In this document: piece after piece, positions 1-64,000 of the stretch
Layout of the letters: each line of letters begins with the position of its first letter
Numbering within the stretch: the stretch's first letter is position 1
NCBI GenBank assembly: GCA_038065455.1
Contig: JBBTQX010000004.1
Location: 5,157-69,156 of the forward strand
Reading direction: 5' to 3'
Length of the DNA: 64,000 nucleotides
Origin: Patescibacteria group bacterium
Lineage (GTDB): Bacteria > Patescibacteriota > Minisyncoccia > UBA6257 > GWB1-50-10
Translations under genes and position numbers: made by a program
Notes under the pieces: generated by a model
Told to the model about the DNA's origin: nothing
Seen by the model: the letters and a program-made list of their open reading frames with translations, nothing else
The model's database searches: none

Positions 1-636
1 ATCTCGAACGAAAGTGATAACACCGCCGAAAGTGAAATAAAAACCCAACTCCAGAAGCTTCTCGGCTTCGTTTTCCGTGCCGGTAAAAAAATGAATAATA
101 CCCGGATTAGAACCTAGAAGCCGGAATCTAAAATCTAGAATACTTATTAAATCCGGAAAAGCGTTGCGACAATGAATCATTAGGGGCTTATTAACTTCAT
201 GAGCCAATTTTATTTGTTCTTCAAACGCCCATTTCTGTTTTTCCTTAATTCCTAATTCATTATCTGCGATTCTAAAGTAGTCCAACCCGCATTCGCCAAT
301 CGCAACTACTTTCGAGTCCAGTGCCAATTTCTTGTAGTACCCGTAATCAAATACCTCGCCTCGGCTCGTGAATTCCTTGGCCGCTTCGCCTCCGCCAAGT
401 TCGTTCACGTCGTGAAAAGATTTGTCCGTATGCACGGGATGCAGACCGATAGCGGCGAAGACCGGCTCACTCGCGAATTCCAGGGCGATTTCCACAGCCC
501 GCAAAGAAGTGTCTTTCTGTGTGCCGACATTCACCATTCCCACGCCGGCGGAAAGCGCGCGGTTCACGACTTCCTTATAATCCTCTTTGAATGCAGAGAG
601 ATTGGCATGCGTATGGGCGTCGAAAAACTTGAGCAT
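1..636 (-). CDS. TatD-family metal-dependent hydrolase/DNase. Partial: the C-terminus runs past the window start.
   Basis: The reverse translation starts MLKFFDAHTHANL..GLHPVH..GECGLDY, which matches TatD/YchF TIM-barrel hydrolase motifs. The ATG is at 634-636. Confidence 0.65.
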   Translation of the reverse strand, partial: MLKFFDAHTHANLSAFKEDYKEVVNRALSAGVGMVNVGTQKDTSLRAVEIALEFASEPVFAAIGLHPVHTDKSFHDVNELGGGEAAKEFTSRGEVFDYGYYKKLALDSKVVAIGECGLDYFRIADNELGIKEKQKWAFEEQIKLAHEVNKPLMIHCRNAFPDLISILDFRFRLLGSNPGIIHFFTGTENEAEKLLELGFYFTFGGVITFVRD

Positions 637-658
637 AATTTTTTATTATATGTGGATC

Positions 659-2116
659 TTAAGAAAAGCGCGGAAACAAAATCGCGCTTTTTTTATTCGC
701 AAGCACGGCTTTTTTTATCTTCGCGCCCGTATCGGGCATAAAAGGCTCAAGCAAACGGGCGATGAAATACAGTTCCTCCGCGAGTTCGGCAATAATCTTT
801 TTGCCGGCCTCCGGATCGGTTTTCACCAGCCGGAATGGTTCCTTCTCATTTATCTTCTGGTCCATGGCCCGCGCACGCGCTAAAATATAGCCCGTCGCCC
901 GGTTGAATTCGAATTTTCCCATCGCTTCTCTGTATTCAGGGGGCAATTCCGCGGCCTCCGGCCGAACGGCCTTCTCGAGATTATCCTCGGCCAGCTTCAT
1001 CACGCGGGCGGCCAAGTTTCCGATGCCGTTCGCCAAATTGGCATTGTAGGCTTCTTTGAATCTATCCCAAAAAAAATCACTGTCTTCAAACGGGCTCATG
1101 TTATGTGCCAGAAAAAATCGGAGCGCATCCGTTCCGTATTTTTCCACGATTTCAAACGGATTCACCACATTCCCCAAACTCTTGCTCATCTTCTGCCCGT
1201 CGCTTGTGATAAAACCATGGATGATTATCTGCCGGGAAGGTGGCAAGCCGGCGGATAGGAGCATCGCCTGCCACATTGCGGACTGCTGGCGCAGATTGTC
1301 CTTGCCGGCAATCTGGAGCGCGTTCGGTTTTTCTTTCGTACCCCAAAAATCACCGAATTTTTTATCGTCTTCGGGCCAGCCCAAGGTCGAAATATAATTC
1401 GTCAAGGCATCGAACCAAACATACATTATTTGCATATCGTCTCCGGGCACCGGCACGCCCCACGGCATCTTGCTTTTTAGGCGCGAAACGCTGAAATCTT
1501 GAAGCCCGCTCGCAACGAAGTTTCTTATTTCAGTCAGTCGATGGGCCGGTACCACAAAATCCGGATATTTTTCGTAAAGTTCCAAAAGCGGTTTTTGATA
1601 TTTCGAAAAACGGAAGAAGTAATTTTCCTCGTCGATAAGTTCCAATTCAAGATTGGGATGAATCGGACACTTGCCGTCCGCAAGCTCGGAATCGGTTTTT
1701 TCGAGTTCGCAGCCGACGCAATATTTCACCCGGTAATTCTTTTTGTAAATATCGCCGCTGTTCTCGCATCGCCGCCAGAATTCTTGCGCCGCCGCCATAT
1801 GATGCGGATCGGTCGTACGGATAAAATTTGTGAAGTCCAAATTCAAAGATTTTTTCAATTTGCCGAATTTGGCGGCATTCTCGTCCGCATATTTTTGAGT
1901 TTCTTTGCCCTCTTCCAAGGCTTTCCGATAAATTTTTAACCCGTGCTCATCGGTACCCGTATTAAAAACAACTTCTTCGCCGAGAAACTTATGATGACGG
2001 GCAATAATATCCGCCTGGACGACTTCGAGCGCAAAGCCGATATGCGGATCCGCATTCACATAAGGCAGGGTGGTAGTAATATAGAATTTGCCAATTTTAT
2101 TCATGAGCCCGCCCAT
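659..2116 (-). CDS. metG: methionyl-tRNA synthetase (short form)
   Basis: The N-terminus reads YITTTLPYVNADPHIGF (the class I HIGH region) and a KMSKSLGN motif is present. It is 485 aa. Confidence 0.9.
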   Translation of the reverse strand: MGGLMNKIGKFYITTTLPYVNADPHIGFALEVVQADIIARHHKFLGEEVVFNTGTDEHGLKIYRKALEEGKETQKYADENAAKFGKLKKSLNLDFTNFIRTTDPHHMAAAQEFWRRCENSGDIYKKNYRVKYCVGCELEKTDSELADGKCPIHPNLELELIDEENYFFRFSKYQKPLLELYEKYPDFVVPAHRLTEIRNFVASGLQDFSVSRLKSKMPWGVPVPGDDMQIMYVWFDALTNYISTLGWPEDDKKFGDFWGTKEKPNALQIAGKDNLRQQSAMWQAMLLSAGLPPSRQIIIHGFITSDGQKMSKSLGNVVNPFEIVEKYGTDALRFFLAHNMSPFEDSDFFWDRFKEAYNANLANGIGNLAARVMKLAEDNLEKAVRPEAAELPPEYREAMGKFEFNRATGYILARARAMDQKINEKEPFRLVKTDPEAGKKIIAELAEELYFIARLLEPFMPDTGAKIKKAVLANKKSAILFPRFS

Positions 2117-2219
2117 AGTTTCAACTCACGACTGAGGAATTGAACAGAGCATATTATTATCTTTCCTTTTTCATTACTATCCATATATTTATTGAAACTA
2201 TAGGCGGGGTATCAAGCCC

Positions 2220-3233
2220 TTACATATCGAGCACCGGGCGGCGCTCTTTCCTTTCGGTCAGATAATTGAAGATTTCTTGGACTAAGACAGCAAGCGGAAC
2301 ACTTAAGATTATCCCCACAAAACCGGCGATTTGGGCCCCAGCCAAAAGGGAAACAACCACGATTACCGGGTGTACTCTCATACTCTTACCCATTATGATC
2401 GGAATGAGTATATGATTCTCAAATTGCTGGACAACAAAAAAGAATGCTAAAGCATACATACCCAACGCCGTGGAATCGGCGATAGCGATAACGAAGGCAA
2501 TAAGCCCAATCATTATAGGACCGATGATCGGCACCACCTCGAATATGGCGGCGAGAATACCCAAAATCAGAGCGTAGCGAACGCCAATAAACCACATTCC
2601 CAATCCCACCGCGAAACCGACGAATAGACTCAATACCAGCTGAGTGCCGAGCCAGCGGCGCATTTTTATCTTGAATCCGTCGAAAATGGATAGAATCGGC
2701 CGTTCGTAATCATCCGGGATGATAACCCGTATCATTTTTTCCGCTCCGTCTTTTTCAATACTCAAATAAAGTGTGACAAAAATCGAGGAGAAGAAAAGAA
2801 TGGCGTTTCCGAAGAGTTTAGTAATCGCGCCGGGAACGGAATTGCCCGCGCCCGAAATCAAATTCAATATCTGATCCGCTCCGATATTCAAACTTTCCAA
2901 ACTCAAGCTGAAATTGCCGAAACGAAAAACCGAAGTAACGAATTGAGTAAAATGGAAAAGGAAGCCGGCCAGTTCCTCGAAGATAACCGGCGCTATGATG
3001 TATATTCCGCCGGCAAAAACGGAAATAATGGCGAGAATCACGATGATGGAGGCGAAGACCCGACCGATTCTGGCTTTCTCGGCGAGAAAAGTGACGAATG
3101 GGTCTATTCCCATCGAAATCACAACACCCACAAGAAGAACGGTGAAAGCATCCCAGGCGAAATAAACGAGCGCGATGCCCGCCAGAAAGATAAAAATCCT
3201 CCATAAAGTCCCCCAAGCCACTTCCGTTTTCAT
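2220..3233 (-). CDS. AI-2E family transporter (PerM/YhhT-like)
   Basis: This is a polytopic membrane protein with an AI-2E-like core (RRWLGTQLVLSLF..VPIIGPIMIGLIAFVIA). The start is probably the ATG at 3231-3233 (MKTEVAWG), which overlaps the inverted repeat of the element at 3231-3361. Confidence 0.55.
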   Translation of the reverse strand: MKTEVAWGTLWRIFIFLAGIALVYFAWDAFTVLLVGVVISMGIDPFVTFLAEKARIGRVFASIIVILAIISVFAGGIYIIAPVIFEELAGFLFHFTQFVTSVFRFGNFSLSLESLNIGADQILNLISGAGNSVPGAITKLFGNAILFFSSIFVTLYLSIEKDGAEKMIRVIIPDDYERPILSIFDGFKIKMRRWLGTQLVLSLFVGFAVGLGMWFIGVRYALILGILAAIFEVVPIIGPIMIGLIAFVIAIADSTALGMYALAFFFVVQQFENHILIPIIMGKSMRVHPVIVVVSLLAGAQIAGFVGIILSVPLAVLVQEIFNYLTERKERRPVLDM

Positions 3234-3361
3234 CCCGTTAGAAACAGGATACGCCGCTTTGGCGCATCCGTTGGGAATCAAGCGACCTCCGAGATTTGAT
3301 TTTTCTCATAATTACCTTCATTTTTATATCTTTAGAATACACCGGTTTCTAACGGGATTCA
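3231..3361. mobile_element. small element bounded by inverted repeats (copy a)
   Basis: The ends are CATCCCGTTAGAAAC ... GTTTCTAACGGGAT, a 14-bp inverted repeat. Inside, next to the left arm, is the hairpin GGATACGCC..GGCGCATCC, and the rest is AT-rich. The flanking pentamers TTCAT/TTCAT form a possible direct repeat. Confidence 0.6.
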
Positions 3362-4627
3362 TACTTTCACTATATCAAGAAAACTCCTCTTCTTAAAGGG
3401 CCCGATGAGCGCCAGATTCAAGCCGTCGTTTCTTACCACTTCCCGCATAACTTTTCTTACGTCATTCGCGGTTATTCCGTTTACCTTCCGAGCCAGCTCC
3501 TGAGGCGAGGTGAGCTTCAGTCCCAGCATTTCCTGGCCGCCGTAGAAATAAGCCAATTCATCCGAGGTTTCGAGCGAGAGATAAAGATTGCCTATCAGAT
3601 GTTCTTTGGCTTTTTTGAGATCTTTTTCGCTCACCAATTCGTTCCGCAAACGGTTGAATTCTTCCAAACCGGCCCTAATAACCGTTTCGATTTTTGTATG
3701 CTCGATTCCCGCCGCCATCGTCAAAAGGCCGTGATCGGAATAAAGGTCGGCATCGGCCCGCACATAATAGGCGGCGCCGAGCTCTTCCCGAATTCTTTGA
3801 AAAAAGCGCGAGCTCATTCCCCCGCCCAGGATTTCGGCCGCGACCTGGAGGGCGATTCGCCGCTCGTCGTGGACGCCGAAAGCGCGGAACCCGAGAACCA
3901 AGTGGGTCTGGTCCGATTTTTTGAATTGAATGAGTTCCCGCGGCCTGGCCTGAATCTCTTTAACTTTGAGTTTTTTGCTTTTGGGTCCGGGCTTCAAAAC
4001 CGAAAAATATTTTTCGATTCTTTTCGCGATGTCTTTCTCGCCGAAAGCGCCCGCGACCGTCACAATCGTGGCTTGAGGCACGTAGTGTTTCGCCCGATAT
4101 TTCATGAAGTCGTTCCGGGTGATGCTCCGAATAACTTCTTTACGGCCGAGAATATCCCAACCCGCCGGCTGATTGCCGTAGACGAGATTCATAAAAAGGC
4201 TCTGAACCTTCCGAGAAGGCGTATCCTCGTACATATTGAACTCCTGGATAATGACGCCTTTTTCTTTTTCGATTTCCCGGGAATCAAATGTCGGATTCAG
4301 ATACATATCGGCCACCACGTCCAATATCTCGTTCACATTCTCTTTTTTCGCTTTTGCATAATAGCTCGTGGATTCCTGACTCGTGAAAGCATTGGATTGC
4401 GCCCCAAGCCCGTCCATCTCCGCCGCAATATCAATCGGCTTCGGCCGCTTTGCCGTACCTTTGAAGCACATATGCTCCAGAAAATGCGAGATGCCGCTTA
4501 TGTCTTTCGTTTCGTATTTCGAGCCGGCCTCCACCGACACCATTACGGTCGCCGCCAGACTGCCCGATTGGGGCGCGAGAATAATCCGCAGACCGTTTTT
4601 TAATTTAATTCTTCTGATATTTTTCAT
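3359..4627 (-). CDS. M16-family zinc peptidase (insulinase-like)
   Basis: HFLEHMCFKGT carries the inverted zinc-binding HxxEH motif. It is 422 aa. Confidence 0.85.
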   Translation of the reverse strand: MKNIRRIKLKNGLRIILAPQSGSLAATVMVSVEAGSKYETKDISGISHFLEHMCFKGTAKRPKPIDIAAEMDGLGAQSNAFTSQESTSYYAKAKKENVNEILDVVADMYLNPTFDSREIEKEKGVIIQEFNMYEDTPSRKVQSLFMNLVYGNQPAGWDILGRKEVIRSITRNDFMKYRAKHYVPQATIVTVAGAFGEKDIAKRIEKYFSVLKPGPKSKKLKVKEIQARPRELIQFKKSDQTHLVLGFRAFGVHDERRIALQVAAEILGGGMSSRFFQRIREELGAAYYVRADADLYSDHGLLTMAAGIEHTKIETVIRAGLEEFNRLRNELVSEKDLKKAKEHLIGNLYLSLETSDELAYFYGGQEMLGLKLTSPQELARKVNGITANDVRKVMREVVRNDGLNLALIGPFKKRSFLDIVKV

Positions 4628-6026
4628 ATATGTAATTTTTTAGTTCTTTGATTTTTACGCGTTCCTGTTTCATCGTATCGCGGTCCCGCACCGTCACGTC
4701 TTCAGTTTCCAGGCTTTCGAAATCCACCGTGATGCAGTAAGGCGTGCCGGCTTCGTCCTGCGCCCGATAGCGCTTGCCCACATTTCCCCTGTCGTCCCAC
4801 GCCACCGTGTACTCTTTCCTCAATTCTTCGTAGATTGTCCGTGCCAGTTTTACCAGCTCCAGCTTATTAGCCAGAAGCGGAAAAACCGCGGCTTTGTAGG
4901 GCGCTAATTTGGGATGTAATTTCAATACAATCCGTTTTTCCATTTCGTTGTTTTCTTTATTTGAATTTTGGGGCTTGTTTAGGATTTCGGATTTCGGATT
5001 TAGGATTTCTTCCGTATACGCATCCATTAGAAAGAAAAGGGTTGCGCGGTCTACGCCGCCCGAGGTCTCGATGATATAAGGCAGAAAGCGTTCCTTGGAT
5101 TCCTCGTCGAAATAGGTCAGATCCTGCTTGGAAAATTCCTGATGGCGCCGCACATCCCAATCGCCCCGATGGTGGATTCCCTCCATCTCCTTCCAGTCGC
5201 CTTCCGCGTTATACTCGATATCGAATGCCGCCTGGGCGTAGTGCGCCAACTGCTCGTGTTCCTTGAAACGGAGATTTTTCTTCGTCATTCCGAGGGACAG
5301 ATACCACTTCATCCGTTCTTCTTTCCAATATTCCATCCACTTCATCGATTCTTTTTTGTCCGGTTTCGTATAGAACTGCAATTCCATCTGCTCGAATTCA
5401 CGGGAGCGGAAAGTGAGTCCGCCGGGCGTTATCTCGTTCCGGAAGGCCTTGCCGACCTGGACGACGCCGAACGGGATTTTAACGCGGGTGGAATCCAGAA
5501 CATTTTTGAAATTCACGTGCACGCCCTGGGTGATTTCGCCGCGGAGATATGTCTTGAGCTTCTCTCCCTCTATTGAGCCGAGATAGGTCTCGACCATCAG
5601 ATTGAATTGCTTCGGTTCGGTTATTTCTCCGCCGCAATCGGGACATCCGCCAGCCGGCGGATTTTTCTCCAATTGGTCGGCGCGAAAACGATGGTGGCAT
5701 TTTTTGCACTCGACGAGCGGGTCGGAAAAAGAATCCAGATGGCCCGATGCCTCCCAAACCTTCGGATTCATTATTATGGCGGCATCCAGGCCCACGATAT
5801 TCTCGTGCTCCTGCGTCATGTTCTTCCAAAACTCGTTCTTGATATTCCGCTTCAATTCCGCCCCGAGCGGGCCGTAATCCCAAGTACCCGCGAGGCCGCC
5901 GTAGATTTCGGAGCCCGGATAAATAAAGCCGCGCCGCTTGGCCAGAGAAGTAATCTTCTCGAAAATATCCTTCTTTTCTTCCTTCTTCATATATGAACCT
6001 ATTGTAAACCGTAAACAACTCTTCAC
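4605..6026 (-). CDS. glyQS: glycyl-tRNA synthetase, class II (GlyQS type)
   Basis: YGGLAGTWDYGPLG and class II aaRS motifs are present. The protein contains an in-frame heptamer-repeat insertion that encodes EILNPKSEILNKP. Confidence 0.9.
   Translation of the reverse strand: MKSCLRFTIGSYMKKEEKKDIFEKITSLAKRRGFIYPGSEIYGGLAGTWDYGPLGAELKRNIKNEFWKNMTQEHENIVGLDAAIIMNPKVWEASGHLDSFSDPLVECKKCHHRFRADQLEKNPPAGGCPDCGGEITEPKQFNLMVETYLGSIEGEKLKTYLRGEITQGVHVNFKNVLDSTRVKIPFGVVQVGKAFRNEITPGGLTFRSREFEQMELQFYTKPDKKESMKWMEYWKEERMKWYLSLGMTKKNLRFKEHEQLAHYAQAAFDIEYNAEGDWKEMEGIHHRGDWDVRRHQEFSKQDLTYFDEESKERFLPYIIETSGGVDRATLFFLMDAYTEEILNPKSEILNKPQNSNKENNEMEKRIVLKLHPKLAPYKAAVFPLLANKLELVKLARTIYEELRKEYTVAWDDRGNVGKRYRAQDEAGTPYCITVDFESLETEDVTVRDRDTMKQERVKIKELKNYIYEKYQKN
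4974..5009. repeat. tandem heptanucleotide repeat (GGATTTC/GGATTTA, 4 units) inside the glyQS coding sequence
   Basis: The + strand reads aggatttcggatttcggatttaggattt. On the coding strand this is GAAATCC units. Confidence 0.85.
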
Positions 6027-6041
6027 TCAAGTTATCAAAAA

Positions 6042-7850
6042 CTATTTAACCACATCGGATTCCCCTGAGATTGCTCCTACTACTGCGCTCGTGACGGAGC
6101 CCGCAACGCTTTGCAAATCGAGTCCGGTAAAATTGTCCAAGGCCTTGAGGCGGGCCGCTCTCAGGAGAAGCTGAGAAGCACCCAACATATCGTCATTCGG
6201 CGTTCCTTCGATTTGAAAGACCGCCTCGGCCGGCTCGCTCAAAACCCCCTTGGTCGCCGCCACTCGGTCGATTCTCCAAACCACCTCGTTCTCCTTCTCG
6301 TCGAAGACGGGCGATTCGCCCAAATTGGCCTTGACCGCGCCACTCCATTTCACCCCGGCGGCGAGCGCCGCCCTTACCTCGACATTATTCAAATCATTGG
6401 AAAAATTCTTTATCACCCAATGGACGGAGTATTGGGTGGATTCGCCCACTTTGGGCGGCAGATTGCCCGCATCCGTTATTCCGCTTTCTTTGTTATTATG
6501 GAAAGTTTGGGCGGTTAGGAGCACCAAGCCGGAAATCTTCGTATCCGACGCCACGCTCACCGACGTCTGGCCGGCCGAAAGATAGTAAGGCACCGAAGGC
6601 GAAGTCACAATCGCGTTCATCCGAACGGAAAAATTGCGGTCGTTCAGCCTCGTAAGATTGAACGAGCTTCTTATCTTCGCCTGGAAATTCACCTCGCCGT
6701 TCGCGCCCGGATCAAGCATCTTCAAAGCCGGCAAATTCGAGAAATTCCAATAAAAAGATTTGGCCGCCGCCGGATCGAGCATTTCTCCGGTCAAAGACGC
6801 GTTCAATTTCACGTCGGCTAAAACAATGCCGCTGTCATTCCGATAACGGATGGAATAATTGAGGGTTTCGCCGACTTTCGCGGTGTAATCTTCCCGACCG
6901 TTCACCGAAACTTCCAGAAAAATCGGCGAAGCGGAAGGCGAGAGATTTACCGTTCCTTCCGCGATTGGATATTCGTTCCCACCCAGTTCGGCCGAAATTT
7001 TAACGGGAATGACGGCAGTCGCCCCATAGGTCAAATCAAGCCGACCAGAAATAACAAGTTTACCCTTCGCCCCGGGAGCCAAAACGCCCAACTTCCAATA
7101 ATTATTGAGCGAAGCCGGCGGAACGCTCGCCGAATCGAATTTGAACGAGTTGGGATACTCCGCCTGCAAGATTAATTCCGAAAAGCTGAAATCGCTCTCA
7201 TTTTTGTAATTCACTTCCAGCTGAAAGCCCGAACCGCTCAATATTTGGCCGGGATTTTTTATTTCCATCGATACGGCCGAGCCTTTTATTTTCACTTCTC
7301 CGGCCGATCGAACTTCGAAACGGGTGCCTGTCCCGATCGAGTAGGATACCGAGGCCGATATTTTCCCGACCGAATTGTCTTCGCCTGTTGCCAAGAGGGA
7401 AAAAGTTTTTTTAACCAGGTTTCCCGAAGCGATGTCACCCGCGCTTTCCGTCGCCAAATTACGGCCTGCGGGAAAACCAGGCACGGCGATGCCCTCGGGA
7501 AGATTGAGGGTAATCACGGCTTTATTAATAACCCCGCCTGAATTATTCGCCATACTAACTTCAACGGAAAAAGGGGTACCCCGTGAAACGCTCTTGGGAA
7601 CGGATACCTCTAGTGTCACATCCCGGGAAACGGAAGTATAGGAAAAGATGAAAAATAAGCCGGCGCCGACTATGAGGAGTGCAATAATACTGCCGATAAG
7701 AAGTATTTTTTTGAGCCACCTGTGATGATCTTCGATATCATCCTCAAATTCGCGGATTTTTTCGGCGAAAGGCTCGATCCCGGCTTTTTTTGCGGTGGGA
7801 AACTTTTTTTGGAAAGTTTTGAGCCTTTTCTCGAGGTTATTCAGGGCCAT
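6042..7850 (-). CDS. membrane-anchored surface protein with repeated beta-sandwich domains (DUF11/CARDB-like)
   Basis: The N-terminus has a TM segment (ILLIGSIIALLIVGAGLFFIF). It is followed by Thr/Ser/Asn-rich repeated modules of about 100 aa. Confidence 0.4.
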   Translation of the reverse strand: MALNNLEKRLKTFQKKFPTAKKAGIEPFAEKIREFEDDIEDHHRWLKKILLIGSIIALLIVGAGLFFIFSYTSVSRDVTLEVSVPKSVSRGTPFSVEVSMANNSGGVINKAVITLNLPEGIAVPGFPAGRNLATESAGDIASGNLVKKTFSLLATGEDNSVGKISASVSYSIGTGTRFEVRSAGEVKIKGSAVSMEIKNPGQILSGSGFQLEVNYKNESDFSFSELILQAEYPNSFKFDSASVPPASLNNYWKLGVLAPGAKGKLVISGRLDLTYGATAVIPVKISAELGGNEYPIAEGTVNLSPSASPIFLEVSVNGREDYTAKVGETLNYSIRYRNDSGIVLADVKLNASLTGEMLDPAAAKSFYWNFSNLPALKMLDPGANGEVNFQAKIRSSFNLTRLNDRNFSVRMNAIVTSPSVPYYLSAGQTSVSVASDTKISGLVLLTAQTFHNNKESGITDAGNLPPKVGESTQYSVHWVIKNFSNDLNNVEVRAALAAGVKWSGAVKANLGESPVFDEKENEVVWRIDRVAATKGVLSEPAEAVFQIEGTPNDDMLGASQLLLRAARLKALDNFTGLDLQSVAGSVTSAVVGAISGESDVVK

Positions 7851-8383
7851 TAGAGATATATTAACTCATCACTCTTCGTTTTTAAACCGCAATTCCGGCA
7901 AAAAAATGACTGGTCTTTCGCACGGAAAAAAGCGGCAGGTCTTCCCGCGCAAATATCGCACTCCGCCTCCTGCGGATCGTAGCCGAGCGCCTTGAGAAAA
8001 ACTTTGACGTCTCCATCCGCCGAAGCCAGACCCTTCACAATCAAATGCCATAGGCGCAAATCGGGCACTCCTTTGGGAGTGAGCGCCCGCACCAGGGATA
8101 TTATCCTGAAAGCCGAGGGATAGAATTTCGGATCTTGCCGATTTTTCCGAAAACTTTCATCAGTCAAAGCATCCGTGAGAATAATGCGATTTTTTTCCGC
8201 CAAACGCACTATTATTACATTGAATAAATTCAAATGCGGGGAGAGCTTCGAAAGAATCCGCCGCCCGCCCACGACATTCGATTCCAAACGGCCGAAATCT
8301 CTGGTATAAAGATCGACTACTCGGTCGCTTTCTTTATGCGGACGAAGCCCAAGAACCACCGCTTGAGTGAGATATTCCGTCAT
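7850..8383 (-). CDS. recO: DNA repair protein RecO (short)
   Basis: MTEYLTQAVVLGLRPHKESDRVV resembles the RecO N-terminal OB fold. The C-terminus has the zinc finger CDICAGRPAAFF..FFCRNCG. The start is the internal Met at 8381-8383, which abuts the stop of the upstream gene. Confidence 0.75.
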   Translation of the reverse strand: MTEYLTQAVVLGLRPHKESDRVVDLYTRDFGRLESNVVGGRRILSKLSPHLNLFNVIIVRLAEKNRIILTDALTDESFRKNRQDPKFYPSAFRIISLVRALTPKGVPDLRLWHLIVKGLASADGDVKVFLKALGYDPQEAECDICAGRPAAFFRAKDQSFFCRNCGLKTKSDELIYL

Positions 8384-9870
8384 CGGGATGCGGGCAGATT
8401 GTCTTTCGGGGTCCGCCAATACCCCAAACGGAATCGGCCGCCGAGCATTAGCCGCGTTTGGGCGTCCAATGCCGGAAACGCCGAGAAAACTATGAAAACC
8501 AGCGGAGTGAGCAGCCACTCGAGAAAATACCAGATCAAATACCACCGCTTGAAGCCTTTGAGCCGCGGATAAAGAATGATAATGCTCAAAAAAGCCGAGG
8601 TAATAATGCCGATGGAGCTCAAATTCAATATCCAGCCGGTCAGGCGGGGAAGATTGTACGAGATGACTGAGGTCCGAAACGCCTCGTCTCCCAATAAATT
8701 CGGGAACCAGCCGAAAAGAAAGATGATAAAAGAGCTTGTGGACCAGGAATATACGCCGTCAAAAAGCGTCCATTTCCAAAAACGCCCGACTTTGGCCGGA
8801 AAAGATTTATCTTTCGAAAAATCATTCGCCGCCCGGGCCAAATTCTCGGCACCCCAGGCCCAGCGCCTCTGTTGTTTATAAAGATTCTTGAGCGCCGCGA
8901 AAAAAGTTTCGCCGGCCACCGCGTCCATGTAAACGGGATAAAGAAGCGGTTCGGCCCGCCAATCGCCCTTATAATGCGCGAGGCATTGGAAAAATATTCT
9001 CGAATCTTCGGAAACGATATCGGTCTCCCAAAACCCGACTTCGACCAAGGCCTTGAGCGGCATACTATGGGAAGAGAATGATACCAATTGCTCCGGCCGC
9101 GACTCCTGCATTAATTGCCAGAAAGAGCCGGAAAATCCGACCAAGCGGGCGAAAAACGGGGCTTCATGGACGTTATTGATAAAAAGCGGAATTGGCTGGA
9201 AACTCGAGCGATATGGATGGGACGAATTCAGGAATTTATAGGCGAGTATTCCGAAATAATCCTGATCGGTGCGCGTATCGATATCGAAAACCGAGACCAG
9301 AACGTCGTCGTAAGAAATACTTAAAGGGTTAATGAGTTTTGAAAGCGCTTCTTTGGCCGCCCAAGCCTGATTCGATCCCTTGCCGGCCAGCTCACCCGGC
9401 AAATCGGCCGGATGACGGGTTATTAGAAAACCCTTGAAAGCGGCGCCGAACTCTTCTTCGATTTTCAAAGCGGTTTCCCGGTCGGTTTCTCCTCCCCTTT
9501 CTTCGGTCGCAAGAACGACGAAAAATTTTTCTTTCGGATAATTGGCTTCTATGAGATTTGAAAATGCCTGTTTTATTATCCCATAGCTTTCCCGATAGAC
9601 CGGCAATATCACCAAGTGGCGGATTTTCTCCCAATTTTCCGGATTATCTTTTTTCAACTTCGCGAGCCAATCCATCTTCAGATTGGCATTCATCTTGGTG
9701 AACGACGAACGGAGGTGAAAAAAGAGATAGATTAGCTTTAAAAACCAATAAAGATCGTAAAGAAGGATGAAAACGACCACGGCGACGGGCGCGCGCCAAG
9801 AAAGAAATGCGAGACCGAAAAGAGTAAGCCAGGCCAGGGCGCCAGGCATTATTTCCCAAAATCGAATCAT
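8380..9870 (-). CDS. family 2 glycosyltransferase, processive type (QxxRW motif), membrane-bound
   Basis: VILPVYRE..FFVVLATEERGGETD is a GT-A DxD-like region. QQRRWAWGAENL is the QxxRW motif. Several TM segments are present. Confidence 0.7.
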   Translation of the reverse strand: MIRFWEIMPGALAWLTLFGLAFLSWRAPVAVVVFILLYDLYWFLKLIYLFFHLRSSFTKMNANLKMDWLAKLKKDNPENWEKIRHLVILPVYRESYGIIKQAFSNLIEANYPKEKFFVVLATEERGGETDRETALKIEEEFGAAFKGFLITRHPADLPGELAGKGSNQAWAAKEALSKLINPLSISYDDVLVSVFDIDTRTDQDYFGILAYKFLNSSHPYRSSFQPIPLFINNVHEAPFFARLVGFSGSFWQLMQESRPEQLVSFSSHSMPLKALVEVGFWETDIVSEDSRIFFQCLAHYKGDWRAEPLLYPVYMDAVAGETFFAALKNLYKQQRRWAWGAENLARAANDFSKDKSFPAKVGRFWKWTLFDGVYSWSTSSFIIFLFGWFPNLLGDEAFRTSVISYNLPRLTGWILNLSSIGIITSAFLSIIILYPRLKGFKRWYLIWYFLEWLLTPLVFIVFSAFPALDAQTRLMLGGRFRLGYWRTPKDNLPASR

Positions 9871-9883
9871 AAAAAGAGGCTAT

Positions 9884-10285
9884 TTAGTATATGAGGATAC
9901 CGAGGAAATTCTCCAAACTGTAAGCTCCGCCGCCGAGAACCGCAAGCGCGATTGCCGCGGCGAAAATAATGAGGTCGAATTCATAGCCGTCCGCCAATCC
10001 TTTCTTCATTTTCATCTTCAAAATTATGACGGCAAATTGAATCGCGATTAATACCGCGACGAGCTGGACGAGAAATCCGGCCAGCAAAAATATTCCGCCG
10101 ACGAACTCCAATATTGAAACGACGGCCGCCCAAAAGATTCCCGGCTTAAATATCTGTCCCATCCACTCCGCCGTTCCTTTGATGTTTTTTATCTTCGGCC
10201 AGCCATGGGCGATTAAAATGATGCCCAATATCACCCTTAAAAAAGCTATCCCGATGCCCCCGAATACAAATAAAGGTTGAATCAT
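9884..10285 (-). CDS. DoxX-family membrane protein
   Basis: MIQPLFVFGGIGIAFLRVILGIILIAHGWPKI is a DoxX-like sequence. The start is taken at the internal ATG (10283-10285) so the gene does not run across the tsaD start. Confidence 0.55.
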   Translation of the reverse strand: MIQPLFVFGGIGIAFLRVILGIILIAHGWPKIKNIKGTAEWMGQIFKPGIFWAAVVSILEFVGGIFLLAGFLVQLVAVLIAIQFAVIILKMKMKKGLADGYEFDLIIFAAAIALAVLGGGAYSLENFLGILIY

Positions 10286-10330
10286 GCCTGTAAGTATACA
10301 ACCGCCGGATTTATCCGTAAAATGGTTGGA

Positions 10331-11437
10331 ATGAAGATACTCGCAATCGAAACGTCCTGCGATGAAACCGCGCTCGCGCTTCTCAAAGCAAGCGGGGGCT
10401 TGCGCGCTCCGAAATTTAAAGTCATTAAGAATCTGGTCTCTTCCCAGATAGAAGTGCATCGGCCCTGGGGTGGCGTCGTGCCGAACCTCGCCAAACGAGA
10501 ACACATTAAAAATTTGCCGATTGTGTTTGAGCAAATTTTTTCAAATCCTAAATACCGATTTCATCGAGTATCCTCGACAAAGTCGGGACAAATTCAAAAT
10601 TCTAAAATCCAAATTCCAAAAATTGATCTGCTGGCCGTAACAGTGGGACCGGGACTGGAGCCGGCACTTTGGACCGGCGTCGAATTCGCAAAAGAATTGA
10701 AAAAAAATATTTTTCCGAAAGTTCCGCTAATCGGCGCAAACCATTTGGAGGGACACCTATACAGTTTTTTGCTATCGCAAAAAACTGCAAATCCTAAATC
10801 CAAAATCCTAAATCCTAAAATATTTCCCGCAATTGCGCTTATAGCAAGCGGGGGTCATACCATTCTTCTCAAGATGGAATCACTCATAAAATGGAAAAAA
10901 TTGGGTGAAACGCGGGATGACGCGGTGGGCGAGGCTTTCGATAAAGCGGCAAGAATACTCGGCCTTCCCTACCCTGGCGGACCGGAAATTCAGAAGCTCG
11001 CAGCTAACGGCAATCCCGAAGCCGTCGCCTTCCCTCGTCCGATGATTTACGACAATTCGCCGACTGGCAAATATGAATTCAGTTTCTCTGGTTTGAAAAC
11101 TTCCGTCCTTTATTATCTGCGGGATAATCCGAAAGCCGACAAAGCGAATGTAGCCGCCTCATTCCAGAAAGCTGCGGTGGACGTTCTGATATCGAAAACC
11201 GCCCGCGCCGTTCGGGAATTTAAGGCGAAATCGGTAATGCTTTCGGGCGGCGTCGCGGCCAACGCGTATCTTAGAGACAGACTGCGAGAGGCAAGCGACA
11301 AGATGGGTGTAAATTTCCTGGTGCCGCCGATGGATTTCAATACCGATAACGCCGTGATGATCGCGGCCGCGGCCTATATCCAAAATCTGCGCAAAAAGAA
11401 ATACGCCATTCGCGCCCAAGGGAATTTGAATTTATAA
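10331..11437 (+). CDS. tsaD: tRNA N6-adenosine threonylcarbamoyltransferase TsaD (Kae1/Gcp family)
   Basis: MKILAIETSCDETALAL, LIASGGHT and GVAANAYLR are all present. Two low-complexity heptamer-repeat insertions are also present. Confidence 0.9.
   Translation: MKILAIETSCDETALALLKASGGLRAPKFKVIKNLVSSQIEVHRPWGGVVPNLAKREHIKNLPIVFEQIFSNPKYRFHRVSSTKSGQIQNSKIQIPKIDLLAVTVGPGLEPALWTGVEFAKELKKNIFPKVPLIGANHLEGHLYSFLLSQKTANPKSKILNPKIFPAIALIASGGHTILLKMESLIKWKKLGETRDDAVGEAFDKAARILGLPYPGGPEIQKLAANGNPEAVAFPRPMIYDNSPTGKYEFSFSGLKTSVLYYLRDNPKADKANVAASFQKAAVDVLISKTARAVREFKAKSVMLSGGVAANAYLRDRLREASDKMGVNFLVPPMDFNTDNAVMIAAAAYIQNLRKKKYAIRAQGNLNL
10589..10623. repeat. degenerate heptamer repeat (AAATTCA/AAAATCC ...) in tsaD
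   Basis: The sequence is aaattcaaaattctaaaatccaaattccaaaaatt. It encodes QIQNSKIQIPK. Confidence 0.7.
10789..10816. repeat. heptamer repeat AAATCCT/AAATCCA, 4 units, in tsaD
   Basis: The sequence is aaatcctaaatccaaaatcctaaatcct. It encodes ANPKSKILNPK. Confidence 0.85.
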
Positions 11438-11444
11438 TTGGAAT

Positions 11445-13709
11445 ATGAACGCTGATTTTTCAAAGCCCTATGACCCGAAGATAACCGAAGAAAAAATATA
11501 CCAGCTTTGGCTTGATTCCGGCTATTTCAATCCGGACAACCTGCCTGCGCAGGCAGGCCTGCCTGTCGCAAAAATCAAAAATTCAAAAATTAAAAATTAC
11601 GTGGTATATATGCCCCTCCCGAACGTGACGGGCACGCTCCATATGGGCCACGCCTTGAACAACACCATTCAGGATATTCTCATCCGTTATCATCGGATGA
11701 AGGGATATAAAACGCTCTGGCTCCCCGGCACAGACCACGCCGGCATCGCCACGCAGTACGTGGTGGAAAAAGACCTGCGAAAACAAAATATTTCCCGTTT
11801 CGAACTCGGCCGGGAAAAATTCGTGGAGAAGGTCTGGGAATGGAAGAAAAAATATGGCGACGCGATCTTAAACCAGCTCAAAAAAATTGGCATCTCGGCC
11901 GATTGGTCCCGCACGCGCTTCACGATGGACGAAGCCTATAGCCAAGATGTTTTAAAAGTCTTCGTTCATTACTACGAGAAGGGCTGGCTTTATCGCGGAC
12001 TCCGCACCGTGAACTGGTGCCCGAAGGATGGCACAAGCCTCTCCGAGCTGGAACTGGAATACGAGGATACCGAAACCAAACTCTGGTATATCAACTATCC
12101 GCTTACGGATAGTAAATCCGAAATCCGAAATCCGAAATCCGAATTCATAACAGTGGCGACAACGAGACCCGAAACGATGCTGGGCGATACCGCGATTGCC
12201 GTGAATCCCGCCGACAAGAGATACAAGCATCTTATCGGAAAGACCGTCGTCCTTCCGATTCAAAATCGAGAGATACCGATTGTGGGCGATATCGCGATAG
12301 ACCCTAAGTTCGGCACGGGCGCGGTCAAGGTGACGCCGGCCCACGATATTCTCGATTTCGAAATCGGCCAACGGCACAAACTGGAAACGATTCAGGTAAT
12401 AGACGAACGGGCCAAAATGACGGTGATAGCCGGAAAGTATGCCGGACTAAAAGCCGTTGAAGCCCGCGAAAAAATCGTGAACGACCTCAAAGAAATGGGG
12501 CTTCTGGTAAAAGAAGAAAAATATCAAACCCGCGTCGCGAAGTGCTACCGTTGCGGCACGATTATTGAGCCTATCCCATCCAATCAATGGTTTTTGAAGA
12601 TGGATAAATTGGGAGCGATGGCGAAGCAGGCCGTGAAATCCAAAAAAGTGAGAATTCAGCCGAAAAATTTCGAGAAAACCTACTTGAATTGGCTTGAAAA
12701 CGTCCGCGACTGGTCGGTCTCCCGCCAAATTTGGTGGGGACACCGGTTGCCGGTTTGGTTTCACGAGCCGAAGTGCGTTCCCAAAAAGGGCCGCGAAAAG
12801 GATTCCGCCAAGTGCGAGGAGATGGTGGTTTCGCTCACCGAACCGGAGTGTAAATATTGCGAAGGGAAATATATCCAATCGGAAGACGTGCTTGATACCT
12901 GGTTTTCCTCCGCTCTTTGGCCATTTGCCGGGCTTTCTAAAGAAGATGCAGAAAAATATTATCCCGGAAACGTCCTCGTAACCGCCCGCGACATCATTAA
13001 TTTATGGGTCGCGCGGATGATCTTCTCCGGCTTAGAATTCAAGAAAAAGGTTCCCTTCACTGATGTCTTCATTAACGGCACCATCCTTGCCAAGGACGGC
13101 CGGCGAATGTCCAAAAGCCTCGGCACTGGCATTGACCCGCTGAATTACATCGGACTGCATGGAGCGGACGCGACACGTTTCGCTATCATCTGGCAGGCCT
13201 CCGGCCAGGATATCCGCTGGGACGAGGCGGCCGTCATGGCCGGCCGGAAATTCTGCAATAAAATCTGGAACGCATCCCGCTTTGTTATAGAACAAAGCGG
13301 AAATCCGAAATCCGAAATCCGAAATCCGAAACCTCGAACGGCAGCGGATAAAAAGATTCTTAAGAAGCTCGCGGCGGTGAAAAAACAAACCGGAAAAAAC
13401 ATAGAAAAATTCGAGTTCTCGAAAGCGCTCCACGATATTTACGATTTCTTCTGGCATGAGTTCTGCGACATTTACATCGAGGAGACAAAAAAAATTCACC
13501 CCGTTAGAAATAGCCCGCCCCAAGGCCCGGAGGGCGCGCGCCGCGCGGGCGAGATTTCTAACGGGGCAGGAGGAAATTCGGCAGAAATATTGATGTATGT
13601 ATTAAAAGAATCCCTTAAAATGCTCCATCCATTCATGCCATTCATCACGGAAGCGATCTATGGAAACATGGCCGAAAAAAATGGGCTTTTAATGGTTGAA
13701 AAATGGTAG
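11445..13709 (+). CDS. valS: valyl-tRNA synthetase (C-terminally short)
   Basis: PNVTGTLHMGHAL is the HIGH region, DGRRMSKSLG is the KMSKS motif, and LHPFMPFITE is present. The protein is 754 aa. It contains two GAAATCC repeat insertions and a 69-bp element inserted in frame. Confidence 0.9.
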   Translation: MNADFSKPYDPKITEEKIYQLWLDSGYFNPDNLPAQAGLPVAKIKNSKIKNYVVYMPLPNVTGTLHMGHALNNTIQDILIRYHRMKGYKTLWLPGTDHAGIATQYVVEKDLRKQNISRFELGREKFVEKVWEWKKKYGDAILNQLKKIGISADWSRTRFTMDEAYSQDVLKVFVHYYEKGWLYRGLRTVNWCPKDGTSLSELELEYEDTETKLWYINYPLTDSKSEIRNPKSEFITVATTRPETMLGDTAIAVNPADKRYKHLIGKTVVLPIQNREIPIVGDIAIDPKFGTGAVKVTPAHDILDFEIGQRHKLETIQVIDERAKMTVIAGKYAGLKAVEAREKIVNDLKEMGLLVKEEKYQTRVAKCYRCGTIIEPIPSNQWFLKMDKLGAMAKQAVKSKKVRIQPKNFEKTYLNWLENVRDWSVSRQIWWGHRLPVWFHEPKCVPKKGREKDSAKCEEMVVSLTEPECKYCEGKYIQSEDVLDTWFSSALWPFAGLSKEDAEKYYPGNVLVTARDIINLWVARMIFSGLEFKKKVPFTDVFINGTILAKDGRRMSKSLGTGIDPLNYIGLHGADATRFAIIWQASGQDIRWDEAAVMAGRKFCNKIWNASRFVIEQSGNPKSEIRNPKPRTAADKKILKKLAAVKKQTGKNIEKFEFSKALHDIYDFFWHEFCDIYIEETKKIHPVRNSPPQGPEGARRAGEISNGAGGNSAEILMYVLKESLKMLHPFMPFITEAIYGNMAEKNGLLMVEKW
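11541..11603. repeat. GC palindrome plus AAAAATN heptamer run in the valS N-terminal region
   Basis: The GC palindrome is cctgcctgcgcaggcaggcctgcctg. It is followed by aaaaatcaaaaattcaaaaattaaaaatt, which encodes AKIKNSKIKN. Confidence 0.6.
12114..12141. repeat. tandem heptamer AAATCCG x4 in valS
   Basis: The sequence is aaatccgaaatccgaaatccgaaatccg. It encodes KSEIRNPKSE. Confidence 0.9.
13301..13328. repeat. tandem heptamer AAATCCG x4 in valS
   Basis: The sequence is aaatccgaaatccgaaatccgaaatccg. It encodes NPKSEIRNPK. Confidence 0.9.
13498..13566. mobile_element. small element bounded by inverted repeats (copy d), inserted in frame in valS
   Basis: The ends are CCCCGTTAGAAAT ... ATTTCTAACGGGG, a 13-bp inverted repeat. 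The core is GC-rich. At 69 bp it adds 23 codons (PVRNSPPQGPEGARRAGEISNGA). Confidence 0.6.
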
Positions 13710-14383
13710 CCGCACTCAACTTAGCCGTTATCCTTGCGCTCGCCTTCCTGCCTTCCATCGTCTGGCTCATTTTCTTTCTCAAGGAAGACCGCCATCCCGA
13801 ACCGAAGAAATTGATATTTTTGGTCTTCTGCGCGGGCGCGCTCGCGAGCGTTCCGGCGATTGTTTTTCAATTCGGATTCCAGAGATTTGTGAGCAACCCT
13901 CTTCACCTTTTTATCGTTACCATTCTCGGACTGGCGCTCATTGAGGAAATTTTCAAGTTTTCCGCGGCTTATTTCAGCGTCCGAAAAGAGCCGGCCTTCA
14001 ACGAGCCGGTGGACGCGATGATTTATTCCATCGTCGCCGCCCTGGGCTTCGCCACGATAGAAAATTTGTTCATTATGGGGGACAAGATGCAATATTTGAC
14101 CGTAAACAGCCTAATCGTGAGCGTGAGCACGCTCGGTTTCCGCTTCGTGGGTGCTACCCTGCTCCATACTCTCGCCTCGGCCTTCGCTGGCTACTATTGG
14201 GCCAGGCGGAAAATTTTCCTCGGTCTCGCGGCGGCCACACTCTCTCATTTCATCTTCAATTATCTCGTTTATCGATTCGAAAGCGTGAGTCTGCTTTACC
14301 CCTCCATTTTCCTCGTTTTTCTCGCAATCTTCATCTTCAATGATTTTTCAAAATTGGACAGGCAACAAAATTCATCGGACTAA
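13703..14383 (+). CDS. PrsW-like intramembrane protease family protein
   Basis: A multi-TM protein with EEIFKF, GFATIENLF and LLHTLASAF, which resemble the PrsW motifs. Confidence 0.45.
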   Translation: MVAALNLAVILALAFLPSIVWLIFFLKEDRHPEPKKLIFLVFCAGALASVPAIVFQFGFQRFVSNPLHLFIVTILGLALIEEIFKFSAAYFSVRKEPAFNEPVDAMIYSIVAALGFATIENLFIMGDKMQYLTVNSLIVSVSTLGFRFVGATLLHTLASAFAGYYWARRKIFLGLAAATLSHFIFNYLVYRFESVSLLYPSIFLVFLAIFIFNDFSKLDRQQNSSD

Positions 14384-14395
14384 CCTCTCCGCAAT

Positions 14396-14404
14396 TGGTA
14401 TAAT
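14396..14404 (+). promoter_or_regulatory. extended -10 promoter (TGgTATAAT) placing the transcript start at or next to the hsp20 ATG (leaderless)
   Basis: TGGTATAAT sits at 14396-14404 and the ATG at 14411, which is 7 nt after the -10. No Shine-Dalgarno sequence is present. Confidence 0.45.
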
Positions 14405-14410
14405 AAACTT

Positions 14411-14875
14411 ATGTTCCAAGAAAAAAATGGAAATAAAAAAAATGAGCCCAGGAGGGATATTTTCGCGGAGCTCGCCAAAATAAAAACCGAGCCGGCGCCG
14501 CTTATCAAAGTAAGAACCGGGGACGGAAAAGGACCGGAAGAAGACGAAGGCACTTTGACCGTGGATGTCTTTGAAGACGGCGACTACTTCATCGTCGAAT
14601 CCACTATTGCCGGCGCGAAGGACGAGGATTTGGAGATAAATATCACGAACGAATCGGTCACTATCAGGGGCCGGCGCGAACGCAAGGAAGAGGTGAAAGA
14701 AAAAGATTATTTCTATCAGGAACTCTTCTGGGGCGCTTTTTCCCGCTCCATTATCCTCCCCCAGGAAGTGGATCCCGAAAATTCCACCGCCGCTTTGAAA
14801 AACGGCATTCTCACGATAAGGATGCCGAAAATGAACAGGCAAAGATCAAAAAAACTAAGAGTGGGCTTAGATTAA
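14411..14875 (+). CDS. Hsp20/alpha-crystallin family small heat-shock protein
   Basis: The alpha-crystallin domain reads LTVDVFEDGDYFIVES..ITIRG...GILTIRMPK. Confidence 0.8.
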   Translation: MFQEKNGNKKNEPRRDIFAELAKIKTEPAPLIKVRTGDGKGPEEDEGTLTVDVFEDGDYFIVESTIAGAKDEDLEINITNESVTIRGRRERKEEVKEKDYFYQELFWGAFSRSIILPQEVDPENSTAALKNGILTIRMPKMNRQRSKKLRVGLD

Positions 14876-14882
14876 AAAGAAG

Positions 14883-14912
14883 TCCCGCCAAAAGCAATTG
14901 GCGGGATTTTTT
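14883..14912. terminator. bidirectional rho-independent terminator between hsp20 (+) and the ORF at 14919..15224 (-)
   Basis: The hairpin is TCCCGCC-aaaagcaatt-GGCGGGA. It is followed by TTTTTT on the + strand and an A-run on the other side. Confidence 0.7.
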
Positions 14913-14918
14913 ATTGAA

Positions 14919-15224
14919 TTATTCTCTTATGTACGGAGCGGATCTGAACATGTCGGAAATAACCTCGCAATCGCATCCGGAATCAAGCGAAGCTATTATC
15001 TCCTTAAATTCTTCGCGGCGGAATTCTATGTCAAGATCAAGCCCTAATACATTCGCTATTTTATCACGCAGGGAATCAAAAAAACGAAATGCTTCAGTCG
15101 TATCTCTTGGACTATTGGGGGCAAAATTCATTCCCAACTTGCATAAACTTTTTAGATACTGCTCGCTTCCTAACTCATGGATGCTTAATTCATCCAGTTT
15201 TTCTTGAAAATCTTTTGAGCCCAT
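14919..15224 (-). CDS. hypothetical protein (101 aa)
   Basis: The ORF sits in a lower-GC stretch. On the minus strand GGAGG lies upstream of the ATG. No recognisable motif was found. Confidence 0.4.
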   Translation of the reverse strand: MGSKDFQEKLDELSIHELGSEQYLKSLCKLGMNFAPNSPRDTTEAFRFFDSLRDKIANVLGLDLDIEFRREEFKEIIASLDSGCDCEVISDMFRSAPYIRE

Positions 15225-15323
15225 ATTTCCTCCAATATTTTTAATTGTTAAGCAAAAACGTGAATAATAACTGTCTATAAAATATGCCTCCTTTCTTATA
15301 AAGTCAAAGCGGCCCCCGCCCGG

Positions 15324-16703
15324 CTAACGGCGCTTGAAAATTTTCTTGCAATAGAGATTGAATTTTTCTCCCCTATCGAACTCGTTCTTGAACTTCTCAA
15401 AGCTGGCCGCCCCCGGCGAAAAAATAATCATCCATTTCGTCTTTTTCTCTTTTTTTTCATAAATCACTTGGGTGGTATACTTAAGTATACCACCTAGATC
15501 TTCGTAGAAGTTTATTTTTTTGTTTTTAGAATATCCGATTTTCTCGAGCGCCGCGATCATTTTTTTGGTGGCGCTGCCGTTCAAAAGGAAAAGGTTTTCC
15601 GGTTTCACGAAGCGCTTTACTGTTTTCGCCCATCCGCCATATTCCAAGTTTTTATCCGTTCCACCGGAGATGAGGATAATATTTTCTTTTCCGAACCTCC
15701 GAAGAGCGGCTATCGTCCCATCGGGCGAGGTCGCCGTCGTGTCATTCACCACCGTAAGCTTCGGCGATTTGAAGACGATCTCCTCCCGGAATTTTATTCG
15801 CGGCAAACGCCAGGCCGCTCGTCGGAGAGCCGAAACGGGCACGCCGGCAAGTTTGGCGGCGAGATATGCGGCTTTGAAATTCTCCAGATTATGCGGACCG
15901 GAGATTTTGGAGAATTTCTTTTCATTTATACCGGTTTTTGCGGATGAATAGAGCATCTTTGAGCCGACCCTCCAATTGGAGAATTTTTTAAGGAAAAATT
16001 TCGTCCATTCGTTCCGGCAATTCAGAATCAAAAAATCTCCCTTCTTCTGGTTTTTGAATATATTCGCCTTCGCAGAAGCATAGCTGACAAGCGTCCGGTA
16101 GCGGTTCATATGGTCACGGTAGATATTGGTGATTACAGCCACTTCCGGACCCCGGCCGGATTGGCTTAAAAGCTCCAGGTGCCAGGACGAAAGTTCCGCG
16201 ACGACGGGCGACTTGCCGTCTAAGCCGTCCAGAATGCCGAGCAGGGGCTGGTCCGAGGAGTTGCCGGTAAGTTTCGCCTTCGGAAACTTTTGCTTCAATA
16301 AAAACAATATCCAGTTCACGGTTGTCGTCTTCCCCCGGGTGCCGGTCACGGCGATAATCGGATTTTTGCAGTATCGGAAGAACAAGCTCGCTTCATTCTC
16401 CAAACGCGCACCGTGTTTTTTGGCAATGGCGAGATACTTGCTCTCGCGCGGCACGGCTGGATTCACCACGATAATTTTATTGGTCTTGAAATCAGCTCTG
16501 CGGTGTTTGCCCAAAACGAAAATAATTTTTTTCGCCGCCGCGCCCAATTTATTTATCGAGTCTTTTAATTCCCCGCGCGAACGCAAATCCGTCACGGTCA
16601 CATTCGCGCCGTGCAGAATGAGCCACTTCGTGGTCGCAATCCCCCCGCCGAGCAGACCCAGGCCCATTACCAGTACTTTTTTGTTTTTTAACTCAATGGC
16701 CAT
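15324..16703 (-). CDS. murD: UDP-N-acetylmuramoylalanine--D-glutamate ligase MurD
   Basis: KKVLVMGLGLLGGG is the Rossmann-type N-terminus and IAVTGTRGKTTT is the P-loop. The C-terminus carries a 24-bp palindrome within the coding sequence. Confidence 0.85.
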   Translation of the reverse strand: MAIELKNKKVLVMGLGLLGGGIATTKWLILHGANVTVTDLRSRGELKDSINKLGAAAKKIIFVLGKHRRADFKTNKIIVVNPAVPRESKYLAIAKKHGARLENEASLFFRYCKNPIIAVTGTRGKTTTVNWILFLLKQKFPKAKLTGNSSDQPLLGILDGLDGKSPVVAELSSWHLELLSQSGRGPEVAVITNIYRDHMNRYRTLVSYASAKANIFKNQKKGDFLILNCRNEWTKFFLKKFSNWRVGSKMLYSSAKTGINEKKFSKISGPHNLENFKAAYLAAKLAGVPVSALRRAAWRLPRIKFREEIVFKSPKLTVVNDTTATSPDGTIAALRRFGKENIILISGGTDKNLEYGGWAKTVKRFVKPENLFLLNGSATKKMIAALEKIGYSKNKKINFYEDLGGILKYTTQVIYEKKEKKTKWMIIFSPGAASFEKFKNEFDRGEKFNLYCKKIFKRR

Positions 16704-16780
16704 TTAGAAACATTATTCCCTGTTTACAGATTTTTCACAAACAAAAAACTCATTTTGTGAGGAATTTTCAATATATTAAG

Positions 16781-18754
16781 TTAAAGAAACGGAACGATGA
16801 GGAGCGCCACAATGTTTATCACTTTGATAAGCGGATTGATGGCCGGACCGGCGGTGTCTTTGTAGGGATCACCCACCGTGTCGCCCGTGACCGCCGCCAA
16901 GTGCGCGTCCGAACCCTTGCCGCCGTGATTCCCTTCCTCAATATGCTTCTTTGCATTATCCCAGGCCGCGCCGCCCGAAGTCATCGAGATACCGATGAAA
17001 AGCCCCGAAATAATCGTGCCTATCAGGAATCCGCCCAGAGATTCTTTGCCGAGACCAAATCCCACCGCCAAGACCGCCACGATAGGCAGAAGCGCCGGCA
17101 CAATCATTTCCTGCAAAGCCGCCTTCGTCACAATATCCACCGCCTTTTGATATTCGGGCCTGGCCGTGCCTTCCATTAATCCCTTGATTTCGCGGAATTG
17201 CCGGCGGATTTCGTCCACAATCGCGCCCGCCGCCTTGCCGACGGATTTCATCGCGATGGCAGCGAATAAATTCGGAATGGCCGCACCCAACAGGAGCCCA
17301 ATTAAAACATAAGGATTCTGAAGATCGAACGAAATGGAAGAATAAGATTTCAAAAGCTCTTCGGTATAGCCGGCGAAAAGCACGAGCGCCGCGAGGCCGG
17401 CCGAAGCAATAGCATAGCCTTTTGTGACCGCCTTCGTGGTGTTCCCCACCGCGTCCAGCGAGTCGGTTATCTGCCGAACGCTTTCGGACGCGCCCGACAT
17501 TTCGGCAATACCGCCCGCGTTATCGGTAATCGGCCCGAACGAATCTATCGCCACGATAATCCCAGCAACCGAAAGCATCGAAACCGCCGCGATTGCCACG
17601 CCGTAAATTCCGGAAAGAAGAAAAGCGCCGAGTATCCCCGCCACAATCACGATAATCGGCAGGAAGGTCGCCTCCATTCCGACCGAAAGGCCCATAATAA
17701 TATTCGTGCCGTGGCCGGAATTAGACGCGTCCGAAATGCTTTGCACCGGCCGGTAGCCCTTCGCCGTGTAGTAATCGGTAATGACGACCATCAGGGCCGT
17801 AACCGCGAGTCCGATAAGACTCGAAGCAAAAATACCGCCGAATTCCGTCGGGAAAAAATACTTGGCGGCGAAATAAAAGAGGATTGCGGAGACGACAAGC
17901 GAAGCGATGAGCCCTTTGTAAAGCGCCTTCATTATTCCTTGATCATTGGGGTCTTTTCCGAGTCGAACAAAAAGACTGCCGATGATTGAGGCAATAATAG
18001 CGAGCGCTCCCAAAACCAGCGGGAATAAAAGCACGGGACCGGACATTGTGAGCGCCCCAAGAAGCATCGCCGCCGTGAGCGTCACAGCGTAAGTTTCGAA
18101 AAGATCGGCGGCCATGCCGGCGCAGTCGCCGACATTATCGCCCACATTGTCGGCAATGACGCCGGGATTCCTCGGATCGTCCTCCGGAATGCCCGCCTCA
18201 ACCTTGCCGACGAGATCGGTGCCCACGTCGGCCGCCTTTGTGAAGATACCGCCACCCAAACGGGCAAAGACCGAAATCAAGCTCGCACCGAAGCCGAGGC
18301 CGATGAGTGCGTTCGCATCATTCGTCAAAAGATAGAAACCGGCGACCGACAACAATCCCAGAGCCACCACCAAAAATCCGGTAACCGAACCGGCCCTGAA
18401 AGCCAAAGAAAGAGCGGGGCCCAAACCCTTGCCGGCCGCCTCCGCTGTTTTTGAATTGGAACGGACGGCTACATTCATTCCTAGATAGCCGGCGAGCGCC
18501 GAAGCGGCCGCCCCTACCAGAAATCCCAAAGCCATTAAATAACCCAAGGCAAAATAAATTATCAAAAAAAGAACCGACGCGACGACGGCCACCGTCCGAT
18601 ACTGCCGGCTGAGATATGCCGAAGAACCCTCCTGAATAGCCTTCGAAATCTCCACCATTTTTTCGTTTCCTGCCGGCTGCTTTTTGAGCCATAAAGCCAG
18701 ATAGGCTGTGTAGGCGACTGCGACCACTACAGAACCAAAAATTAAATACAACAT
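16781..18754 (-). CDS. hppA: membrane-bound proton-translocating pyrophosphatase (H+-PPase)
   Basis: [18 protein letters not shown] and [21 protein letters not shown] are present. It is 657 aa with many TM segments. Confidence 0.9.
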
Positions 18755-18786
18755 ATTATTGAATGTTTTAAAAAATTAAATTTTAT

Positions 18787-20010
18787 TTATTTCTCGACTT
18801 GTTTTTCTTCCTCTCCGAAATCATTCTGACCTTCCTCTACCGCCGCCACGGCTACACCGCCTTCCTGCACCTCGTCCGGATTGGATTGCGAGCGCACATC
18901 TATCTTCCAACCCGTAAGTTTAGCCGCGAGCCGCACATTCTGTCCGCCTTTGCCGATTGCGAGGCTCAACTGGTCTTCGGAAACGAGCACCCGCGCTTCG
19001 CGCCGTTCCAATATTTCCACGAGCTTCGCCTTGGCGGGCGAAACGGAATTGCCGATGAACTTCGCCGGGTCATCGGACCACTCTATAATGTCTATTTTTT
19101 CGTTGCCGAGCTCGTTCGTCACCGCCATCACGCGCGTTCCGCGCTGGCCGACCGCCGAGCCGACGGGGTCCACGCCGTCTTCCTTCGAAGCGACCGCGAT
19201 TTTGGTGCGGCTGCCCGCTTCCCGCGCGATTTCTTTTACCTCCACCGTGCCTTCGGCAATCTCGGGCACCTCAAGTTCGAAAAGCTTTTTCACGAAATTC
19301 GGGTGCGAACGCGAAAGCACGATACCCGGCCGGCGCGGATCGTCCTGAACGGCCAAAACATAAAAGCGCATCCGGTCGCCCACGCGATAGTGCTCACCCG
19401 GAATGCTTTCGTTCGGATACATAATGCCCACCGCGCGCCCGAGATTCACGAAAACATTGCCCCGGTCGAAACGCTGAACTACTCCGCTCATAATCATTCC
19501 CTCTTTGTCCGCAAATTCGTCTTTTATTGACGAGCGCTCCGCCTCGCGGAGATTCTGCAAAATCACCTGCTTGGCCGTCTGCGCCGCGATGCGGCCGAAA
19601 TCGGCCTGTACCTCGAGCGGAAATTCCAATTCCTCTTCTATCTGGACATCCGATTTTATTTTTTTGGCATCCTCGAGGAATATGTGCCGGTCGGGATTAT
19701 ATCGCGGGAACTCTTCTTTTTCCTCCGCTCCCTGAGCCATGGGCGGCTGATTCTGAATCTGTTCTTCCTCTTCCGATTCGCTCACAATGCGCACTTGAGC
19801 GGGATCAACCACTGCCTTTACCTGCGAGAAATCCACATCCCCCGTTTTCAGGTTAAATTTGGCACGAATTATTTCCGAACGCTTCCGGTATTCTTTTTTA
19901 TAGGCGGCGGCGATGGCCGCTTCGATAGCGCCCAAAACTTTTTCCGCCGGTATTCCTTTTTCCGCGGCAATTTGTTCCGCCGCGCTCGCTAATGTTTTTA
20001 AATCCATCAT
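18787..20010 (-). CDS. nusA: transcription termination/antitermination factor NusA
   Basis: An N-terminal domain, an S1 domain and two KH domains are present (LSLAIGKGGQNVRLAAKLTGWKIDV). There is an acidic insertion in the middle. Confidence 0.85.
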   Translation of the reverse strand: MMDLKTLASAAEQIAAEKGIPAEKVLGAIEAAIAAAYKKEYRKRSEIIRAKFNLKTGDVDFSQVKAVVDPAQVRIVSESEEEEQIQNQPPMAQGAEEKEEFPRYNPDRHIFLEDAKKIKSDVQIEEELEFPLEVQADFGRIAAQTAKQVILQNLREAERSSIKDEFADKEGMIMSGVVQRFDRGNVFVNLGRAVGIMYPNESIPGEHYRVGDRMRFYVLAVQDDPRRPGIVLSRSHPNFVKKLFELEVPEIAEGTVEVKEIAREAGSRTKIAVASKEDGVDPVGSAVGQRGTRVMAVTNELGNEKIDIIEWSDDPAKFIGNSVSPAKAKLVEILERREARVLVSEDQLSLAIGKGGQNVRLAAKLTGWKIDVRSQSNPDEVQEGGVAVAAVEEGQNDFGEEEKQVEK

Positions 20011-20086
20011 GTTTGTTTAAAATTTTACCGCTCTCGAGGAGCGGATTACATATCAATAATATCCCAACCGATAAAACAATCAAGTA

Positions 20087-20115
20087 TTGACGTATTTATA
20101 TTATTATGATATACT
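20087..20115 (+). promoter_or_regulatory. sigma70-type promoter TTGACG-17-TATACT
   Basis: The -35 is at 20087-20092 and the -10 at 20110-20115. An AGGAGG Shine-Dalgarno sits at 20163-20168, before the ATG at 20175. Confidence 0.5.
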
Positions 20116-20174
20116 ACAATTAGCATAGAAAATTAACGATTTAATTTTTATTCACAATTTAATAGGAGGTTGTT

Positions 20175-20639
20175 ATGAAAAGAGAATTAAAGGCATTTTG
20201 GGTATCTTTATTCATCATTATTGCCATTCTAGTACTGATGATATTATTGAAAGTCACGGGTTATCGGGAATTTGATTTCGACCGCTCTGATAATCCTCTG
20301 CCGCCGAATCCTGTTATTAATTCTTCCCTTTGCGCCGAACTCGAAAAGGCTAAGGAGGGTGATTTTGTTGAATTCGATAGTCAGTGGCATGTTATAACCA
20401 ACATAAATTTCATTAACGATGGCGATGACCGGGATTATTATGTCATGCTCCTAAAATATGGCGGTATGATCAATATACCGGTTTACTATAATCGAGTCGA
20501 TGACAATGCACGGATTAGTCGGGTTATCCGGTGGGAAGAGGGCAATGAATCATCATTATCAATGATGAGTGATGTGCCGATCGGCCAAATAAAATGGAAG
20601 GCCGCGGCAAGGGAGTTTTTCAAAACAAACAAGCAGTGA
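20175..20639 (+). CDS. hypothetical N-terminally anchored protein (154 aa)
   Basis: A strong Shine-Dalgarno sequence precedes the ATG and the N-terminus has one TM helix. The gene is in an AT-rich region. Confidence 0.55.
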   Translation: MKRELKAFWVSLFIIIAILVLMILLKVTGYREFDFDRSDNPLPPNPVINSSLCAELEKAKEGDFVEFDSQWHVITNINFINDGDDRDYYVMLLKYGGMINIPVYYNRVDDNARISRVIRWEEGNESSLSMMSDVPIGQIKWKAAAREFFKTNKQ

Positions 20640-20958
20640 AATCCGAGTTAGTATGATAATGGCGACCAATTCATCGGCCGCCATTTTTATTTCCTAAAAC
20701 CGTTTAGATATATAACTAAAAAAACAAGGTAGTATAATTGACTATACCACCTGGTAATTAATCCTTGAGTAATTCTATTTTAAAGCAGGCCTTTTCTCTT
20801 AATTCCTGACTTATATTCTTTTTGTTCACCCGTGTCATATTGATTTCTTTTTATTCTAGCATATATAAATAGTTCGACATGCTATACCATCTGGTAGTCT
20901 AATTGATTAGACTACCCATTATAATATGTGAAATTAGGGACATATTCAAACATTTTCT

Positions 20959-21336
20959 TTAAATGTTTTCGTAGTGGCGGATTTCGAAAGCATCGGCTTC
21001 GGCAAACCCATTACTCTTCTTAACAAGAGCCACGAGATCCAGACGCCAGCCCCTTTTGTCGCTTATGAGCTCTTCGTGGGAACCCGCGTATATTTCCGCC
21101 GTCCGGCGGAATTTTTTCATCTTAGCTCCGGACATCTGGTCTTCCGGTTTCAATATCCCCGGCCTCATAGTCTTAACTTCCACAAAAACCAGGGTCTTAT
21201 CCGGTGCTATTACCACAATATCCAACTCGCCCCATTTCTCCCGCTTATTTCGTTCAATTACCCCATAACCCTTTCTTTTCAGATATTCGGCCGCAAAATC
21301 CTCCCCCTCCCGCCCCAATTCAGATTTTTGAGTCAT
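20959..21336 (-). CDS. YraN-family (UPF0102) putative endonuclease
   Basis: GREGEDFAAEYLKRKGYGVIERNKREKWGELDIVV...LVFVEVKTMR matches the YraN signature. The start is taken at the internal Met (MTQKS). Confidence 0.65.
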   Translation of the reverse strand: MTQKSELGREGEDFAAEYLKRKGYGVIERNKREKWGELDIVVIAPDKTLVFVEVKTMRPGILKPEDQMSGAKMKKFRRTAEIYAGSHEELISDKRGWRLDLVALVKKSNGFAEADAFEIRHYENI

Positions 21337-21772
21337 AGTAAGCAAATTTCCCGAATTTCCCCTGTTTGTGCAAATTGAATATTCTTCTATATGGATATGG
21401 GACGTTGGTATTCCCAATCTTCTCTATCCATTCCTGAAATTGAACTCCTTTGTAACCACGGAGTTTTCCATAAAAGAACGGAACGACCACATTTATAAGC
21501 GACAAATAATCCCTAACTATTAATGTCGCCATTTTACCCCTATTAACCCCGTCTTTTCTGTATGGACCACTAACATAAATACTATTACTGTTTATTTTTG
21601 GCAGCTTCATTGATGTTCTCATGAGCCTCAAAAGCTCTTCATCTCGTTGATGCATAGAAATAATAAAAGTTGGAACTTTTAGTTTTTCTTCTCTTTTTAC
21701 TCTTGTATCAAAGGTGAAGCAACCCTCTCCTTCTACTAATCCTCTGATATATTCATCAGAAAGTAGTTCCAT
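21320..21772 (-). CDS. free-standing single-motif LAGLIDADG homing endonuclease
   Basis: LSDEYIRGLVEGEGCF is the LAGLIDADG dodecapeptide. The protein is 150 aa. The island is AT-rich. A TGATATAAT -10 lies directly upstream. Confidence 0.75.
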   Translation of the reverse strand: MELLSDEYIRGLVEGEGCFTFDTRVKREEKLKVPTFIISMHQRDEELLRLMRTSMKLPKINSNSIYVSGPYRKDGVNRGKMATLIVRDYLSLINVVVPFFYGKLRGYKGVQFQEWIEKIGNTNVPYPYRRIFNLHKQGKFGKFAYYDSKI

Positions 21773-22042
21773 ATATAAATAATTATATCAAAAAATATTT
21801 GATAAAGTGTTTATGCACAAACACTTTTGACCCTTATTTTTCTCAAAATCCTAAAAACGTAATGCCAGTATGACTACCAGGTTTTGGAGTTATCAACAGT
21901 GTTTTACAATGTTTTACAAGATTCGTCAAAAGAGTAGCATTCATCGCGCTACCCGATAACCGCATGAAACCTACATATGTAGGTTTCATCGCATTATCGG
22001 GTTTTTCGGGTTTTACAGGTTTTTCAATTTAATCAAATAAAA

Positions 22043-22080
22043 GACCCTTTACCGAAAAACCGGCAAAAGGTCTAAAACAG
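22043..22080 (-). terminator. rho-independent terminator downstream of the ORF at 22090..22461
   Basis: On the minus strand the hairpin GACCTTTTGCCGG-ttttt-CGGTAAAGGGTC is followed by CTTTTATTT. Confidence 0.5.
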
Positions 22081-22089
22081 ATATATCAA

Positions 22090-22461
22090 TTAGACAGTAC
22101 GGGGAGTGGGGGAATTTCCGGAATATTTTGGTATTCTCTTCACCTTTTTCACGATATTCGACGCTTTTTTAAAAGCATACTCTGCACAATAACGCTGGGT
22201 TTGCAGATAATCATTATCCAAGATGTTTTTTGGATCAGATTCAAATATCACACATTCATTTTTTCGCGCGAAATCATCACATTTCTTTTTTGCCTCTCTC
22301 CATTTATAGCTCAATTCATTCAATTTATTCCTGATTTCATAATCAGAAACCTGCGCCGGCCATTTCCCGAAAATCTTCCGAAAACGCCAAGCCGGACTGA
22401 ACAAAAATGCTACTGGCAAAAATAGGGCGATTAAAGCCAAAAGATACAAAAGATTTGACAT
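22090..22461 (-). CDS. hypothetical membrane-anchored protein (123 aa)
   Basis: The N-terminus has one TM helix (LLYLLALIALFLPVAFLF). No recognisable motif was found. Confidence 0.45.
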   Translation of the reverse strand: MSNLLYLLALIALFLPVAFLFSPAWRFRKIFGKWPAQVSDYEIRNKLNELSYKWREAKKKCDDFARKNECVIFESDPKNILDNDYLQTQRYCAEYAFKKASNIVKKVKRIPKYSGNSPTPRTV

Positions 22462-22535
22462 AAGACCTCCTTAAAAATGAAAGTTAGGTTTTGAAATATT
22501 GGTTTATAAAGCTATCTGATTCAATTAAACAACTA

Positions 22536-23282
22536 CTATAGAACTCTGTCAATAAACCTCTTTGTCTCTTCCGGACCGGATACTTTTACGCATTTTATTC
22601 CGGCTTTCTTAGCCGAATAGTCATTCCCGCCGGGAAAGAGGGTGTCGCCGAAAAAAACAACATCTTTTTTTGAAATCTTAAAGAACTTCATCAGTTTTTT
22701 TATAGCATAGCCTTTATCGATGCCTTTCTTGGTGATATCAATCGAGGTGAGCCCGCCTTGGCGAACTTCGAAATTCGGCAGGATTTTTTTCATAAATTTT
22801 ACGATCCTGGGCCGAATATCTCGCCGGCGGTTCCATTCTTTTTTAAACGGCAGGGGAGCGCGGTCGCCCAAAGCCGAGAATGTCACCTGAGTTCCGCGAT
22901 TCTCAATCGTGACTCCGAATATGCGTTTGGGATATTCAAAATCGGCTTCAAAAAGCCCTTTATTCAAGGCTTTTTTTATTCTCGCCAAGTCTTTTCGGTT
23001 AAGCCTTATCTCATACTCTTTCCGCCAACCTTTCCTATAGGAGAAGAACGAAGCGCCATTGGTGGGGAAAAGGAACAAATTATGGAGATTTATCGACTCT
23101 TTTTCGAGCGGTTTCAAAAGTTGTTCCTTGAAAAGTGCCAATTTGCCGCCGCCCACAACCGCCACCTTGGTTTTTTGGGTCAGTTTGGCGAGAATTTTGG
23201 CCATACCGCGATCGATCGGCATCTTACTTTTCGCAAGCGTTCCATCCAAATCGAAAATGAAGACTTTTTTGTCCTTGAGCAT
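22536..23282 (-). CDS. HAD-IIB family hydrolase, phosphomannomutase-like
   Basis: FIFDLDGTL is HAD motif I. FFGDTLFPGGNDY resembles the eukaryotic-type phosphomannomutase C-terminal motif. Confidence 0.6.
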   Translation of the reverse strand: MLKDKKVFIFDLDGTLAKSKMPIDRGMAKILAKLTQKTKVAVVGGGKLALFKEQLLKPLEKESINLHNLFLFPTNGASFFSYRKGWRKEYEIRLNRKDLARIKKALNKGLFEADFEYPKRIFGVTIENRGTQVTFSALGDRAPLPFKKEWNRRRDIRPRIVKFMKKILPNFEVRQGGLTSIDITKKGIDKGYAIKKLMKFFKISKKDVVFFGDTLFPGGNDYSAKKAGIKCVKVSGPEETKRFIDRVL

Positions 23283-23368
23283 GGGCTGGTTAACCAGGCA
23301 GTAGAAACTCGATTAGGGTATGGATTCCGGCCGCGCCGCAATCGAGTTTTCACTACCTGGTTAATTGA
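23283..23368. repeat. inverted pair of the CGAGTTTCTACTACCTGGTTAA repeat, with a CTGGTTAACCAG palindrome
   Basis: The reverse copy is at 23283-23311 (ctggttaaccaggcagtagaaactcgatt). The forward copy is at 23340-23368 (aatcgagttttcactacctggttaattg). A third copy is at 33112-33140. Confidence 0.6.
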
Positions 23369-23405
23369 ATTCTAGTCTATTTTCGTCTTTAATAGAATAA
23401 GTCTT

Positions 23406-25487
23406 ATGACAAAAATGAAATCAAAACAAAAGAAAGGAGAGATAACACCTCTTCATCCCGATACGATGAAAAGTATTTGGTTCGTGATTCTCTTTGGTCT
23501 TGCGATAATTTTTATTTTGGCCGGCACCGGCCAGGCGGGTCCCATCGGCAACGGCTTTTACGGATTTTTCGGAAAACTTTTCGGCTGGGGCTATTGGCTT
23601 CTACCCGCGCTTTCGCTTCTTGTCGGTTTTGTTTCGCTTGCAAGCGACAGACGGAAATTGCTCGGCTCGGTGCTTATGGGCGGCATCATCTTTATTCTTT
23701 CCGCTTTGGGACTGATAGATATTATTTCGCCCGGAAACGGCGGTTGGGCGGGTATAGCCGTGGGCGCGCTTAAGATTCCTTTCGGCACTCCGGCTTCGGT
23801 TGTCATTACCATAACCGCGCTCGTGGTTTCTTTTCTCGTTATCGTGAACCGGCCGCTTAAACTGAATCTTTTGAACGGCAAAAAAGACAATGAGGAAGAT
23901 GAGTTGGAAATAAACATACCCGAAGAACCGCCGGCTGCGCCTAAAAATGAAAAGAATCTGCCGACTGGCGGAAAAAAAGAGAATAGTCCGCCAGCTGGCG
24001 GAGAGGAAAATCTGGTAATAGAATCGAAAATGGAAATGCCAAAAACGGGGGTTCTCGCTCGGCCGATAAAGAATTATGTCGCGCCGCCGCTCGACCTTTT
24101 AACCTCGACTACCGAGAAGCCGACTATCGGTGACCTGCGGGCAAACGCGAACGTCATTAAACGGACTTTGGACGGCTTCGGTATCCCGGTCGAGATGGGA
24201 GAAATCAACGTCGGACCAACCGTTACCCGCTACACCTTAAAACCAGCCGAGGGAATCAAACTCTCCAGAATAACGGCTTTAAGCCAGGATTTAGCCATGT
24301 CTTTGGCCGCCCATCCTATTAGGATTGAAGCGCCGATTCCCGGCAAATCGCTCGTAGGCATCGAGGTGCCAAACAAAGCGGCGGCCGTCGTGCGGCTTGG
24401 TAGCCTTCTCTTGTATCCCGATTCCAAAAAATCCGGCCAGCTTTCTTTTGCCCTCGGACGGAATGTGAGTGGCGAGCCGATTTTCAAAGATATCGAAAAA
24501 ATGCCCCACCTTTTGGTCGCAGGCGCGACCGGCTCCGGCAAATCCATCATGATTCACTCCATTATAATGTCTCTGCTCTATAAAAACTCGCCGGATATGC
24601 TCCGTTTTATAATGATTGACCCGAAACGCGTGGAACTTTCAATTTATAACGGCATTCCGCATCTTTTATCTCCCGTCATCACCGAGAATAAAAAATCAAT
24701 CGCCGTCCTCCGCTGGGCCATTCAGGAAATGGATCGGCGCTACAAGCTCCTTCTGGGCGAGGGCTCGCGCGATATTACAAGTTACAATAAGTCCGGTAAG
24801 AATTCGCTACCTTATCTCGTAATCGTGATAGACGAATTGGCGGATCTAATGACTTCCTACGGCCACGAAGTGGAGGGTTCAATTATCCGCCTAGCACAGA
24901 TGGCCCGCGCGACCGGCATCCATCTCATTGTTTCCACCCAGCGGCCGTCGGTCGAGGTCATCACTGGCCTCATCAAAGCCAATATTACCTCGCGCATCGC
25001 GCTCCAAGTGGCGAGCCAGATAGATTCGCGGACGATACTGGATGCCGCCGGCGCGGAAAAACTTTTGGGGAGCGGCGACGCGCTCTTTACCTCCGCCGAA
25101 CTTTCAAAACCTCTGCGCGTCCAGGGCGCGTATCTCACGGAGGAAGAAATAAAGAAGGTAACCGAATTTATCAAAAAGAATAATGAGAGCGCCGATGAGG
25201 GCATAAATGTTTCGGGTAATAACGGCACCGGAGAAGAAACCTCGGTGAATCTCAACTTCGACGACTTCGATACCGATGGCGCCGACGAACTTCTCGAAGA
25301 AGCGATTGAAACCGTCCGGGCCGCGAAAAAAGCTTCGGCTTCTCTCCTTCAGAGACGGCTTAAAGTCGGCTATGCCCGGGCCGCGAGACTCTTGGATATA
25401 ATGGAGGAAAAAGGCATAATCGGGCCGGGGGACGGAGCGAAACCCCGGGAAGTGTTTTATAATGACGGGGAAGGAAATGGAGAATGA
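23406..25487 (+). CDS. ftsK: DNA translocase FtsK/SpoIIIE
   Basis: The N-terminus has TM segments. The Walker A motif is GATGSGKS. The C-terminal gamma domain is winged-helix-like (LLQRRLKVGYARAARLLDIMEEKGIIGP). Confidence 0.9.
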   Translation: MTKMKSKQKKGEITPLHPDTMKSIWFVILFGLAIIFILAGTGQAGPIGNGFYGFFGKLFGWGYWLLPALSLLVGFVSLASDRRKLLGSVLMGGIIFILSALGLIDIISPGNGGWAGIAVGALKIPFGTPASVVITITALVVSFLVIVNRPLKLNLLNGKKDNEEDELEINIPEEPPAAPKNEKNLPTGGKKENSPPAGGEENLVIESKMEMPKTGVLARPIKNYVAPPLDLLTSTTEKPTIGDLRANANVIKRTLDGFGIPVEMGEINVGPTVTRYTLKPAEGIKLSRITALSQDLAMSLAAHPIRIEAPIPGKSLVGIEVPNKAAAVVRLGSLLLYPDSKKSGQLSFALGRNVSGEPIFKDIEKMPHLLVAGATGSGKSIMIHSIIMSLLYKNSPDMLRFIMIDPKRVELSIYNGIPHLLSPVITENKKSIAVLRWAIQEMDRRYKLLLGEGSRDITSYNKSGKNSLPYLVIVIDELADLMTSYGHEVEGSIIRLAQMARATGIHLIVSTQRPSVEVITGLIKANITSRIALQVASQIDSRTILDAAGAEKLLGSGDALFTSAELSKPLRVQGAYLTEEEIKKVTEFIKKNNESADEGINVSGNNGTGEETSVNLNFDDFDTDGADELLEEAIETVRAAKKASASLLQRRLKVGYARAARLLDIMEEKGIIGPGDGAKPREVFYNDGEGNGE

Positions 25488-26136
25488 AAAGAAAAAATTA
25501 AACAATCTCATCCTTGAAGCTTTGAAACTCAAAGGGATGAATCTGGAAAAGCTTTCCCAGCTGACCGGGGTTTCCGAACATTCGCTCGCTCTGCTTCTTG
25601 AGGAGCAATTCGACAAATTGCCGCCCGCGCCCTATGTCCGCGGCTATTTGCTCAAGATCGCCGAGGTTCTGAACCTGGACGGCCGGGAACTTTGGCGGGA
25701 ATATCTTAAAAATAACGAGGAAATCCGCCGTTCCGGCAAAGAAGATATCTTGCCGTTGAACCGGTTCGCCATACCGAAACTCAATAAAAAAATTGTCGCA
25801 ATTTCCGGAGCGGTTATTTTGTTCGTCGCGCTCGTCATTTTCCGCCTGCCGGCTTTTTTCGGCCAGCCGGAACTCGAAATTTCGAATATTGACGAGAATC
25901 CGACCATTGTCCGCGAGGCCACGTTCGCCGTCCGTGGTATAATGAATCCGACTGATGAACTTATGATAAACGGCGAGGTCATCTATCCTCAAAAAGACGG
26001 AAACTTCGAAAAAAACATATTGCTTCAGCCCGGCTTCAATAATGTAGTGTTCCAAATAAAAAAATTGCTTGGTCGAGTCTATATGGTAGAAAAACAAATT
26101 TTCTATCAAACCAAAGAAAAAAATGAAACCCAATAA
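25462..26136 (+). CDS. RodZ-like helix-turn-helix membrane protein
   Basis: The N-terminal helix-turn-helix region reads [43 protein letters not shown]. It is followed by one TM helix and then a beta-rich C-terminal domain. Confidence 0.5.
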
Positions 26137-27166
26137 ACAGGAAAAGGAAAAAGCCGGCGAGAGCATTGATTCACTCATCGAATCCATCCAGTCGCGCTTC
26201 GGCGACGGCTCCATAATGAGGTTAGGAGAAAATCATCATTCCAAGGTGGCGGTCGTGCCTTCCGGTTCGTTCTCGTTGGATATCGCCCTAGGCGGAGGAT
26301 TGCCCAAAGGAAGAGTAATCGAAATATTCGGACCGGAATCTTCCGGCAAGACGACGCTCGCGCTCCACGCGGTCGCCGAAGCACAGAAGCGCGGCGGCAA
26401 GGCTGCTTTTATAGATGCCGAACACGCCCTTGATCCGGAATATGCCGCGCGCATCGGCGTGAAGGTGAAAGACCTCATTATTTCCCAGCCGGACAACGGC
26501 GAAGAGGCGCTGAATATCCTGGAAAGCCTCGTGCGCTCCAACATTATAGACGTGGTGGTAATAGATTCCGTCGCGGCCCTCACCCCGAAGGCCGAAATCG
26601 AGGGCGAGATGGGTCAATCGCATATGGGGCTCCAAGCGCGCCTCATGTCCCAAGCCCTCCGCAAACTCACCGCTATCGCGGACAAATCCGGCACGATAGT
26701 TATTTTCATAAACCAGACTCGGATGAAGATCGGCCTCGTCTTCGGCAATCCTGAAACGACGACCGGCGGAATGGCTTTAAAATTCTATGCCTCCGTTCGC
26801 ATCGATATCCGCCGCATCGCCCAGGTAAAAAAGGGGGAGGATATTATCGGCAACCGGGTGAAGGCCAAAATAGTCAAAAATAAAGTGGCACCGCCTTTCC
26901 GCATTGCCGAATTCGACATTATGTATGGCGAGGGCATTTCCTACGAAGCCGATGTGATGAACACCGCCTTGAAATACGAAGTAATGAAAAAGAACGGCGC
27001 GAGTTTTTCTTTCGGCGAAGAGAAGTTGGGAGTCGGATTCGACAATGTCCGGCTGAAACTCAAAGAAGACAAAAAACTCCTTGAATCGATAAAGAAAAAG
27101 ACCCAGGAGGCAGCCGACAAAAAGATTATAATTGGAGCTAGTCCTTCAACTGTTAGCGAAGAATAA
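26123..27166 (+). CDS. recA: recombinase RecA
   Basis: [19 protein letters not shown] is the Walker A region. The L1 and L2 loop regions are conserved. Confidence 0.95.
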
Positions 27167-27171
27167 ATAAA

Positions 27172-27200
27172 AATCCGACATAATGTCGGATTTTTATTTT
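27172..27200. terminator. bidirectional rho-independent terminator between recA (+) and folD (-)
   Basis: The hairpin is TCCGACA-taa-TGTCGGA. It is followed by TTTTTATTTT, and the folD stop codon lies inside that T-tract. Confidence 0.7.
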
Positions 27201-28009
27201 AAATTGAGCTTGAAGAAATTTTCAAAAAGCTTGGCGACGAGAATCGGGCCGGTGCCGCCGGGAGTCGGCGTATAACAAATAGATTCGGAAACGCTCATCG
27301 GATTGAAATCGCCGGAAATTTTATCTCCACTCATCCCATATCCGAAATCAATTACGAGCGCATCATTTTTCACCATTTCTGATTTTATCAATCCGGCTTG
27401 CCCAGTACCCAAAATGATCAGATCGGCCTGTTTTAAAATCTTTAGATCACTTCCTATATCTAAACAATATAATTCGGCGCACTTGCCTTTGAGCCAAACG
27501 GATACCGGCTTACCCACTAAAAATCCCAAACCTACTACCGCTACGCGATAATTTTCAATCCGCCAGTCGGCGGACAATATACAATTTTCAACTATTTCTT
27601 GAACAACGCCGACGGCGGGAGGTAAAACCGGATTCCGACCGGTGTAGAAAGCGCCGAGCGCCCGTTCGCCCAAAACATCGATGTCCTTTTCTCGCGAAAT
27701 GGCGTTCAAAACATATTGGCAGTCGATATGGGCCGGAAGCGGCAACTGGACTATCGCTCCGCCGCACGTTTTATGTTTCGCGATTTTCAAAATCTCCTTC
27801 CGCAAGCCGTCCTGACCGATGCTTTCGGAAAATTTATAGAGCCGAAAATCCACACCAATCTCTTTCGCAATTTTTTCCTTTTGTTTTACAAAACTGGCCG
27901 ACGCCGCGTCATCTCCGATTAAAAAAACCGCCATAAATTTATTCGGTTTTTCCGATTTTTTCAAATTCTCCAATATCCCTTCCGCGATTTTCTTCCCGTC
28001 TATTACCAT
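27194..28009 (-). CDS. folD: bifunctional methylenetetrahydrofolate dehydrogenase/cyclohydrolase FolD
   Basis: The N-terminus MVIDGKKIAEGI... is followed by the FolD fold motifs PGGTGP and GPIL. Confidence 0.85.
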   Translation of the reverse strand: MVIDGKKIAEGILENLKKSEKPNKFMAVFLIGDDAASASFVKQKEKIAKEIGVDFRLYKFSESIGQDGLRKEILKIAKHKTCGGAIVQLPLPAHIDCQYVLNAISREKDIDVLGERALGAFYTGRNPVLPPAVGVVQEIVENCILSADWRIENYRVAVVGLGFLVGKPVSVWLKGKCAELYCLDIGSDLKILKQADLIILGTGQAGLIKSEMVKNDALVIDFGYGMSGDKISGDFNPMSVSESICYTPTPGGTGPILVAKLFENFFKLNLK

Positions 28010-28054
28010 TGATTTAGCAAAAGAAACGTGTTGTGGATAAGAGGAGGATAAGCC

Positions 28055-29275
28055 CTATTTAATAGGGAAATCCTTGCAGATTCGGCCTACTTCTTTTTTG
28101 AGGATTTCCGGTTTTTTCTCTTTCAAAAGCGCTTCGGAAATGAGCCGCCCGATTATTTTCATCTGCCTTTCTTTTAAACCGCGGGTCGTGAGCGCGGCCG
28201 TTCCCAGCCGGATGCCCGACGGGCTCATTGGCGTGCGTGTGTCGTGCGGAATGGTGTTTTTGTTCGCGATAATACCGATATCTTCCAGAAGCTCGCTGGT
28301 TTCCTGTCCGCTCAAACCGCGCGCCCAAGTATCCAAAAGTATAAGATGCGAATCCGTGCCGCCCGAAACTATTTTCCAATGAAGTTTTTTCAGAGTCTCC
28401 GCGAGAGCTTTGGCATTTCTGACCGTCTGCTTCGCATACTTCCTAAAGCCAGGTTCGGCCGCTTCTTTCAGAGCCACGGCTGTCGCGGCGATCTGATTGC
28501 CGTGAGGGCCGCCCTGAAGGCCGGGGAAAACGCTTTTATCTATCGCTTCCGAGAATTTATTGCGCGAGAAGATGAGCGCCGCTCTCGGTCCGCGCAAAGT
28601 TTTGTGCATTGTGGTCGTAACCACGTCGGCCGAAGAAAATGGCGAAGGATAAGCGCCGCCCGCGATCAAGCCCGCGAAATGGGACATATCCACCATAAAA
28701 ATCGCACCGGAAGATTTGGCGATTCTCTGGAATTTTTTGAAATCGATTATCCGAGAGTAAGCGGTGTAGCCGGCCACAATTAGTTTCGGCCGTTCTTTTT
28801 TCGCGATTCCGGAAACTTCGCCGTAATCGAGTTGGCCACTGCCTTTTTGGACAACGTAAGGAATAATCTTCCACAACTTTCCCGTCACGCTCACCTTGTG
28901 GCCATGGGTAAGGTGGCCGCCCATATCCAAACGCAACCCCATAATCTTTTCTCCGACCGGAACGAGCGCGAGATAAACGGCGAGATTGGCGGGGGAGCCG
29001 GAATAAGGCTGGATATTCACGGACCATTCTTTGGGTGAAAGCCGGAAAAGCTTCAAGGCGCGCTCTTTCGTAAGGTCTTCCAGCTTGTCCATCACTTCGT
29101 TCCCGCCATAATACCTCATTTTAGAGTAGCCTTCCGCGTATTTATTGGTAAAAACGGAGCCTAGGGCAGCCAAAACATCGTCGGAGACGTAATTTTCCGA
29201 AGCAATCAGATTCAAAGTGTCGTTTTGCCGCTTAGCCTCGCTGTTTATGAGATTTTCGACGATTTTATCGTTCAT
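28055..29275 (-). CDS. glyA: serine hydroxymethyltransferase
   Basis: LIASENYVSDDVLAALGSVFTNKYAEGY is present. The PLP-binding region reads TTTMHKTLRGPR. Confidence 0.95.
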   Translation of the reverse strand: MNDKIVENLINSEAKRQNDTLNLIASENYVSDDVLAALGSVFTNKYAEGYSKMRYYGGNEVMDKLEDLTKERALKLFRLSPKEWSVNIQPYSGSPANLAVYLALVPVGEKIMGLRLDMGGHLTHGHKVSVTGKLWKIIPYVVQKGSGQLDYGEVSGIAKKERPKLIVAGYTAYSRIIDFKKFQRIAKSSGAIFMVDMSHFAGLIAGGAYPSPFSSADVVTTTMHKTLRGPRAALIFSRNKFSEAIDKSVFPGLQGGPHGNQIAATAVALKEAAEPGFRKYAKQTVRNAKALAETLKKLHWKIVSGGTDSHLILLDTWARGLSGQETSELLEDIGIIANKNTIPHDTRTPMSPSGIRLGTAALTTRGLKERQMKIIGRLISEALLKEKKPEILKKEVGRICKDFPIK

Positions 29276-29317
29276 TGTTTCTTTAGTATAATCTTAAAAA
29301 ATCAAAAACACAAAGAA

Positions 29318-29347
29318 AAAGCGGGTGGTATACTCAAGTATACCACC
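29318..29347 (-). terminator. palindrome GGTGGTATACTCAAGTATACCACC plus T-run, acting as terminator for the ORF at 29378..29665
   Basis: On the minus strand the palindrome is followed by CGCTTTTTCTTTG. A near-identical palindrome lies at 15471-15494 inside murD. Confidence 0.5.
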
Positions 29348-29377
29348 CTGTTTTTTAATCAAAGTAATCAGTCCGAA

Positions 29378-29665
29378 CTATTTATTCAGTAAATCGTTCA
29401 GATCATTCAGCGAGTTCTGTTCATCTTGAAGCCCGGAAAAACTGTCGGGAAGAGAGGTTTTGGCCGGCGTGCTTGTGGGCGTTGTAGTCGCAATATTATT
29501 TTCCGCCGGCAATTGGGCGTTGTAGTCATCTTCGGTCAGATTGGCCGCCGGGAACACTTCGGCCGGAGGAGGAAATATCATCGGAATGTAGGCGGCCATA
29601 AGTCCGATTGCCATTAAAATAGCGAAGGTTGCCAACACCACCCGATTATTTTTGAAGCTGTTCAT
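29378..29665 (-). CDS. hypothetical small membrane-anchored protein (95 aa)
   Basis: The N-terminus has a TM helix and the C-terminus is Thr/Pro-rich. No recognisable motif was found. Confidence 0.4.
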   Translation of the reverse strand: MNSFKNNRVVLATFAILMAIGLMAAYIPMIFPPPAEVFPAANLTEDDYNAQLPAENNIATTTPTSTPAKTSLPDSFSGLQDEQNSLNDLNDLLNK

Positions 29666-30228
29666 AAAAGCTGATTTTGAGCCGATAGTTCTTCCTTATA
29701 TTCTATCGCAAGTTTGGTCATTCGGGAAGAATAGCGCTCCGGTATCCAGAGATAGCCTTGTTTTTTGATGAGTTCATACAGCTCTTTCGTCACCTTCACA
29801 TCCTGCAGGCAATAATCCTTGAGTTCTTGGATCTCCCCTCGCCGATACATTTCTATCGCCTCTAGCCCGTGGCTGGATTTGCCGATACCGAGATTCGCCT
29901 CGGCCAGAATTCCCAAACCGATGCGCCGGCCGAGATTCTTTTCCACTTCTTCGAGAATGTCGAAGTGCTCGATGGAATTGAAATTAAAGCTGAAATATTT
30001 TTCGAGGACCGGCAAATCGAAACGCACGCCGGCAAAGGTAACGATAAGCTGAGTGCGCTTTAAAAGCTCGCCCAGTTTTTCCATCTCGTGCTCGTCAAAA
30101 GCGAAATATTTGTCTTCGTCGTAGGAGTAAACGCCTACTACCGACACCGACAAATCTTTCAGGTGGTCGCGGCCGCCCACATCCTCGAAGGAGTTTTTCG
30201 TCTCGATGTCCAATATAATACGGTCCAT
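29662..30228 (-). CDS. DEDD-type 3'-5' exonuclease domain protein
   Basis: MDRIILDIETKN is a DEDD Exo I-like motif. The start is taken at the internal Met at 30226-30228. The C-terminus reads YCLQDVKVTKELY. Confidence 0.5.
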   Translation of the reverse strand: MDRIILDIETKNSFEDVGGRDHLKDLSVSVVGVYSYDEDKYFAFDEHEMEKLGELLKRTQLIVTFAGVRFDLPVLEKYFSFNFNSIEHFDILEEVEKNLGRRIGLGILAEANLGIGKSSHGLEAIEMYRRGEIQELKDYCLQDVKVTKELYELIKKQGYLWIPERYSSRMTKLAIEYKEELSAQNQLL

Positions 30229-30229
30229 G

Positions 30230-30733
30230 TTAAACGTGTCGGTCCGCAACTTTGGAGGCGGCATAGCTGTCGGGCTTGGTTTTTGCCTCGAAATTGTTGG
30301 CCCGCACCATTCCCACGACTTCCTGAATGAGATTTTTGGTCGGGCCGTTTTCGCCCACGTCCACGTGGATTTCGAAATCCCAGTTCAATTTCACGCCTTG
30401 CGCCGCCTGCTCTTTCGTAACTTTTTCCAAGTCGGTCAGAATGGCTTTCGCGGTATCGATGGAGAGCATTACTTCCTGGATGATGCGGTCGTGGAGATTG
30501 TAGAATTTGCCCATATCAAGCCGGCGCCAGAAATACCGGCCGCCATTCCCCACGCGGTGCACCACAATTGCGGTTACGAAGTCTGCATCGTTGTCCTGCA
30601 AACGCAAAGAATCGCTTCCGATAATCACTTTGTAATGCGCGTTCGGCTTTATTTTTATGAAATCTAAAATCTCCCGCACAACCTGGTCGGCATCAATTTT
30701 TAATCCGTATGATGTGTTGAAAACCGTATTCAT
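30230..30733 (-). CDS. DUF458/YkuK-like RNase H-fold protein
   Basis: YKVIIGSDSLRLQDNDADFVTAIVVHRVGNGGRYF resembles the YkuK family pattern. Confidence 0.45.
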   Translation of the reverse strand: MNTVFNTSYGLKIDADQVVREILDFIKIKPNAHYKVIIGSDSLRLQDNDADFVTAIVVHRVGNGGRYFWRRLDMGKFYNLHDRIIQEVMLSIDTAKAILTDLEKVTKEQAAQGVKLNWDFEIHVDVGENGPTKNLIQEVVGMVRANNFEAKTKPDSYAASKVADRHV

Positions 30734-30738
30734 TGTTG

Positions 30739-30766
30739 ATATAAAAATACGCCCCAGGAAGGGGCG
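30739..30766 (-). terminator. rho-independent terminator (CGCCCC-aggaa-GGGGCG then T-run on the minus strand)
   Basis: The hairpin is at 30750-30766. On the minus strand it is followed by TATTTTTATAT. The likely function is to end the ftsH-tRNA transcript. Confidence 0.45.
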
Positions 30767-30803
30767 GTGTCAAATGAAACTCTATTTTTTTCTTCAGGAC
30801 TTC

Positions 30804-30950
30804 TTAACGTCGGCCCAAAAGAAACAATAGCCCCAACAGAACGAATATCGCCGCCTCCAGCCAATTTTGTTTTTGAAAAGCTTCAATTAAAGCTAATCCG
30901 AAAAATAATACAAATACCGCGAAGTTGGCGCCGAACTTAATCTTTTTCAT
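30804..30950 (-). CDS. small hydrophobic ORF (48 aa), speculative
   Basis: The translation is MKKIKFGANFAVFVLFFGLALIEAFQKQNWLEAAIFVLLGLLFLLGRR, which has two TM helices. It lies directly downstream of the tRNA pair and is too short for the ORF track. Confidence 0.25.
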   Translation of the reverse strand: MKKIKFGANFAVFVLFFGLALIEAFQKQNWLEAAIFVLLGLLFLLGRR

Positions 30951-30953
30951 TTG

Positions 30954-31025
30954 TGGGCGATGAGGGATTTGAACCCCCGGCCTTCATCGTGTAAAGATGT
31001 TGCTCTACCACTGAGCTAATCGCCC
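30954..31025 (-). tRNA. tRNA-Val (anticodon UAC)
   Basis: The cloverleaf reads GGGCGAT-TA-GCTCAGTGGTAGAGC-A-ACATC-TTTACAC-GATGA-AGGCC-GGGGG-TTCAAAT-CCCTC-ATCGCCC-A. CCA is not encoded. Confidence 0.85.
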
Positions 31026-31032
31026 TGGATTG

Positions 31033-31106
31033 TCGGCCCGGAAGGACTCGAACCTTCGAATAGACGAGGTATAAGCTCGTTGCATTAGCCGCTATGCTAC
31101 GGGCCG
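31033..31106 (-). tRNA. tRNA with anticodon UAU, putative tRNA-Ile2(UAU) reading AUA
   Basis: The cloverleaf has acceptor CGGCCCG/CGGGCCG, D-arm GCAT-AGCGGCTA-ATGC, anticodon arm ACGAG-CTTATAC-CTCGT, a 6-nt variable loop, T-arm GAAGG-TTCGAGT-CCTTC and discriminator A. It directly abuts the ftsH stop codon. Confidence 0.65.
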
Positions 31107-32951
31107 TTAGGCCTTCAATCCTACTTGCTTCAGATTAAAGCTTTTTATGATTTTGTAAAACTCTTCCTGTTCCAAGGTCTCTTTTTCCATGAGCGCCTTA
31201 GCGATGGTATCCAGAACGGTGCGGTGGGCCGTCACGATTTTTTTGGCGATGTTTAAGGTCTTCTCGATTATCTTATTCACCTCGGCATCTATTTCAGTAC
31301 CGACGGTTTCGGAATAATCTTTTTCAGTCGTCATCTCGCGGCCCAAAAAAATCAGTTCTTGGGTCTTGCCAAAGGTGCGCGGCCCGAGTTTTTCACTCAT
31401 GCCATATCTGGTCACCATCCGATGGGCATCGTCCGTCGCATTCTTGATATCACTCGAGGAGCCGGTCGTAATGTCTTTGAAAACCAATTGCTCCGCCACA
31501 TATCCGCCGAAGGATACGGCGAGGTCGGCCAAAAACTGCGTCTTGGTGCGGAGATGGGTTTCTTCAAGCGGCAATTTTATCGTATAACCGCCGGCCATTC
31601 CTCGGCTGATAATGGAAACCTTGTGTATCGGGTCGGCATCTTTCAAAGCCGCCGCGACAAGCGCGTGGCCGGCCTCGTGATAGGCGGTGATTTTCTTTTC
31701 GTTGTCGGAGATGACGCGGCTTCGGCGCGCGGGTCCGAGCATCACTTTCTCGATGGAACTCAAAAAATCTTCCTGGTCGACAATTTTCTTATTCTCCCGG
31801 GCGGCTTTGATGGCCGCTTCGTTTATGAGATTCGCCAAGTCCGCTCCGGCGAAGCCCGGCGTGCGCACCGCCACCACTTTCAAATCGACATTTTTCGCGA
31901 GCGGCTTTCCGATGGCGTGGATTTTCAAAATCTCTTCCCGGTCTTTGATGTCGGGACTGTCCAGAACCACGCGCCGATCGAATCGGCCGGGTCTCAAAAG
32001 CGCGGCGTCCAAAACATCCGGGCGATTTGTTGCCGCCATCACGATAACATTGGAGTTCCGTTCAAAGCCATCCATTTCAACGAGAATTTGATTCAAGGTC
32101 TGTTCGCGCTCGTCATGGCCGCCGCCCATCCCGGTGCCGCGCTCGCGTCCCACCGCATCAATCTCATCTATGAAAATAATGGAAGGCGCGGCTTTCTTGG
32201 CTGTCATAAACAAATCCCGCACGCGGCTTGCACCCACGCCCACGAACATTTCGACGAATTCCGAAGCGGAGATATGAAAAAAAGGAACATTGCTCTCGCC
32301 CGCCACCGCCCGGGCCAAAAGGGTTTTGCCCGTGCCCGGCAGACCCATCAGAAGCACGCCGCGGGGAATACGCGCGCCGATATCCAGAAATTTCTTGGAA
32401 TTTTTCAAAAAATCCACTACTTCGCGCAATTCTTCTTTGGCTTCTTTCAATCCCGCCACATCCTTGAAGGTCACCTTGTCCTTACTTCGGGAAAAGAGCT
32501 TGATGTTCATTTTGCCGAATGAAAAGGCCTGATTCGCTCCGGTCTTCGCTTGGCGGAATATCCACCAAAAAATCAAAACCATAACGATTATGGGCAGGAT
32601 AATCGGAACAAGAATACCCATCCAATATTTGAAACCACTCTCGTCTTGGACGCTCAGTTGCAGTTTTATCAAAGCTTCTTTCGTTACGCCGTAACCGGTG
32701 AGCGTTTCGATTATTCCCGTCTCGTTCTCCTTGCGCGAATGGGCGTTCGTCCCATCGTTCAATTTTATTTCCAAATCATTGCCATTCACATTCACGCTCT
32801 TCACCTCGCCTGCGATTATTTTTTGGGCCAGAGCGTCAATTGTGAGCTTCTGCGAATCCGTACCGGCCGGCGCCGAAAAAAGCGAAAAGATAAAAGCGAC
32901 GAAAAATAAAAGGATTATGGCGCCCGTGAAATTTTTGGTAAACTTTTTCAT
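31107..32951 (-). CDS. ftsH: ATP-dependent zinc metalloprotease FtsH
   Basis: The Walker A motif is GLPGTGKT. The second region of homology is present. HEAGHAL is the zinc-binding site. The N-terminus has TM segments. The ATG overlaps the inverted repeat of element copy b. Confidence 0.95.
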
Positions 32952-33064
32952 CCCGTTAGAAACAGGATGCGCTTTTTAAGCGTATCCGTATTATTAAACT
33001 TATTTATTTCTTTATTTTTCATGGAATATTCTATATTATACTTAGCAAATTTCTAACGGGATGA
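32949..33064. mobile_element. small element bounded by inverted repeats (copy b)
   Basis: The ends are CATCCCGTTAGAAAC ... ATTTCTAACGGGATG. The internal hairpin is GGATGCGC..GCGTATCC and the core is AT-rich. The left repeat arm contains the ftsH start codon. Confidence 0.6.
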
Positions 33065-33125
33065 ATATTTTATATCATAACAAAAAAACAAACCGCCCTC
33101 AAATGAGAGCGGGTTCGAGTTTCTA

Positions 33126-34217
33126 CTACCTGGTTAATTTCAAAACAATTCTCTTTTCCTGCGTTTTCACTTCGTGGACTGTGAAATCGTAGGCTTGGCC
33201 GATTGTCAGTTCTTTTCTCATTTCCGGCAAGCCGCCGAAATCCGTCACATGCACCTGACCCTGCAAACCGTGCTCCAGATTCACAACCGCGCCGAAAGGA
33301 TTGAAGACGTAGACCGTGCCCTTTACCGCATCGCTTTCCTTGAAAAGCTCTTCGACTTTGGTCCAGGGATCTTCTTTCAGAACCTTGAGCGAAAGCGAGA
33401 TACGGCCGTCCTTGATATCCACTATCTTGGCCTTAATCACTTCGTCTATTTTGACAAATTCCTTGGGGTTGTCGATTACGCGATGGTCAATTTCGGAAAC
33501 ATGGATGAATCCTTCAAGGGCCGGATTGTCGGTAAATCGGATAAAAATGCCGAAGTCCGCCACACCCGAGACCACTCCCTCGATATCCTGGCCAACCGAA
33601 TAGTTCTTGGCGAGCTCCTTGGCGCTCAATTCTTGGGCCGCCCGTTCGGAAACGATTAATTTGTTGGTGCGCGAGTTCGCATCGATTATTTTCACTTCGA
33701 ATTCCTGGCCCACAAAAGCCTGAAGCGCTTCGAGAATCTTGCCCTTTTCCTCCGCGCCGACTTTCGGATAGTGCTCGTTCGCCAATTGGGAAACTGGCAG
33801 GAAAGCTCCCAAGCCCCTGAGCTCGGCCATCAGCCCGCCTTTATTGAAACCGGTTATCTTCACTTTAATGGGCTCCTCTTTGCCCATCAATTCCTGAACA
33901 TCGGTCCAGGCTTTTTGTTTATCGGCTTGCGAAAGCGAGAGTTCTATTAATCCTTCTTCATTATCTATATTGACTACTTTGGCGTGCACCGGCTCGCCCA
34001 CATTCAAACTCTTCACAATTTCCTTCGCATTCTGAAGTTCGCCGCGATAAACGGCGCCCGTGCCGAAGCGGCCCAAATCTACCGTGAGCATTTTGGAACT
34101 TTTCTCCATTACTTTCCCTTCCACGAGATCGCCCGTCTTCAGGGTCGGCAAAAAATTCGGGTCCGTTTTCAAAAACTGGCCGATGAGGGTGTTCGCGCTC
34201 GGTTTCACTTTATCCAT
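33126..34217 (-). CDS. rpsA: 30S ribosomal protein S1-like (four S1 domains)
   Basis: Four tandem S1 / OB-fold modules are present. It is 363 aa, a short form of rpsA. Confidence 0.7.
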   Translation of the reverse strand: MDKVKPSANTLIGQFLKTDPNFLPTLKTGDLVEGKVMEKSSKMLTVDLGRFGTGAVYRGELQNAKEIVKSLNVGEPVHAKVVNIDNEEGLIELSLSQADKQKAWTDVQELMGKEEPIKVKITGFNKGGLMAELRGLGAFLPVSQLANEHYPKVGAEEKGKILEALQAFVGQEFEVKIIDANSRTNKLIVSERAAQELSAKELAKNYSVGQDIEGVVSGVADFGIFIRFTDNPALEGFIHVSEIDHRVIDNPKEFVKIDEVIKAKIVDIKDGRISLSLKVLKEDPWTKVEELFKESDAVKGTVYVFNPFGAVVNLEHGLQGQVHVTDFGGLPEMRKELTIGQAYDFTVHEVKTQEKRIVLKLTR

Positions 34218-34253
34218 ACTTGACGAAGATTATCATAAAAGCGCGTTGAAAAT

Positions 34254-34331
34254 CAATCCCGTTAGAAATCACGCCCGCGCGCAAGCGCGCCCCGCAGGGG
34301 CCTGCGGGGCGGGCTATTTCTAACGGGATCA
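34254..34331. mobile_element. small element bounded by inverted repeats (copy c), with a GC-rich hairpin core
   Basis: The ends are ATCCCGTTAGAAAT ... ATTTCTAACGGGAT, a 14-bp perfect inverted repeat. The core is GCCCGCCCCGCAGG-GGCC-CCTGCGGGGCGGGC. The flanks are ATCAAT and ATCAAC. Confidence 0.6.
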
Positions 34332-34387
34332 ACCCCTAAATTCATTGCTGAACATCAGAAACAATGATAAAATAGGATAAATTCAGT

Positions 34388-34960
34388 ATGATCATCAACT
34401 ACTACGGCGGAGATTACTTCAAAATCCAGGCCGGAGACCTCGCCATTCTCATCGACCCGGAAAACCAGCGCTCGTTCAAGGGCGCGACATTGGCGTTGAA
34501 CACCATAAGGCCGAGTTTGGCAGAAGCGCCTCTTGAAGCTTCTCCGGCATGGATAGACCACCAAGGGGAGTATGAGGTGAACGGAATAAGGGTAGAGGGC
34601 CGGACATTGGGTGAAGAGGAAAAAAAGGAAAAGACGGCTTATCGAATCGAGTTCGACGAGGTTCGCATCGGCGTTTTGGGCCATCTCGCGAAAGATCCCG
34701 ATCCGAAGATGCAGGAGTTTTTGATGGATTGCGATGTGCTGATTATTCCGGCCGGAGAAAAGCCTTTTATTTCTTCCGCGGCGGCGGCTAAACTCATCCG
34801 CCAGCTCGAACCTTCGATTGTCATTCCGTCTTTCGCCGAGAATCCCAAACCGTTTCTCAAAGAGATGGGGCAGGAAAAAATAACAGCGGAAGAGAAATTC
34901 GTCTTTAAAAAGAAAGATCTTGCGCCGAAAGCGATGATCGTAAAATGGCTGGCTTCCTGA
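34388..34960 (+). CDS. metallo-beta-lactamase-fold hydrolase family protein (tentative)
   Basis: YFKIQAGDLAILIDP..VLIIPAG resembles the UPF0173 / MBL-fold pattern. No HxHxDH motif is visible, so the call is weak. Confidence 0.35.
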   Translation: MIINYYGGDYFKIQAGDLAILIDPENQRSFKGATLALNTIRPSLAEAPLEASPAWIDHQGEYEVNGIRVEGRTLGEEEKKEKTAYRIEFDEVRIGVLGHLAKDPDPKMQEFLMDCDVLIIPAGEKPFISSAAAAKLIRQLEPSIVIPSFAENPKPFLKEMGQEKITAEEKFVFKKKDLAPKAMIVKWLAS

Positions 34961-35310
34961 AAAAAATCAGCGAATTCCTGCGGCGGGTCCGTCGCTCGGA
35001 CGACCGCGAGAAAAAACGCTGGATGATTTTTTTCTCCGCTATCGGGATGATTGCCGTCGTCGCCCTTTGGATGGCTTATCTGAATATCACTCTTCCTAGA
35101 AGCTCCGCGGACGAAACGAGCGCGACCCCCGAAGAAATTGGAACATCGCCATCTTTCTTTAAAATTCTCGGAACGGGCTGGGAATCCGTTTGGAAAAGCA
35201 TCGAGAACAACGCGAATAATATCGGCAGAAATTTGGAAAATCAATGGCTGAATCTGATGGAGCAGGCAAAACGCACGAATGACGTGAACCTGGAAAAACC
35301 TTCGAATTAG
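34945..35310 (+). CDS. hypothetical membrane-anchored protein (121 aa)
   Basis: It has one TM helix (WMIFFSAIGMIAVVALWMAYL). No recognisable motif was found. Confidence 0.4.
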   Translation: MAGFLKKISEFLRRVRRSDDREKKRWMIFFSAIGMIAVVALWMAYLNITLPRSSADETSATPEEIGTSPSFFKILGTGWESVWKSIENNANNIGRNLENQWLNLMEQAKRTNDVNLEKPSN

Positions 35311-35335
35311 GATATATTAATTAAAGGAATAATTT

Positions 35336-38300
35336 ATGAATAAAGAAAAAGAAATACCGGAAGAAAGAAGGGACAAGATTCAGGCGCAGGAGATTACCTC
35401 CGAGCTCCGCGATTCCTATCTGGACTACGCGATGTCCGTCATCGTCTCGCGGGCTTTGCCCGACGTGCGCGACGGCCTGAAGCCGGTTCAGCGGAGAATT
35501 CTCTGGGCGATGTGGGACGACAGCCTGACGCACAGCGCCAAGTTCCGGAAATCGGCCAATGTCGTGGGTGCGGTCTTAGGGCGCTATCATCCGCACGGCG
35601 ACATCGCACTTTACGACGCGATGGCCCGAATGGCCCAGGATTTTTCCCTGCGCTATCCGCTAGTTGACGGGCAAGGCAATTGGGGATCGATCGACGGGGA
35701 TTCTCCCGCAGCAATGCGTTACTGCGTAACCGGAAACACTTTAATCATTACCGAAAAAGGACTGGTTCCGATTGAAAGTTTAGGAGATTCAAAAAATCTG
35801 GACGGCGAAGAAAAAAATATTCAAATAAAAATACTTTCTAAAAATAGGGGGGTTAACAAAGCCGTGAAATGGTTTGACAGCGGCAGACATCCAACGATTA
35901 AAGTGGAAACGAATCACGGATTTTCCTTGACGGGCAGTGAAAATCATCCGATTCTCACTTGGATAAAAAATCCCGCCACTGGCGCTCCTTCTTTCTCGTG
36001 GAAACTTTTAAACGATGTAAAAGAAGGAGATTTTGCCGTTATTGAAAGAACTTCCGATTTGTTATGGCCGGAAAAAAATATCAACCTGGCTTCTTATTGG
36101 CCAAATGAAAATAGGCGCTGGGATAAAAAAATCCTACCCAGAGAGTTGGATGAAAATTTAGCGTTCGTGCTTGGGGCGTTAATAGCGGAGGGAACAATCA
36201 AAGAAAATGAGATTGAATTCTGTAACAGCGATCCCGAATTCATAGATGAATTTAAGGCGAAATGGCGGAATGTTTTCCCCGATTGCCGCCTCCATCAGTT
36301 TTACCGCAAGCCGAATTCTTTTGGCAAAAAACCTTACCAAACGCTGGAGATACACTCCCGGCAAGTGGCGGCTCTATTGAGAAATGTCGGTCTTTTACCC
36401 GTGAAATCCGCCAAAAAAACGATTCCTAATCTGGTTCTTCAATCACCAAAGTCAGTTGTCGCTTCTTTCTTAAGGGCCTATTTCGAAGGAGACGGCAGTA
36501 TCAGCTGGAGCGGGAGAATGAACGAACTTAGCGCGGTTTCCACAAGCGAGAAACTTATTAAAGAAATTCAAATAGCACTTTTGAGATTTGGGATAGTATC
36601 CGCGAAAAGATTTGATAGATTAAAAAGCAATCACAAGCTCTATATTCGCGGCCTGAAAAACTACGCGCTTTTCAAAAAGCAGGTAGATTTTGCTGTTTCG
36701 GTCAAAAAAACAAAGTTGAACGGCTTATTGGAAAAAACCGAAAGAGATTCTTCATTGACGGACTTCGTGCCATTTTTATCAGAATTCATAAGGAAAAATA
36801 CGGAACGAGATTATAAAAAAGAAAGAATAACCAACCATTACAATTTTGACCGTTATTCAAACCTAAAAAACAGAGAAGCGGGCATATTAACTGCGGTTCG
36901 CTCCGAAATAAAAACCAAAACCGCCGGAGTCCTGGAATCCCTACTTTCAAACAATTACCTTTTTGACCCGATTGTAAAAGTGGAAAAAGGCGGAATTGAA
37001 AAAGTTTATTCGGTAAAAGTCGCCAGTGATTGCCACTCTTTCGTTGCGAACGGTTTTATAAATCACAACACGGAGGCGCGCCTTTCGCGGATAGCGGAGG
37101 AACTTCTCACGGATATCGAAAAAGAAACGGTGGATTGGCAGCCGAACTACGACGCCACCCGCGAAGAACCGAAATTCCTGCCGGCCCGGCTTCCGAATCT
37201 GCTTTTGAACGGCACGGTCGGCATCGCGGTCGGTATGGCGACATCCATTCCGCCCCATAATCTGGGCGAGATTGCGGACGCGACCGCTCATCTAATAGAG
37301 CACCCCGACGCCGATATAAAAGAATTGATGCAATTTATGCCCGGGCCGGACTTTCCGACCGGCGGAATCATCTACGACAAAAAAGCGCTCGAGGAAGCCT
37401 ACACGACCGGCAAGGGTTCGGTCACTATCCGCGCCAAAGCTGAGATAGAAGAAAGAACCCATTCAAAACACACCGGTCAGGCGTCATCGGGCAGCTTCCA
37501 GATAATCATCTCCGAAATTCCGTATCAGGTGAATAAATCCGATCTCATCACCAAGATGGCCGAACTCGTGACGGACAAGAAAATCGAGGGTATCCGCGAC
37601 ATTCGCGACGAATCCGACCGTGAAGGCCTCCGCATCGTCGTGGAATTAAAGAACGACTCCTCGCCCCAGAAAATACTGAATCAGCTCTATGAATATACCG
37701 AACTCCAGAAGAATTTTTATTACAACGTTCTCGCGCTCGTAAACGGCCTTCAGTCGGAGATACTATCGCTCAAAGACGTGCTCTCGGAATATCTGGAACA
37801 CCGGAAAATAGTAATTCGCCGCCGAACGGAATTCGACCTCAAAAAAGCCCAGGACCGCGCCCATATTCTCGAAGGCCTCGTTAAGGCACTCGATAACATA
37901 GACAAAATAATCTCGACCATCAAGAAATCGAGAGACCGCGAAACGGCGAAACAGAGTCTGGTCAAGAATTTCAAACTCTCACCTCTCCAAGCCGACGCCA
38001 TTTTGGAAATGAAACTTCAAAGTCTTGCCGCCCTCGAACGGGAAAGACTGGAGAACGAGCTTAAGGAAAAAAGAAAGCTTATCGCTGAGCTCGAGTTGAT
38101 ATTAAAACAGCCGAAGAGGATATTAGGCATCATTAAAGATGATCTTCTGGATCTCAAAAAAATCTTCGCTGACCCGCGCCGGACGAAAATCATCGCGACC
38201 GGACTTAAAGAATTCAAGGAAGAGGATCTAATTCCTCAAGAAGAGGCTATTATCACCTTCACTCAAGACGGCTATGTGAAAAGGATGCCGCCGACGACCT

Positions 38301-39172
38301 TCCGCGTGCAGAAGCGCGGCGGCAAGGGTCTTATCGGTTCCGATCTCAAGGATGAAGACTTGATCAACCAACTCCTTTCGGCCGACACGCACGATAACAT
38401 TATCTTCTTCACGACCGGCGGAAAAGCCTTTCAAACAAAAGTTTACGAAATACCGGTGGCCGCTCGCACCGCGAAAGGCAAATCAATCCATAACTTCTTG
38501 GAGATTCCGCCGAACGAAAAAGTGAGTGCGATTGTCACCTATCCGCAGGCGCACGCCGACGGCAAGCACTTTATGGTAATGGTGACGAAAAGCGGCGTGG
38601 TGAAGAAAACCCCATTGGCGGATTTCGAAAATGTCCGCCGGAGCGGCATCATCGCCATCAAATTGAGCGCGGGCGACATTCTGGGCTGGATAAAGCTTTC
38701 CGAAGGCGATGATCAGATAATCCTCGTAAGCGCTCTCGGACAGGCTATCCGTTTCAAGGAAAAAGACATTCGGGGTATGGGTCGCGCGGCCGCGGGCGTA
38801 CGCGCCATCCATCTCAAGAAAAGCGACAGCGTGAGCGGGCTTGATATAATAAAGAAAGAGAATTCGGACAAATCAAGAATGGTGGCGGTGATGGCGAATG
38901 GCTTCGCTAAACAGACGGCGCTCAAAGAGTATAAAATCCAGCGCCGGGGCGGCTCGGGAACAAAGACGGCCAAGATTACGGATAAGACGGGGCCGGTCAT
39001 CGGAGCGCATATCGTGGACGATAAAGTAGAGGAGGTGTTGGCTTTTTCGACTAAGGGCCAAGCCATCCGGACACCGCTCAAAGATATCAGAGTATTGAGC
39101 CGCGCCACGCAAGGGGTGAAGATTATGAACCTGGAAAAGGGGGATAATCTGGTGGGAATAGTGTGCTTATAG
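35336..39172 (+). CDS. gyrA: DNA gyrase subunit A containing an intein
   Basis: The N-extein reads ..[22 protein letters not shown] 449-aa intein follows. The C-extein reads [11 protein letters not shown].., then the GyrA core and the beta-pinwheel C-terminal domain. The extein is 829 aa. Confidence 0.9.
35723..37069 (+). other. GyrA intein with LAGLIDADG homing endonuclease domain, inserted after the catalytic Tyr
   Basis: It begins CVTGNTLI (Cys1). [14 protein letters not shown] and [12 protein letters not shown] are the LAGLIDADG blocks. It ends ..VANGFINHN, followed by Thr at +1. It sits at the same site as the Mxe GyrA intein. Confidence 0.85.
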
Positions 39173-39176
39173 AATT

Positions 39177-40394
39177 ATGAATTTATCAAAAAACCAATTA
39201 ATAATCACAGTTGCTGTCGGGGTGGTGATATTGATATTTGCGCTGGTTTTTTCGGGCATTATTCCCGGCCTCCAGAATAAAACAACGGACTCGACAAAAA
39301 TAAATGCGACTTTGAGTTTCTGGGGAATTGGAGATATGAAAGACGCTTATGTAGGCATTTTCGGTTCTTTCAAAACAACCTATCCAAATGTTACGGTGAA
39401 TTACCGCGCTTTTACGGACGGCGCCGAATACGACACCGCGCTCCTTGAAGCGCTCGCGGCCGGCCAGGGCCCTGATATTTTTATGGTTCGGAACACGGAT
39501 CTCCCGAAACAAATAAACAAAATTGCGCCCTTTCCTCAAACACAGATTGCCGCCGCGCAATTCAAGCAATATTTCCCGCAGGCCGCAGGTCAGGACTTCA
39601 CGTTGGGTCAAAATGTTTATGCCTTACCGCTCTCAATAGACACGCTCGCGCTTGTTTATAATCGCGATATCTTCGACCAGGCGGCGATGCCGCTTCCGAC
39701 GAGCTGGCAAAGCTGGGAGGATTTCACGGCCGCGGCCTCCAAATTGGAAGCCAAAACTGAAACCAACGACCTTCTCTATCTCCTTATGATGCAGAACGGA
39801 ACGAAACTTTCGGACAATAGCGGCAAAGGACTAGTGTCTTTCGCCTCTCCGAACGGCGTCCAAGCTTTGAACTTTTATTCTCCGCTTTATAAAGCAGGAG
39901 CAATCGACGATTTCAGCCAGGGTAAGACAGCGATGACTTTTGCTTACGCGCGCGACCTTCCGCGAATAGCGTTAAAGAACGGGTTTTTGAACTTTGCCGT
40001 CGCGCCCGTACCTCAACCGAAGAACGCCGCGCTCTCAATTTCGTATCCGAGTTATTGGGGCTATGCCGTTTCGCGCCAAAGTCCGAACCAAGCACTCGCC
40101 TGGAATTTCATAATCGCGATGGCGGTGAACGAGGCGACGGCAAAAGATTATGTCGAAAAAACAGGCAATCCGCCGACCTTGAACTCGCTTATTTATAAAT
40201 ATCAAAATGACCCCGCCCTCGGCGTTTTCGCGAGACAGGCCCTGACCGCCCGCTCTTGGTACCAAGCGGACGCCGAATTCATAAACAAAACCGTTTCGGG
40301 TATGATTAATTCATTCGCAAAGGGCGGAATCCAAGCAATAGAAGCCTTAAATCAGGCTCAAAGCGCCATCAACCAATCTTTGAATAAAAGATAA
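39177..40394 (+). CDS. extracellular solute-binding protein-like (SBP family 1), N-terminally anchored
   Basis: An N-terminal TM helix is followed by a sugar-type SBP-like fold (FWGIGDMKDAYVGIF.., ..DIFMVRNTD). Confidence 0.45.
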   Translation: MNLSKNQLIITVAVGVVILIFALVFSGIIPGLQNKTTDSTKINATLSFWGIGDMKDAYVGIFGSFKTTYPNVTVNYRAFTDGAEYDTALLEALAAGQGPDIFMVRNTDLPKQINKIAPFPQTQIAAAQFKQYFPQAAGQDFTLGQNVYALPLSIDTLALVYNRDIFDQAAMPLPTSWQSWEDFTAAASKLEAKTETNDLLYLLMMQNGTKLSDNSGKGLVSFASPNGVQALNFYSPLYKAGAIDDFSQGKTAMTFAYARDLPRIALKNGFLNFAVAPVPQPKNAALSISYPSYWGYAVSRQSPNQALAWNFIIAMAVNEATAKDYVEKTGNPPTLNSLIYKYQNDPALGVFARQALTARSWYQADAEFINKTVSGMINSFAKGGIQAIEALNQAQSAINQSLNKR

Positions 40395-40399
40395 TAATT

Positions 40400-40774
40400 A
40401 TGAATAATTTCTCGGCCGCTATTTTCGACATTTGGAAGGGCGCTAGTTGCGGCGCTTCCGTTCCGATAACGTCCGGCAGTGGGCCAGCCGGCCCGTGCAG
40501 TCTCTGCGATGGCCTCCAGGTGGCGATAAATATAGTGAACGGCCTTACGACGGCCGCCATCGTCATCGCGACGGCGATGATAATCTATGGCGCGGTCCGC
40601 CTAATGCTCTCGGGCGGCTCGGAACAAATGTTTAAAGACGCAAAAGGCACTATCACGAGTGCTGTTATCGGGCTCGCTATCGTCCTCGGCGCCTGGCTTA
40701 TAATAAACACCGTCATCCATATCATCTCGGGCAATGTTAATTTCCCTTGGGCGAGCATTAAGTGTTTAATATAA
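40400..40774 (+). CDS. VirB2/TrbC-like pilin family protein (paralog 1)
   Basis: It has a leader peptide, then two hydrophobic helices separated by a SGGSEQMFKDAKG loop (IIYGAVRLMLSGG...). This is the VirB2-like topology. Confidence 0.5.
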   Translation: MNNFSAAIFDIWKGASCGASVPITSGSGPAGPCSLCDGLQVAINIVNGLTTAAIVIATAMIIYGAVRLMLSGGSEQMFKDAKGTITSAVIGLAIVLGAWLIINTVIHIISGNVNFPWASIKCLI

Positions 40775-41163
40775 ATAAAATGTTCAAAAAAATTATTTCA
40801 ATTGTGAGCCTAACAGCCTTCTTGTTGGTTTTATCGGTTGCGACGATTGCATCTGCTCAAAATCCTCAACCTCCTCCCCCTAGTGGTTTAATTAATCCAC
40901 TTTGCCCCGCAGGTAATCCGAATTGCGCCCGCTCCGACGCCGAAGGCCTCTTAAATTCCATCGTAAGCTGGCTTTTGATAATCGCAACTCCGATTGCAGT
41001 CGGAATGATAATTTACGGCGCTTTCCAGATGATTTTCGCCGGCGGCGACCCGGAAAAATTCAAGAACGGCAAGATGACGATTCTTTACACGGCAATCGGC
41101 TATGGTATAATCCTGATAGGTGAGGGTATCACCCTGATAATCAAGGACGTTCTGAGCAAATAA
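40762..41163 (+). CDS. VirB2/TrbC-like pilin family protein (paralog 2)
   Basis: The signal peptide ends ..ASA. The core reads MIIYGAFQMIFAGGDPEKFKNGKMTILYTAIGYGIIL. Confidence 0.55.
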   Translation: MFNINKMFKKIISIVSLTAFLLVLSVATIASAQNPQPPPPSGLINPLCPAGNPNCARSDAEGLLNSIVSWLLIIATPIAVGMIIYGAFQMIFAGGDPEKFKNGKMTILYTAIGYGIILIGEGITLIIKDVLSK

Positions 41164-41201
41164 GATACCCCATAAAAGGTCGCTTTTAGATATAAATAAA
41201 A

Positions 41202-41546
41202 ATGATAAAAAATAAAAAATTGATTAGCGGAGTTGCGTTTCTGGTTGTTTTATTGCCAGTTCTGGCTTTTGCTCAAATTTCTGGTCTCCCGGTTCAAATC
41301 ACGTCGGTAACTGAGGCTAGCACCAGATTAGGAGCCATTGTGGGTTTTTTCGTGATTTTATTTTGGGTTCTCACCGTTGCCATGTTAATCTGGGCTGCCA
41401 TAATTTATCTCACAGCCGGTGGCGATGAGGAAAAATTAAAGGAGGCTAAGAGCCGGATAATCTATGCCGTAATAGCGGCCGCTATCGCCTTACTATCTAC
41501 CAGTCTGAAATCCATTGTTACAAATCTAATCGGTGGTACCAGTTAA
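41202..41546 (+). CDS. VirB2/TrbC-like pilin family protein (paralog 3)
   Basis: The signal peptide ends ..AFA. The core reads IWAAIIYLTAGGDEEKLKEAKSRIIYAVIAAAIAL. Confidence 0.55.
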   Translation: MIKNKKLISGVAFLVVLLPVLAFAQISGLPVQITSVTEASTRLGAIVGFFVILFWVLTVAMLIWAAIIYLTAGGDEEKLKEAKSRIIYAVIAAAIALLSTSLKSIVTNLIGGTS

Positions 41547-41568
41547 TCGGGTTTTATAGATACTAAAA

Positions 41569-41597
41569 AACACTCTCACAAAGGAGGGTGTTTTTTT
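41569..41597 (+). terminator. rho-independent terminator
   Basis: The hairpin ACACTCTC-acaaag-GAGGGTGT is followed by TTTTTTT. Confidence 0.6.
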
Positions 41598-41627
41598 TAC
41601 AACAGTTAAAGTAATATAATATGTAAT

Positions 41628-41921
41628 ATGTTCAATAAAATCGTCACTGTGGTTTTTGCCGCAGATCCCCCAATAAAATCTATAACGGATGTGGAAAACA
41701 CTCTAGTCAAGATTGTAAATTTGATGTTTGGGATATTTTGGATAATTGCGGTCGTCGTTATTATTTGGGCCGCTTTTACGTTCCTTACGGCTGGCGATGA
41801 CAAAGAAAAGGTGGAGAAAGCTAAAAAGATTCTCCTTTACGCTTTGATCGCTGCCACTGTGGCGCTTTTAGCAAATAGCATTGGTCCGGTTTTGAGCAAT
41901 CTTCTTGGTGGAATATCCTAA
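41628..41921 (+). CDS. VirB2/TrbC-like pilin family protein (paralog 4)
   Basis: The core reads IIWAAFTFLTAGDDKEKVEKAKKILLYALIAATVALL. Confidence 0.5.
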   Translation: MFNKIVTVVFAADPPIKSITDVENTLVKIVNLMFGIFWIIAVVVIIWAAFTFLTAGDDKEKVEKAKKILLYALIAATVALLANSIGPVLSNLLGGIS

Positions 41922-43254
41922 GATAATTGGAGTTATGTTAACGAATATTTTTCAAAAACAATTAATTAAAATTGTTTTTTTCTCACTAATTATAATTAGT
42001 GCCTTAGCACATATCTATAAAATAAATTTGCCTGCAATTCCAGTCTTTGACGAGTCTTATTTTTCCACCTTTGCCGCCCAGAACGCCCTCGGCGAACCCT
42101 ACTTCGATATTCATCCTCCGCTCGGCAGACTAATATTTACCCTTCCGTTATTTTCAAAAAGCCGGGAAGCGCTTAAAGATGCGGACTTTGTAAGAACATA
42201 CCGAAGCCCGACGAGCAGCCAAATAATAACTGACTATAGGCCGGGGAGTTATAAAAGTTTTCCTTATTTGGATTTGAGATTAATAAGTGTTCTTTCGGGT
42301 TTGGCATTTCTTTCGGCGCTTTTCTTTTTCATCCGGGAGCTGGCAGGGGACAAGGTCGCTCTTCTTGCAATGTTTCTTGCAGCTTTGGAAAATGCGCTTC
42401 TGCTCCATACCCGCCTCATCTTAATGGATGGAATGTATCTGGCGCTCGGTTTATTCGGCCTCTACTTCTTCGTTAGAAAATATCCGAAACCTATTCTGGG
42501 CGGGTTGTTATTCGGCGCGGCCTTGGCTGTAAAACTCACTGCCATTGCCCTTATTGGGCCGGCTCTGGTTCTATGGATGCTTTCGGGCGACAAAAAAACA
42601 GCCGGAAAAAACTTTTTGAAATTCTGTCTTATATCTTTTGGAACTCTCCTGGTACTCTGGTTTTCCATAAACACCCTGCTTTCCCCCCCCGGAGAAAGGC
42701 TCGCCTCATTCAATGAAATTATGGGGACTAGCCTCGCGCCTGCTTTCTGGACGCCGATAATAATGTTTTTGAAAGATATTTTAGTATCATTCGTCGGTTA
42801 TACTTTCGGCGGAAATAACCCAATGATGAGCCCGTGGTATTTTTGGCCCATTCTTTTAGGAACTATCCATTACGATAATTCAGGGATGAACATAAGACTT
42901 GTCGGCAATATTTTCGTCTGGTATCTTTCAACACTCGCGGTTCTCGCGGCAATCGTGAAGTTCGCGAGAGACGGGATAAAAAAAATCAGCTTGAGCGAAG
43001 AATACAAACCGGCGCTTATCCTGCTTGGCGGATATATATTCGCCCTGGTTCCGTTTTTTACGATAATCCGCCGAGCGACTTTCCTGTACCACTACTTCCC
43101 CGCGCTTGCTTTTGCCATCGGTCTTGCGGCCTTTTTTATAATAAAATTCCTTGAGAATAAATCTAAGGGAATAAAAAACACGGCTATTTCCGCGATAATA
43201 ATTCTCACCGTCATCGGTTTCATCGTTTCCGCTCCCTATACCTACGGTTTATAA
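41905..43254 (+). CDS. PMT/ArnT-like (GT39/GT83) membrane glycosyltransferase
   Basis: VFDESYFSTFA...DIHPPLGRLIF matches the DE...HPPLGK signature of protein O-mannosyltransferase-like enzymes. It has about ten TM segments. Confidence 0.6.
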   Translation: MVEYPKIIGVMLTNIFQKQLIKIVFFSLIIISALAHIYKINLPAIPVFDESYFSTFAAQNALGEPYFDIHPPLGRLIFTLPLFSKSREALKDADFVRTYRSPTSSQIITDYRPGSYKSFPYLDLRLISVLSGLAFLSALFFFIRELAGDKVALLAMFLAALENALLLHTRLILMDGMYLALGLFGLYFFVRKYPKPILGGLLFGAALAVKLTAIALIGPALVLWMLSGDKKTAGKNFLKFCLISFGTLLVLWFSINTLLSPPGERLASFNEIMGTSLAPAFWTPIIMFLKDILVSFVGYTFGGNNPMMSPWYFWPILLGTIHYDNSGMNIRLVGNIFVWYLSTLAVLAAIVKFARDGIKKISLSEEYKPALILLGGYIFALVPFFTIIRRATFLYHYFPALAFAIGLAAFFIIKFLENKSKGIKNTAISAIIILTVIGFIVSAPYTYGL

Positions 43255-43269
43255 GAATTAAAAAAAACA

Positions 43270-43308
43270 GAGCCTCAACTCTGAATATTTCGGAGCGAGG
43301 CTCTTTGA
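43270..43308. terminator. bidirectional rho-independent terminator
   Basis: The hairpin is AGAGCCTC-aactctgaatatttcggagc-GAGGCTCT, with an A-run upstream and T-rich sequence downstream. It lies between convergent genes. Confidence 0.55.
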
Positions 43309-43368
43309 ATCTACAAACTAAAACTTGTAACTTACAACCGGGTCTTATGACCTCATTCCGAAAACCAG

Positions 43369-44256
43369 CTAATTCCAAGCTATTGAAGTGGCATCTACAT
43401 CACCGTCAAGCGCCGTCATCCAAAAGATGGCTTGCCGCTCAACTTTACCGCTTAAGCTTTTTCCAATGTCCACCGTATCAGTGGACCCATTTTGAAATTT
43501 AACAAGCGTTCTTCCGGTAACAATCACGTCAACCATACGTCGGTAATTATAATTGTAAAGATCTATCTTTTCGCTCCGCACGCCTTTTGTAAGGTGTATC
43601 GGAAAAGAAATCAGATCTTTTTTCTCCGGCTCTGTAGGGATGTTCGCAACGGAATTCTGATAAATTACCGTTGCTACAACCGGCGATTGTTTCACCGATG
43701 TAGTATCTAACAGCCAACCTGCCGTCTTCCCATCCCATCTGCTTACCGCCCCACCAACAGCATTTAAAGTTGATGGAATAACCGCGTACAAGAAGAAAAG
43801 AATTGTAATCCCGATTGCCAGAAAAGTTAACACACTTCTGGAACTGGTCACGAATTTTTCCATCCCATAGGGATCATACGATGGAAGAAATATTAATGCC
43901 AGAATAACAAGTAAAAATACCGGAATCAGTGATACAACACTTGTTATTGGAACTATTACCAAATAAAGAGCGAATAATAATTCGAATCCCAGCACCAATC
44001 CAATCAATGTCAGAAGACGCCTTCCTCCACTTATCAGTGCAACAGCGCCAATTAGCAGGGGATCAGCCACAACCATAAAGAATAGGAGAATCCCAATTAA
44101 AGCGAATGTGACTGTAAGCCATGGATATCCAAATAATGCGACGATAACAATTAAAAACGGATACAAAAAAGAGATAATAATTGCTATCTTTAAAATTAAC
44201 CAAACCATTAGTACCTGTGGGGTACGGAAAATTTCTACTATTGTTCTCATTGCCAT
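43369..44256 (-). CDS. hypothetical polytopic membrane protein (295 aa)
   Basis: It has at least five TM helices and a hydrophilic C-terminal domain. It overlaps the upstream ORF by 10 nt, so the two are probably an operon. Confidence 0.45.
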   Translation of the reverse strand: MAMRTIVEIFRTPQVLMVWLILKIAIIISFLYPFLIVIVALFGYPWLTVTFALIGILLFFMVVADPLLIGAVALISGGRRLLTLIGLVLGFELLFALYLVIVPITSVVSLIPVFLLVILALIFLPSYDPYGMEKFVTSSRSVLTFLAIGITILFFLYAVIPSTLNAVGGAVSRWDGKTAGWLLDTTSVKQSPVVATVIYQNSVANIPTEPEKKDLISFPIHLTKGVRSEKIDLYNYNYRRMVDVIVTGRTLVKFQNGSTDTVDIGKSLSGKVERQAIFWMTALDGDVDATSIAWN

Positions 44257-44828
44257 TCTCCTTTCTTTTCACCTCTGAATTTTCTTAACCAATTTGCGGC
44301 ATTTTTATCCGCCTCATTGAAGCTTTCCCAAAAACCTTTTCCTTTGGGTTTGTCGTCAGCAATAACCGGTTCTTCTTTCTTACCGAAGAAGATATCATCA
44401 AAGAGTTGGAGCTCTTTCTTTATCTTCTCCGCTTCTTTTTCCATGTCCATATCACCGGCTTTTTCCAGACGTTCGAATATTTTACCAACAAAAGCTGCTC
44501 TAGTGCTTTCTGCGGCTTTAGAGGAAATATCCTTTTTTTGTTTTTTTCCAGACACGTCTCCTTCTTTTTTGTTATCCAGTCTATCTGAAACATATTCCAA
44601 AAAATCGGAGCTTTTTTCCATTATCGCCGAAAGAAATGGATTAGAAACTTTCTCTGCTCTTCCTTCTATCCAACTGGTAAAAAGATCGAAACCTCTCTTT
44701 AAGATAGGGTTATTTCTTAATTTACTATCCTCCGGGATAAATTTTTCAACGAACAAGTCGGCAAGTTTTTCCAACTCTGTATTGAAGAAACTCAATGCCT
44801 CATTTACGTGTTGTTTTTTAACAGCCAT
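44247..44828 (-). CDS. hypothetical protein (193 aa), Lys/Glu-rich
   Basis: A strong Shine-Dalgarno sequence (GGAAAGGAG) and a promoter lie upstream. The gene is in a low-GC region. No recognisable motif was found. Confidence 0.45.
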   Translation of the reverse strand: MAVKKQHVNEALSFFNTELEKLADLFVEKFIPEDSKLRNNPILKRGFDLFTSWIEGRAEKVSNPFLSAIMEKSSDFLEYVSDRLDNKKEGDVSGKKQKKDISSKAAESTRAAFVGKIFERLEKAGDMDMEKEAEKIKKELQLFDDIFFGKKEEPVIADDKPKGKGFWESFNEADKNAANWLRKFRGEKKGEWQ

Positions 44829-44904
44829 TTTTACATCTCCTTTCCTTCCTTTCGGAAGAATCTAGTTATAAGTTAGTTATTTATTATGACAATATTCTGC
44901 TTAT

Positions 44905-44933
44905 ATCTTAGCATAGAACAAATTAGTTGTCAA
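44905..44933 (-). promoter_or_regulatory. sigma70-type promoter TTGACA-17-TAAGAT (minus strand)
   Basis: The -35 is the reverse complement of tgtcaa at 44928-44933. The -10 is the reverse complement of atctta at 44905-44910. Confidence 0.5.
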
Positions 44934-44950
44934 TTACTCGTAAGGCACAT

Positions 44951-45326
44951 TCAACCCTCAAGTGCAACACTCATCACCTCCTGGGGTGTTCTCCACCCCA
45001 GACGTTTTCTTGGTCTTGAATTTAATGCGCGTTCGACATACGCGATATCTTCTTCCTGTATCATAGTGAAATCAGTCTTCTTGGGGAAGTAGTCTCGGAT
45101 GAGGCCATTCGTGTTTTCGTTCGTGAGCCAGACGAGGGGTATATACTCTGCGCTCCCCGGGAAAGTTTCTCTGCAGCTCCCTGGAGACTGACGATGGAGA
45201 GCGATTCAAAACAAAAGCAATAGAACGGACCGATTCCCTTTTCCACCTCATCACCTGAATGATTTCCCTCTCTTCGATTGAAAAATGTTGATATGACATA
45301 CACTTCATTTTACCGAAGTGTTGCAC
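44951..45326 (-). pseudogene. IS30-family transposase pseudogene (core deleted, frameshifted)
   Basis: The evidence is as for the element above. The two homologous segments are in different reading frames and together cover about 145 of the roughly 340 aa expected. Confidence 0.65.
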
Positions 45327-45335
45327 TTACTTGTT
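44951..45335 (-). mobile_element. internally deleted IS30-family element (remnant) with 12-13 bp terminal inverted repeats
   Basis: The inverted repeats are AAGTGCAACACT at 44959-44970 and AGTGTTGCACTT at 45320-45331. The transposase N-terminal helix-turn-helix region (HFSIEEREIIQ..RSPSSVSRELQRN) is present. The C-terminal tail (PLVWLTNENTNGLIRDYFPKK..LNSRPRKRLGWRTPQEV) is present in a different frame. The DDE catalytic core is missing. Confidence 0.7.
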
Positions 45336-45385
45336 GAACTAACTAAATCGCGGTATTATGCGATAAATAAAGGGTATTTTAGCAT

Positions 45386-45469
45386 GGGCAGGTGGCGAAA
45401 TTGGCAGACGCACCAACTTTAGGAGTTGGCGATCGCAAGGTCTTGTGGGTTCAAGTCCCACCCTGCCCA
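45386..45469 (+). tRNA. tRNA-Leu (anticodon UAG), type II with long variable arm
   Basis: The acceptor stem is GGGCAGG/CCTGCCC. The anticodon arm is CCAAC-TTTAGGA-GTTGG. The long variable arm is CGATCGCAAGGTCTT. The T-arm is GTGGG-TTCAAGT-CCCAC. Confidence 0.85.
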
Positions 45470-45496
45470 CTAGATAATTATTAATTCTCCGTATTG

Positions 45497-45530
45497 GGGC
45501 CTGAAACCGATTATTTATCGGTTTGTTTTT
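45497..45530 (+). terminator. rho-independent terminator after tRNA-Leu
   Basis: The hairpin AAACCGAT-tattt-ATCGGTTT is followed by GTTTTTGTT. Confidence 0.55.
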
Positions 45531-45550
45531 GTTCCTATGTTTTATCATTA

Positions 45551-45584
45551 CTATCCTATTTATCCGACCGGATAAATAGGATAG
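45551..45584. promoter_or_regulatory. 15-4-15 perfect palindrome CTATCCTATTTATCC-gacc-GGATAAATAGGATAG (operator-like)
   Basis: It lies downstream of the PaaX-like gene at 45644..46231. A related ATCCTATC-ggaaa-GATAGGAT palindrome lies upstream of the same gene. Confidence 0.5.
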
Positions 45585-45643
45585 TAAGAAGACAAAATAA
45601 AAAACGTGGAAATAACAATATTGGAAATCGGCAAAAACGAATC

Positions 45644-46231
45644 TTAGTTGATTTGTTTTAAACTTCCCGCCTTGCTGATTTCAAAAATTTCGACAAAATC
45701 AACCATATTAAACTTATCCAAATCATCGATGAATTGTTTTGGGATTTTTACTTTGCCAACCCATACGCTTTTCTGAATCATTTTCAAGTCCAGGTTTTTT
45801 AAAACTTCTCTAATCCAGGCTCGCTTTGATCTTTCTTTTTCCGGAATATCGAAAACAACAATGGTAAATTGACCCTTTTCTTTCGAATAGCTCATAGGCC
45901 GAGGCAATCTTTTTATATTATCCAATTTCAATTTTTCAAGTTTTTCTTTTCCTTTTCCGGTAATGGAGAAGAAATTTGTCTTGTTTCTCGCTTCAACTTT
46001 TATAAGGCCGTCTTCTTTTAGTTTATAAAGAAGGTTGTAATATTTTTGTTTAATTTCCGCTTCTTTTTTTCTTCCGGCTCTATCGTCTTTTATTTTATAT
46101 GTCTCGTGTTCCATTCTACCAATGGAGGCACCGTAACCGGCATTCAAGAAAGCATTGAAAAAATCAAAACTATTAATTGTCATATCTCCTAAAACCTCCA
46201 AAACCTTCAATAAAATATCTCCTTTAGCCAT
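45644..46231 (-). CDS. PaaX-like transcriptional regulator family protein
   Basis: FTIVVFDIPEKERSKRAWIREVLKNLDLKMIQKSVWVG resembles the PaaX C-terminal domain pattern W.G.W.lv..ipe..R..R..lr..L...Gf..lq.SVw. It is a paralog of the gene at 55294..55863. Confidence 0.5.
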   Translation of the reverse strand: MAKGDILLKVLEVLGDMTINSFDFFNAFLNAGYGASIGRMEHETYKIKDDRAGRKKEAEIKQKYYNLLYKLKEDGLIKVEARNKTNFFSITGKGKEKLEKLKLDNIKRLPRPMSYSKEKGQFTIVVFDIPEKERSKRAWIREVLKNLDLKMIQKSVWVGKVKIPKQFIDDLDKFNMVDFVEIFEISKAGSLKQIN

Positions 46232-46254
46232 ATTTTTATTATACTATCTTATTA

Positions 46255-46275
46255 ATCCTATCGGAAAGATAGGAT
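46255..46275. promoter_or_regulatory. palindrome ATCCTATC-ggaaa-GATAGGAT overlapping the -35 region of the PaaX-like gene promoter
   Basis: It is followed on the minus strand by TAGTATAAT and an AAGGAG Shine-Dalgarno before the ATG at 46231. Confidence 0.5.
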
Positions 46276-46316
46276 AGTGATTCTATTAATAAAATAAATA
46301 GAAGAATATCTTCTTA

Positions 46317-47210
46317 CTATTTGCGGCGGCGGGCGTGGAAGGTCTGATGGATTTCCTTGAGCTCCTTATTGGTCAGGTGGGTATAGACCTGGGTGGTCGA
46401 AATATTGGCGTGGCCCAGAAGCGACTGGACCGAACGCAGGTCGGCGCCGTTTATAAGAAGGTCGGTGGCAAACGAGTGTCGGATTTGATGGGGGTGGACT
46501 TTTTTCGGGATGCCGGCTTTTTTGGCGTAGAAAGAAGTTAATCTCTGAACGGAACGGGGATTTATCCGGCCGATTACCTTGTTCTTTTTGGTCAGGCTCG
46601 CGAAAAGGTATTCCTCGGTATCGCTTCTTTTTTCCAAATAGTTTTTAATGGATTTTTTGGCCCCCTCCGACAGAAAAACCACCCGGAGCTTGTCGCCTTT
46701 TCCGCGCACGGATATTTCGCCCCGCTCCAAATCCAGATAGCGGGGGAGGGCGCAAAGTTCGGAGAGCCGGAGACCGGTCGAGAAAAATGTTTCCAAAATT
46801 GCCCGGTCCCGAAGCGAGCGCAAATCCTTCCCGTCGGGAGCCGAAACCAGGCGCTCCAATTCTTTATAGTCCAGGGTTTCAATGTCGCGTCGGGAAACCC
46901 TCGGCAACTCTATTTTTTCCGGAGCGAGCACTTTTATATCGCGCTTCAGGAGATATTTCAAAAGATTGCGAATGGCGATTACGTAATAACTCTGGGTATT
47001 TTTTTTCAAATCTTTGCGGGAAAGATTTACCCGGAAGTCGCGCACCGCATCCTCCGTAATATCCTTAATGGAACGGATTTTCTGGTTTTCCAGAAAAAAT
47101 TTCAGGTAGCGCCCATAGTTCTCGCGCGTCTTCCGCGAGCGGTTTCTTTCCACCTCCAGATAGTCCAGATAATCCTTGAGATATTTTTCCGCTTCGGTCA
47201 TTTGTTTCAT
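46317..47210 (-). CDS. tyrosine recombinase (XerC/XerD-like phage-integrase family)
   Basis: The C-terminal catalytic motifs are present (HQIRHSFATDLL, LLGHANISTTQVYTHL). The N-terminus has a SAM-like domain. It is 297 aa. Confidence 0.8.
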   Translation of the reverse strand: MKQMTEAEKYLKDYLDYLEVERNRSRKTRENYGRYLKFFLENQKIRSIKDITEDAVRDFRVNLSRKDLKKNTQSYYVIAIRNLLKYLLKRDIKVLAPEKIELPRVSRRDIETLDYKELERLVSAPDGKDLRSLRDRAILETFFSTGLRLSELCALPRYLDLERGEISVRGKGDKLRVVFLSEGAKKSIKNYLEKRSDTEEYLFASLTKKNKVIGRINPRSVQRLTSFYAKKAGIPKKVHPHQIRHSFATDLLINGADLRSVQSLLGHANISTTQVYTHLTNKELKEIHQTFHARRRK

Positions 47211-47225
47211 CTTACCACTTCTGTC

Positions 47226-47437
47226 GCAAAAGGTTTGGGGGTATCCCTAGTTCCCTCAAAAAACACGCTATCAAATTCCCCAGTGCCGATAACCTCCGGT
47301 TATCGAGCATCCACGATTGCTTTCGCAATCGGGACGTGGAATTTGCGCTCGCTCTCGGCCTCGCTCTTCCGCTTCGCGGAAACCATGCCCACTCGGCCTG
47401 CGAGACGGTTTTCTTGAGGAAATTAGGGATACCCCAT
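47226..47437. ncRNA. candidate structured RNA: long closing stem enclosing a three-way junction (possible S15-binding leader or 6S-like RNA). The strand is unknown.
   Basis: GGGGTATCCCTAGTTCCCTCAA at 47226-47247 pairs with TTGAGGAAATTAGGGATACCCC at 47416-47437. Inside are the nested helix CAAATTCC/GGAATTTG and the hairpins CGATAACC-tcc-GGTTATCG and CGATTGC-ttt-GCAATCG. The region is GC-rich. It lies directly upstream of rpsO. Confidence 0.3.
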
Positions 47438-47543
47438 TAATAAAATAAAAAGGTGAGGTTTTTCTTCCCAAAGAAATATCTCGAAGCTAGGTTACGACTT
47501 TACGAGTGGTAATGAAGGGGATGCGGGAGAGGCGATAAAAACT

Positions 47544-47571
47544 TTACAAATTCAAAAACCTGAGATAGAAT
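47544..47571 (+). promoter_or_regulatory. candidate promoter TTTACA-16-TAGAAT directly upstream of the rpsO ATG
   Basis: The -35 is at 47544-47549 and the -10 at 47566-47571. The ATG is at 47581 and no Shine-Dalgarno is present, so the mRNA would be nearly leaderless. Confidence 0.35.
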
Positions 47572-47580
47572 GGAAAAACC

Positions 47581-47847
47581 ATGTTAACCAAGAGACAAAA
47601 GCAGAATGTCATCAAAGAGAGTGCCAAGCACGATACCGATACCGGCTCCGAGGAGGTCCAAATTGGCCTTCTTTCTAAGCGAATTAAGCTTCTGGCCGAT
47701 CACCTCAAAAAGAACGCCAAAGATAATCACTCTAGGCGGGGTCTTTTGATAATGGTGGGCAAACGGCGCCGCTTTCTCCAAGCCCTCAAAGTGGATGACG
47801 AGAAGCGCTATACGCAAGTTATGAAGAAGCTCGCAATCGAGGCGTAA
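47581..47847 (+). CDS. rpsO: 30S ribosomal protein S15
   Basis: LTKRQKQNVIKE..DTGSEEVQIGLLSKRIKLLADHLKKNAKDNHSRRGLL is an S15 sequence. Confidence 0.9.
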   Translation: MLTKRQKQNVIKESAKHDTDTGSEEVQIGLLSKRIKLLADHLKKNAKDNHSRRGLLIMVGKRRRFLQALKVDDEKRYTQVMKKLAIEA

Positions 47848-47851
47848 ACAG

Positions 47852-48370
47852 ATGGTTAATAACAATCCAAACCAGAGAGTGGGCGTCTTCATAGATGTCC
47901 AGAATATTTACCATTCGGCAAAAAATCTCTACCGTTCCCGCGTCAATTTCAAAGAATTGATGAAGGCGGTCGTAGGCCGGCGCCAGCTGGTCCGCTCGAT
48001 GGCTTATGTCATCAAAACGGAAAATACCGAAGGAGAGAGTTCTTTTTTCGAGGCCCTGCGCCAAGCCGGAATGGAATTAAGAGTGAAAGACCTTCAGATA
48101 TATCCGGATGGAACGAAAAAAGGCGACTGGGATGTGGGTCTGGCGGTGGACGCCATGCGGATGGCTTCGACCCTGGATGTCATCGTGCTCGTGACGGGCG
48201 ACGGCGATTTCGTGCCCCTCGTGGAATATCTGAAGCTCGGAATGGGCAAAGCAGTGGAAGTCGCGGCTTTCAGCCGGACGGCTTCAGGAAAACTCAAAGA
48301 AACTACCGACACCTTCGTCGAGGTGGAACACATTCCCCGGGCGCTCTTGAGAATAAAGAGCCGGGAATAA
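47852..48370 (+). CDS. NYN-domain (LabA-like) protein
   Basis: VGVFIDVQNIY..VIVLVTGDGDFVPLV matches the NYN / PIN-like fold signature. Confidence 0.65.
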   Translation: MVNNNPNQRVGVFIDVQNIYHSAKNLYRSRVNFKELMKAVVGRRQLVRSMAYVIKTENTEGESSFFEALRQAGMELRVKDLQIYPDGTKKGDWDVGLAVDAMRMASTLDVIVLVTGDGDFVPLVEYLKLGMGKAVEVAAFSRTASGKLKETTDTFVEVEHIPRALLRIKSRE

Positions 48371-48391
48371 ATTTTTAATAAAACAACTAAT

Positions 48392-50443
48392 ATGGACTTA
48401 GCGAGAAAAATATACAAAACAAGTATGAAAGGCGAGGAGGTTTCGTTTGAAGTTTCGAAAATAGCCGGCCAGGCGAATGCGGCCGTCATAGGCCGGCATG
48501 GCGATACGGCCGTTTTGGCAGCCGTTGTAATGAGTGAGCAGGACAAGAGCGGGGATTTCTTTCCGCTCACAGTTGATTATGAAGAAAGATTTTATGCCGC
48601 CGGAAAAATCCTCGGTAGCCGTTTCGTGCGTCGCGAAGGCAAAGCCACAGATGATGCCGTACTCTCCGCCCGCGTCATCGACCGTACCATCCGCCCGCTC
48701 TTCGACCCCCGCCTCCGCCGCGAAGTCCAGGTAGTTATCACTATTCTTTCTTACGAAGAAAAAAATGATCCGGATTTTATCGCGCTTCTATCGGCTTCGG
48801 CCGCGCTCGCCATCTCCGACATTCCCTGGAACGGCCCAGTGGCCGGAATGAAGATTATTTCTCCGGAAAATGGAGATATTGCGAGTTATCAGGCTTATTT
48901 CGCCGGAACGGATAAGAAAATTAATATGATAGAGTTCGAGGGGAAAGAGATTTCCGAGAGCGTGGCGGAAAAAGTTTTCGCCGAATGTTTCGAAGAAATC
49001 AAAAAATTGGTGGCTTTTCAGAGAGATATCGCGAAGGAAATAGGAAAACCCAAGGCCCAAGTGGCTCTGGCAACCGCCGATCCGAAAACCCAATCCGTCG
49101 TGAATGAATTTTTGAAAGAAGATTTGGAGGAAGCTCTTGCGGCTAAGCACACCGAAGGGTTACGGAAAAAAATATTGGAACATCTCGAAAAAGCCGGCGA
49201 GAATGAGAGCGTGCTCAATTCCGCCGAGGTCTTCTTCGAGGAAGAGGTGGACAAATATGTCCATACTTTGGCAATAGAAAAAGATAAGCGGGTTGACGGA
49301 AGAAAAATGGATGAGGTTCGCGATCTTCATGCCGAAGCCGGTCTTTTTAAAAGAGTTCATGGCTCGGCGCTCTTCTGCCGAGGTGAAACTCAGGTTTTGG
49401 CGATGACAACTCTTGCGACGCCCGAAGGCAAACAACTTGTTGAGAGCATGGAGGGCACAATCAAGAAGCGTTTTATGCTGAACTATAATTTCCCGGGTTT
49501 TGCAACCGGAGAAACAGGACGCTCCAATCGGGGACCCGGCCGCCGAGAAATCGGCCACGGCGCATTGGCTGCGAAAGCCGTCGTTGCGATGCTGCCCTCC
49601 GAAGAAGAATTTCCTTATGCAATCCGCGTCGTTGCCGAAACTCTTTCCTCGAACGGCTCCTCCTCTATGGCTTCAACCTGCGCAACCTCGCTCTCGCTTA
49701 TGGATGCCGGCATACCGCTCAAAAAACAAGTGGCTGGAATTTCCATCGGATTGATGAGTGATGAAAGCGGCCGCTACAAACTCCTAACCGACATTCAAGG
49801 ACCGGAAGACCATTACGGAGATATGGATTTCAAGGTGGCCGGCACGCGCGACGGAATAAATGCCATTCAGATGGATGTGAAAGTAGACGGTATTACGCTT
49901 CAAATTTTCAAAGAAGCTTTAATGGCCGCGAAGACCGCACGCTTCCAAATACTGGATGTTATGGATAAAACGCTTTCCGCACCCCGCGCAGATCTTTCGC
50001 CTTTTGCGCCCCGTATCACAACCATCCAAATCCCCATTGAAAATATCGGGCAAATTATCGGTCCGGGCGGAAAAACAATTAACGGCATTCTGGCTCAGAC
50101 CCAAAATAAGGTAACGATAGATATCGAAGAAGACGGAAGAATATTTATCGCCGGCACCGATTCGGCTCTCGTCGCTCAAGCGGTTTCGATAATCAAAGGA
50201 ATTGCGAAGGATGTGAATATCGGAGAAATGGTTGAAGGAACGATAATTAAAATATTGGATTTTGGAGCAATTGTGGATCTCGGCGGCGGCAAAGATGGAA
50301 TGATCCATGTTTCCGAACTCAAAGAAGGTTTTGTTAAAAAAGTGGAAGATGTCGTCAAGGTGGGCGATTTTGTAAGAGCGAAAGTAATCCGATCGGAGGA
50401 CGGAAAAATCGGACTTTCTCTGAAGCAGGTGGCGGCGAAGTAA
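48392..50443 (+). CDS. pnp: polyribonucleotide nucleotidyltransferase (PNPase)
   Basis: There are two RNase PH domains, a KH domain and an S1 domain. Recognisable segments are GRHGDTAVL, GETQVL, RFMLNYNFPGF and GDMDFKVAGT. Confidence 0.95.
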   Translation: MDLARKIYKTSMKGEEVSFEVSKIAGQANAAVIGRHGDTAVLAAVVMSEQDKSGDFFPLTVDYEERFYAAGKILGSRFVRREGKATDDAVLSARVIDRTIRPLFDPRLRREVQVVITILSYEEKNDPDFIALLSASAALAISDIPWNGPVAGMKIISPENGDIASYQAYFAGTDKKINMIEFEGKEISESVAEKVFAECFEEIKKLVAFQRDIAKEIGKPKAQVALATADPKTQSVVNEFLKEDLEEALAAKHTEGLRKKILEHLEKAGENESVLNSAEVFFEEEVDKYVHTLAIEKDKRVDGRKMDEVRDLHAEAGLFKRVHGSALFCRGETQVLAMTTLATPEGKQLVESMEGTIKKRFMLNYNFPGFATGETGRSNRGPGRREIGHGALAAKAVVAMLPSEEEFPYAIRVVAETLSSNGSSSMASTCATSLSLMDAGIPLKKQVAGISIGLMSDESGRYKLLTDIQGPEDHYGDMDFKVAGTRDGINAIQMDVKVDGITLQIFKEALMAAKTARFQILDVMDKTLSAPRADLSPFAPRITTIQIPIENIGQIIGPGGKTINGILAQTQNKVTIDIEEDGRIFIAGTDSALVAQAVSIIKGIAKDVNIGEMVEGTIIKILDFGAIVDLGGGKDGMIHVSELKEGFVKKVEDVVKVGDFVRAKVIRSEDGKIGLSLKQVAAK

Positions 50444-50508
50444 TTTACCGGGCCCGGTCTATCTTATCCACAACACAGAAAATTCTCAGGTGGTATAATA
50501 TAAGGACA

Positions 50509-51585
50509 ATGGCAAATGAAAACTTAATGGGTGCAGGCGAGGGCGAGTCTCCGTTGATGAAGCCGGCCGCTCCGAACGTCGACGTGCGGACGATGAGTTC
50601 CGACATGCAGTCGATTAATACCGGCAGTCCCACTCCGAAACCTTATGTTCCGCAAACAGCGCCCGAAAATATGGCTGTAGTTCCTCCGGTTCCGAATACT
50701 TCCGTTCCAGATCAATCATTCCAGATACCTCAGGCGGACACAACCTTCGGTTCGCCGATGCCAGAAATACCAGTCAAAAAAAGTGGTAAGGGGGTCTTCA
50801 CGGCTATCATAGTTTTCATTGCGGTCGTCGGCCTCGCGGCTCTCGGCTACTTCGTCATTTATCCGATTTTCTTCGCCAATCCGAATTCATTTCCGATTGC
50901 AATTCCGATTAATATGAATCCCAATCCGGCGCCGGCGCTTCCCGCAACCGAGCCGACCCCGATATCCGAACCGGCTCCGATTACCGAAGTCGTTTCTTCT
51001 ACCGCGCCCGTAGCGCCCGCTACGCCGGCACCAACCCACGTTTCGATTCTTACGATTCCGGCCGATAGTAAACTTGAATTAAGCACGGTACTGAAATACG
51101 GACCGGTGCTTTCCAATCTAGCCTTGAATACGACCGCCTCGCCCAGCCTTACTGAAATAATTTACAAGGACTCAAATGGAAATTTATTAGAAACCGCTGA
51201 TATTCTCAAAAACGTTTTGAAATTGGAAGCCTTAGCTTTCAATTACCAATTCAATGAGGGGGGAGCGGCTGGAATGGTTTATAATGACAGTAAAAATGTC
51301 CGCTCACTCGGTTTTGTTTTCCAATTGGCTGATAATACCGATTTGGAAACAAAAATAAGCGGTCTTCAATCTTTCATCGAAAAATTGGGTTTTAGCGGAA
51401 TTTTTTCGGGCAACCCGGGAGCGGAAAAAGCCTGGAAATCCAGCCAGGTTTCCGGCGCATCGAATCATCGCTATCTCACTTTCGAAAATCCTGGTTTTAC
51501 CATCGATTACGGCTGGGTCGGAAATAAACTGGTAATCGCTACCTCATTTGACGGCTTCAAAGAGATAATCAAGAGGCTTCAATAA
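50509..51585 (+). CDS. hypothetical Pro/Ala/Thr-rich membrane-anchored protein (358 aa)
   Basis: A single TM helix (VFTAIIVFIAVVGLAALGYFVIYPIFF) is followed by a Pro-rich linker and a C-terminal globular domain. Confidence 0.45.
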   Translation: MANENLMGAGEGESPLMKPAAPNVDVRTMSSDMQSINTGSPTPKPYVPQTAPENMAVVPPVPNTSVPDQSFQIPQADTTFGSPMPEIPVKKSGKGVFTAIIVFIAVVGLAALGYFVIYPIFFANPNSFPIAIPINMNPNPAPALPATEPTPISEPAPITEVVSSTAPVAPATPAPTHVSILTIPADSKLELSTVLKYGPVLSNLALNTTASPSLTEIIYKDSNGNLLETADILKNVLKLEALAFNYQFNEGGAAGMVYNDSKNVRSLGFVFQLADNTDLETKISGLQSFIEKLGFSGIFSGNPGAEKAWKSSQVSGASNHRYLTFENPGFTIDYGWVGNKLVIATSFDGFKEIIKRLQ

Positions 51586-51590
51586 TAATT

Positions 51591-51923
51591 ATGAACAAGG
51601 AAGATTTGAAAAAAATCGAAGAGAAGCTCCTCTCCGAAAAACTTGAAATTGAAAAAGACTTGGAAAAATTAAAAGAGGGATTGGATTTCGGAAGCGATGT
51701 GGATAATTTCGACGAAGAATCGGATGAAGCGGAAGAAATGGGCAACTATTTAGGCATTAAAAAAACCCAAGACGCCCGATTGAGCCAAATCGACAAAGCC
51801 ATCCAAAAAATAAAAGAGGGGACTTATGGTACTTGCGGAAAATGCGGAAAATTAATAGAAATGGAAATTTTGGAGATAGACCCGGAATCGTTCCTTTGTA
51901 AAAACTGCAAGCGCGGAGCCTAA
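51591..51923 (+). CDS. DksA/TraR-family C4-type zinc-finger protein
   Basis: The C-terminus has the C4 zinc finger GTCGKCGKLIEMEILEIDPESFLCKNC and the N-terminus is coiled-coil. Confidence 0.7.
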   Translation: MNKEDLKKIEEKLLSEKLEIEKDLEKLKEGLDFGSDVDNFDEESDEAEEMGNYLGIKKTQDARLSQIDKAIQKIKEGTYGTCGKCGKLIEMEILEIDPESFLCKNCKRGA

Positions 51924-51932
51924 AAATAAACG

Positions 51933-53471
51933 ATGCCGGCGGTTCCCAAACTTTATTCCGCAGAATTGGATGGTGTAAACGCCGAACTTATCGAAGTGGA
52001 GGCCGACTTGAATGTCGGCCTCCATTCTTTCAACATCGTCGGTCTCGCCGACAAGGCCCTAACGGAAGCGAAGGAGCGGGTTAATTCCGCCCTCAAAAAT
52101 TCCGGCATTAAGCCGCCCTCAAAAGAGAATCGGCGCATCACCATAAATCTCGCGCCGGCCGACGTGAAAAAAGTCGGCTCGAGATTCGACCTGCCTGTCG
52201 CGCTCGCTTATCTTTTGGCAAGCGAGCAATTAAAAAGTTTTGAAACGAAAGATAAGATGTTTATCGGCGAGCTTTCGCTCGACGGCGCCTTGCGTCCGGT
52301 CGCGGGCGCTTTGAACGCGGCGCTTCTCGCCCAAAGAAAAGGTTTCAAAGAAATATTCGTTCCGGCGGGAAACGCGGTCGAGGCCGCGATTCTCGAAAAC
52401 ATCAAGGTTTTTGGCGTGAAAAATCTGGTCGAAATAATCGGGCACCTGGAAGGAACCGCGCCCATCGCTCCGCAAATAAAGACCGAGATGACTCCCGGAT
52501 ATTCGGGGGTTTTCGTGAAACTGAGCGAGGTCAGGGGCCAGGCGGCGGCCAAACGGGCGCTTATAATCGCCGCGGCGGGCGGCCACAATCTGCTCTTCTC
52601 GGGTCCGCCCGGCACAGGAAAAACAATGCTGGCCCAGGCGATGAATTCGATTATTCCACCGCCCTCCCTCGAAGAAACAATCGAAATAACGGAGATTTGG
52701 AGCGCCGCCGGCCTTTTGAATCGGGCGAGTCCGGTTATCGATTTCCGCCCTTTTCGGGCGCCGCATCACAACGCCTCGCTTATATCCATTATCGGGGGCG
52801 GTTCGATTCCTAAACCGGGCGAGATAAGTCTGGCTCACCGGGGCGTGCTCTTCTTGGATGAGATGCCGGAATTCCATCGCGACGCGCTCGAGAGCCTGCG
52901 CCAACCGCTCGAATCCGGCTCGGTAAGCATCGCCCGTTCCAAAAAATCGCTGGTTTTTCCGGCCCGATTCATCCTTGTTGCCGCGATGAATCCCTGCCCC
53001 TGCGGATATTTCAACGACCCGGAAAAAGAATGCCGGTGCACGGCGAACGAGGTATTCCGCTACCACAAAAAGATTTCCGGGCCACTAATGGACCGGATTG
53101 ATATCCAACTTGAAGTGCCAAGGATACCCGTCGAAGAACTGCGACGAGAAGAAAACAGCGAAAACGATGAACCAGTCAGAAAAAAAATTAGGGAGGTGAG
53201 AGATGTTCAGCGGGAAAGATTTAAAAAAAACGGCTTCAAAATATTCACGAATGCCGAAATGTCTTCGCGCCAGACGGAACAAATTGCGAAACTCGAGACT
53301 GGAGCGGAAAATTTCCTCAAGGAAACTTTGGAAAAGAATTTCATTTCCATCCGCGGCTATTACCGCATCCTCAAAGTTTCCCGAACCATCGCCGATCTCG
53401 AAGAAAGTTTGGAAATAAAAACGGACCACTTGGCGGAAGCGTTCCAGTATAGGCTGAAAATTGGGGAATAA
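51933..53471 (+). CDS. comM: YifB/ComM family Mg-chelatase-like AAA+ ATPase
   Basis: The N-terminal domain resembles the Lon protease domain. The Walker A motif is GPPGTGKT. VLFLDEMPEF is present. Confidence 0.85.
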   Translation: MPAVPKLYSAELDGVNAELIEVEADLNVGLHSFNIVGLADKALTEAKERVNSALKNSGIKPPSKENRRITINLAPADVKKVGSRFDLPVALAYLLASEQLKSFETKDKMFIGELSLDGALRPVAGALNAALLAQRKGFKEIFVPAGNAVEAAILENIKVFGVKNLVEIIGHLEGTAPIAPQIKTEMTPGYSGVFVKLSEVRGQAAAKRALIIAAAGGHNLLFSGPPGTGKTMLAQAMNSIIPPPSLEETIEITEIWSAAGLLNRASPVIDFRPFRAPHHNASLISIIGGGSIPKPGEISLAHRGVLFLDEMPEFHRDALESLRQPLESGSVSIARSKKSLVFPARFILVAAMNPCPCGYFNDPEKECRCTANEVFRYHKKISGPLMDRIDIQLEVPRIPVEELRREENSENDEPVRKKIREVRDVQRERFKKNGFKIFTNAEMSSRQTEQIAKLETGAENFLKETLEKNFISIRGYYRILKVSRTIADLEESLEIKTDHLAEAFQYRLKIGE

Positions 53472-54335
53472 TTATTTGCTGACTGCAAAGGGATTTTTCG
53501 CGCCGAAAACCTCGAAATGAAGATGGCATCCCGTCGGGCCGTGCGTGTTGCCGGTATTTCCCATTATGCCAACTTCTTCGCCGCGGCTTACGTATTGCCC
53601 AATCTTCACGAGAACCTTATCCAAGTGAGCGTAGCGGGTTTTCACGCCGTTTGGATGTTCAAGAAGAACAAAGGTTCCGTAGCCGTTGTTCCAGCCGCTC
53701 GCGCCATCTCCCAAAACACTGTCCGAAATCACAAGACCTTCCGCCGCAGCATGCACAGACGTACCGCACTGATTCGCGATATCCACCGCATTAGCATTAT
53801 GGAGCTGGCCCCAATTCCAGCCGATTGCCGGCAAAGCGAAATAATCCTTGAGATCGGGGAGAATACCATCCACGGAAACGGCTTGAATCGCCGACTTGTC
53901 CTCCAGAGGCGAAACCACGATTGTATCGCCTTGTTTTATCGTCTTCACTCCCGGATTAAGCTTCTTGAGAGCGTCCGCCGAAAGGCCGAGGTTCGCGGCA
54001 ATCTTCTGGAAAGTATCACCCTTTCTCACTTTGTATTTTTTGAGGCCGTCGCCCAGGAATATCAGATTGGTAAGAGGATCCGAGGCGCCGGAAACAGCCG
54101 TACCCTCCGCCAAAAAAACGTTGTTTTCGGCCGTGTCGGCCGGAGCGCCCGGATAAACGACATCACCCGAAGCAGAGGAGCGTCCGGCCCCCAATTCCTC
54201 TACCGGACCGCCCGAACTCCAGGCCGCCGGCCTCTCATAGGCTTCGGTGTTGCGCCAAAACCAGAAAACGGACGCGTTCAAAACCAGGAAAGCGGGGATA
54301 AAAAGGAGCGACCAGAAACTGGTCGTTTTGAACAT
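53472..54335 (-). CDS. M23-family peptidase with LysM domain
   Basis: The LysM domain reads YKVRKGDTFQKIAANLGLSADALKKLNPG. The M23 active site reads HLHFEV, and GNTGNTHGPTGCH is present. Confidence 0.85.
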   Translation of the reverse strand: MFKTTSFWSLLFIPAFLVLNASVFWFWRNTEAYERPAAWSSGGPVEELGAGRSSASGDVVYPGAPADTAENNVFLAEGTAVSGASDPLTNLIFLGDGLKKYKVRKGDTFQKIAANLGLSADALKKLNPGVKTIKQGDTIVVSPLEDKSAIQAVSVDGILPDLKDYFALPAIGWNWGQLHNANAVDIANQCGTSVHAAAEGLVISDSVLGDGASGWNNGYGTFVLLEHPNGVKTRYAHLDKVLVKIGQYVSRGEEVGIMGNTGNTHGPTGCHLHFEVFGAKNPFAVSK

Positions 54336-54398
54336 CCCCTTAAAAAGGGGCTTAAATTGAAGTAAAATCGTACTAATAGGGGTATTATACCAAAACGA

Positions 54399-55196
54399 AT
54401 GGAAAAATCAAAGAAAAGCCTCGGTCAGAATTTCCTGTTAAACAAGGAGAAAATAAAAGAGATTGTTGGGGCGCTGGACATAAAATCCGGCGATGTGGTG
54501 GTTGAAATCGGTCCCGGACACGGGGAGCTGACGAAAGAACTGATAACTAATGACAAATTACGAATAATCGCAATTGAGAAAGACGAGGGGTTGGTGGAAA
54601 AACTTGGAGATGAAATGAAGAAACATGGAGATAAAATCGAAATTATAGCCGGCGATGCGTTAAAAATGCTTCCGGACGTAGTTTCGGGTTATGGGTCAAA
54701 AACAAGTTATAAGTTAATTGGAAATATTCCCTATTACATCACCGGCTTCCTTTTGAGAACGATAAGCGAATTGGAGCACAAGCCGAAAATCACCGTTCTC
54801 ACGGTCCAAAAAGAGGTGGCCAAGCGTATCTGCGGAGAAATGAATTTGCTCTCCGCGAGTGTCCGATACTGGGCGGAACCGGAAATCATCGGTATTATTC
54901 CCAAGTCGGATTTTTCTCCCCAACCCAAAGTGGACTCGGCGATTATCAGGTTAAAAACCATAAACAAAAAACGAGAAACGGGGGATGAGGCGAAAAGTGC
55001 CGAGAATTATCATAAATTCATAAAAATTCTCTTCAAACAACCCCGAAAAACCATATTGAACAATTTGCTTGGAATGGGGAAAAACAAGGTGGAAATTGAG
55101 AAAATCCTAAAAGAAAATAGTATAGACCATAACAGCCGGGCCCAAAATCTCAATGTGTCTCAAATAAGAGAACTGGCTCGGATTTTTACCGCTTAA
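54399..55196 (+). CDS. rsmA: 16S rRNA (adenine1518-N6/adenine1519-N6)-dimethyltransferase RsmA/KsgA
   Basis: SLGQNFLLNKE is present. The SAM-binding motif is VVEIGPGHGELT. NIPYYIT is present. Confidence 0.9.
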   Translation: MEKSKKSLGQNFLLNKEKIKEIVGALDIKSGDVVVEIGPGHGELTKELITNDKLRIIAIEKDEGLVEKLGDEMKKHGDKIEIIAGDALKMLPDVVSGYGSKTSYKLIGNIPYYITGFLLRTISELEHKPKITVLTVQKEVAKRICGEMNLLSASVRYWAEPEIIGIIPKSDFSPQPKVDSAIIRLKTINKKRETGDEAKSAENYHKFIKILFKQPRKTILNNLLGMGKNKVEIEKILKENSIDHNSRAQNLNVSQIRELARIFTA

Positions 55197-55257
55197 AAAC
55201 AAGCAAAAACCGTAAAAACAGAAAAATATTAGTAATTCATTATAATTTAGAATATTG

Positions 55258-55288
55258 CAAAGTTATACTGTCATGACATAATAACTTA
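55258..55288. promoter_or_regulatory. imperfect palindrome CAAAGTTATAcTGTCATGACAtaATAACTTaG overlapping promoter-like TATAAT/TAGAAT elements upstream of the second PaaX-like gene
   Basis: It is about 26 bp with an ATGTCATGACAT core. Its perfect twin lies downstream of the gene at 55876-55909. Confidence 0.5.
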
Positions 55289-55293
55289 GTAAA

Positions 55294-55863
55294 ATGCGAA
55301 TTAGGAGAAACTCACAACCCTATCGCCTTCTTAAATACCTTGCTATAGGCACCGGTGTTTTGACACTCTCTCTTATAGCGCCGGTAAGCGGCGCGATGCT
55401 GGTGAAAAATTTTATCCGCTATTATTTCAGGAATAAAAAGTTTCAAAAATATCGATTTCTAAATGATTTGAAAAATCTCCAAAGTAGAGAATTGGTATCG
55501 TATAAAGAGGAGGGGAGAGGAGTGGTGAAAATCACCCTTACTAAGAACGGCCGGGAGAAAATACTGCGGTACCAAATTGATGAAATAAAAATAAAAAAGC
55601 CCGCCCGCTGGGATGGGCAATGGCGGCTGATAATGTTTGATATACCGCATTACAAACGCATTGCCCGCGACGCTTTTCGGACAAAGCTGAAAAATTTGGA
55701 ATTCTATCCTATTCAGAAAAGCGTATTTATCACTCCTTATCCCTGCGAGAATGAGATAGATTTTATAGCGTCTATTTTTGATGTAAGAAAAGAGGTTCTT
55801 ATCCTTTATGTGAGCCGATTTGAAGGGGAGGAGAAATTCAAAAATCACTTCAAAATATACTAA
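55294..55863 (+). CDS. PaaX-like transcriptional regulator family protein (paralog)
   Basis: WDGQWRLIMFDIPHYKRIARDAFRTKLKNLEFYPIQKSVFITP resembles the PaaX C-terminal domain pattern. Confidence 0.5.
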   Translation: MRIRRNSQPYRLLKYLAIGTGVLTLSLIAPVSGAMLVKNFIRYYFRNKKFQKYRFLNDLKNLQSRELVSYKEEGRGVVKITLTKNGREKILRYQIDEIKIKKPARWDGQWRLIMFDIPHYKRIARDAFRTKLKNLEFYPIQKSVFITPYPCENEIDFIASIFDVRKEVLILYVSRFEGEEKFKNHFKIY

Positions 55864-55875
55864 ATATTCGCTATT

Positions 55876-55909
55876 ACAAAGTTATTATGTCATGACATAA
55901 TAACTTTGT
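55876..55909. promoter_or_regulatory. perfect 34-bp palindrome ACAAAGTTATTATGTCATGACATAATAACTTTGT
   Basis: It is read directly from the sequence and lies downstream of the PaaX-like gene. Confidence 0.5.
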
Positions 55910-56018
55910 AAAAATGTAGAAAAAAGGGAGAGGGGGAATGAAGGAGAAAGATGGTGATAGAGGAGGATGGGGAGTGGGGAGAGAGAAAGAAAAAAGGAAA
56001 AAGTGGGGGCTGTTTGAT

Positions 56019-56381
56019 TTAAAATAAACTAACTCCTGCTTTCCAGATGGTACCTTCCGCCGTAATGGGTACCGGAAGCACGCAAACCCCTCCCGGGATG
56101 GCGGTTCCCAAGACTTTCGCGCCGGGTTTAAGAATGAAATTTTCGTAAATCACGGAAACACCCGGCTGATAAAGAAAAACTCCGGGTCTAGGTTGCCCAA
56201 CCGTAATAAGAATGCCATTAGTGCAAGGAACGGCGACTAAGATATTGCCCCCGAAAGGAATGATCAGTCCTATTGCTGAAGCGAATTGAGGGAAAATAAG
56301 CATACCGACAGCAAGAAAAAAGAAAGAAAAAGAAGATATAATAAAAAACATTTTCACTCCTCTGTAAAACATGTTAGGCAT
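56019..56381 (-). CDS. hypothetical secreted or membrane-anchored protein (120 aa), Gly/Pro-rich
   Basis: The N-terminus has a hydrophobic signal or anchor segment. No recognisable motif was found. Confidence 0.4.
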   Translation of the reverse strand: MPNMFYRGVKMFFIISSFSFFFLAVGMLIFPQFASAIGLIIPFGGNILVAVPCTNGILITVGQPRPGVFLYQPGVSVIYENFILKPGAKVLGTAIPGGVCVLPVPITAEGTIWKAGVSLF

Positions 56382-56462
56382 TGTTCAAAAAGGCTTATTT
56401 AAGCCAAAAACATTATAACATCCGGCGGCAAAATATAGTATACTGATAACATCTCGAATTAT

Positions 56463-57260
56463 ATGAAAAAAAGGAAAATAATCTCCGCCATTATTTTATT
56501 GAGCGGTTTGGCATTTTTTCTGCTAATCGTCAATTCCACCGGAAAAAATCAAGAATTTCCGGCCATGGTAGCCCTGAATAAGAATAACTCTGAATCCGGT
56601 TTTGACTACCGAACCGATAAAAATCGGGACATTATCCCGAGCGCGATTTCCGGAACAAATATGTCTCCCGCGACCGACAATTTAACCGAATTGCTCGCTA
56701 AAAACATTTCCAGTGGAATTCTCACGGTAAACAGTAAACTAGTATCCGAACAAGGAACTTCTTCCATTGCCCTTCCTTCATCTAATTCGTTGGGCAACTC
56801 CATAGAGCAGTCTATCGAGCAAAATATGAAATTCCCGGTCTTCGGCTTAAAAGATATCAGAATCGGCTCTGATAATTCGCCGGAGGCCCAACTCGCTTAT
56901 TTCAACACAATCGGGGAAATATCCAAGAAAAACTTTGGGAATTTCAAAACCTCCATCGTGACAATGCTCAATAATTTAATTGAAAATAACGATTCCACCG
57001 CACTCGCCAAATACGCTAGAATTGCAAATAAACAAGTCGCTGATTTTCTTGCGCTTAAAGTCCCGGAACAACTTTCCGCTTGGCATCTACAAAACCTGAA
57101 TTTATGGCAGAAGAAATTCACGGCCTATTCCGCGATGGCTAATTTGAGTTCCGATCCGCTCAAAATGATTATCGCCTTCAAAGAGGTTCCGAATATCGTG
57201 CAGGAAACATTGAATTTGGATTCAGTGATGAAAGAAAAATATTTAAAATTGATACCATAA
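56463..57260 (+). CDS. hypothetical N-terminally anchored exported protein (265 aa)
   Basis: The signal or anchor segment reads IISAIILLSGLAFFLLIV. It lies in a T4SS-like neighbourhood. Confidence 0.45.
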   Translation: MKKRKIISAIILLSGLAFFLLIVNSTGKNQEFPAMVALNKNNSESGFDYRTDKNRDIIPSAISGTNMSPATDNLTELLAKNISSGILTVNSKLVSEQGTSSIALPSSNSLGNSIEQSIEQNMKFPVFGLKDIRIGSDNSPEAQLAYFNTIGEISKKNFGNFKTSIVTMLNNLIENNDSTALAKYARIANKQVADFLALKVPEQLSAWHLQNLNLWQKKFTAYSAMANLSSDPLKMIIAFKEVPNIVQETLNLDSVMKEKYLKLIP

Positions 57261-58981
57261 TGGATTTATTGATGAAAAAAATTATTTCTTTGGTTCTTTT
57301 AACGTCTGTTTTGGCGGGAACCGCATTAATGGTTCCTCAAAAAGCTCAAGCGGCTGATCCGATAACCTGGGCGGTTTGCGGAGCATATGAAGCAACAATA
57401 GGGAAATTGTTCGGGGCTGCTGAAGATACAGTGAGTGGAACCATATCGGGTGCTGCGAATAAAATAGTGAACAAAGTAGTGAGCATTGATGCTGTTCCAG
57501 TTTCCGATAGTGCAGTTCAAAGCGGTCAAAAAGCGCAGGTCGCGAGCGATAAAAAAACGGAATGTGAGCGTTTTGTAGCGGATGTCGCGCTTGCCGCTTT
57601 GAAAAAACGACTTTTAAATATTATGACCCAGGATGTCGTAGAGTGGATAAATAATGGGTATGGGCCAGAAGGACCTAAATTCACCCAAGACTTCGAAAAA
57701 GTTTTCACCGACGCCGGGGACCAAGCTATAGGTGATATTCTTCAAGAATATGCCTTCACTGCTCCGCTTTGTAAACCTTTTTCTTTTGATATCACTTTCC
57801 AACTCCAGCAGCCGGCTCCGCTCGCCGAAAGAGCCCAATGTACGCTCACGAGCGTCATTAAAAGCTTTGAAAGCTACCGGGACGACTTCAAGAACGGCGG
57901 CTGGATCGGCTATCAGGAGCTTCTAAAACCTCAAAACAACCAATGGGGAGTGGAGCTTCTGACTCAAAGCGAGATAACGAGCCGCACGGCTCTTAAGATA
58001 AATTCCAGCGCTCTAAAAGAAACTGTTAATGTTGGATTCGATTCTTCGGAATGCACCGGCGGATGGGATTTAATGGATAAAATAACTAAACAGCTGGCAA
58101 AAGCTGGTTCCGAAATAGACCAAAATACAATAAATTTTTATGGTCATATAAATAAGGGTGATGTTTATCATGGGAAGACTTGGGACGATCCAAAATTAGC
58201 ACCTCCTTCTCCGACGAAAAGTAGTAAAAATTTCTTTTATAGTTGTGCTGGTACCACAATCACGACACCCGGTCGGACGATTGCGGCCGCTTTGGAAAAA
58301 TCCATTCTTCCAGAATTTGATCTTATAATAAACTCAAAAGACCTTACCAATTCTCTCGCTATTATCGCCGACGCGGCTATCAATGACATTATAAAAAGAG
58401 GGGTAAGAGGAATACAGAATTTCAATAAACCCGTTCCGAAAAATCCAGAAAATGAGAAGTTTTCCGATTCCCAAAGAAACAGGGTTAATCAGGCATCCGG
58501 GGATTACGATAAAATCCAAGGGCAGATAAGCAACAGTAAAACGACAGGTGCTTATCTTGACCAGATTAATCCGGCCGCCAACACCATTCTCGCCGCCTCA
58601 TCGATTCTCAAAAATGCTTCCGATAAAAACGAAGAAGCGATAAAAACCGGTCAAGATACTCTTGCCTGTATTGCCCAATCAAATACTCACGCCGATAGAC
58701 CTGCCATTCAAGCCGCCGTGGACAAAGCGAATTTAAACCCCGTGCTCATCACCGCAAAATCAACAGAAATTAAAACTAATTCCGCTTCCATACAAACCCT
58801 TATTTCCCAAATTAACGCGGGTAATTGTGATACCTATTACCAACCTCAATCTTGCCAATCTCAAATAGATGGCAAAAGATCTGCCGCCGGACAACTTAAT
58901 ATCGACGCTAATAACCTTCTAAATTCTGTTCAAGATACACTAACCAATCTGGAAGAATTAAAAAAGAAAGTTTGCTCTTAA
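57260..58981 (+). CDS. hypothetical secreted protein (573 aa)
   Basis: The signal peptide ends ..AQA-AD. The protein is Gln/Asn/Thr-rich and shows no enzymatic motif. Confidence 0.45.
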   Translation: MDLLMKKIISLVLLTSVLAGTALMVPQKAQAADPITWAVCGAYEATIGKLFGAAEDTVSGTISGAANKIVNKVVSIDAVPVSDSAVQSGQKAQVASDKKTECERFVADVALAALKKRLLNIMTQDVVEWINNGYGPEGPKFTQDFEKVFTDAGDQAIGDILQEYAFTAPLCKPFSFDITFQLQQPAPLAERAQCTLTSVIKSFESYRDDFKNGGWIGYQELLKPQNNQWGVELLTQSEITSRTALKINSSALKETVNVGFDSSECTGGWDLMDKITKQLAKAGSEIDQNTINFYGHINKGDVYHGKTWDDPKLAPPSPTKSSKNFFYSCAGTTITTPGRTIAAALEKSILPEFDLIINSKDLTNSLAIIADAAINDIIKRGVRGIQNFNKPVPKNPENEKFSDSQRNRVNQASGDYDKIQGQISNSKTTGAYLDQINPAANTILAASSILKNASDKNEEAIKTGQDTLACIAQSNTHADRPAIQAAVDKANLNPVLITAKSTEIKTNSASIQTLISQINAGNCDTYYQPQSCQSQIDGKRSAAGQLNIDANNLLNSVQDTLTNLEELKKKVCS

Positions 58982-58996
58982 AATAGGAGTAATAAA

Positions 58997-60985
58997 ATGG
59001 AAAAAATAATTAGAAATAAAAAAATTGTATTATTCTCGCTTGGAACAATTTTTTTTGTTTCTTTGTTTATCATTCCCCATTTTGCCGGAGCGCAAACCTC
59101 GATTATTACCGACGCGGCAGTCGGAATTTTCGTCACGGCCTTCAAGGTTTTCGCCTATATTTTAAACACCATCCTCGGCTTCCTTTTTATGCTTGCCGGC
59201 GGGCTCGTGAATATCGCGATGGATTTGAACGCCAAAATTTTGGATAAAACGAACACGCTGGTCAGTATCGGCTGGACAATCACCCGAGATGTGGCGAACC
59301 TCGGCTTCGTCCTGATTATGATAGTGATGGCAGTCGCGACCATCGTCCGCTACGAAAAATATAGCGTTCAGAAGCTCTTACCGCTCCTGATCGGCGCCGC
59401 CATTCTCGTGAACTTCAGCCTTACGATTGCGGGGGTTTTTATCAGCTTCTCGGATACAGTTTCGAAAGTTTTTTTGAAGAGACTGGTCGTGGAGGGCGCT
59501 ACCGGCCGGAACCTCACCGATGCCATCGCCGGCGCTTTCAGTCCTCAACGACTGCTGATGAAAAATACCGACAATCCGGAGCCGCCCGATCCAGCCTCGC
59601 AGGGGAATTTTTTGAGCGACGTATCGGCGGCGGCCCTTATCAGCATCTCCGGATTGGTTTTCAACGTTATCTTCATGGCCATCGCGGTGATTTCAATGGC
59701 CGCTTTAGCGCTTATGCTCCTTTACCGCTATATTTATCTTTCCTTCCTACTTATCCTTTCGCCGCTCGCCTGGATGTTCTGGGTCTTTCCCGACTTGGAA
59801 TATCTCTATAAGAAATGGTGGGAGAATTTCATAAAGTGGTGCTTCTTCCTGCCAGCTGTCACTTTCTTCCTCTATTTGGCGGTGGAGACTGCCTTCCAGA
59901 TGGAAAAAAACTCGATTTTCATCAACGCGACCGGCTTTACGGGCGCATTGACATCTATTATGCAGCAAGGCGCGCAGATGATAGTGCTCGCGGGACTGCT
60001 TCTGGGCGGATTGATTGTGGCCCAAACTCTAGGGATTAAGGGGGCAGAAGGATCTATGAAGCTAGCCGCGAAAATGGGCGAAGGAGCAAGATCGATGGCT
60101 GGACGAAAAGCCTTGCAATATGGAAGTTATGCTTTGCGGAGAAAGGGAGAGAAGCCGGATTCCAAATCTGCCGCAGAATGGCTGGTTGATAAAGCTAAGA
60201 GCGTGAAAATCCCCGTTGTAAAACAAGCGGTCGGCTATTTAGCCCGCGGAGCCACCAGAATTTCAACCGCGGGAGGAGAAGATATTTTGAAGGGACACGA
60301 TAGCGCCGTGAGTAAAATGTCTACTGCCGATGCCACGGCGGCCCTACTGACTGCTTCCGGACCGCGCCGAATAGCCCTTGTTAAAAAACTTTCCAAGGAA
60401 AAACAGTTGGGTAATCTGGATATGGGAGAAATAATAAACGGGGGCACGAGATCTCTTTTTACAAGATTCAATCAAGGAAGAGAATTCGGCGACGTTGAGA
60501 AGAACGGCCTAATGACGGTGGATATGATGGAGGCGCTGAAAAACAATAACGAGGAGGGTCTTCAGATAGCCACAGATAAACTAGTTGGCAGCATGACCAG
60601 AAAAGACTTGGAAACCGCTGCGGTAAAAGATTTGTTCAGCGGCAAAAAGAAGTTTGGCTTTGAAATAAACGACGTAAAAAACCTTGCCCAAAATTTTGCC
60701 CGGGCTCTGGAGTCGGAAAATCCTGCTCTCGTACCGAGCATGATACCGAAATTTGATTCTCCCTCCAGAAAAAACTTTACCGACACCTATAATGATGTCT
60801 TGGATGAAAGCTTGAAAATGGCTACTCCGGGCAGCCCGGCATACGATGAGATAAAAAAGATGAAAAAACAATTTGATACGGTGCTTGCCAACTATACAAT
60901 GGGGTTTTCTCCCGTCGAAGAGACAAGCGGCGGAGGAACAACCGCCAGCACGCCACCGCCAAGCGGAGGGGCTCCGAAACCCTGA
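58997..60985 (+). CDS. polytopic membrane protein, possible VirB6/TrbL-like T4SS channel component
   Basis: It has about six TM helices in the first 340 aa. The C-terminal domain is long and hydrophilic and ends in a Gly/Pro/Thr tail. The call rests on topology and gene context only. Confidence 0.35.
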   Translation: MEKIIRNKKIVLFSLGTIFFVSLFIIPHFAGAQTSIITDAAVGIFVTAFKVFAYILNTILGFLFMLAGGLVNIAMDLNAKILDKTNTLVSIGWTITRDVANLGFVLIMIVMAVATIVRYEKYSVQKLLPLLIGAAILVNFSLTIAGVFISFSDTVSKVFLKRLVVEGATGRNLTDAIAGAFSPQRLLMKNTDNPEPPDPASQGNFLSDVSAAALISISGLVFNVIFMAIAVISMAALALMLLYRYIYLSFLLILSPLAWMFWVFPDLEYLYKKWWENFIKWCFFLPAVTFFLYLAVETAFQMEKNSIFINATGFTGALTSIMQQGAQMIVLAGLLLGGLIVAQTLGIKGAEGSMKLAAKMGEGARSMAGRKALQYGSYALRRKGEKPDSKSAAEWLVDKAKSVKIPVVKQAVGYLARGATRISTAGGEDILKGHDSAVSKMSTADATAALLTASGPRRIALVKKLSKEKQLGNLDMGEIINGGTRSLFTRFNQGREFGDVEKNGLMTVDMMEALKNNNEEGLQIATDKLVGSMTRKDLETAAVKDLFSGKKKFGFEINDVKNLAQNFARALESENPALVPSMIPKFDSPSRKNFTDTYNDVLDESLKMATPGSPAYDEIKKMKKQFDTVLANYTMGFSPVEETSGGGTTASTPPPSGGAPKP

Positions 60986-60994
60986 TAATACAAA

Positions 60995-61843
60995 ATGATT
61001 AATCCTTTAAAAATAACCCAGGGGCAATTCGACCGGCGATGGGATGAAATGCCAGAAAGTCTTCGTGAACTTCTTTATTCTCCGGAACACGCCGAAATAA
61101 TCAGACTCATCTGCGAAAATCACCACCTGAGTGAAGAAAAAATAGAGACGGTTCTTGGTGTTGTTGGGAGTATTATTGCTGGATTTATTCATATTCAAGA
61201 TCTGGATCATCAAATTGTGGTTGTTCTTGATTTAAATCCCGAGTTGGCGAAAACGCTAGCTCTCGAAATCAATGAGCGGGTATTGGTTCGTTTCGAAAAA
61301 GAAATTGAGGATGTTTTTCAGCCGGTTTTGACGACTGGGGGAGCAAAAAAGAAAGAGAAAGAGAATAATAATTTAACGAACGTTAAGATTGTGGACGAAG
61401 ATGTACCTGGGCCCGTTTCTTTGTCGGAAAAGCCTTTTATTCTTCATCAAGAAAAATCCGAGGCTCCGGAAGAGAAGAAATCGTCTTTCAAAGGATTTTC
61501 GATGCCGTTCGGATTTTTCAAATCTAAAAATCAGCCAACTCCCGCCGGAAAATCGACAAAGGTGGAAATAGAAACTTCCGGCGACTCTCCGAAAAACGAA
61601 AAAAGAACGGTGAACTACAATGAGCTCCGTACCTCGCTCTCGCCCTTTGAAGTTGAACAAAATTTCATCAATCCCGTTAAAAATGAACCGGTTTCCGCGC
61701 TAATCGTTCCGATTCCGGAAATAAAACCCGTTCCGGCGGCGCCGGAAATATCCCCGCTCTCGGAAGAAAAGAAAAGCGAGATATTCGGCACCATCAAAAA
61801 GCCCCAGCCGAAAACGGAGGGAAATACCATCGATCTGCGATAA
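60995..61843 (+). CDS. hypothetical protein (282 aa)
   Basis: No recognisable motif was found. The C-terminus is Pro/Glu/Lys-rich. Confidence 0.4.
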   Translation: MINPLKITQGQFDRRWDEMPESLRELLYSPEHAEIIRLICENHHLSEEKIETVLGVVGSIIAGFIHIQDLDHQIVVVLDLNPELAKTLALEINERVLVRFEKEIEDVFQPVLTTGGAKKKEKENNNLTNVKIVDEDVPGPVSLSEKPFILHQEKSEAPEEKKSSFKGFSMPFGFFKSKNQPTPAGKSTKVEIETSGDSPKNEKRTVNYNELRTSLSPFEVEQNFINPVKNEPVSALIVPIPEIKPVPAAPEISPLSEEKKSEIFGTIKKPQPKTEGNTIDLR

Positions 61844-61853
61844 TTTTATAACC

Positions 61854-62336
61854 ATGAATTTCCAAGTCCCGCAATTTATAGAACAAAAGCCCAAAATCGT
61901 CGGGTTTCTGACCCTGCCCCAATTTCTCTATGTCGCGGGAGCCGCTATCTTAGGCTACATATCTTTCTATGTTTTCAATTTCTTCTTTGCCATTATTATC
62001 ACTGTTTTTGCCGGGCTTATCGGCATCGCTTTCGCTTTCGTAAAAGTGAACGGCCAAGAATTTCCCAAAATCATCGTGTCGGTCTTCGGTTATTTATGGG
62101 GACCCCGCCTTTATACCTGGCAAAGACAAACAGCCCGCGAATCCGTGAATATCAACGAGGTGGAGGAACTGCGGGGCAAGATGAGCCTCCAGGAAAAATT
62201 GAAATCCGTCGCTTTGAAAATCACTACCGGCAAATTCTTCAAGCCGGCGGACGAAGTTAGCGGGGACGGTGAAAAATACGAAACGGTGATGTATCTGACG
62301 GGAGAAAGACGAAGAGCTAAAAAAGTGGACTACTAG
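61854..62336 (+). CDS. small two-TM membrane protein, VirB3-like candidate
   Basis: KIVGFLTLPQFLYVAGAAILGY resembles the VirB3 (L)FKGLTRP..F motif. It sits directly upstream of the VirB4-like gene. Confidence 0.4.
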   Translation: MNFQVPQFIEQKPKIVGFLTLPQFLYVAGAAILGYISFYVFNFFFAIIITVFAGLIGIAFAFVKVNGQEFPKIIVSVFGYLWGPRLYTWQRQTARESVNINEVEELRGKMSLQEKLKSVALKITTGKFFKPADEVSGDGEKYETVMYLTGERRRAKKVDY

Positions 62337-62395
62337 GCAATTTTTAATTTTTGAATTTTTAAATAAATTATAATGTCTGAATTTTTAAACACTTT

Positions 62396-62740
62396 ATGAA
62401 ATATGATTTGGAAGAGAGGACGGCTAAATTTGGAGAAAGTGTCATATTTTTCATTAAGAAAATTCCTGAAAATCGGATAAACCAGCCACTAATAAACCAA
62501 GTCATAAGGTCTGCTACGAGCATTGGGGCTAATTATATGGAGGCTAACCAGGCAAGCTCTAAAAAGGATTTTAGAAATAAAATAAGAATTTCCCAAAAAG
62601 AATCTAATGAAACTAAGCATTGGATTAGAATGATGGCCGCCGCGAACCAGAACCATAAAGAAGAGTGTATGGTTTTATGGAAAGAGGCCCACGAATTAAC
62701 CTTGATTTTTGCTAAAATATCAAAAAATTGCGGTGTTTAA
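62396..62740 (+). CDS. four-helix-bundle protein (23S rRNA intervening-sequence protein family)
   Basis: RSATSIGANYMEANQASSKKDFRNKIRISQKESNETKHWIRM resembles the family pattern. It lies in an AT-rich islet. Confidence 0.55.
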   Translation: MKYDLEERTAKFGESVIFFIKKIPENRINQPLINQVIRSATSIGANYMEANQASSKKDFRNKIRISQKESNETKHWIRMMAAANQNHKEECMVLWKEAHELTLIFAKISKNCGV

Positions 62741-62803
62741 AAACTAGAATTTAGACATTATTTAAAAATTACAAAAATTACAAAATTATAATACAATAAG
62801 GAT

Positions 62804-63439
62804 ATGTCCGATACACCGCAACCATCCCAGCAATTCGTTCCGATAAAAGAGATTCGGGACGGCGTCGTTTATCTTAAAAATGGCGGGCTTCGCCAGCTCC
62901 TGATAGTGAGCGGGGTGAATTTTGAATTGAAATCCGAGGCCGAACAAAACCTGATTCTCGGCGGCTTCCAGAACTTCATCAACTCGCTCGATTTTTCCGT
63001 TCAAATCTTCGTCCATTCCCGCAAAGTGAATGTGGATAATTATCTGGCAAAAATGGACATGCGGAAAAAAGACGAGCAGAATGAGCTTTTAAAAATCCAA
63101 ATAGAGGAGTATGCGAATTTCATCCGGAGTTTCGTGGACCAGAACGCCATTATCAGCAAGAATTTTTTCATAGTGGTGCCCTACGACCCGATTGCCGCTC
63201 CGGCCGCCGCGAAAGGATTTCTCGGCCTTTTCGGCAAAAAAACTTCCGATAACGAGAAGAATGTTATGGAGAAAGAAAACTTGGAACAGCTCCGCCACCG
63301 GACGGAGCAGGTGATAGAAGGATTAAGCCAGACCGGAATCCGAGCCGCTATTTTGGAAAACGAAGAAGCAACGGAACTTTTTTATAATCTGTACAATCCC
63401 CAGCTCGTCGAGAAAAGAACTTTGGATATAGCCAAATAA
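62804..63439 (+). CDS. VirB4/TrbE-like conjugation ATPase, N-terminal segment (split gene)
   Basis: VPIKEIRDGVVYLKNGGLRQLLIVSGVNFELKSEAEQNLILGGFQNFINSLDFSVQIFVHSRKV...ELFYNLYNP resembles the N-terminal region of the Gram-positive VirB4 type (PrgJ/TcpF/ConE-like). Confidence 0.55.
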   Translation: MSDTPQPSQQFVPIKEIRDGVVYLKNGGLRQLLIVSGVNFELKSEAEQNLILGGFQNFINSLDFSVQIFVHSRKVNVDNYLAKMDMRKKDEQNELLKIQIEEYANFIRSFVDQNAIISKNFFIVVPYDPIAAPAAAKGFLGLFGKKTSDNEKNVMEKENLEQLRHRTEQVIEGLSQTGIRAAILENEEATELFYNLYNPQLVEKRTLDIAK

Positions 63440-63440
63440 A

Positions 63441-63572
63441 ATGAATCCCGTTAGAGACATAAGCCTTATGAAAAATATGATTACCAAACAATCAATGAAA
63501 TCCAATAAAGTCGAGTTAACTAATCCATCACGGATGCGCTTTTTGAGCGCATCCTGTCTCTAACGGGATGAA
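63441..63572. mobile_element. small element bounded by inverted repeats (copy e), lying between the two halves of the VirB4-like gene
   Basis: The ends are ATCCCGTTAGAGAC ... GTCTCTAACGGGAT. The hairpin GGATGCGC-tttttga-GCGCATCC sits next to the right arm. ATGAAT is directly repeated on both flanks. The right flank supplies the ATG of the downstream ORF. Confidence 0.6.
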
Positions 63573-64000
63573 TATTAAAATTCCTAAAGCGTACAAGCCG
63601 GGCGCCGAAGATATTCCGAACGTAATCGCTCCAGCGGGGCTGGAGATCGCGAGCAATTATATTAAGATAGGCGATTATTATTCCAAAACTTTTTTCGTTT
63701 TTACCTATCCCAGATATATTTCGACCGGCTGGTTCTCGCCGCTCGTAAATCTTCCGGAAATGATGGATATTTCCATATTCATCCACCCGATGGATACCGC
63801 GCTCGCGCTCCGAAACCTCCGAAAGAAAGTGGCTCAAGTTGAAGCTGAAATAAGCGAAAAAGAGGAAAAAGGTATTGTCCGCGACCCCGTACTCGAAACG
63901 GCCTATCAGGACATAGAATCGCTCCGGGATTCTCTTCAACAAGCACGGGAAAAACTCTTTGAGGTGGGTGTTTATATCACGATTTACGGGAAAAACCTGG
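63568..64000 (+). CDS. VirB4/TrbE-like conjugation ATPase, continuing segment (partial at window end)
   Basis: It begins MNIKIPKAYKPG. IKIGDYYSKTFFVFTYPRYISTGWFSPLVNLPEMMDISIFIHPMDTALALRNL resembles the VirB4 N-domain core. Confidence 0.55.
   Translation, partial: MNIKIPKAYKPGAEDIPNVIAPAGLEIASNYIKIGDYYSKTFFVFTYPRYISTGWFSPLVNLPEMMDISIFIHPMDTALALRNLRKKVAQVEAEISEKEEKGIVRDPVLETAYQDIESLRDSLQQAREKLFEVGVYITIYGKNL

What the first reader, a model, noticed from the sequence alone, without database searches (positions are those of the whole stretch)
63441..63572. Element copy sits between two halves of a VirB4-like ATPase gene and supplies the downstream start codon
The ORF at 62804-63439 and the ORF starting at 63568 match consecutive parts of the N-terminal region of Gram-positive-type VirB4 ATPases. 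Between them lie the stop of the first ORF (TAA at 63437), a 126-bp element bounded by inverted repeats, and an ATG embedded in the right repeat arm (CGGGATG). ATGAAT is directly repeated on both flanks. Removing the element together with one ATGAAT copy leaves TAAAATG, a normal stop-start junction. So the element seems to have inserted exactly at the junction of an already split gene, duplicating the start codon.
Basis: partly seen in the sequence, partly recalled or inferred. Interest (0 to 1): 0.65.

Follow-up and report, generated by a model that had tools for sequence, protein, structure and literature searches.

The report
Mobile element at split VirB4 junction
A 123-base mobile DNA element has landed exactly on the start codon of the second half of a naturally two-part secretion-ATPase gene in an ultra-small groundwater bacterium; it rebuilds that start codon and carries a small reading frame that may pass ribosomes on to the gene.

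Summary
ORF1 (62804-63439) and ORF2 (63568 onward) are colinear parts of a VirB4/CD1110-type ATPase. Joined, they score 410 bits against a cutoff of 325, in one stretch across the junction. The split is ancestral: the 120 best homologues of ORF1 are 171-225 aa. Three relatives (82-93% identical) have an element-free junction, TAA-N1-4-ATGGAY.

The insert is a miniature inverted-repeat element (MITE), 63446-63568, with 14-nt terminal repeats TCCCGTTAGAGACA and a 4-bp target duplication TGAA. One nested insertion indicates that the A of the downstream ATG belongs to the element and the TG to the duplication.

I collected 63-65 further copies from Paceibacteria genomes and metagenomes. All have the hairpin end abutting an ATG, and 29 of 63 sit at tight stop-start gene junctions. 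One copy elsewhere is 121/121 identical, so the family moved recently.

In 25 of 43 copies, including this one (63441-63563), a roughly 40-codon frame runs from the displaced ATG to a TAA in the right repeat, 4 nt before the rebuilt ATG. The other two frames are open in 0 of 43; shuffles give 5.5. I infer, without experimental support, a termination-reinitiation relay. No transposase partner was found.

The parts
62804..63439 (+). ORF1, 211 aa: stand-alone N-terminal (TraC-like, PF26593) part of a split VirB4-type ATPase. Stop TAA at 63437-63439.
63441..63443 (+). Displaced original start codon of ORF2 (target-derived ATG), 1 nt after the ORF1 stop. It now opens the element's relay ORF.
   Evidence: (relatives: TAA-N1-4-ATG)
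63442..63445 (.). Left copy of the 4-bp target-site duplication, TGAA.
63446..63568 (+). The MITE proper, 123 nt (T...A). It is oriented with its hairpin end towards ORF2.
63446..63459 (+). Left terminal inverted repeat, TCCCGTTAGAGACA.
   Evidence: position -1 is T in 61 of 63 copies
63532..63554 (+). Subterminal hairpin, GGATGCGC(TT)-TTT-(GA)GCGCATCC. It is conserved in the family, with compensatory changes in the upper stem.
63555..63568 (+). Right terminal inverted repeat, TGTCTCTAACGGGA. It contains the TAA (63561-63563) that ends the relay ORF. Its last base, A (63568), is the first base of the ORF2 start codon.
   Evidence: first base after CGGG is A in 63 of 63
63441..63563 (+). Relay ORF, 40 codons plus TAA: MNPVRDISLMKNMITKQSMKSNKVELTNPSRMRFLSASCL. 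It starts at the displaced ATG and ends 4 nt before the rebuilt ATG.
63569..63572 (.). Right copy of the target-site duplication, TGAA.
63568..64000 (+). ORF2 (runs off the window; 583 aa in the same-species contig L002): the rest of VirB4, including the P-loop ATPase (P-loop_TraG, AAA_10, DUF87). It is intact and 97.3% identical to the element-free relative L009.
3233..3357 (-). Second long-type copy. It sits at the ATGA stop/start overlap between an M16-type peptidase ORF (3359-4627, minus) and an AI-2E transporter gene (start at 3233, minus). TSD TGAA. The relay frame is interrupted after 12 codons.
32951..33061 (-). Third long-type copy, abutting the start codon of FtsH (31107-32951, minus). 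Its left flank is TTCA-T, not a direct repeat.
13499..13566 (+). Short GC-rich member of the same terminal-repeat family, lying in frame inside the ValRS ORF.
34257..34328 (+). Short GC-rich member of the same terminal-repeat family, intergenic, with flanks TCAA/TCAA.

Best explanation
Shown: a 123-nt non-autonomous transposable element (MITE) inserted into the TGAA of the ATGAAT that began the second gene of an ancestrally two-gene VirB4 ATPase, in a Paceibacteria-type (CPR/Patescibacteria) genome. The element has 14-nt terminal inverted repeats and one subterminal hairpin. Insertion duplicated TGAA. The old ATG, still 1 nt after the ORF1 stop, stays on the left. A new ATG is assembled on the right from the element's terminal A plus the duplicated TG. 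The family moved recently, because a 100% identical copy sits at another gene. Nearly all of its copies lie on start codons, and about half lie at tight stop-start operon junctions. Inferred, not shown: expression of ORF2 survives because the element is translationally transparent. Ribosomes finishing ORF1 re-initiate at the displaced ATG (63441). They translate the element's 40-codon frame, which melts the 15-bp terminal stem that otherwise pairs the AU of the ORF2 AUG. They terminate at the TAA built into the right terminal repeat (63561-63563) and re-initiate 4 nt downstream at the rebuilt ATG (63568). This is the same stop-N4-start geometry that relatives have natively. My confidence is about 0.95 for the insertion history and about 0.5 for the relay mechanism.
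For: Insertion history. ORF1 and ORF2 are colinear with full-length VirB4. The split is conserved in the 120 best homologues. Empty junctions occur in L009, L010 and L011, and the ORF2 start is at the same residue. Multi-copy family: 5 copies in the window, and 65 unique long-type copies elsewhere in Paceibacteria/Minisyncoccia MAGs and groundwater/soil metagenomes. TSD: the 4-mers are identical in 36 of 63 copies and co-vary. The left terminal base is T in 61/63 and the right terminal base is A in 63/63, while the next target base varies. A nested insertion supports this. A 121/121 identical copy lies at another locus, L127. Several assemblies break inside the element. Relay. In 25 of 43 copies with an in-register left ATG, the frame is stop-free through the element and ends at the repeat's TAA (-4) or at an ATGA overlap. 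The other two frames are open in 0/43 and 0/43. Interior shuffles give 5.5 +/- 2.2 open frames, maximum 13 of 2000. Mean in-frame stops are 1.05, against 3.8 and 3.0 in the other frames. Among 121-nt copies, 10 of 14 clusters (80% interior identity) are open, although median interior identity is only 47% against 29% random. Entropy does not differ by codon position, so what is kept is translation rather than the peptide. 40 of 65 lengths are 1 mod 3. All three frames at the right end either stop at or next to the ATG (TAA, ATGA) or fuse in frame (sequence). The host is SD-poor: 7 of 48 long ORFs have an SD core, and there is none before ORF2 in the window or in relatives. The terminal stem sequesters the region up to the AU of the AUG. 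29 of 63 copies sit at stop-start junctions of 10 nt or less. ORF2 is intact and 97.3% identical to the element-free orthologue. All four same-species contigs that read through the junction (L002, L005, L007, L008), from four assemblies, carry the identical insertion.
Against: No expression data exist. 18 of 43 copies with a left ATG have a premature stop in the relay frame yet precede intact long genes, for example the window copy at 3233-3357. So the relay cannot be the only route to expression. Copies without a left ATG are open about as often (4 of 7 among 121-nt copies), so openness may partly be inherited from an ORF-bearing master copy. Without the two commonest lengths the 1-mod-3 excess is weak (17 of 42). 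Copies are not phylogenetically independent, and shuffles assume saturation. This insertion is recent, so an intact ORF2 does not prove that it is expressed. That the A of the ATG belongs to the element rests on a single nested case. No transposase partner was found.
Confidence: 0.6

Rival explanations
1. Same insertion history, but ORF2 is expressed without any relay. Either an internal promoter in the element (a -35-like GAGACA in the left repeat plus a -10-like TATGAT) gives a new ORF2 transcript, or ribosomes initiate SD-independently at the rebuilt AUG, as they must at most genes of this SD-poor organism. The stop-free frame would then be an inherited relic, for example of a parental transposase reading frame.
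For: A promoter-like site, GAGACA-16-TATGAT, lies at 63454-63481 with 9 of 12 matches. 41 of 48 long ORFs lack an SD core, so SD-less initiation is the norm here. 18 of 43 copies have broken relay frames but intact downstream genes. Copies lacking a left ATG are open about as often.
Against: Promoter-like hits in the region are no more frequent than in shuffles (5 against 3.2 +/- 1.7). Only 18 of 65 copies have a TAnnnT box at the right spacing. The sequence before the rebuilt ATG (hairpin + CUCUAACGGG) is GC-rich and structured, unlike the A/T-rich leaders of other genes. It does not explain why frame 0 alone is depleted of stops at 47% median interior identity.
Confidence: 0.25
2. The insertion is polar and harmful. 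ORF2 (the ATPase) is no longer made in proper amounts, and the type IV secretion-like locus of this strain is starting to decay. The element is merely too recent for damage to show.
For: The element moved recently: an identical copy lies elsewhere. The same operon carries a second insertion, the four-helix-bundle gene at 62341-62783, which relatives lack. The terminal stem pairs the AU of the ORF2 AUG.
Against: The insertion is identical in every same-species contig that reads through the junction, from four assemblies (ERZ1292619, ERZ1292628, ERZ1292618, ERZ1292630). The other contigs break inside the element, and no empty allele was seen. ORF2 and all neighbouring genes are intact. Family members sit in front of genes such as FtsH (generally essential, from general knowledge) and many ORFs of 300-1200 codons, so insertions of this kind are generally tolerated.
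Confidence: 0.12
3. The element itself split a formerly continuous VirB4 gene.
For: The element lies exactly between the two halves.
Against: The ORF1 stop codon lies outside the element and its duplication. Removing the element leaves TAA-A-ATG. Element-free relatives are split at the same residue. The 120 best homologues of ORF1 are all short stand-alone proteins.
Confidence: 0.01
4. The inverted repeat and hairpin form a native regulatory structure of this junction (an attenuator or terminator), not a mobile element.
For: The RNA fold is strong, z = -5.7.
Against: The structure is absent from the junction in three relatives. The same ends occur at more than 60 unrelated genes. There is no T-run after the hairpin and no Rfam match.
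Confidence: 0.01

Closest known systems
Bacterial MITEs co-transcribed with neighbouring genes (Correia/NEMIS of Neisseria, ERIC, RUP/BOX, MITEAba12). This comparison rests on my own knowledge and on the titles returned.
   Same: About 100-150 nt. Terminal inverted repeats. Short target duplication. Many dispersed copies. No transposase. Folds into a long stem-loop in RNA. Sits next to genes.
   Different: The target is TGAA (4 bp), whereas Correia elements use TA (from memory). Every copy abuts an ATG that it helps to build. The orientation relative to the gene is fixed. It carries a roughly 40-codon stop-free frame phased with the displaced start codon. It is found in CPR/Paceibacteria, for which my four literature searches found no MITE description.
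Rickettsia palindromic elements (RPE): small palindromic repeats inserted in frame in protein-coding genes (own knowledge).
   Same: A mobile repeat that is compatible with coding sequence in a reduced genome. The short member at 13499-13566, in frame inside ValRS, behaves like this.
   Different: The copy studied here is not read as part of the host protein. It has its own frame, with a stop 4 nt before the host start codon.
Native translational coupling at stop-start junctions (ATGA, TAA-N-ATG) in operons: termination-reinitiation.
   Same: The geometry on both sides of the element (TAA-A-ATG and TAA-CGGG-ATG) is the same as at the native junctions of relatives (TAA-N1-4-ATG).
   Different: Here one of the two junctions is carried by a transposable element and is re-created at every insertion. 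Function was not tested.
Two-gene VirB4 of Gram-positive conjugative plasmids (TrsD/TraD family protein plus the VirB4 ATPase, NCBIfam NF041427).
   Same: The N-terminal VirB4 domain is a separate protein of about 200 aa, encoded directly upstream of the ATPase. ORF1 aligns to TrsD positions 20-141 of 201.
   Different: The score (33 bits) is far below the family cutoff (200). The Patescibacteria proteins form their own large TraC-like (PF26593) group.
Mobile inserts skipped by ribosomes (phage T4 gene 60 hop; 'byp' elements of yeast mitochondria) (own knowledge).
   Same: A mobile insert in a translated region, flanked by identical codons (ATG AAT ... ATG AAT).
   Different: There is no stop directly after the take-off codon, and the insert is 2-3 times longer. 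An open frame with stop-restart is the simpler reading. Bypassing was not tested.

Membership tests
MITE (non-autonomous DNA transposon) | Small size and no transposase gene | tested here: met
   123 nt. Its only ORF is 40 codons. A profile search of these peptides finds only three proteins of 40-46 aa.
MITE (non-autonomous DNA transposon) | Terminal inverted repeats | tested here: met
   A perfect 13-nt repeat (14 nt with the terminal T/A) at 63446-63459 and 63555-63568. It is conserved in 65 copies.
MITE (non-autonomous DNA transposon) | Target-site duplication, with an empty site in relatives | tested here: met
   TGAA lies on both sides. The two 4-mers are identical in 36 of 63 copies, with co-variation (TGGA, TGAG). 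There is one nested insertion. Junctions are empty in L009, L010 and L011.
MITE (non-autonomous DNA transposon) | Multiple dispersed copies and signs of recent mobility | tested here: met
   5 copies in 64 kb. 65 unique copies in other genomes and metagenomes. A 121/121 identical copy lies at a different gene (L127).
MITE (non-autonomous DNA transposon) | An autonomous insertion sequence with the same ends | tested here: inconclusive
   No repeat pair 0.4-4 kb apart in 1.1 Mb of fetched DNA. No long protein starts with MNPVRD. No viral hits. Whole genomes could not be searched.
VirB4 / CD1110-type type IV secretion ATPase (the flanking ORFs) | Full-length colinear match above the curated cutoff | tested here: met
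   ORF1+ORF2 concatenated scores 410 bits against a cutoff of 325 on NF045971. The aligned stretch, 160-765, spans the junction. It also aligns to TIGR00929 over 6-749. The C-terminal half matches PDB 4ag5 VirB4 at 1.8e-41.
VirB4 / CD1110-type type IV secretion ATPase (the flanking ORFs) | A single polypeptide | tested here: not met
   There are two ORFs, here and in all 120 best homologues and in 3 sequenced relatives. This is a split variant of the family.
TrsD/TraD family (NF041427) | Score above the family cutoff | tested here: not met
   33 bits against a cutoff of 200. It is an analogous arrangement, not a member.
Correia/NEMIS-type MITE | TA target duplication and 26-bp terminal repeats (from memory) | tested here: not met
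   The TSD is TGAA and the repeats are 14 nt with unrelated sequence.
IS200/IS605-derived palindrome-associated elements | No terminal inverted repeats, no target duplication, and hairpins at both ends (from memory) | tested here: not met
   Terminal repeats and a co-varying duplication are present. A hairpin occurs at one end only.
RPE-like in-frame coding insertion | The insert is translated as part of the host protein | tested here: not met
   This copy's frame ends at TAA 63561-63563, and the host ORF restarts at 63568.
Termination-reinitiation (translational coupling) | Stop and next start within a few nucleotides | tested here: met
   TAA-A-ATG at 63437-63443 and TAA-CGGG-ATG at 63561-63570.
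Termination-reinitiation (translational coupling) | Downstream translation depends on upstream translation | not testable with these tools
   This needs reporter assays or ribosome profiling.

The most novel reading that the evidence does not exclude
This copy belongs to an undescribed, currently mobile MITE family of Paceibacteria (CPR) that is built to live on start codons. It inserts into TGAA. It assembles a fresh ATG from its own last base plus the duplicated TG. It carries a roughly 40-codon frame, phased with the displaced start codon, that ends at a TAA inside the right terminal repeat 4 nt before the new ATG. Ribosomes would therefore be relayed through the transposon to the host gene. 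That would be a transposon strategy for genomes with almost no intergenic space and little Shine-Dalgarno use: a translationally transparent mobile element.
Probability: 0.45. Interest if true: 0.75.

Novelty: new variant of a known kind. Interest (0 to 1): 0.6.

Why it matters
The single copy is a clean, dated example of a transposon landing on the coupling point of a two-part ATPase without breaking either gene.

The family behind it matters more. It shows how a mobile element can persist in ultra-small, gene-dense CPR genomes, namely by occupying start codons and operon junctions and rebuilding what it displaces.

If the relay works, it is a natural portable stop-restart cassette. It would be a new way for transposons to be neutral to their hosts, and it would put hidden 40-codon upstream frames in front of many CPR genes.

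There is also a practical point. These repeats break short-read assemblies: several contigs here end about 23 nt inside the element. They could also mislead start-codon annotation in CPR genomes.

Tried and rejected
- **Known RNA family.** Rfam found only three tRNAs in the window at gathering thresholds, and nothing at E <= 1 over 63380-63640.
- **Intrinsic terminator or native attenuator.** There is no T-run after the hairpin, and the terminator scan did not flag the hairpin. Relatives lack the structure.
- **Element-borne promoter.** There is one 9/12 match, using the left repeat as -35. Only 18 of 65 copies have a suitably placed TAnnnT. I kept this as a rival, not as the main explanation.
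- **Conserved leader peptide from the ATG in the hairpin** (MRFLSASCL). The loop length varies (7 or 8 nt), so the frame is not kept. Dropped.
- **Functional micro-protein.** The interior is poorly conserved and shows no codon-position signal. The profile search found only 3 tiny proteins.
- **Autonomous partner.** I looked for unpaired ends, for repeat pairs 0.4-4 kb apart in 1.1 Mb of fetched loci, for long proteins starting MNPVRD, and for hits in viral contigs. All were negative.
- **IS200/IS605-like mechanism** (suggested by the hairpin and the fixed orientation). Rejected because the flanking 4-mers are true co-varying duplications.
- **Assignment to an IS family from the CC(CG) ends and 4-5-bp duplication** (IS1380-like or IS982-like, from memory). 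Not testable here, so not claimed.
- **Divergent-gene explanation for the five copies flanked TTCA...TGAA.** The opposite-side ORFs are short. This remains unexplained.
- **Literature.** Four full-text searches found no description of MITEs in Patescibacteria/CPR or of MITEs linked to translational coupling. The library is incomplete, so prior description cannot be excluded.
Full report
**1. What is in the sequence**

ORF1 runs 62804-63439 (211 aa) and ends with TAA at 63437-63439. One A follows, then ATGAAT at 63441-63446. Next comes CCCGTTAGAGACA at 63447-63459, then 95 nt, then TGTCTCTAACGGG at 63555-63567. ATGAAT at 63568-63573 then opens ORF2, which runs off the window.

The two 13-mers are perfect reverse complements. 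With up to 2 mismatches the 13-mer occurs 8 times in the window against 0.92 expected, and no shuffle of 100 reaches 8. A search for the 9-nt core finds ten half-sites that form five elements:
- Three long, AT-rich copies: 3234-3356, 32952-33060 and 63447-63567.
- Two short, GC-rich copies: 13500-13565 and 34258-34327.

As RNA, 63425-63590 folds at -43 kcal/mol (z = -5.7). The fold has a 15-bp terminal stem and a 10-bp hairpin (63532-63554) directly inside the right arm. Rfam has no match.

**2. The two ORFs are consecutive parts of one VirB4**

Separately, the ORFs hit NCBIfam VirB4 models at successive positions:

| Model | ORF1 | ORF2 |
|---|---|---|
| CD1110 family (752 positions) | 2-116 | 188-320 |
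| Mbov_0397 family (894 positions) | 102-233 | 293-420 |

ORF1 also matches TIGR00929 positions 6-176 and the TrsD/TraD model.

I completed ORF2 from the same-species contig L002. It is 583 aa with P-loop_TraG, AAA_10 and DUF87 domains. I then joined it to ORF1. The 794-aa product has these properties:
- It scores 410 bits on the CD1110-family VirB4 model, above the cutoff of 325.
- Its aligned stretch (residues 160-765) runs straight through the junction at 211/212.
- It aligns to TIGR00929 over residues 6-749 in one piece.
- Its C-terminal half matches the VirB4 structure 4ag5 at 1.8e-41.

The surrounding genes are TrbL_3 (VirB6-like), PrgI (VirB3-like) and, in relatives, a T4SS pilin.

**3. 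The split is old and the insertion is new**

A search of the 5.8-billion-protein set with ORF1 gives 3144 hits. The best 120 are all 171-225 aa, carry PF26593 (TraC-like), and come from Patescibacteria such as Jorgensenbacteria, Paceibacterota and Minisyncoccia. The two-gene arrangement is therefore ancestral in this clade. It parallels the TrsD/TraD-type proteins of Gram-positive plasmids.

Contigs encoding the closest relatives have no element at the junction:

| Locus | ORF1 identity | Junction |
|---|---|---|
| L010 | 93% | GCCAAATAA-ACCG-ATGGATATAAAAATTCCC |
| L009 | 91% | TAA-ATCT-ATGGATATA |
| L011 | 82% | CAATAA-A-ATGGACATA |

ORF2 begins at the same residue in all of them: MDIKIPKAYKPG in relatives against MNIKIPKAYKPG here. 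ORF2 is 583 aa in each, and 97.3% identical between the window's species and L009.

Eight same-species contigs were retrieved. Four read through the junction (L002, L005, L007, L008) and carry the identical insertion. The other four end about 23 nt inside the element (position 70 of the 221-nt reference that starts at 63400), as expected at a repeat.

**4. The family, and what it says about the ends**

I scanned two collections for the hairpin-side end of the element:
- The species-representative genomes, with ATCCTGTYTCTAACGGG.
- The metagenome contigs, with GCATCCTGTCTCTAACGGG.

After discarding chance hits in unrelated phyla, 65 unique long-type copies remained (109-139 nt, mode 121). They come from Paceibacteria-type MAGs and from groundwater and soil metagenomes. 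Sixty-three of them are followed directly by ATG; those 63 are the set used for the flank and junction counts below. Oriented with the hairpin on the right, every copy reads:

[A TGAA] T-CCCGTTAGAGACA ... variable AT-rich interior ... ACGGATGCGC-loop-GCGCATCC-TGTCTCTAACGGG-A [TGAA N]

Position statistics:
- The base left of CCCG is T in 61 of 63 copies.
- The base right of CGGG is A in 63 of 63.
- The base after the right TGAA varies (A 29, T 15, G 10, C 9).
- The base before the left TGAA is A in 56 of 63.
- The two flanking 4-mers are identical in 36 of 63: TGAA x33, TGGA x2, TGAG x1. They co-vary, so this is a true target duplication.

One nested insertion fixes the boundaries. In L121 the interior of one element, GGTGAATATATG (compare L066), became GGTGAA-T[CCCG...CGGG]A-TGAATATATG. 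This gives three conclusions:
- The duplication is the 4-bp TGAA.
- The element ends are T and A, making 14-nt terminal repeats.
- The A of the right-hand ATG is supplied by the element.

In the window copy the left ATG (63441) is therefore the original start codon. The ORF2 start codon (63568) is element A plus duplicated TG. That the A comes from the element rests on this one case.

The hairpin is kept in all copies, with compensatory changes in the upper stem, for example GGATGTGC/GCACATCC, GGATGCC/GGCATCC and GGTTGTC/GACAAC. A copy in L127, a contig from the same aquifer, is 121/121 identical to the window copy but sits in front of a different gene of 1207 codons. A copy in L138 is 115/121 identical. 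The family has therefore moved recently.

**5. Where the copies sit**

- The right-hand ATG opens an ORF of more than 100 codons in most copies. In the window these include FtsH and an AI-2E transporter.
- In 29 of 63 copies, an upstream same-strand ORF of at least 80 codons ends within 10 nt of, or overlaps (ATGA), the left ATG. The VirB4 junction is thus a typical site for this family, not an exception.
- The window copy at 3233-3357 sits on an ATGA overlap in the same way.
- In the window, TGAA occurs 775 times and ATGAA 204 times on both strands, and only 14 of 48 long ORFs start with ATGAA. The concentration on start codons is therefore far beyond target availability. I infer that it reflects loss of intragenic insertions, possibly combined with a preference for A-TGAA.

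**6. A frame through the element**

In the window copy the displaced ATG opens a 40-codon frame at 63441-63563. It encodes MNPVRDISLMKNMITKQSMKSNKVELTNPSRMRFLSASCL. It ends at the TAA inside the right terminal repeat, 4 nt before the ORF2 ATG.

Family-wide figures:
- 43 copies have a left ATG in register. In 25 of them the frame runs stop-free through the element and ends at that TAA or at an ATGA overlap.
- The other two frames are open in 0 of 43 each.
- Shuffling the interiors gives 5.5 +/- 2.2 open frames (maximum 13 in 2000 shuffles).
- Mean in-frame stops are 1.05, against 3.8 and 3.0 in the other frames.
- 40 of 65 lengths are 1 mod 3, which puts the TAA in frame. Of the left-ATG copies with such lengths, 22 of 26 are open.
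- The 21 copies of 121 nt fall into 14 clusters at 80% interior identity. Ten clusters are open, although median interior identity is 47% (random 29%).
- Variability is equal at the three codon positions.

So the peptide is not conserved, but the absence of stops is. At the right end, the three frames either stop at TAA, stop at ATGA, or fuse in frame to the gene. A ribosome that gets through therefore always arrives at the host start codon.

**7. Mechanism: what is shown and what is inferred**

Shown:
- The insertion history.
- The rebuilt start codon.
- The stop-N1-start and stop-N4-start geometry on both sides of the element.
- The family-wide open frame.
- An intact ORF2.

Inferred:
1. Ribosomes ending ORF1 restart at 63441.
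2. They read the 40 codons, which opens the terminal stem that pairs the AU of the ORF2 AUG.
3. They stop at 63561-63563.
4. They restart at 63568.

This would reproduce the coupling that relatives have natively (TAA-N1-4-ATG with no Shine-Dalgarno). It also fits an organism in which only 7 of 48 long ORFs have an SD core. Many of its genes have a TATAAT-like box 5-12 nt before the ATG, which suggests short or absent leaders.

Evidence against the relay being required:
- 18 of 43 copies with a left ATG have an early stop yet precede intact genes.
- Copies without a left ATG are open about as often.
- The copies are related to each other, so the shuffle control overstates significance.

I put the relay at about 0.5. 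Rivals are SD-independent initiation or an element promoter (0.25), and a recent polar, mildly harmful insertion (0.12).

**8. Comparison with known systems**

By its defining features the element is a MITE: it is small, has terminal repeats and a target duplication, is multi-copy, and has no transposase. All of these were tested and met. An autonomous partner was sought and not found.

It is not a Correia-type element, because the duplication and repeats differ. It is not an IS200/IS605-type element, because a true duplication and terminal repeats are present. The short copy inside ValRS (13499-13566) behaves like a Rickettsia palindromic element, because it is read in frame. The copy studied here does not.

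I know of no MITE family that does all three of the following: builds a start codon from its own end, always lies on start codons, and carries a phased stop-free frame ending in its terminal repeat. Four literature searches found none, and none for CPR bacteria. The library is incomplete.

**9. Verdict**

- The single copy is a new member of an undescribed MITE family.
- The family's start-codon-rebuilding and putative relay design make it a new variant of a known kind.
- Interest is 0.6.

Noticed in passing
window 62341-62783: A 114-aa four-helix-bundle / 23S rRNA-intervening-sequence-protein gene (62396-62740) lies between the PrgI-like gene and ORF1. It is flanked by a 48-nt imperfect inverted repeat (62341-62388 / 62736-62783). 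Relatives L009 and L011 have only about 24 nt there, and L010 has a different AT-rich 130-nt filler. This is therefore a second, independent insertion in the same operon.
   Followed up: partly
window 13499-13566: A short GC-rich member of the same terminal-repeat family lies in frame inside the ValRS gene (11445-13709). It adds roughly IHPVRNSPPQGPEGARRAGEISNG in a loop of the anticodon-binding domain, relative to solved ValRS structures (1gax, 4xkz).
   Followed up: partly
window 34257-34328: A second short GC-rich member of the family is intergenic, with flanks TCAA/TCAA. This agrees with a 4-bp duplication of the form T..A.
   Followed up: no
window 32951-33061, and L027, L029, L113, L143: Five long-type copies have the left flank TTCA-T and the right flank A-TGAA, which is inverted rather than direct. 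A single 4-bp-duplication insertion cannot produce this. The outward ORFs on the far side are short. Unexplained.
   Followed up: partly
L127 1184-1304 and L138 2510-2630: Contigs from the same aquifer carry copies that are 121/121 and 115/121 identical to the window copy, at other genes (one of 1207 codons). The family has therefore moved recently.
   Followed up: partly
L121 3300-3525: One family member is nested inside another. This case fixes the element boundaries (T...A) and the 4-bp TGAA duplication.
   Followed up: yes
window, whole: Only 7 of 48 long ORFs have a Shine-Dalgarno core. Many have a TATAAT-like box 5-12 nt before the ATG, which suggests very short or absent mRNA leaders in this organism.
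   Followed up: partly
window 4978-5010, 10590-10818, 12114-12157, 13287-13344: Arrays of the heptamer GAAATCC (or its complement) occur at four places. Two lie inside the ValRS ORF, where they encode repeated SEIRNPK-like peptides.
   Followed up: no
window 55248-55292 and 55874-55918: A pair of 45-nt, internally palindromic repeats (about 84-90% alike) brackets the 190-aa ORF at 55293-55863.
   Followed up: no
L001, L003, L004, L006: These independent short-read contigs stop about 23 nt inside the element (about 30 nt after the ORF1 stop codon). The repeat family fragments assemblies of these genomes.
   Followed up: partly
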